Shown here piece after piece: positions 1-26,229 of a DNA stretch of 26,229 nucleotides. Within the stretch, counting starts at the first letter, position 1, and each line of letters begins with the position of its first letter. Under the pieces are notes generated by a model. That model worked only from the letters and a program-made list of their open reading frames with translations. It did not search any database and was not told where the DNA came from. A program made the position numbers and the translations under genes. The stretch covers positions 1 to 26,229 of the forward strand of contig JAZRCO010000077.1 of assembly GCA_045659855.1 (NCBI GenBank). The letters run 5' to 3'. Source of the DNA: Eubacteriales bacterium (lineage in GTDB: Bacteria; Bacillota; Clostridia; Oscillospirales; CAG-272).

Positions 1-103
1 GGCGCCACTACTCGTGGAGAGCCACTTTTAAAAAAGTGGACAAAACAACCTATTGGTTAGTGCGAACAAGGTGCTCGACAAATCAAAATTTGAAATCATT
101 ATT

Positions 104-1252
104 TCAAATAATAATCGGCGATTTTTTCACACAAAATTCGCTTCTTTTTTTATGCTTAAAGCACATTGAATAGAGTGCATCGGCTTTTTTGTCAATTTCA
201 AACTGACGGCACTCTTCGGCATCGGCAGGCTTTGTTACTATCTTTATATCTCTTTCGTCTTTTCTGATTGATGAGAGGTATGCTCTACCCTTTTCATTTG
301 CACCGAGCAGGGTTGTGTAAGTTGGCGCATTGTCAAGATCACTTTGCTTAATACCGAACAAAATATAGAGGATCGCGCGTCTGATTGCCGCGGACGTATA
401 TTTTTTTGTTTGAATATTCTCAATAAGATATTTAAGACTTGGGCTGTTATGAGAAAGAGAAATTATTCTATTAACAAGTCCCTTGTCGCTTATTGCAACA
501 TCAAGCTTTTCGGCATCTGAAAGGCGCAAGGCAAGCAAAACGCCACCGTCTATATTATATATATCTGCAAGCTCGTTTGATTTCAAAATATCAAGAGTGG
601 AGCTTGGAACAAACTTTTCAATTTCTTCAAACCTGCCGCCAAAGATTGACTCTCTTATCGCACTCGCGCTCGGCAAATCACCTTCAACAAGCTCGACATC
701 GCGATAAGCATTACCCTCTCTCTTTATCGGGCATATCTTCATTAAATATTTGTTTTTGATAATTGCTTTTGCATATTCAATAGCCAAAATATCGTTGGAT
801 TTGATTCCGTCAACACCCGATTTTTCCGCAAGCAAATCAAAGTATGCACTCGCGCTTCCCTCTCTTTTAGAAAGTCTAGCGCACTCCTCTTTGAACTCGT
901 CGGATGCCGCAATCTCGGCTATTTTCATTATTTTATTCGCATCCGCACTTTCCGAGCCGAATGAGATTTTGCTGACTCCAAGCTCACTGAGAATATATAC
1001 TCCAGCGGAAGCAAAATATTCGGCACTCGCCATGCAATACGGAACGGGAAGCTCAAAAACAAGGTCGGCTCCTGCCTCTATCGCCATTTGCGCGCGCGCA
1101 TATTTGTCGGCTATAGCAATTTCTCCGCGCTGAGTGAAATTGCCACTCATAACGCATATTATCGGCTCATCACTCGCCTTTTTGATTTCATTTATTTGGT
1201 GCAAATGTCCGTTGTGAAACGGATTATATTCGCAAACTATTCCAAAAGCCAT
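104..1252 (-). CDS. tmcAL: tRNA(Met) cytidine acetate ligase (HIGH-family nucleotidyltransferase)
   Basis: N-terminal GIVCEYNPFHNGH, MSGNFTQRGE, SNDILAIEY, SASAIR and GANEKGRAYL motifs typical of TmcAL/YlbM; purine-rich RBS upstream. Confidence 0.88.
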   Translation of the reverse strand: MAFGIVCEYNPFHNGHLHQINEIKKASDEPIICVMSGNFTQRGEIAIADKYARAQMAIEAGADLVFELPVPYCMASAEYFASAGVYILSELGVSKISFGSESADANKIMKIAEIAASDEFKEECARLSKREGSASAYFDLLAEKSGVDGIKSNDILAIEYAKAIIKNKYLMKICPIKREGNAYRDVELVEGDLPSASAIRESIFGGRFEEIEKFVPSSTLDILKSNELADIYNIDGGVLLALRLSDAEKLDVAISDKGLVNRIISLSHNSPSLKYLIENIQTKKYTSAAIRRAILYILFGIKQSDLDNAPTYTTLLGANEKGRAYLSSIRKDERDIKIVTKPADAEECRQFEIDKKADALYSMCFKHKKRSEFCVKKSPIII

Positions 1253-1282
1253 TTTTATTTTCCCCTTAATTTGAAAAATCTA

Positions 1283-1311
1283 TTGAAATTGTAAAATATT
1301 TGGTGTATAAT
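1283..1311 (+). promoter_or_regulatory. sigmaA-type promoter of ackA
   Basis: TTGAAA (1283-1288), 17 bp spacer, TATAAT (1306-1311); GGAGG RBS before ATG 1348. Confidence 0.7.
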
Positions 1312-1347
1312 ATATTTGTTATTAAAAAATTTGGAGGTTCATTTAAT

Positions 1348-2559
1348 ATGAATGTACTCGTTGTAAACGCGGGCTCAAGCTCGCTCAAATATCAGCTTTT
1401 TGACACTTCTAACGGCAACGTTATCGCAAAGGGTCTTTGCGAAAGAATCGGTATCGACGGCAAGCTCACCCACAAACAGCTTGTAAAGGGTGTTACCTAC
1501 TCCGCTGACATCGCTATGCCCAACCACACAACAGCTATGAAGGCAGTTGTTGATGCTCTCCTTCATGCAGATCACGGTTGCATCACCAGCATGGACGAAA
1601 TCGAAGCAGTTGGACACAGAGCCGTTCACGGCGGTCAGTATTTCTCTTCATCAGTTATCCTTACTGACGAGGTTTATGAAATCCTTGACAAGAAGTGCCG
1701 CGATCTCGCTCCCCTTCACACTCCTGCATCTCTTCAGGGCATTCAGGCGTGCGTTGATATACTCCCCGGCACTCCCCAGGTGCTCGTATTTGACACAGCG
1801 TTCCATCAGACAATGCCCGAGGAAGCATATATGTACGGTGTTTCCTATGATCTTTACGAGGATTACGGCATTCGTCGTTACGGTATGCACGGAACATCCC
1901 ACCGCTTTGTTGCAGGCGAGATGATCAAGCTTCTCGGCGGTAATGCTGAGGGTACAAAGATCGTTACCTGCCACCTTGGAAACGGTTCTTCCATTTCCGC
2001 AGTTAAGGACGGCAAGTGCATCGATACAACAATGGGATTCACTCCCCTTGCAGGTACTATCATGGGTACTCGTTGCGGTGATATCGACCCCGCACTCGTT
2101 ACTTACATCATGGAAAAGAAGGGCTACTCCATTGACGAGGTTAACAACTACCTCAACAAGAAGTGTGGTTTCCTTGGTATTTCAGGCGTTTCCTCCGACT
2201 GTCGCGACCTTGAGGCAGCGGCTAAAGAAGGTAATCATAGAGCAGCTCTTGCAATGGATATCCTCATCTACCAAATCAAGAAGTACATCGGCGCATATGC
2301 GGCTGCAATGGGCGGTCTTGACGCAGTAGTATTCACAGCAGGTATCGGCGAAAACACACCCGAGATCAGAGAGGGTGCTCTTGAGGGTCTTTCCTTCCTC
2401 GGCATCGACTTTGATAAGTCAAGAAATGCAGGTGTAAGAGGATCTGCAGGCGTTACAAAGCTTTCATCTGACAGCTCCAAGGTTGCAGTTTATATGATCC
2501 CCACAAACGAGGAGCTCGTTATCGCACAGGATACCGAAGCACTTGTTAAAGCACTTTAA
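1348..2559 (+). CDS. ackA: acetate kinase
   Basis: MNVLVVNAGSSSLKYQL, GHRAVHGG, FDTAFHQT, RRYGMHGTSH, CHLGNGSS, FTAGIGEN, PTNEELVIA; start moved to ATG 1348 after GGAGG. Confidence 0.97.
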   Translation: MNVLVVNAGSSSLKYQLFDTSNGNVIAKGLCERIGIDGKLTHKQLVKGVTYSADIAMPNHTTAMKAVVDALLHADHGCITSMDEIEAVGHRAVHGGQYFSSSVILTDEVYEILDKKCRDLAPLHTPASLQGIQACVDILPGTPQVLVFDTAFHQTMPEEAYMYGVSYDLYEDYGIRRYGMHGTSHRFVAGEMIKLLGGNAEGTKIVTCHLGNGSSISAVKDGKCIDTTMGFTPLAGTIMGTRCGDIDPALVTYIMEKKGYSIDEVNNYLNKKCGFLGISGVSSDCRDLEAAAKEGNHRAALAMDILIYQIKKYIGAYAAAMGGLDAVVFTAGIGENTPEIREGALEGLSFLGIDFDKSRNAGVRGSAGVTKLSSDSSKVAVYMIPTNEELVIAQDTEALVKAL

Positions 2560-2573
2560 TATTTAATTTTCCT

Positions 2574-2606
2574 AAAGGTTGTCACCAAAAGTGGCAACCT
2601 TTTTTA
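2574..2606. terminator. likely bidirectional intrinsic terminator between ackA and the radical SAM gene
   Basis: AAAGGTTGTCAC-CAAAA-GTGGCAACCTTT followed by a T run. Confidence 0.8.
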
Positions 2607-4040
2607 TTTTTTAAACCTCGGTGGCTTTCTCACCTGCTTGCGAGAATAATCCTCGTGCATTAGACGGGAAAATTCCTCCTCCTTTTCGGGATAAGCCACA
2701 GCTATATACTGGTACAAAAGAGCATAAGCATCGTTTTGTGAAATCTTTCTAATGCTTCTACCATCACATTCAGCAATGAAATCGCGCAATCCAAGATAGA
2801 AATCAAACGGAGAATCAACACCACAAAGCGCATACTCAAGAGAGGACTCAAATCCACCGCCCTCGCGGTATCTATCCATAATGTCCGCAATTTCGGTAAG
2901 CAAGGTCATCTCCTCAAAGCTCATCCAATTTGATTTAAGCACCGTATAGGGTGCTTTTTTTGACGCAACGAATCCGTATTTCTCGGCATTGTCACGCATA
3001 GCGGTACCGTAAAGTAGCTTTAAAAAGCCGAGCTGGAGCATATCGCAAGCAAAGTATGCTTCGTTAAAGGATTTTCTAAAGCTATCCATATCCTCAAAGG
3101 GCAAACCGGCGATAAGGTCAAGGTGAACGTGGATATTGCCGAGCGCTTTAACTCTTTTCGATGCATCTATTATCTTATGGGCATCAAGATGGCGGGAAAT
3201 GACGTCAAGTGTTTCTATATTTGTGCTTTGAAGTCCGATTTCAAGCTGAATCTTTCCCTTGGGCATTTTCTCGAATATCTCAAAGCTCTCTTCATTTAAG
3301 AGATTGGCGCATATTTCAAAATGATAGTTTTTAGTAAACTCATCCGAAAGAAGCGCACTCCAAATTGCATTCGCTCTTTTTATATCAAAATTAAACGTTC
3401 TATCAACAAATTTTATTATTTTAATCTTGGAGTCGAGCTTTTCGAAGGCGCGCAGGTCATCGAGCGTTTGCTCAACCGTTTTGGCACGCACCCCGTCAGT
3501 AGCTGACGAAAGACAGTACGAGCAACGGTAGGGACATCCGCGCGAGGATTCGTAATAGAGCATTGTGCCGCTCTCAAAATCGCCCTCGCGATATAAGATG
3601 CCCTCATTCCCCATAACAGCGGGGCGACCGCCCTCAACGATCCTTTCCATCTCTTCACCGTTCTTTATAGCATTGCAAATTTTGACGATGGCATCCTCGC
3701 CCTCGCCTCGCACGATGTAGTCGATAAAGTCAAAGTCAAATCGCTCGCAGTCAAATGACACCTCGGGCCCGCCGAAAACGATCTTCGATTCGGGCTTGAG
3801 CGCCTTAAGATCCGCCGCAATATCAAGCATTGCCGCAACGTTCCAAATATAGCATGAAAAGCTATACACCTCGGCATTCTCAGAAACAAGGCGGGAAAGC
3901 ACCAAGGAATTCATATCTCTTAAATTGTACTCGCAAATAACGCTATCATATCCTTCCCTCTCAAGCGGTGCTCTCAAGCATCTAAGCGCTAAGCAGGTGT
4001 GGGAATACGACCCGTTAAGTCCAAACAATACTACCTTCAT
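2604..4040 (-). CDS. B12-binding-domain radical SAM protein (DUF4080-type C-terminus likely)
   Basis: CxxxCxxC motif SRGCPYRCSYC; GGPEVS cobalamin-binding segment, FVDRTFN, EIGLQS, HLDLIAGLP; ATG 4040 follows GGAG (ATG 4055 is an alternative). Confidence 0.85.
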   Translation of the reverse strand: MKVVLFGLNGSYSHTCLALRCLRAPLEREGYDSVICEYNLRDMNSLVLSRLVSENAEVYSFSCYIWNVAAMLDIAADLKALKPESKIVFGGPEVSFDCERFDFDFIDYIVRGEGEDAIVKICNAIKNGEEMERIVEGGRPAVMGNEGILYREGDFESGTMLYYESSRGCPYRCSYCLSSATDGVRAKTVEQTLDDLRAFEKLDSKIKIIKFVDRTFNFDIKRANAIWSALLSDEFTKNYHFEICANLLNEESFEIFEKMPKGKIQLEIGLQSTNIETLDVISRHLDAHKIIDASKRVKALGNIHVHLDLIAGLPFEDMDSFRKSFNEAYFACDMLQLGFLKLLYGTAMRDNAEKYGFVASKKAPYTVLKSNWMSFEEMTLLTEIADIMDRYREGGGFESSLEYALCGVDSPFDFYLGLRDFIAECDGRSIRKISQNDAYALLYQYIAVAYPEKEEEFSRLMHEDYSRKQVRKPPRFKK

Positions 4041-4106
4041 TTTATCTCCAAGCATTTTAGCATTTATACGTCTATTATATCATTTTTATTGATAAATTCA
4101 ATTATT

Positions 4107-5138
4107 TTATAGAATTTTGTTGCAAAAGTCCTCGGTAAATTTTTCTTTTGTCTCAAAATCCATTGCCGCACCGTAGATATCCTCCAATGCAAAATGATAA
4201 TCCTTGATTTTTGCAAATTCTGAGAGGGCAAGCTCAAGCACACTTTGGCGCACACGAAGTATGCTTCGGTACTCGTTTTTTACGCTAGACAAGGCACTTA
4301 AATCCACAAAGCGCTTCATATTAATTTTTCTTGCTCCACCGTGGCATTCGTCACTTATCTCAAAGCACAATCCGCTATCGCGAAGCAGTATCGCATCAAG
4401 GCGATCCTTGATTATCGGATTGTTTGAAATATACATATCCACTCTCTTCTCATCAAGTGCTCGGTAAATAAGGTCAAGAAGAATGTGTGCCACCTCAAAG
4501 CAGTCGTGCACCTCACAGTATATTGCGGAGCTTTCGAAATAGGTATCAAAGTGGGAAGTTCCCCTCATTCCGACGGAGCGAGCGAGTCGGTTTTCCACTT
4601 CCCCGCTACCTCGCTTTAGGTTTTGAGAATACCTTTTTACGTACCCCTCCATTTTGTCGAGCTTTACACAGGGTGCAACGAGCTTTTTCATATTATTGCT
4701 CAAAAGTCGGTATGCCCCAAGGTATCCGTAAGCACTATCAAAGCACCGCTTTTTAGCGAGCAAAAGCTCCTCGATTTGTCTTCGTTGCTTCCTTAAGGTG
4801 TCATTGCTCAAAAAGGCGCCAAGGTCAACGATGGCGTCGGCGGCTCCGAGCAAGCTCGGCTCATAGATATGCGGTGCGGTGCCGTCAAGAACGGCGATTT
4901 TAAGCTCATCTATTATAATTCCGTCAAGACTTTGGGCATCGGACGAGCAGTAGATATACCTAACCGAGTATCCCATTTCTTCGGCTCGCTCGGCTACCCG
5001 TCGCATAAAAAATGCCTTGCCCGTGCCCGAGCCACCCTTTATAGCATAGATCCTCGAAAATTTACGGATATCAAACGCATTGCCGTAATATGAGCAAAAG
5101 CCGTCGCTTGAATTAGATGCAACAAAATACTTTTCCAT
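4107..5138 (-). CDS. uncharacterised P-loop NTPase (PRK06851-like)
   Basis: IKGGSGTGKA Walker A-like motif, CSSDAQSLDG, LDGTAPH, C-terminal YGAAMDFE; GGAGG RBS. Confidence 0.7.
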   Translation of the reverse strand: MEKYFVASNSSDGFCSYYGNAFDIRKFSRIYAIKGGSGTGKAFFMRRVAERAEEMGYSVRYIYCSSDAQSLDGIIIDELKIAVLDGTAPHIYEPSLLGAADAIVDLGAFLSNDTLRKQRRQIEELLLAKKRCFDSAYGYLGAYRLLSNNMKKLVAPCVKLDKMEGYVKRYSQNLKRGSGEVENRLARSVGMRGTSHFDTYFESSAIYCEVHDCFEVAHILLDLIYRALDEKRVDMYISNNPIIKDRLDAILLRDSGLCFEISDECHGGARKINMKRFVDLSALSSVKNEYRSILRVRQSVLELALSEFAKIKDYHFALEDIYGAAMDFETKEKFTEDFCNKIL

Positions 5139-5176
5139 AGTAATTCCTCCATAGATTCGATTAATACAAATCTATG

Positions 5177-5209
5177 AAAAAAGCCGACGGTTCGTTAAAG
5201 AACCGTCGG
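5177..5209 (-). terminator. intrinsic terminator downstream of rqcH
   Basis: CCGACGGTTC/GAACCGTCGG 10-bp stem (5184-5209) followed by a T6 tract on the minus strand. Confidence 0.75.
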
Positions 5210-5215
5210 AATTTT

Positions 5216-6979
5216 TTAAATTTCTCTCAGCTTTGCCACCTTTTCGGCGCTGGGCGTTACGTATGCCGTCCAGTTGGTATGGTAGATAACAAGACCCGGA
5301 TTTGCGCCTTGAATCTTCTTGACGTTCTTAGCAAAGGTATAATCAACGGGAACGTTGACTCCGCCTTGAACGCTTGAATAAAATGCCGCGATCTCCGCCG
5401 CCTCGGTAAAGTTGACCGCATCGGGCTCTTCACCGTTGCAAAGCATTACAACGTGGCTACCCGCCTTGTTCTTAACGTGGAACCAATAATCGCTTTTGCT
5501 TGCGAGATTAAATGTGATATTCTCGTTTTGAATATTGTTTTTACCGCAAAGAACGGTGTACCCGTCACTCGTCTTGAATCGCATAAAAGCGGTCGCCTTC
5601 TTCTTTTGAGGACGGTAGTTCTTCATCTTGGAGGCATAGCCCGAGGTGTAAAGCTCATCCCTTATCTCAACGAGGTCGCTTGTGTTTTCGGCGTGGGCGA
5701 GTGCATCGAATACGGAATACACGTACTGAAGCTCCCTCTCCGCCTTTTCGATTTGCACGGCAAGCTCTCGCTCGGCAGTTTTGCACTTGTTGTATCTTTT
5801 GTACATTCTTTGCGCGTTTGCCGATGGTGAAAGACGGCTATCGAGCTCGATGACCACCTTGTCAAACTCACCGCTCTCCTCGTCGTAGGATTCGTAGTCA
5901 ATAAGCTCAACCCTCTTCATTCCTCGCTCGATGGCATAGATATTCGAGGTTATAAGGTCGCCCTGCTTTTTATATTTTTCGCCCTGCTTGCATTCATCAA
6001 GCTCGGCTTTTTGCTTGTCCATCTTTTTGAGCAAGCGGCTCTCGGAATTGGTGAGTATTTTCAAGATGTCAGTCGCCTTTTGCTTAACTCTGACCTCTCT
6101 ATCCCTGCCCTCGAAGAATGCATCTATCATTTTAGACGGACTTTCAAACTCCTTGACCTCAAGCCCCGTATAAAAGTTCAGTCTACAAAAAGCGTATTCA
6201 ACGGCACGCTCTCCCTCAAAAACGGTGCACGGCTCATACTCTCCGTTCTTAATATGACTCATTATATCGGTAAACGATGCATATAACTTATCGCACGGGC
6301 AGTTTCTCAAGGTTGCGTCAATATCGCCGCAGCTTCTAAATACCATTTCCCTCGCTACTGCACTTGAAATACCGAGGAAGCTGTTTATTATAAATTTATC
6401 CGCTCTTTGATTCGCCAAGGCATCGTCGTACATAGCAAAAAAGAGCTCTCTTGTGCACTCAAGGGGATCGTTTTTATCCTGCTTGGGAGGAAGCTCATAA
6501 AGCATTCCGGGTAGCACCTGACGAAGTGAGCTTGTTGTGAAATCGACCGTTTTTAGCGCCGACACGATGCGTTTATCGGAATCAAGAAAGATGAGATTGG
6601 AATATTTGCCCATAAGCTCCGCAACGAGGTAGCATTTGGTGTCAAATCCCATTTCATCGCGCGTGTCGAAGGAAAGCAAAACCGCACGCTCGAATCCAAG
6701 CTGCTCGATGTCCGCAAGGCGAGCGCCCTGCAGGTGCTTTCTAAGGAGCACGCAAAACATCGGAGGATTTTGCGGATTCTCCTTTGATATTTCGGTAAAT
6801 CCGATTCGGGGATTATTAGAGCCCGCATTTATAAGAAGACGTTTTCCGCCGTGAAGCGATCTGATTTGAATGTGTATCTCATCCCTATCGGGCTGATATA
6901 CCTTTTCGATTCTTGCGCCCTTGGATTCCTTCAGTATCTCCCAAGTCATGCATGAGAGCATCCCTGCATCAAAAGCCAT
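5216..6979 (-). CDS. rqcH: ribosome quality control factor RqcH (NFACT/FbpA family)
   Basis: MAFDAGML start, GARIEKVYQP, ELMGKYSNLIF, coiled-coil middle, SPSANAQRMYKRYNK, GKNNIQNE and WFHVKNKAGSHV NFACT-R motifs; GGAGGGG RBS before ATG 6979. Confidence 0.92.
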   Translation of the reverse strand: MAFDAGMLSCMTWEILKESKGARIEKVYQPDRDEIHIQIRSLHGGKRLLINAGSNNPRIGFTEISKENPQNPPMFCVLLRKHLQGARLADIEQLGFERAVLLSFDTRDEMGFDTKCYLVAELMGKYSNLIFLDSDKRIVSALKTVDFTTSSLRQVLPGMLYELPPKQDKNDPLECTRELFFAMYDDALANQRADKFIINSFLGISSAVAREMVFRSCGDIDATLRNCPCDKLYASFTDIMSHIKNGEYEPCTVFEGERAVEYAFCRLNFYTGLEVKEFESPSKMIDAFFEGRDREVRVKQKATDILKILTNSESRLLKKMDKQKAELDECKQGEKYKKQGDLITSNIYAIERGMKRVELIDYESYDEESGEFDKVVIELDSRLSPSANAQRMYKRYNKCKTAERELAVQIEKAERELQYVYSVFDALAHAENTSDLVEIRDELYTSGYASKMKNYRPQKKKATAFMRFKTSDGYTVLCGKNNIQNENITFNLASKSDYWFHVKNKAGSHVVMLCNGEEPDAVNFTEAAEIAAFYSSVQGGVNVPVDYTFAKNVKKIQGANPGLVIYHTNWTAYVTPSAEKVAKLREI

Positions 6980-7009
6980 TTTATCCCCTCCTTTTATCAA
7001 TTTCAATAT

Positions 7010-7038
7010 ATTGTATCACAAACCGCTGCAAAAATCAA
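7010..7038 (-). promoter_or_regulatory. sigmaA-type promoter of rqcH
   Basis: minus strand TTGATT, 17 bp, TGA-TACAAT (extended -10). Confidence 0.55.
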
Positions 7039-7039
7039 G

Positions 7040-7070
7040 AAAAAGCTCCATTTCTTGTGAGAAATGGAGC
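7040..7070 (-). terminator. intrinsic terminator of the SLH protein gene
   Basis: GCTCCATTTCT/AGAAATGGAGC 11-bp stem followed by a T5 tract on the minus strand. Confidence 0.75.
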
Positions 7071-7075
7071 AATTT

Positions 7076-8368
7076 TTATTGGATATGATCAAGCAAGGCA
7101 TAAAAGGTTTGTGCCGCTTGCGCTCTCGTCATATTTGCATCGGGTGCAAACTCGCCGTTTATGCCCACAAGTATGCCGAGATCGTTTAGAGCATACACCG
7201 CGTCGTGTGCCCAAGTGGGAATGGAATCCTTGTCGGCAAAGGTCGGCTTGACGGTGGGTAGCTTGCCGTTCACAACGTTATTGATTATGAGCGCCGCCTC
7301 GGCACGAGTTATATTTCTATTCGGATGGAAATAATAATTTCCCTGCTCATCGACCGCACCGCTAATGATACCCATTTGGCGAGCCGTATATACGTATCCC
7401 TTCATCGAGGCGGGAATCTCACCGTCATCGTCAAAGCCCGTATCCAAAACAACGTCGGTCTTGCTTACACCGATGGCGTGCATGAGCATAACGAGAAAAT
7501 CCATTCGGCTAACACTCTTGTCGGGCATAAAATAAGTCGCATCACCTATGGAGGTGCCGCTCATTATTCCCTTTTCGGTCATTGTGAGCGCCGCGTGGTG
7601 GGAGGGATGGTCATCCATATCGCAATATACCACGTCCGTCGTTCTTTTTTCAACGGTGAGGTTCACCTTCTTGGCCGAGGAATAGTTTCCGTATTTATCG
7701 ACCGCCACGTACATAAAGGAATCCTCTCCAAAATACGCCCCCGTTGGAGTGTAGGTATACTCACCCGTAGTCATATCAAGATCTATCGTGCCGTTCTTGG
7801 CATAGGAAACGATTTCGTATCTGACGTCGTCCCCGTCGGGATCGTAAGCGCCAACGCGTCCGTATATTCTCACGCTTTGGTGGGTGCTAACGTTAAAAAT
7901 GCGCTCATCCTCCATAGCAAGCGTGGGAGCCGAATTGGGACGCTCCAAAAAATATATACTACAGGTCATTAAGTATTCGCTGCCGTTCACCTTGAACTTG
8001 AACTGCGCCTCATTGACATCCCCATTGCCTGCACGGTAGTTGAGCAAATCAAGATTCTCCCTGGAGACAGTTTGCCCCTCGTTAACAAGCACGTCGCCAA
8101 TGCACAGGCATCCGTCACTAACGTTTGGCAGTGAGACGATGGTGATGGAACTTATCCTTGCAAGATTCAAGCTTCTTTCAAAATCGTCGGCGGAAAAAAC
8201 GATCTTTTCACTCGACATTACACTTTTCGCCATATCGCTTTGATTGGCTATGACGTTAAGTCCCTGTGAAACGTCTCCCGTAGATTCCCTTGTTTGCTCC
8301 TTAACAACGCCGATCGCCGTAAAGGTTACCGCCAAAACAAGCACTAAAAGCATTATTATTCTTTTCAT
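7076..8368 (-). CDS. secreted S-layer homology domain protein with Ig-like (Big_9/cadherin-like) domain
   Basis: N-terminal hydrophobic signal; YTYTPTGAYFGEDSFMY Ig-like signature; three SLH-like repeats (FMPDKSVSRMDF, FHPNRNITRAEAA, FAPDANMTRAQAA). Confidence 0.85.
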   Translation of the reverse strand: MKRIIMLLVLVLAVTFTAIGVVKEQTRESTGDVSQGLNVIANQSDMAKSVMSSEKIVFSADDFERSLNLARISSITIVSLPNVSDGCLCIGDVLVNEGQTVSRENLDLLNYRAGNGDVNEAQFKFKVNGSEYLMTCSIYFLERPNSAPTLAMEDERIFNVSTHQSVRIYGRVGAYDPDGDDVRYEIVSYAKNGTIDLDMTTGEYTYTPTGAYFGEDSFMYVAVDKYGNYSSAKKVNLTVEKRTTDVVYCDMDDHPSHHAALTMTEKGIMSGTSIGDATYFMPDKSVSRMDFLVMLMHAIGVSKTDVVLDTGFDDDGEIPASMKGYVYTARQMGIISGAVDEQGNYYFHPNRNITRAEAALIINNVVNGKLPTVKPTFADKDSIPTWAHDAVYALNDLGILVGINGEFAPDANMTRAQAAQTFYALLDHIQ

Positions 8369-8443
8369 AATTATCCTCTCTGATTTTTTGTCTTGTTAAA
8401 TTATATCTTTGCGGATCATTTTTTATGCAAGTAAAAAGAATTA

Positions 8444-8472
8444 TTGTAATTTTTGTGCTTTTGGTGTATAAT
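8444..8472 (+). promoter_or_regulatory. sigmaA-type promoter of the RluA-family/DUF3810 pair
   Basis: TTGTAA (8444-8449), 17 bp, TATAAT (8467-8472). Confidence 0.6.
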
Positions 8473-8509
8473 AATGCTATCAAAAAGCAATTTGGGAAAG
8501 GAGGTCATT

Positions 8510-9418
8510 ATGCGATTTGAAAATGAATTCGTCGGTCTTACAATCAAAGAGGTACTGATAGACAAGCTCGGCTTTTCAAAGCGCGCTATTGCCTCCCTCA
8601 AAAACCGTTCCGACGGCATACTTTTAAACGGCGAGCACGCCACCGTGAGAGCTAAGATCAAGGAAAACGACGTTTTGGTCATAAACATAGAGGATGCCGC
8701 AATCGGCAATGAAAAGCTAGTTCCCTCAGCGGTTTTGCCGAGCATCATCTACGAGGATGACGGCATCGTGGTGCTGAACAAGCCCCCGTTCATGCCAACT
8801 CATCAGTCGCAAGGACATTTCTACGATACGCTTGCCAATTCGCTCGCATTCTATTATCAAAGCCAAGGAAAGAGCTTTGTTTTTAGGTCCATAAACCGAC
8901 TCGACCGAAACACAAGTGGGATCGTTCTTGTGGCGAAGGATAGGTTATCCGCCGCAAAGCTATCCTCCCAAATGAAGAGCGACGGAATAAGAAAGACCTA
9001 TCTTGCTATCCTTTGCGGAGAGCTTCCCTTGACGGAGGGAACGGTGGAAACCTATATAAGAAGAAAAGAAAAAAGCATTATTTTAAGAGAGGTTTGCGAG
9101 AACCTTGAGGACGCAAAGCATGCCGTTACGAAATACAGGGTCTTGGCAACAAGCAACGGTCTATCCCTCGTTGAGGCAACTCCCGTAACGGGAAGGACAC
9201 ATCAGCTCAGAGTTCATTTTGCCCATCTCGGAGCGCAAATTCTTGGTGACGACCTTTACGGCAACGGCTCGAATATGATAAAAAGGCATGCCCTACACGC
9301 CTACAAGCTATCCTTTTGCAACCCAAGCTCCAATGAGAAAATGGAGCTTTGCGCCGCAGTTCCCGACGATATGAAGAAGATAATCATAGAAAATTTTGGA
9401 GAGGAGTGGGTTAGATAA
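8510..9418 (+). CDS. RluA-family pseudouridine synthase
   Basis: VLNKPP, catalytic RLDRNTSG, TGRTHQLRVH, ILGDDLYG, HALHA motifs; AAGGAGG RBS before ATG 8510. Confidence 0.93.
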   Translation: MRFENEFVGLTIKEVLIDKLGFSKRAIASLKNRSDGILLNGEHATVRAKIKENDVLVINIEDAAIGNEKLVPSAVLPSIIYEDDGIVVLNKPPFMPTHQSQGHFYDTLANSLAFYYQSQGKSFVFRSINRLDRNTSGIVLVAKDRLSAAKLSSQMKSDGIRKTYLAILCGELPLTEGTVETYIRRKEKSIILREVCENLEDAKHAVTKYRVLATSNGLSLVEATPVTGRTHQLRVHFAHLGAQILGDDLYGNGSNMIKRHALHAYKLSFCNPSSNEKMELCAAVPDDMKKIIIENFGEEWVR

Positions 9419-10539
9419 TGAACGGCACCGATAACAAGCAAGCAAACGGCGCAAAGCTAAGGATTCCGATATTCTCATACGTTTTCTTTGGCATAGCGGT
9501 CATCTCCTCGATACTCTATTTCATTGCGTTAAACAACACCGCATTTGCCGATTCCTTTAACAATAGCGTTTCGGCAGTTCTTAGAGGCGCATTGGCGATG
9601 CTGACGAATATCCTTCCCCTATCGTTTGCCGAGCTTTTAATTATTTTCTCACCCGTAATACTCTTTTTCGCAATTAGATTTGCAATAAAGAAGTATTCAG
9701 ACTCGTGGCACAATGTTGGTATAATGTGCGTAACGGTGCTTTCCATCGGCGCCTTAATATACAGTGTTTTCGCTCTCAATTTCGGCATCGCATATCACAC
9801 GAGCCCCCTTGATAAAAAGCTCGAGCTCGACAAAAAAACGGTCTCCGCAAGCGAGCTTGCCTCCACCGCCGATTGGCTAATATCCGAGGTCAATGCCGTG
9901 ATCGACAGTGTGGAGTTTGAAGAAAAAAGCTCTTCCGTTATGCCATTTAGCATTCGCGAGATGAACGATAAGCTACTCTTGTCGTATAAAAAAATCAACA
10001 CGGAGTATCCCTTTATCACAAAATTAAGATCCCGAGTCAAGCCCATAATCCTCAGCGAGCCCATGACATATACTCACATCTCGGGCGTCTATACCTTCTT
10101 TACGGGAGAGGCGAATCTCAACACCAACGGACCCGATTATTCCCTCGTTTATACCAGCGCACACGAGCTTGCTCACCAAAGGGGCATCGCAAGAGAGGAC
10201 GAGGCAAATTTCGTTGCGTTTTTGGTTTGCTCGTCAAGTGAGGATCCCTATATAAAATATTGCGGATATATGAATCTTTGCGAATACGTTTTGAATGCTC
10301 TTTACAGCGCCGACTCAAAGCTGTGGGAGGAAACATACAAAAAGCTCGATAACCGCGCAATATACGAAATGATAGCTTATAACAAGCATTATGAAAAATA
10401 CCGCGACAACGTGGTGGGTGAGATAAGCGGAGCAATAAACGATGCCTATCTTCAAGCCAACGGAACACAGGGATCGGTGAGCTACGGACTCGTCGTTGAC
10501 CTTGCGGTAGCATATTTTCACGATAGAATTGAAAACTGA
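9418..10539 (+). CDS. membrane-anchored zincin-like protein (DUF3810 family)
   Basis: three N-terminal hydrophobic segments; SGVYTFFTGEANLN, AHELAHQRG and REDEANF motifs; TAATG overlap with the upstream gene. Confidence 0.8.
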   Translation: MNGTDNKQANGAKLRIPIFSYVFFGIAVISSILYFIALNNTAFADSFNNSVSAVLRGALAMLTNILPLSFAELLIIFSPVILFFAIRFAIKKYSDSWHNVGIMCVTVLSIGALIYSVFALNFGIAYHTSPLDKKLELDKKTVSASELASTADWLISEVNAVIDSVEFEEKSSSVMPFSIREMNDKLLLSYKKINTEYPFITKLRSRVKPIILSEPMTYTHISGVYTFFTGEANLNTNGPDYSLVYTSAHELAHQRGIAREDEANFVAFLVCSSSEDPYIKYCGYMNLCEYVLNALYSADSKLWEETYKKLDNRAIYEMIAYNKHYEKYRDNVVGEISGAINDAYLQANGTQGSVSYGLVVDLAVAYFHDRIEN

Positions 10540-10674
10540 ATATTATGGTTATAAATTGATTGAAAAAAATTCTTCAATTGATAAAAAAACTATTCCATTT
10601 TGGGCAGTTGTATGATATACTGTAATTAGAGTAGAAAAATACGACTGCCAATTTTGTTGGAGGGCTTTACATAT

Positions 10675-11952
10675 ATGGATAAAATTATTATTAACGGAGG
10701 AAATAAGCTTTACGGCGACGTTTACATCAACGGTATGAAAAACGCCGCACTCCCCATTATTTTTGCAACAATTCTTACTGCTGATAAATGTGTTATTGAA
10801 AACGTTCCCAACGTAAGCGATATTACTATGTCGTTTGAAATCTTACAAACAATGGGAGCAAAGATAAATTATCTCAATGCGACCTCGGTCGAAATTGATA
10901 CTTCCGAGCTCGAATACGGAACGTCCCCAAAGGATCTCGTTATGAGAATGAGGGGCTCCACCTACCTTCTCGGTGCGGAGCTTGCAAGATTCCACAAATC
11001 CAAGGTGGCACACCCCGGAGGATGTAATTTCGGCTCTCGTCCCATCGACATGCACATCAAGGGCTTTGAGGCACTTGGTGCAAGCGTTTCTCAACACGAC
11101 GAATACGTATTGGCCGACGCTCCGAACGGTCTCGTTGGCAATTCCATTTACTTTGACATCGCTTCAGTAGGCGCAACCGTTAACATTATGCTTGCGGCAA
11201 CTCTTTCACAGGGTCAAACCGTTATTGAAAATGCGGCTCGCGAGCCCCATATAGTTGACCTTGCAAACTTCCTTAATATGTGCGGCGCGGATATCAAGGG
11301 TGCAGGTACGGGCATTATCAAGATCAACGGTGTTGAAAAGCTCAAGGGCTGCAACTACGATATCATTCCCGATATGATAGAGGCAGGCACATATATGACC
11401 GCTGTAGCGGCAACGGGCGGCGAGGTAAATATTAAAAACGTGATCCCCAAGCACCTTGAGATAATTTCTACAAAGCTCATTGAGATGGGAGTTGAGGTTG
11501 AAACACACGACGATTATCTTACCGTGCGTTCAAATGGCTCACTCAAGCCCACCAATATTCAAACGCTTCCCTATCCCGGCTTCCCCACGGATATGCACCC
11601 ACAGTTTGGCACGCTCCTTTGCATTGCCGACGGTGATAGCACCGTATATGAAACCATTTGGAAGAATCGCTTTAAATATGCCTTGGAGCTTGAAAAAATG
11701 GGCGCAAGCGTTATGATCAACGAGCCCTTTGCCGCATTCAAGGGAGTGGAAAAGCTCCACGGTGCAACAGTTAGCTCGGTTGACCTGAGAGGTGGTGCGG
11801 CTCTCGTTATTGCAGGCCTTATTGCCGAGGGTACGACGGAAATCGTCAATATATCCACCATTGAGCGCGGATATTTCGATATAGTCGGCAAGCTCAAGGA
11901 GCTCGGTGCGGACATTTCAAAGGTCTACGTCGACGAAAACGCATTTATTTAA
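10675..11952 (+). CDS. murA: UDP-N-acetylglucosamine 1-carboxyvinyltransferase
   Basis: GMKNAALP, active-site PGGCNFGSRPIDMH, SVGATVN, AREPHIVDL, YPGFPTD, DLRGGAAL, ERGY; GGAGGG RBS before ATG 10675. Confidence 0.96.
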   Translation: MDKIIINGGNKLYGDVYINGMKNAALPIIFATILTADKCVIENVPNVSDITMSFEILQTMGAKINYLNATSVEIDTSELEYGTSPKDLVMRMRGSTYLLGAELARFHKSKVAHPGGCNFGSRPIDMHIKGFEALGASVSQHDEYVLADAPNGLVGNSIYFDIASVGATVNIMLAATLSQGQTVIENAAREPHIVDLANFLNMCGADIKGAGTGIIKINGVEKLKGCNYDIIPDMIEAGTYMTAVAATGGEVNIKNVIPKHLEIISTKLIEMGVEVETHDDYLTVRSNGSLKPTNIQTLPYPGFPTDMHPQFGTLLCIADGDSTVYETIWKNRFKYALELEKMGASVMINEPFAAFKGVEKLHGATVSSVDLRGGAALVIAGLIAEGTTEIVNISTIERGYFDIVGKLKELGADISKVYVDENAFI

Positions 11953-11972
11953 TTTAATTTAGACTAAATAAT

Positions 11973-12003
11973 AATCCCTCAACCGTTGGTTGAGGGATTT
12001 ATT
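11973..12003 (+). terminator. intrinsic terminator after murA
   Basis: AATCCCTCAACC-GTT-GGTTGAGGGATT 12-bp stem followed by TATTT. Confidence 0.8.
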
Positions 12004-12059
12004 TGCGAAAAAAATGTGTTAAAAATTTCTCAAAAGTACTCTAAATTAAGGGGTAATTG

Positions 12060-12088
12060 TTGACTTTTGGCAAAAAATATGGTAAAAT
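12060..12088 (+). promoter_or_regulatory. sigmaA-type promoter upstream of the kinase and ligA
   Basis: TTGACT (12060-12065), 17 bp, TG-G-TAAAAT with AT-rich flanks. Confidence 0.65.
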
Positions 12089-12139
12089 ATTTAATTACTG
12101 AAGTATAAATAAACTTATATAAAAATAGGAGAAAATAAA

Positions 12140-12718
12140 ATGGCAAAAAGAATGATTTTAGTAACGTCACCGCCCGCTTCAGGCAAGACGTTCGTTTCAC
12201 AGCAGCTTGCAAAAAAGCTTCCTCATATAGTTTACCTTGACAAGGATGCGCTCATTCCCCTTTCAAATAGAGTGTTCCACGTTGCGGGTGAGGAAAATAA
12301 CCGCTCCTCCGATTTCTTTGAGGAGAACATTAGAAACTACGAATACATTGCTATTCTCGACATCGGCTTCGAGGCACTTGAATATGCCGATCTCGTTCTC
12401 ATCAACGCTCCCTTTACAAGAGAGGTTAGAGACAACGAGTACATAAAGGATCTTAGAGAAAAGCTCGCACAAAGAGGTGCGGATCTCGTTGTTATTTGGG
12501 TAGAGACCGATGTTGAGGTTACCCGTCAAAGAATGATAAAGAGAAACTCTCCAAGAGATACTTGGAAGCTCGCTAACTGGGATGAATACATTTCGGGTAG
12601 AGATTACTCCACCCCCGATATTCCCTCCCTTTCAGACTGCCTTGTTAAATTCTACAACTCCAGCAACGAGGAGTTCAACGAGTCAATGGAGAGAATCACA
12701 AAATTCCTTCTTGCATAA
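12140..12718 (+). CDS. P-loop kinase/ATPase (AAA_33-like), substrate unknown
   Basis: VTSPPASGKT Walker A variant, YLDKD, RQRMIKRNSPRD lid-like motif; AGGAG RBS. Confidence 0.75.
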   Translation: MAKRMILVTSPPASGKTFVSQQLAKKLPHIVYLDKDALIPLSNRVFHVAGEENNRSSDFFEENIRNYEYIAILDIGFEALEYADLVLINAPFTREVRDNEYIKDLREKLAQRGADLVVIWVETDVEVTRQRMIKRNSPRDTWKLANWDEYISGRDYSTPDIPSLSDCLVKFYNSSNEEFNESMERITKFLLA

Positions 12719-12732
12719 TAAGCAACCAATAA

Positions 12733-14748
<2,016 letters not shown>

Positions 14749-14753
14749 CGCAA

Positions 14754-15320
14754 TTAAAGTAGCCCCGTGTATTGCAGTATACCATTATAGATACCCTCTG
14801 CAAATAGCTCGGGGCTATTATGCATAAGGGACGCATCCCCCGGATTTGAAATAAAGCCCATCTCAACGAGAACGGCGGGCATTTGCGTTTTTCTTAGAAC
14901 GTATAGCCCGGGGCGTTCAACTATGCCCCTGTTTCGTAATCCCGATATCCTATTCAACCAAAAAAGAATATCCTCCCCAATCTCGCTCGCAACGCTCGGC
15001 TCGGTGTAAACCAGCACCTCGCTCCCCGAAACCGCGCTATTCGTTGATGCATTGGCGTGCAGACTCACGAAATAGTCTGCGCCGAAGGCGTTTGCCTCAT
15101 CCACCCTTATGCGAAGACTTGAGGAGTTGGACGTCCCGATACTTGACTGTGGCGTTGGGCGACTTACCCTGACGTCAAAATTTCCGTTAGAACGCAACAG
15201 GTCGGCAAGACGAATGCCTATCTCGTAGGTCAAGTCTTGCTCAACATATCCGTTCCCCTCCGCACCCGCGTTGGGTGATTTTGGATTATGTCCCTGATCT
15301 ATATAAATCTTTATAGCCAT
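14754..15320 (-). CDS. single-domain N-acetylmuramoyl-L-alanine amidase (Amidase_3)
   Basis: IYIDQGH, E-QDLT, FVSLHAN, PAVLVEMGFISN zinc/catalytic motifs; no signal peptide or binding domain seen. Confidence 0.9.
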   Translation of the reverse strand: MAIKIYIDQGHNPKSPNAGAEGNGYVEQDLTYEIGIRLADLLRSNGNFDVRVSRPTPQSSIGTSNSSSLRIRVDEANAFGADYFVSLHANASTNSAVSGSEVLVYTEPSVASEIGEDILFWLNRISGLRNRGIVERPGLYVLRKTQMPAVLVEMGFISNPGDASLMHNSPELFAEGIYNGILQYTGLL

Positions 15321-15389
15321 ATCGACCCCCAAAATTTCTTAATTGATATCATCTTATGAAATGCCCTCGGGTTGTGTGAAAGGAGCGCT

Positions 15390-16271
15390 ATGAGTAGCAT
15401 TAAAACAACAAACTTAGATATTGAAAAGAATAAGGTAGAAAAAAGCACTCTCTATCTTGTGGCAACTCCCATCGGCAACCTCGCCGATCTTTCGGAGCGC
15501 GCTGTCAAGGTGCTCTCCGAGGTGGATTTTATTGCCGCCGAGGATACGAGAAACTCTATGAAGCTCCTCTCCTATCTTGGCATATCAAAGCCAATGGTGT
15601 CCTATTTTGAGCACAACAAGAGAGAGAGGGGACAAGTTATAGTTGACCGTCTCAAGGGCGGTGAATCCTGCGCTCTCATTACGGATGCAGGAACACCCGC
15701 AATCAGTGATCCGGGCGAGGATATCGTTGCTCTTTGCGCAGAGCAAGGCGTAAGCGTAACGAGTATTCCCGGTGCCTGTGCCGGCATTGTGGCACTCACG
15801 CTTTCGGCTCTTCCAACGGGTAGATTTTGCTTTGAGGGCTTCCTCTCCGCAAACAAGGGTGAAAGACGTGAAAGACTCTCCGAGCTCGAAAACGAAAGAA
15901 GAACAATGATTTTCCACGAAGCCCCCCACAAGCTCAAGGCAACTCTTGAGGATATGCTTCGTATATTCGGCAGCGAGAGAAGAATCTCACTTTGCCGAGA
16001 GCTGACCAAGAAAAACGAGGAGGTTCTCCGCTTCACTCTCAAAGAGGCAGTTGAATATTACAACGAAAATGCGCCGAGAGGCGAATACGTGCTCATCATC
16101 GAGGGCGCTCAGGGTAAAGCGAAATCCGAATGCTTTTGGGATAATATGAGCATTGAGGAACACGTTGAATTCTACGTTTCAAACGGACTCTCAAAAATGG
16201 ACGCAATAAAGTCCTGTGCCAAGGACAGAGGCGTACACAAAAACATAGTATATAAAGAGATCTGCAATTAA
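15390..16271 (+). CDS. rsmI: 16S rRNA C1402 2'-O-methyltransferase
   Basis: LYLVATPIGNLADLSERA, AEDTR, DAGTPAISDPG, FHEAPHKL, CRELTK, RGEYVL; AAGGAG RBS before ATG 15390. Confidence 0.96.
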   Translation: MSSIKTTNLDIEKNKVEKSTLYLVATPIGNLADLSERAVKVLSEVDFIAAEDTRNSMKLLSYLGISKPMVSYFEHNKRERGQVIVDRLKGGESCALITDAGTPAISDPGEDIVALCAEQGVSVTSIPGACAGIVALTLSALPTGRFCFEGFLSANKGERRERLSELENERRTMIFHEAPHKLKATLEDMLRIFGSERRISLCRELTKKNEEVLRFTLKEAVEYYNENAPRGEYVLIIEGAQGKAKSECFWDNMSIEEHVEFYVSNGLSKMDAIKSCAKDRGVHKNIVYKEICN

Positions 16272-16282
16272 GGAGGTCGTTT

Positions 16283-17356
16283 ATGAAAAAAAGAGTTGGT
16301 ATAGTTGGCGCCACGGGTATGGTTGGTCAAAGATTTCTCACCTTGCTTGAGGATCATCCTTATTTTGAGGTGACCGCTCTCGCGGCAAGCTCGCGAAGTG
16401 CGGGAAAATCCTATGCCTGTGCCGTGGGTGATCGCTGGAAAATGAGCACGCCCATTCCCGAAAAATTCAAGGATATGATAATAATCGATGCGCAATGCAT
16501 AAGCGAGATAGCTCCACTTGTGGACTTCGTTTTTTGCGCCGTAGATATGAAAAAGGACGAGATAAAAGCACTCGAGGAGGCATATGCGAAAATGGAGATA
16601 CCCGTGGTATCGAACAATTCCGCAAATAGAGGCACTCCCGACGTTCCCATGGTCATTCCCGAGGTAAATCCCGATCATCTTGAGGTTATCGCCTCACAAA
16701 GAAAGCGCCTTGGAACAAAGCGCGGCTTTATCGCAGTAAAGCCCAACTGCTCAATACAATCCTACGTGCCCGCCCTCACTCCCCTTCTTTGCTACGAGCC
16801 CTATGAGATAGTTGCCACCACCTATCAGGCAATCTCGGGTGCGGGCAAAACCTTTGCCGAATGGCCCGAAATGATCGACAACGTCATTCCCTACATCGGC
16901 GGTGAGGAGGAAAAGAGCGAGCAAGAGCCCCTCAAGGTTTGGGGCACACTCCAAAACGGAGAGATTGTAAAGGCGACGTCCCCCGTTATCACAACGCAGT
17001 GCATTAGAGTGCCCGTTACCGACGGACACACCGCAGCTGTGTTCGTAAAATTCAGAAGAAAGCCCGCAAAGGAGGATATCCTCAAGGCGTGGCAGGATTT
17101 TAAGGGCGAACCGCAGGAGCTTGAGCTTCCCCACGCACCAAAGCAATTTATCACTTATTTTGAGGAGGATAACCGTCCTCAAGCCAAGCTCGACCGCGAT
17201 ATTTACGGTGGCATGGGCGTTACGGTAGGAAGACTTAGAGAGGATCACGTCTATGATTACAAATTTGTTGGACTCTCCCACAACACCCTTAGAGGTGCGG
17301 CAGGCGGCGCCGTGCTGATCGCCGAGCTTCTTTACAAAAAAGGTTATTTCGATTAA
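16283..17356 (+). CDS. asd: aspartate-semialdehyde dehydrogenase
   Basis: VGATGMVGQRF, catalytic KPNCS, YQAISGAG, CIRVPVTDGH, HNTLRGAAGGA. Confidence 0.96.
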   Translation: MKKRVGIVGATGMVGQRFLTLLEDHPYFEVTALAASSRSAGKSYACAVGDRWKMSTPIPEKFKDMIIIDAQCISEIAPLVDFVFCAVDMKKDEIKALEEAYAKMEIPVVSNNSANRGTPDVPMVIPEVNPDHLEVIASQRKRLGTKRGFIAVKPNCSIQSYVPALTPLLCYEPYEIVATTYQAISGAGKTFAEWPEMIDNVIPYIGGEEEKSEQEPLKVWGTLQNGEIVKATSPVITTQCIRVPVTDGHTAAVFVKFRRKPAKEDILKAWQDFKGEPQELELPHAPKQFITYFEEDNRPQAKLDRDIYGGMGVTVGRLREDHVYDYKFVGLSHNTLRGAAGGAVLIAELLYKKGYFD

Positions 17357-17375
17357 CCGAAGGAAAGGCAAAAAC

Positions 17376-17633
17376 ATGATTATAAAATTAGTGCTTGATA
17401 GATTTGAAGAGGATATTGCCGTTTGTCTTGACGATGACGACAAGAGATATCTCATTCCAAGATCGGTATTGCAAAACGTGAACGTCAATGATTTCTTCAA
17501 TATCGAATTCGACGGAGAAAGCTATTCCTCACCCGTTGTTTTGACCGAAGAAACGCAAGCGAAAAAGGAAGAAATCTCTCAAAGAATGAAAAAGCTCTTT
17601 AAAATGCAACACAGGAGACCGCCAAGATTATGA
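17376..17633 (+). CDS. small protein, DUF3006-like
   Basis: LVLDRFEEDIAVC N-terminus typical of DUF3006; AAGG RBS; ATGA overlap with the next gene. Confidence 0.7.
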   Translation: MIIKLVLDRFEEDIAVCLDDDDKRYLIPRSVLQNVNVNDFFNIEFDGESYSSPVVLTEETQAKKEEISQRMKKLFKMQHRRPPRL

Positions 17634-18805
17634 TGGATTTTGATAGCAAAATAAAAGACTTTGCCTCCGCAATTCTTTGCGCCGCCGAATGCAAGGCACT
17701 CAAAAAGGCAACGTTTTCAAAAAGCAAGGACAAAAGCATAATAAAAACCGTTCTCACGCTTAAAAACATATCGGGCAAGACCTGTCTACAAGCTGAAAGC
17801 TTTCACTCGGACAATAAGGCAAAGCATAAAAATATAGCGCTCGACGGGGCGGCTCACTCGATCCTTTGCGAAATGATCGACTTGCATATGCAGGTCAATC
17901 TCATAACCACGGCGGGCGAATGCGAGTACAAATCCTCAAAATCGGGCAAGATCACGCTTATAGGCGTCAGCGCACTCACCGCAAAGCTCTCTTCGTCAAG
18001 CGTTGTTGAAGCGGAGATAAAGGGTAACAATCACCAAAAGAATCACATAATAGACGGCTCAGCTCCCTTTTTGCAGCACCTCGGTGTAAGCGATACAAAC
18101 GGAAGGATTTACGATAAAAAGCAATCTAAATTCCGTCAAATAAACAAATTCGTTGAAAACGTGAGAGATATCTATTCCCATCTCCCCGAGGAGGGCGAGC
18201 TTGTTGTGTATGACCTTTGCTGCGGTAAGAGCTATCTTTCATTTGCGGTCTATCACTATCTCAAAAACGTGATGGGGCGCGATGTGAAGATGTACGGAGT
18301 GGATCTTAAGGCGGACGTTATCGATTACTGCAATAGCGTTGCGCGTGAGGTCGGCTTTGACGGACTCGAATTCTTTTGCGAGGATATCACGAAATACGAA
18401 TGCGAGAGAAAACCGCATCTCGTCATCTCCCTCCACGCATGCGACATTGCAACGGACATCGTTCTCCAAAAAGCGATCGACGAGGAGGCGAGAGTTATCC
18501 TTTCAACTCCCTGCTGCCATCACGAGCTCAATCACACGATAAATTGCAAGTCACTCGCCTTCGTTACCGAGTATTCAATGCTCCGTCAAAAGCTTTGTGA
18601 TGCCGCAACGGATGCACTCAGACTCAAAAAGCTTGAGGCAAACAACTATTCGTGCGTTGCTATGGAGCTTATCGATCCCGAGGAAACTCCCAAAAACATC
18701 CTCTTAAGAGCAATTAAAAAGCCGAATACTCCCGCAAACCTCAAGCGCGCGCAAGCGGCTCAGCAGGAATACGAGGCGGCTAAAACATTTTTACTTGGTG
18801 AATAA
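17630..18805 (+). CDS. class I SAM-dependent methyltransferase (Methyltransf_32-like)
   Basis: KFRQINKF, DLCCGKSYL, GVDLK, ISLHACDIATD, PCCHHEL, TPKNILL. Confidence 0.88.
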   Translation: MMDFDSKIKDFASAILCAAECKALKKATFSKSKDKSIIKTVLTLKNISGKTCLQAESFHSDNKAKHKNIALDGAAHSILCEMIDLHMQVNLITTAGECEYKSSKSGKITLIGVSALTAKLSSSSVVEAEIKGNNHQKNHIIDGSAPFLQHLGVSDTNGRIYDKKQSKFRQINKFVENVRDIYSHLPEEGELVVYDLCCGKSYLSFAVYHYLKNVMGRDVKMYGVDLKADVIDYCNSVAREVGFDGLEFFCEDITKYECERKPHLVISLHACDIATDIVLQKAIDEEARVILSTPCCHHELNHTINCKSLAFVTEYSMLRQKLCDAATDALRLKKLEANNYSCVAMELIDPEETPKNILLRAIKKPNTPANLKRAQAAQQEYEAAKTFLLGE

Positions 18806-19770
18806 TGACTTATAAAAATCTAAAAAAATACATCTTGGAGAATCAAAGCTCCAAGATGGCTATTCCCTTTGACTTGATATCATTCGATATCAAGTCAAAA
18901 ATTATATTAACAGTTGGAGATACGACAAGTAATGCTTCGGCATTCCTCTCCTCGATAATGACGGACTGCGGCATTTCTCACTCCCGCTACGCAGGGATGG
19001 ATAGAATCGAGATCAAAAGACGTTTCACTCGAAGTAATGGTTCTCCGTCAATTGAGGAGCTTTGCGATATGGCGCAAGCCGTTCTTAAAAGGTGTGGCAG
19101 GGGCATATCGGGAGAAGCACTGCTCGTTCTTTGCGCTACCCAACTACTTCAAGGGGATGAATTTCTCCTTTTAGACGTTAGCGAGGAGCTATATCCTGAA
19201 ATCATTAGGCATTTAACTCCCTTTGCCGTTGTTTTTGCAACACGCAACGACGAGCTCACAAGGTCACTCATTTCTCTTGCTCCAAGCGGCGTCAAGGAGA
19301 TCGTGGCTCTAAGCGAAGAGGATAATTTCGACTACATATCCTCCCTGCACACCGAAAACGGCGCAAGGATAAGCTATGCCTCGAAAAACAAGATCACCGT
19401 CTTTCACGGAAATGCGCTTGGAACTGAGTTTTTCCACTATGATTTCAAATATTTCGTCCCCATAATAGACCAAAACAATCTTCCTCTTGCTCATCTTTCG
19501 ATAGAGGCGGCAAGTGCGATCCTCGCACCGAGCAGGAATCAAATCCTTCGAGGCCTTCAAAAATCCATACCACCCGACGATTTCACGGTGCATTCCCTCT
19601 CGCCCACGGTGCTTTTAAGAGAAAGCGAAGGGCCTTTCACTCTACATAACGAAATGAAATTCAAGATCATACGCGAAGGCGAGGATTTTTTATTTCCAAG
19701 CGAGGACACCGCCTTTTGCGGATCGGTCGATTTCATCGCAAGGGTTAAAGAACAGTTAAAGAAAAAATAA
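18805..19770 (+). CDS. degenerate FolC/Mur-ligase-like protein lacking catalytic motifs
   Basis: colinear by eye with FolC blocks along most of its length, but the P-loop reads GDTTSNA; intact ORF with TAATG coupling. Confidence 0.55.
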   Translation: MTYKNLKKYILENQSSKMAIPFDLISFDIKSKIILTVGDTTSNASAFLSSIMTDCGISHSRYAGMDRIEIKRRFTRSNGSPSIEELCDMAQAVLKRCGRGISGEALLVLCATQLLQGDEFLLLDVSEELYPEIIRHLTPFAVVFATRNDELTRSLISLAPSGVKEIVALSEEDNFDYISSLHTENGARISYASKNKITVFHGNALGTEFFHYDFKYFVPIIDQNNLPLAHLSIEAASAILAPSRNQILRGLQKSIPPDDFTVHSLSPTVLLRESEGPFTLHNEMKFKIIREGEDFLFPSEDTAFCGSVDFIARVKEQLKKK

Positions 19771-19831
19771 AAGCAGTTGACACGGCAAAGTGAACGGCGA
19801 TAACGTTCACTTCAAGCATGCAACTGCTTTT
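19769..19831. terminator. long hairpin, likely bidirectional terminator between convergent genes
   Basis: AAAAGCAGTTG/CAACTGCTTTT outer stem and AGTGAACG/CGTTCACT inner stem, flanked by A and T runs. Confidence 0.7.
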
Positions 19832-19833
19832 TA

Positions 19834-20835
19834 TTATGCGAGCTCAATGAGCTTTAAGCAAAGCTCATTATAATTAAGTCCCGCCACCGCCGCCTCCTGC
19901 GGCAAAAGACTTGTGGGTGTCATTCCCGGGAGGGCATTCGCCTCAAGGAAGAAAAATTCATCGGATTCGTCAAGAATAAAATCTATTCTCGAATAAGAGC
20001 CGAGTCTTAAAACTCTATGCGCTCTCTCGGCATAAGCTTGAAGCTTTTTCGTAAGTGCATCATCAAGGGGCGCAGGACATATCTCGTGCGCAAGGCCCGC
20101 CTGATATTTCACCTTATAGTTGTAGAAATCGCCCGTTGCGATTATCTCAATGGGAGGAAGTGCTCTTCCGTCAAGGATGCCAACGGAGAATTCCCTGCCC
20201 ACCACCTGCTTTTCAACAAGCACGTTTTCGGAAAATCTCTCCGCCTCCTCAAGCGCTTCATCAAGCGCTCTCTCACTCGTAACCTTGGTAACACCAACGC
20301 TCGAGCCGTTATCGGCGGGCTTTACAAAGCAAGGAATAAGGCCCTTTAATGCCTCTCTACCGTCCTTGTTTGTCAACCACTCGGCTGTGGGAACACCCTC
20401 TCTTGCGACAAGCTCCTTGGAGATTATCTTATCCATTGAAAGCATGCATCCAACCGATGAGCTACCCGTAAATCTAATTCCGTTCATTTCAAGCAATGCT
20501 TGAAGCTTTCCGTTTTCCCCAACGCCTCCATGAAGAGCAAGGAATGCCACGTCCGCCATCTTACAAAATTCAACAACATTTTCACCCACGGGATTTTCTC
20601 TTCCGCCATTGGATGCGATAAGCGCTGCAAGATCGGGAGCTACCTCGGGAATCTTATATTCGTATCTTCCCTCCACACCGTCAAAATTCATCCTGTCTTT
20701 TTCAATACCGTAATAAAGATCCACAAGGACTGCACGGTGTCCACACTCTCTAAGAGCGTTTGCTATGAGTGAGCCCGATGCGAGAGAAACGTCCCTCTCC
20801 ATGCTAAGTCCACCCGCTAAAACAACTATATTCAT
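19834..20835 (-). CDS. ddl: D-alanine--D-alanine ligase
   Basis: VLAGGLSMERDVSLASG, LHGGVGENG, FVKPADNGSSVG, GREFSVG, FYNYKVKY omega loop, SRIDF, LEANALPGMT. Confidence 0.95.
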   Translation of the reverse strand: MNIVVLAGGLSMERDVSLASGSLIANALRECGHRAVLVDLYYGIEKDRMNFDGVEGRYEYKIPEVAPDLAALIASNGGRENPVGENVVEFCKMADVAFLALHGGVGENGKLQALLEMNGIRFTGSSSVGCMLSMDKIISKELVAREGVPTAEWLTNKDGREALKGLIPCFVKPADNGSSVGVTKVTSERALDEALEEAERFSENVLVEKQVVGREFSVGILDGRALPPIEIIATGDFYNYKVKYQAGLAHEICPAPLDDALTKKLQAYAERAHRVLRLGSYSRIDFILDESDEFFFLEANALPGMTPTSLLPQEAAVAGLNYNELCLKLIELA

Positions 20836-20867
20836 TGAATATTACCTCTTCTATACTACATTATATG

Positions 20868-22298
20868 CTACTTGACCGCTATCTTTGCAAGTCCCGCTTC
20901 ACTTGTTTCCTTATATGCAGGTGACATATCGTCGCCCGTTTCCTTCATCGCAATGACCACCTTATCAAAGGATATCTTTCTTGTATCGAACAAAAGATTA
21001 GCAAGGTTTGCGGCATTGATGGCACGCATTGCCGCCACGGCATTTCTCTCGATGCAGGGGATTTGCACAAGACCGCATATGGGGTCACAGGTCAAGCCCA
21101 AATGATGCTCAAGAGCTATCTCCGCCGCATATTCGATCTTATCGATGTCCATTCCGTAAAGCTCGGCAAGAGCCGCCGCTCCCATGGAGCAAGCACTTCC
21201 GATCTCGGCTTGACATCCACATTCCGCACCCGAAATGGACGCGTTGTGCTTGATGAGGTTGCCTATTACTCCCGCGGTGGTGAGCGCCTTGATGATATCG
21301 TCGTCGGTGGCATTCTTTTTATGCTTATGATAGAGCATTACCGCAGGAAGAACACCCGCTGCACCGCACGTGGGAGCAGTAACGATTTTTTGTCCTGCCG
21401 CATTTTGCTCTCCAACGGCAAATGCAAGCGCACAAACGAGTCTATCCTCGCGCGTTTCTCTATTCTCGTCCTCCTTATAGGTGTTAAAGAGCTGCTTTGC
21501 TCTCTTGTAAACACCGAGTCCGCCGGGAAGGATGCCTTCGTCATCAAGACCTGCCTGAATAGAATCCTTCATCGCCTGCCATATGCTCGCCATATGCTCG
21601 TAAAAGCCCTCGCCCTCTATTTCAAAGGCGTATTCCCAAATTCTAATGCCCTTATTTCTACAGTAATCGGCGATATCCTTAAAGGTATCCAAAGGATAAA
21701 TCATTTGACTTTTGGCAAGCTTTTCGCCTTCAGCCACAATGCTTCCCCCACCAACGCTATAAAAACGTTGCTTTGCAATCTCTTTCCCACCACTTATAGC
21801 AACAAGGTCCATTGTGTTGGGATGCACGGGGCATTCGGTGTCAAAGTCAAATTCCACCTCGCACTCGCAGGGCAAAAAGGTTTGCACGATAACGTAATCA
21901 GTTCCGTGTCCCTTACCCGTTTTGGAAAGCGAGCCGTAAAGCGTAGCACGATATTTTTCAGCGGGATGCTCCTCCTTGAATCTAAGACATGCACGCTCGG
22001 GGCCTATTGTGTGTGAGCTCGAGGGGCCTCTACCTATCTTGTAAAGCTCGCGAAGAGAGGACATTCCACCCTCCTTGGTGAGCTTTTTGCTCTGCGACTC
22101 CTCGGATTGATAAAAATAGGTTATGGAAACGCCAAACATTTTGGCTATTTGTAAAAGATTTTTAGTTGAGGGATTGGAGAGATTATTCTCCCATTTAGAC
22201 ACCGCCTGCTCGCTGATACCGAGTCGGTCCGCAAGCTCTCGCTGTGTAACACCCTTGCTTTTTCTAAGCTTTTTGATTCTTTCGCCTTGAGTTCTCAT
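20868..22298 (-). CDS. sdaA: XRE-family HTH domain fused to single-chain Fe-S L-serine ammonia-lyase
   Basis: aa 1-65 HTH_3 (TQRELADRLGISEQAVSKWEN); from aa 79 LYKIGRGPSSSHTIGP, APTCGAAG, GAECGCQAEIG, GLTCDPICGLVQIPCIERN. Confidence 0.9.
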   Translation of the reverse strand: MRTQGERIKKLRKSKGVTQRELADRLGISEQAVSKWENNLSNPSTKNLLQIAKMFGVSITYFYQSEESQSKKLTKEGGMSSLRELYKIGRGPSSSHTIGPERACLRFKEEHPAEKYRATLYGSLSKTGKGHGTDYVIVQTFLPCECEVEFDFDTECPVHPNTMDLVAISGGKEIAKQRFYSVGGGSIVAEGEKLAKSQMIYPLDTFKDIADYCRNKGIRIWEYAFEIEGEGFYEHMASIWQAMKDSIQAGLDDEGILPGGLGVYKRAKQLFNTYKEDENRETREDRLVCALAFAVGEQNAAGQKIVTAPTCGAAGVLPAVMLYHKHKKNATDDDIIKALTTAGVIGNLIKHNASISGAECGCQAEIGSACSMGAAALAELYGMDIDKIEYAAEIALEHHLGLTCDPICGLVQIPCIERNAVAAMRAINAANLANLLFDTRKISFDKVVIAMKETGDDMSPAYKETSEAGLAKIAVK

Positions 22299-22329
22299 AT
22301 TACCTCCGAATCAACCTTTAGTTGAGTAA

Positions 22330-22358
22330 ATTATAGCAAAATTATACCCCGTTGTCAA
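22330..22358 (-). promoter_or_regulatory. consensus sigmaA promoter of the HTH-sdaA gene
   Basis: minus strand TTGACA (22358-22353), 17 bp, TGC-TATAAT (22335-22330). Confidence 0.8.
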
Positions 22359-22378
22359 TCGTTTTATTAATTAATTTA

Positions 22379-22407
22379 TTGACTTTTTTTCGAAAAAGAT
22401 GTACAAT
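22379..22407 (+). promoter_or_regulatory. sigmaA-type promoter of the TrmH-family gene
   Basis: TTGACT (22379-22384), 17 bp, TACAAT (22402-22407). Confidence 0.6.
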
Positions 22408-22435
22408 AACTTTAATGAAAAGTAAAGGATATTTT

Positions 22436-23269
22436 ATGGCAAACATTATCAATATAACTGATTTTAACGATAGCGCGCTCGACGTTTACGTGCGACTCAC
22501 AGGTTCACAGCTAAGAAACAAGCTCGAGCCCGAAAAGGGTATTTTTATTGCGGAAAGCCCCACCGTTATTGAGGTGGCAATGAATTCGGGATGTACTCCC
22601 ATCTCATTTTTGACCGATGAAAGACTTATAAAAAGCGGCTCGGTTGAAAGCATTATATCCGCCTTGCCCGAGGGCACTCCCATATATACTGCAAGCCGAG
22701 AGCTACTCACCTCGCTCACCGGCTTTGAGCTCACGCGAGGCGCTCTTTGTGCAATGAAGCGCCCTGCTCTTTTGTCAGTCGAGGAGCTTTGCAAAAACGC
22801 GCGCCGAATCGCCGTTTTCGAGGAGATAACCGATTCGACCAATATTGGCGCACTCTTTCGTTCAGCCGCCGCACTCGGTATCGATGCAGTGCTTGTAACG
22901 CCCACCTGCTGTGATCCCCTATGTAGACGCGCGGTGAGAGTGAGTATGGGCACGGTTTTTCAAGTGCCGTGGACTCGTATTGGAGAAAGCAAGGCCGATT
23001 GGCCTGCCAAGATGCAGGATCTCAAGGATCTCGGCTACAAAACGCTCGCAATGGCTCTTAGAAACGACACAGTTGACATCGACGACGAGCAGCTCCACAA
23101 GGAAGAAAAGCTCGCAATCATCCTAGGCACCGAGGGCACTGGCTTAACTCCCAAAACCATTGACGATTGCGATTATACCGTAAAGATCCCAATGATGCAC
23201 GGGGTTGACTCATTGAACGTGGGTGCGGCAGGTGCCATCGCCTTTTGGGAGCTTGGGAAAGCAAGATGA
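22436..23269 (+). CDS. TrmH/SpoU-family RNA methyltransferase
   Basis: FIAESP, TNIGALFRSAAALG, RRAVRVSMG, LGTEGTGL, IPMMHGVDSLNVGAA SPOUT motifs; AAAGGA RBS before ATG 22436. Confidence 0.93.
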   Translation: MANIINITDFNDSALDVYVRLTGSQLRNKLEPEKGIFIAESPTVIEVAMNSGCTPISFLTDERLIKSGSVESIISALPEGTPIYTASRELLTSLTGFELTRGALCAMKRPALLSVEELCKNARRIAVFEEITDSTNIGALFRSAAALGIDAVLVTPTCCDPLCRRAVRVSMGTVFQVPWTRIGESKADWPAKMQDLKDLGYKTLAMALRNDTVDIDDEQLHKEEKLAIILGTEGTGLTPKTIDDCDYTVKIPMMHGVDSLNVGAAGAIAFWELGKAR

Positions 23270-23280
23270 ACCTTTCAAAT

Positions 23281-23318
23281 AAATAAAAAAGAAGCACCAA
23301 GGTGCTTCTTTTTTATTT
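23281..23318. terminator. bidirectional intrinsic terminator
   Basis: perfect 18-bp inverted repeat AAATAAAAAAGAAGCACC/GGTGCTTCTTTTTTATTT between convergent genes. Confidence 0.85.
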
Positions 23319-23321
23319 GCA

Positions 23322-25688
23322 TTATTTTTTTGTAAAGGTGATAGTTGCACTTCCCTCGTCGATCGAGTCAACCGTGAAGCTAAATGCAAGCTTATCGCCG
23401 TTATCATCGTAAACGTCACCGAATGTACTACCCTCAATAAAGGTAAAGGTATCCTCCGCGGACTTTACAAATTCGATAAGATTTTCCTTGGTTCCGTAAC
23501 CGTTGGGGTCGGATGCATCGGTATTATTATAATAAATATCGTAATAAATTCCGTCACCGTAATCCTGTGCAACAAGAGAAGCGTTCACGTGGTACACAAT
23601 GATTCCGTCGCGCGCGAAGTATCCGCTACTATCCCCACCGTTTAGTCCGTTGTTGGTGTAGTAAACAAGAATGTAATATTCTTGATATGCACCGAGCTTT
23701 TCGTCCCAGTTATTTGCGAGGATTATCGTATCACCGTTTTTCGAGAAGTCCTCGAGAGTGAGTGTAACGCTCGTTTGCGTTGTAACAAGTCTTGAGCTCC
23801 TAAGCCAACCGAGATTGAACTTGGTGAACGCATTGTGGTCGCCCACCATGGAGTCCATCACGTCGCATCCGTCAAGGGGTGAGCCAACGTATGCTGTATC
23901 GTAATAATCGTCAACACCGAGAACGTGAGCAAACTCGTGAATGTAAGTGTAGGTATTCATAACGGTGCTATCCGAATATACGGGATAACCCTCGGAATCA
24001 TAGCTCTCGTTGAGGAACTGATAGGATGCCCAAATGTAATCGTTTGCGCTTACACCGTCATATTCGTAATAGTAGCCGTCATCATCGGTGTAAATATTCC
24101 AATAGCGGTACGCCCAGTAAAAGTTCTCATCAGCGATATCGAGAGTGTTGATGAGTACCACGGAGTCGATGATTCCGTTGTTATCGGAGTCAAACTTGGA
24201 GAGGTCCATAACACCTGCAAGGTATGCAAGCGCCTCGTCCATAACAAGCTGGTCGCCTATCTCCACATCACTTCCGTAGTAATCGTAGGTCGCATTGTAA
24301 TAATAGCTACTGTCATACTTGGGAGTAAACCAGTAATCAAGAACGGTAATGTCGAGTGTGAGCTGACCGTAGCTTGAGATGTAGTAATAATCGTAAACGG
24401 AGTAGTAATCCGTTTTTCCTCCCTGCTTGAATGCTTCAAGGAGCGCATTCGTTGTGTATCCCTTGTCCGCCGCCTTGGAGTCGCTAAACTGAACGGGGAT
24501 AACAAGTACTGCGGGAGAGCCCGTTGTTGGACATCCTTCAAGATAGTATGCCTGATCGGTAACGTCCTTTACCTTTTCGGCAGCTGTGAAATCAACGTCA
24601 AAGACACCGTTATTTCCCTCGGGAAGACCTGCTCCCGCATTGGTAATAATGTTTCCGTCGGTGGAGCCGCCCAAATCACCGGAATCGCCCGAATCGCCCG
24701 AATCACCCGAGCCGCCGGAGCTACCCGTTTCAGTGATATAGTATGCATAAACGTCAACGACGTATCCTTCGTCGGTTTCGTAATATGCGATATCTACACA
24801 GTAAGAGCCGTCCTTGGCATCGTAATAGTACCAAGCGTCACCGTATTCGTCGGTTTCAGTTCCCACGTAGGTGTAGCCCGAGAACAATGCCCTATATGCC
24901 TCGAATTCCGCCTGTGTATTGCCGTAGGTGTAGAAATTTAAGCCAATTTCAGTTGTACCGTCGGAATAGTCAAAGCTATATTCCTCAACATAATATTCAC
25001 TGTTGGGAATGAACGGTATCGTTGCGCCCACAACTCTATTGAAGAGCGCCTTCTCATCGGAGGTGAAGGACATGTAGGTATGGTTGGTGTCGGTGTTGCC
25101 GCTATCGCCCTCGCTGATGCGGTAAGCGTACACGTCAACAACATAATAGCCCTCGTAATAATAGAAGGTTATATCTACGTAATATGAGCCATCCTTGGCA
25201 TCGTAGAAGAACCAAGCGTCGCCATATTCGTCATTTTCGGTGCCTGCGTAATCATAGCCCGAGAACTTGGATTTGTATGCCTCAAACTCGGCGCCCGTAT
25301 TTCCCAAGGTATAGAAATTAATTCCCGTCTTGGTGCTTCCGTCATCGTCATCCTGAGAGAAGGTTTCGAAATAATACTCATCGTTTGGGATGAAAGGAAT
25401 CACCTCGCCGAAAAGTTCATTCATTATTTGCTTTTCGCTCGCCGTAAAGGATGTATAGGTTCTCTTGTCCTCTACGGGATCGTCCGACGAATCCGCCTTC
25501 TTTGTCGTTGTAGTGGTGGTCGGCGGAACAGTGGTAGTGGTCGGTCTTGTGGTAGTGGGCTTGGTAGTAGAAGACGTGGTCGTTTCATCATCGGGAAGCG
25601 TGCCCGTTCCTCCAATATTGAAAAACTCACAAGACGCAAGTGATAAAATAATTATTAATGATAAAAGAAGAACTAATAATCTTTTCAT
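23322..25688 (-). CDS. lipoprotein with M6-family (immune inhibitor A-like) metalloprotease domain and duplicated N-terminal domain
   Basis: lipobox LSLASC, Thr-rich linker, two ~114-aa repeats, VLVIPVQFSD, HEFAHVLGVDD (HExxHxxGxxD), DVMD Met-turn, HNAFTKFNLGW. Confidence 0.85.
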   Translation of the reverse strand: MKRLLVLLLSLIIILSLASCEFFNIGGTGTLPDDETTTSSTTKPTTTRPTTTTVPPTTTTTTKKADSSDDPVEDKRTYTSFTASEKQIMNELFGEVIPFIPNDEYYFETFSQDDDDGSTKTGINFYTLGNTGAEFEAYKSKFSGYDYAGTENDEYGDAWFFYDAKDGSYYVDITFYYYEGYYVVDVYAYRISEGDSGNTDTNHTYMSFTSDEKALFNRVVGATIPFIPNSEYYVEEYSFDYSDGTTEIGLNFYTYGNTQAEFEAYRALFSGYTYVGTETDEYGDAWYYYDAKDGSYCVDIAYYETDEGYVVDVYAYYITETGSSGGSGDSGDSGDSGDLGGSTDGNIITNAGAGLPEGNNGVFDVDFTAAEKVKDVTDQAYYLEGCPTTGSPAVLVIPVQFSDSKAADKGYTTNALLEAFKQGGKTDYYSVYDYYYISSYGQLTLDITVLDYWFTPKYDSSYYYNATYDYYGSDVEIGDQLVMDEALAYLAGVMDLSKFDSDNNGIIDSVVLINTLDIADENFYWAYRYWNIYTDDDGYYYEYDGVSANDYIWASYQFLNESYDSEGYPVYSDSTVMNTYTYIHEFAHVLGVDDYYDTAYVGSPLDGCDVMDSMVGDHNAFTKFNLGWLRSSRLVTTQTSVTLTLEDFSKNGDTIILANNWDEKLGAYQEYYILVYYTNNGLNGGDSSGYFARDGIIVYHVNASLVAQDYGDGIYYDIYYNNTDASDPNGYGTKENLIEFVKSAEDTFTFIEGSTFGDVYDDNGDKLAFSFTVDSIDEGSATITFTKK
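24741..25463 (-). repeat. tandem intragenic domain duplication (25122-25463 and 24741-25082, 342 nt each)
   Basis: shared blocks IPFIPN-EYY, G-NFYT-GNT-AEFEAY, FSGY-Y-GTE-DEYGDAW, YDAKDGSY-VDI, VVDVYAY. Confidence 0.9.
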
Positions 25689-25714
25689 AATTTAGCTCCT
25701 TTCAATTTTTTTAC

Positions 25715-25743
25715 ATTATATCACAATTATTTCCATATATCAA
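25715..25743 (-). promoter_or_regulatory. sigmaA-type promoter of the M6 lipoprotein gene
   Basis: minus strand TTGATA, 17 bp, TGA-TATAAT; AAGGAG RBS before ATG 25688. Confidence 0.6.
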
Positions 25744-25809
25744 CATTTTTCTTTTAAACACTTAAAAATATCGATTGGACTCCCATCGACTTTGAGCAAA
25801 TCTTGCGCT

Positions 25810-25842
25810 AAAAAACAAACCCGAACCGTGCGGTTCGGGTTT
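25810..25842 (-). terminator. intrinsic terminator downstream of the second tRNA 3'-end copy
   Basis: AAACCCGAACC/GGTTCGGGTTT 11-bp stem (25817-25842) followed by GTTTTTT on the minus strand. Confidence 0.75.
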
Positions 25843-25850
25843 ATTGCGTT

Positions 25851-26028
25851 TGGTGCACCAAAAAGGACTTAGGAACCCCTTTTGCGCGAGTGTTTGTGCA
25901 CCCCTATATTACTGCTCGCAAAAGTGCAATTCGCAGCGCGAATTGAAGTTCAAGCATTTAATTCGTATAAGAAACAACAAGAGGGAGCAAGCTCCCCCTT
26001 GTTGTTTCTGGTGCACCAAAAAGGACTT
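25851..26028. repeat. 20-bp direct repeat of the tRNA 3' end (25851-25870 and 26009-26028)
   Basis: TGGTGCACCAAAAAGGACTT occurs identically twice, 158 bp apart. Confidence 0.95.
25971..26008 (-). terminator. hairpin immediately after the tRNA CCA (terminator or processing stem)
   Basis: GAAACAACAAG/CTTGTTGTTTC 11-bp perfect stem extended by GGGAGC/GCTCCC; weak U tract. Confidence 0.55.
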
Positions 26029-26092
26029 GAACCTTCACGTCGGGGACACCAGATCCTAAGTCTGGCGCGTCTGCCAATTCCGCCATGCCCGC
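26009..26092 (-). tRNA. tRNA-Leu(UAG) with mismatched acceptor stem (possible pseudo-tRNA)
   Basis: GCGGGCATGGCGGAATTGGCAGACGCG D arm, CCAGA-CTTAGGA-TCTGG anticodon arm, GTC/GAC variable arm, GAAGG-TTCAAGT-CCTTT T arm, A73 and encoded CCA; 5' GCGGGCA versus 3' TTGGTGC gives 3 mismatches. Confidence 0.85.
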
Positions 26093-26117
26093 ATAAATTT
26101 TTCCCGAAAGCTTTGTA

Positions 26118-26146
26118 ATTATAGCATATTTCCATATTTATGTCAA
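26118..26146 (-). promoter_or_regulatory. consensus sigmaA promoter of the tRNA-Leu gene
   Basis: minus strand TTGACA (26146-26141), 17 bp, TGC-TATAAT (26123-26118). Confidence 0.85.
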
Positions 26147-26172
26147 GCATAACAATTCGACAGTTTTGTATA

Positions 26173-26201
26173 TTGACAAACAAACAAAACTTTGATATAA
26201 T
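26173..26201 (+). promoter_or_regulatory. consensus sigmaA promoter for a transcript continuing beyond the window
   Basis: TTGACA (26173-26178), 17 bp, TGA-TATAAT (26196-26201), then a small TCCGTT/AACGGA hairpin. Confidence 0.8.
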
Positions 26202-26229
26202 GTATCCGTTGCAAAACGGAAAAATAAAT

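Follow-up and report, generated by a model that had tools for sequence, protein, structure and literature searches.

The locus analyzed here raises the question whether an L-serine dehydratase fused to a DNA-binding domain can control its own synthesis and whether such a gene yields one protein or two. The gene occupies positions 20868..22298 (minus strand) of the window, i.e., the entire 26,229-nucleotide stretch of DNA under study, which comes from a cattle-gut Clostridia bacterium with a genome that is 78% complete (1.04 Mb). As delineated from the open reading frame (ORF) list, Pfam, NCBIfam and protein clusters, this HTH_3::L-serine dehydratase gene (hereinafter HTH-sda) comprises 476 codons and a stop in a single uninterrupted frame. 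Pfam identifies, in the 476-aa protein, HTH_3 in residues 8-62 (70.6 bits, with a cut-off of 23), SDH_beta from residue 81, and SDH_alpha in residues 229-471 (259 bits), and the NCBIfam equivalog TIGR00720 (sda_mono) scores 411 bits, passing the cut-off of 345.1. An earlier note on this DNA had described an HTH_3 domain, a linker and a full Fe-S dehydratase in one frame, a description that is borne out by these matches and the length of the ORF. The XRE/HTH_3 domain (22113..22277, minus strand; recognition helix ..EQAVSKWEN..; detected by Pfam, the structural model and Foldseek) is joined by 16 residues (residues 63-78; 22065..22112, minus strand) to the single-chain [4Fe-4S] L-serine dehydratase part (residues 79-476; 20871..22064, minus strand), in which a short beta domain precedes the alpha domain. 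Across the fusions, the linker is hypervariable in sequence but nearly constant in length, and it is modeled with low confidence (pLDDT 58). Both Shine-Dalgarno (SD) sequences proposed in the note are strong, as judged by the energy of the duplex with the 3' end of 16S rRNA: GGAGG (22303..22307, minus strand) before ATG 22298 scores -10.4 kcal/mol, and AAGGAGG (22070..22076, minus strand; codons K-E-G), which is located 5 nt before the in-frame ATG of M79 (22062..22064, minus strand), scores -11.7 kcal/mol. The latter ATG is indeed the start position of stand-alone enzymes, given that 73 stand-alone homologs begin exactly at the M79 equivalent.

The fusion is genuine. All 120 best matches in a collection of 5.8 billion proteins (61-91% identity, ~476 aa) combine HTH_3, SDH_beta and SDH_alpha; the window protein is cluster P0002, and 119 further clusters with the same fusion are found among these best matches. 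They come mostly from metagenome-assembled genomes of Clostridia/Eubacteriales, and the only source name that they carry is 'L-serine ammonia-lyase'; full-text searching of the literature turned up no publication that describes an HTH-serine dehydratase fusion. There is no stop codon between the head and M79 in any relative compared. The linker is covered by contigs from four independent metagenome runs on gut samples, most of them bovine; these contigs differ by substitutions only, with no indel or stop in the ORF, and one 5.4-kb metagenome contig covers this whole stretch with 27 substitutions and zero gaps. Together, the fused best matches, the absence of a stop in relatives and the absence of indels in contigs rule out a recent stop loss or an assembly or sequencing error, a possibility that the note had named.

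The fusion is nevertheless only one form of this enzyme. An exhaustive search of 50%-identity representatives yielded mostly stand-alone enzymes and is therefore unusable for counting fusions; the other N- or C-terminally extended matches in this search contained no Pfam domain, except for one HD fusion. In a scan of loci from one genome per species, the best 80 loci consisted of 12 fusions, approximately 8 headless genes with a short linker remnant, and genes that start exactly at the M79 equivalent. Within the same family, a set of 150 genomes covering 97 genera contained fusions in approximately 9 cases, and approximately 65 had a stand-alone enzyme of the short type. In a quick IQ-TREE phylogeny built only from the enzyme part (110 rows), 21 of the 24 fusions belong to one clade (SH-aLRT 95) that also includes 7 remnant and 3 stand-alone forms. 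Within this tree, the HTH-less L017 groups with the fusions L004 and L010 (support 100), the HTH-less L020 with the fusions L007, L086 and L088 (support 98), and the HTH-less L009 and L093 with the fusion L087 (support 97). Given that HTH-less genes are nested among fusions, the sequence data indicate that the fusion is old and maintained, and that the head was lost several times. In the HTH-less L017, L020, L009, L011, L013, L025, L090 and L092, which are nested among fusions, part of the linker persists together with the G-M motif, and translation begins at a new ATG 3-16 codons upstream; with this feature ~30-50 nt ahead of the M79-equivalent start codon, these genes look like fossils of head loss.

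The dehydratase half belongs to the class of the Legionella pneumophila enzyme (PDB 4RQO) and E. coli SdaA, SdaB and TdcG (TIGR00720), in which, likewise, a single chain carries first the beta and then the alpha domain. The protein aligns to the Legionella type-2 enzyme by sequence (E = 3e-80) and by Foldseek comparison (TM 0.70/0.75, 38% identity). The window protein shares with 4RQO the GPSSSHT and GKGHGTD motifs as well as three cysteines (Cys362, Cys404 and Cys415 align with the three Cys that are the [4Fe-4S] cluster ligands of 4RQO), all of which are invariant among 25 fusions. It differs from 4RQO in the addition of the N-terminal XRE head and linker, in a beta domain that is ~35 residues shorter, and in the C-terminus (..GLAKIAVK), which lacks a cysteine; in the Legionella enzyme, the C-terminal Cys is said, in 2014 work of Thoden et al., to be an intrinsic competitive inhibitor.

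The head is modeled with good confidence (pLDDT 83-92 for residues 8-62), and Foldseek matches this model to the heads of SinR, P22 c2 and ImmR (TM 0.81-0.87). Upstream of the gene, there is a sigma-70-type promoter (TTGACA-17-TATAAT; 22330..22358, minus strand) that matches the consensus boxes in 12 of 12 positions and has a TG extension. Starting 5 nt past the -10 box lies the palindrome TCAACTAAAGGTTGA (TCAAC-N5-GTTGA; 22311..22325), a candidate operator with half-site centers 10 bp apart. It overlaps the position at which transcription is predicted to begin, and 3 nt separate its end from the SD sequence. In all six genus-level relatives, both promoter boxes (-35 and -10) and the TCAAC-N5-GTTGA element keep the same position, and the arms of the palindrome are invariant, whereas the spacer varies. 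The exact palindrome also precedes the genes of four distant fusion lineages (L119, L087, L016 and L001), and its position varies by lineage: it follows the -10 box, lies on the -35 box (L016) or is found 40-60 nt upstream of the promoter.

This palindrome is associated with the fusion genes. Within 250 nt upstream, the exact palindrome is present in 10 of the 24 fusions and in none of the 87 stand-alone genes; a search that tolerates one arm mismatch raises these numbers to 14 of 24 and 1 of 87. The chance expectation for the exact sequence is ~3e-4 per upstream region, and, with related genomes not being independent samples, the ten exact sites represent about five independent lineages. The palindrome further tracks the recognition helix: the 16 loci with the SKWE helix account for 10 exact and 3 one-mismatch sites, as opposed to no exact and 1 one-mismatch site at the 7 loci with other helices. 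At 10 of the 24 fusion loci, there is no recognizable palindrome within 250-300 nt, and the helix differs in most of these; this absence, along with the variable position of the site, implies that repression need not be universal. Jointly, the palindrome, its association with the helix and the model of the head support the placement of a dimeric repressor head on the gene's own promoter.

The palindrome does not appear to define a larger set of targets. The genome contains five exact copies; apart from that of HTH-sda, the only one located at a promoter, two form terminator hairpins and two lie inside genes, so that no wider regulon was evident in the search of this genome; the 56 one-mismatch copies are mostly noise, with the exception of a site 113 nt upstream of an XRE paralog (see below). 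The two hairpins have the form TCAACC-N3-GGTTGA: one, at 11979-11993 of the window, is a terminator-like stem with a T run that follows a 432-aa ORF (10654-11952), and the other, at C74:2749-2763 of the same genome, is a similar hairpin with a T run after a ClpC-like ORF. That terminator stems share the sequence of the candidate operator is probably a coincidence.

The explanation that we favor, and consider probable although well short of certain, is that HTH-sda encodes an autoregulating, bifunctional enzyme-repressor. The gene would give rise to one bifunctional protein, an active single-chain Fe-S dehydratase with an N-terminal XRE-type head; a pair of heads, held together as a dimer by the enzyme body, would bind the 15-bp palindrome TCAAC-N5-GTTGA at the start site of the very strong promoter that drives the gene and thereby subject the dehydratase to negative autoregulation. 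From the features described above, we infer DNA binding, repression rather than activation, and dimerization via the enzyme. The note had suggested a DNA-binding enzyme that links the level of serine or the state of the [4Fe-4S] cluster to transcription. The first part of this suggestion gains support, at the level of sequence comparison, from the conserved fusion, the repressor-like head and a palindrome on the gene's own promoter that tracks the recognition helix; as for the second part, the flexible 16-residue linker offers no obvious route of allosteric coupling.

Two alternatives each deny one half of this scheme. The dehydratase body could be a pseudoenzyme that senses a ligand and dimerizes without any catalysis, such that the protein is solely a regulator. 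Some regulators do descend from enzymes, and the shortened beta domain and the missing C-terminal Cys would fit this reading, but the short beta domain is common to all 87 stand-alone relatives. Furthermore, the protein passes the equivalog cut-off, the two motifs and three cysteines are invariant, the branches of the fusions in the enzyme-part tree are not inflated, and a second SDH_alpha gene was not found in this 78%-complete genome, all of which renders this possibility very unlikely; the dehydratase part is predicted to be active. Conversely, the HTH domain might not bind DNA at all, being either vestigial or a protein-protein interaction module as in RodZ, with the palindrome being an RNA hairpin or a chance occurrence. 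The repeated loss of the head with retention of the enzyme would fit this possibility, as would the two exact palindromes in the same genome that are terminator hairpins. However, conservation of the head extends to more than 120 clusters, in which Q19, S34, K35, W36 and E37 are invariant; the constant arms and variable spacer of the palindrome show no compensatory changes; and the site occurs at differing promoter positions across lineages while co-varying with the recognition helix. The RNA-hairpin reading also fares no better than shuffled sequence (folding energy of -4.1 kcal/mol, z = 0.04). A head that does not bind DNA therefore appears very improbable, and the autoregulating enzyme-repressor remains the preferred reading.

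The possibility that carries more weight concerns the number of proteins made from the gene. Two proteins are produced from one gene through in-frame internal initiation in the cases of CheA-L/S, IF2 alpha/beta and ClpB, and HTH-sda resembles these in having a strong SD sequence and an in-frame internal ATG at a domain boundary. The note accordingly proposed that an internal ribosome-binding site (RBS) is retained in this gene and that two isoforms form a trigger enzyme: translation starting at ATG 22298 and ATG 22064 would yield a DNA-binding enzyme of 476 aa and a free one of 398 aa. Repression could then be tuned by mixed dimers that have only one head. The internal SD sequence matches the main one in strength, and among the internal in-frame ATGs in the long ORFs of this genome, an equally strong SD-like score is attained by only 18 of 4418 (0.41%), so it is unusual for a random internal methionine. 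AAGGAGG is intact in three of the four strain-level metagenome contigs; in the remaining strain, a G>A substitution at 22070 (GGT to AGT, Gly77Ser) weakens it to AAGGAGA. Some genus-level relatives also have SD-like scores at M79, namely, L115 (80% identity to the window protein; -10.0 kcal/mol), L117 (79%; -7.5 kcal/mol) and L085 (86%; -6.1 kcal/mol), and a score of -6 kcal/mol or lower is found at 4 of the 6 genus-level loci, which is commoner than expected by chance given a background of 15%. The richness of the linker in Lys, Glu, Arg and Gly codons may account for these scores.

Against two isoforms, the score falls to -3.5 kcal/mol in the nearest species (L084, 91% identity) and to -0.3 kcal/mol in L113 (82% identity), and nearly all distant fusions likewise lack an SD sequence at this position. 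The median over 24 fusions is -2.9 kcal/mol, as opposed to -7.9 kcal/mol in 73 stand-alone genes, and equals the internal-ATG background in this genome (-2.9 kcal/mol). Thus, of the two features that the note suggested following through homologs, the fusion is conserved, but the internal SD sequence is lineage-specific: judging from these comparisons, the internal RBS is not a conserved property of the family, in contrast to CheA-L/S, IF2 and ClpB, the known cases in which, to our knowledge, the internal RBS is conserved among orthologs. One fusion, L074, has CTG in place of the M79 codon, the sole such case seen. In the remnant genes, translation begins 3-16 codons ahead of M79, at a start codon with its own SD sequence, and there is no SD sequence at M79, which suggests that their fused ancestors had no RBS there, although this argument is partly circular because the remnant class is partly defined by a weak SD sequence; the placement of these genes in the tree is independent of the SD sequence. 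The internal SD sequence is, most likely, a by-product of the purine-rich linker codons (K-E-G-G) in this lineage. On balance, production of both isoforms seems rather unlikely, and we would give about the same modest credence to internal initiation confined to this particular strain.

Conservation of the methionine itself also counts in favor of an internal start. Position 79 is Met in all 120 fusion proteins among the best matches and position 78 is Gly in 118 of them, whereas the preceding residues are hypervariable; considering also that the junction of a related HTH::GlmM fusion (see below) has lost its Met, something selects for M79. In 72 of the 73 stand-alone enzymes, the residue after the start Met is K, Q, E, R or H. 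As a general rule of methionine aminopeptidase specificity, a bulky second residue causes the initiator Met to be kept, so that Met should stay on the mature stand-alone enzyme. In the clade of the window protein, however, residue 80 is Ser or Ala, and by the same rule, a short isoform would probably lose the very Met79 that is invariant. M79 is probably conserved because its side chain belongs to the enzyme fold, a role that explains the invariance without internal initiation.

The genomic context adds one probable target of the proposed repression. The gene ddl (D-Ala-D-Ala ligase; 19834..20835, minus strand) lies 32 nt downstream of HTH-sda, with no terminator in the 32-nt gap, and is probably co-transcribed with it; in this genus, ddl would then be repressed along with the dehydratase. 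Of the RNA sequencing runs, none proved to contain the locus. The sda-ddl order is the same in genus-level relatives, but ddl follows only in the genus clade: outside the genus, the downstream genes differ, which excludes conserved synteny across the fusion lineages. On the other side, a SpoU-family RNA methylase gene (22436..23269, plus strand) is divergently oriented, with a promoter-like site at 22379-22407. The ORF list gives this methylase as a 305-aa ORF (22352-23269, plus strand) beginning with TTG 22352, but the likely start is ATG 22436. Three relatives (79-82% identity) have a SASA-family (PF03629) gene between SpoU and HTH-sda (L113:1946-2926, L115:1930-2907 and L117:1048-2031); the corresponding interval of the window (22299-22435) lacks it. 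With or without this gene, HTH-sda is immediately preceded by the promoter and palindrome.

Fe-S serine dehydratases are normally under the control of separate regulators. A DNA-binding domain and an enzyme are combined in one polypeptide also in group II BirA, PutA, NadR and archaeal RbkR. Biotin ligases of group I and group II are homologs without and with a head, respectively (PMC4016012), as is the case here, and RbkR is a comparable bifunctional kinase and regulator (PMC5397151). In such enzyme-repressor fusions, the binding site precedes the gene itself or genes of the pathway, and here, the candidate site precedes the gene itself; HTH-sda differs from these proteins in both components, an XRE/Cro-C1 head and an oxygen-labile Fe-S dehydratase, and in that only its own operon is seen as a target. 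With P22 c2, the 434 repressor, SinR and ImmR, it shares the five-helix head and, with dimeric XRE repressors in general, a short palindromic (in this case, candidate) operator that overlaps the promoter and has half-sites one helical turn apart, but the C-terminal, dimerizing module is a 398-aa metabolic enzyme. What is probably new in this system, as far as the sequence comparisons go, is the TCAAC-N5-GTTGA palindrome over the transcription start of HTH-sda, which we interpret as a site of autorepression.

A sister fusion is encoded in the same genome: HTH_3::GlmM (PGM_PMM I-IV domains; 540 aa; contig C58, ~7910-9529, minus strand; L125:311-1930:-). Like HTH-sda, it has an N-terminal head and a CAAC-N5-GTTG core upstream of its own gene, the difference being in the outer bases of the palindrome (GCAAC..GTTGC) and in the junction, where Met is not kept. 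The site, GCAACC-N3-AGTTGC, is located 110-130 nt upstream of HTH::GlmM in two congeners (L127:14-28 and L128:3212-3226), and contig C58 of the genome analyzed here ends before the position of the palindrome. In addition, contig C109 of this genome encodes an XRE paralog (13541-13881; L126) with a nearly identical helix (..SSQAVSKWEND..); the one-mismatch site mentioned above is a hybrid site, GCAACTATTGGTTGA, at C109 13414-13428, and further GTTGA/TCAAC half-sites are located near this gene. The paralog runs off the contig end and, with this query, was not found in two congeners. One could envisage that both isoforms are made in this genus, with mixed dimers setting the level of autorepression, and that HTH::Sda, HTH::GlmM and the XRE paralog, whose recognition helices are nearly identical, form a cross-talk circuit via CAAC-N5-GTTG operators, tying serine breakdown to cell-wall precursors through sda-ddl and glmM; so elaborate a scheme is, in our estimate, distinctly unlikely.

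Under the preferred reading, HTH-sda is a simple case of a catabolic enzyme that apparently gauges and limits its own level, and its Fe-S cluster would make an oxygen- or iron-responsive switch possible. The presence of fused, head-lost and never-fused homologs in one family allows paired comparison of the origin and the decay of a fusion. In E. coli, excess serine is toxic to peptidoglycan synthesis; a connection with this toxicity is suggested by ddl, the probably co-transcribed neighbor, and by the sister fusion HTH::GlmM. Elsewhere in the window, a 788-aa ORF (23322-25688, minus strand) combines a Thr/Pro-rich stalk and two ~130-aa repeat modules with a lipoprotein-like signal and an HEFAH zinc-protease motif, and its product is probably a secreted or surface metalloprotease.
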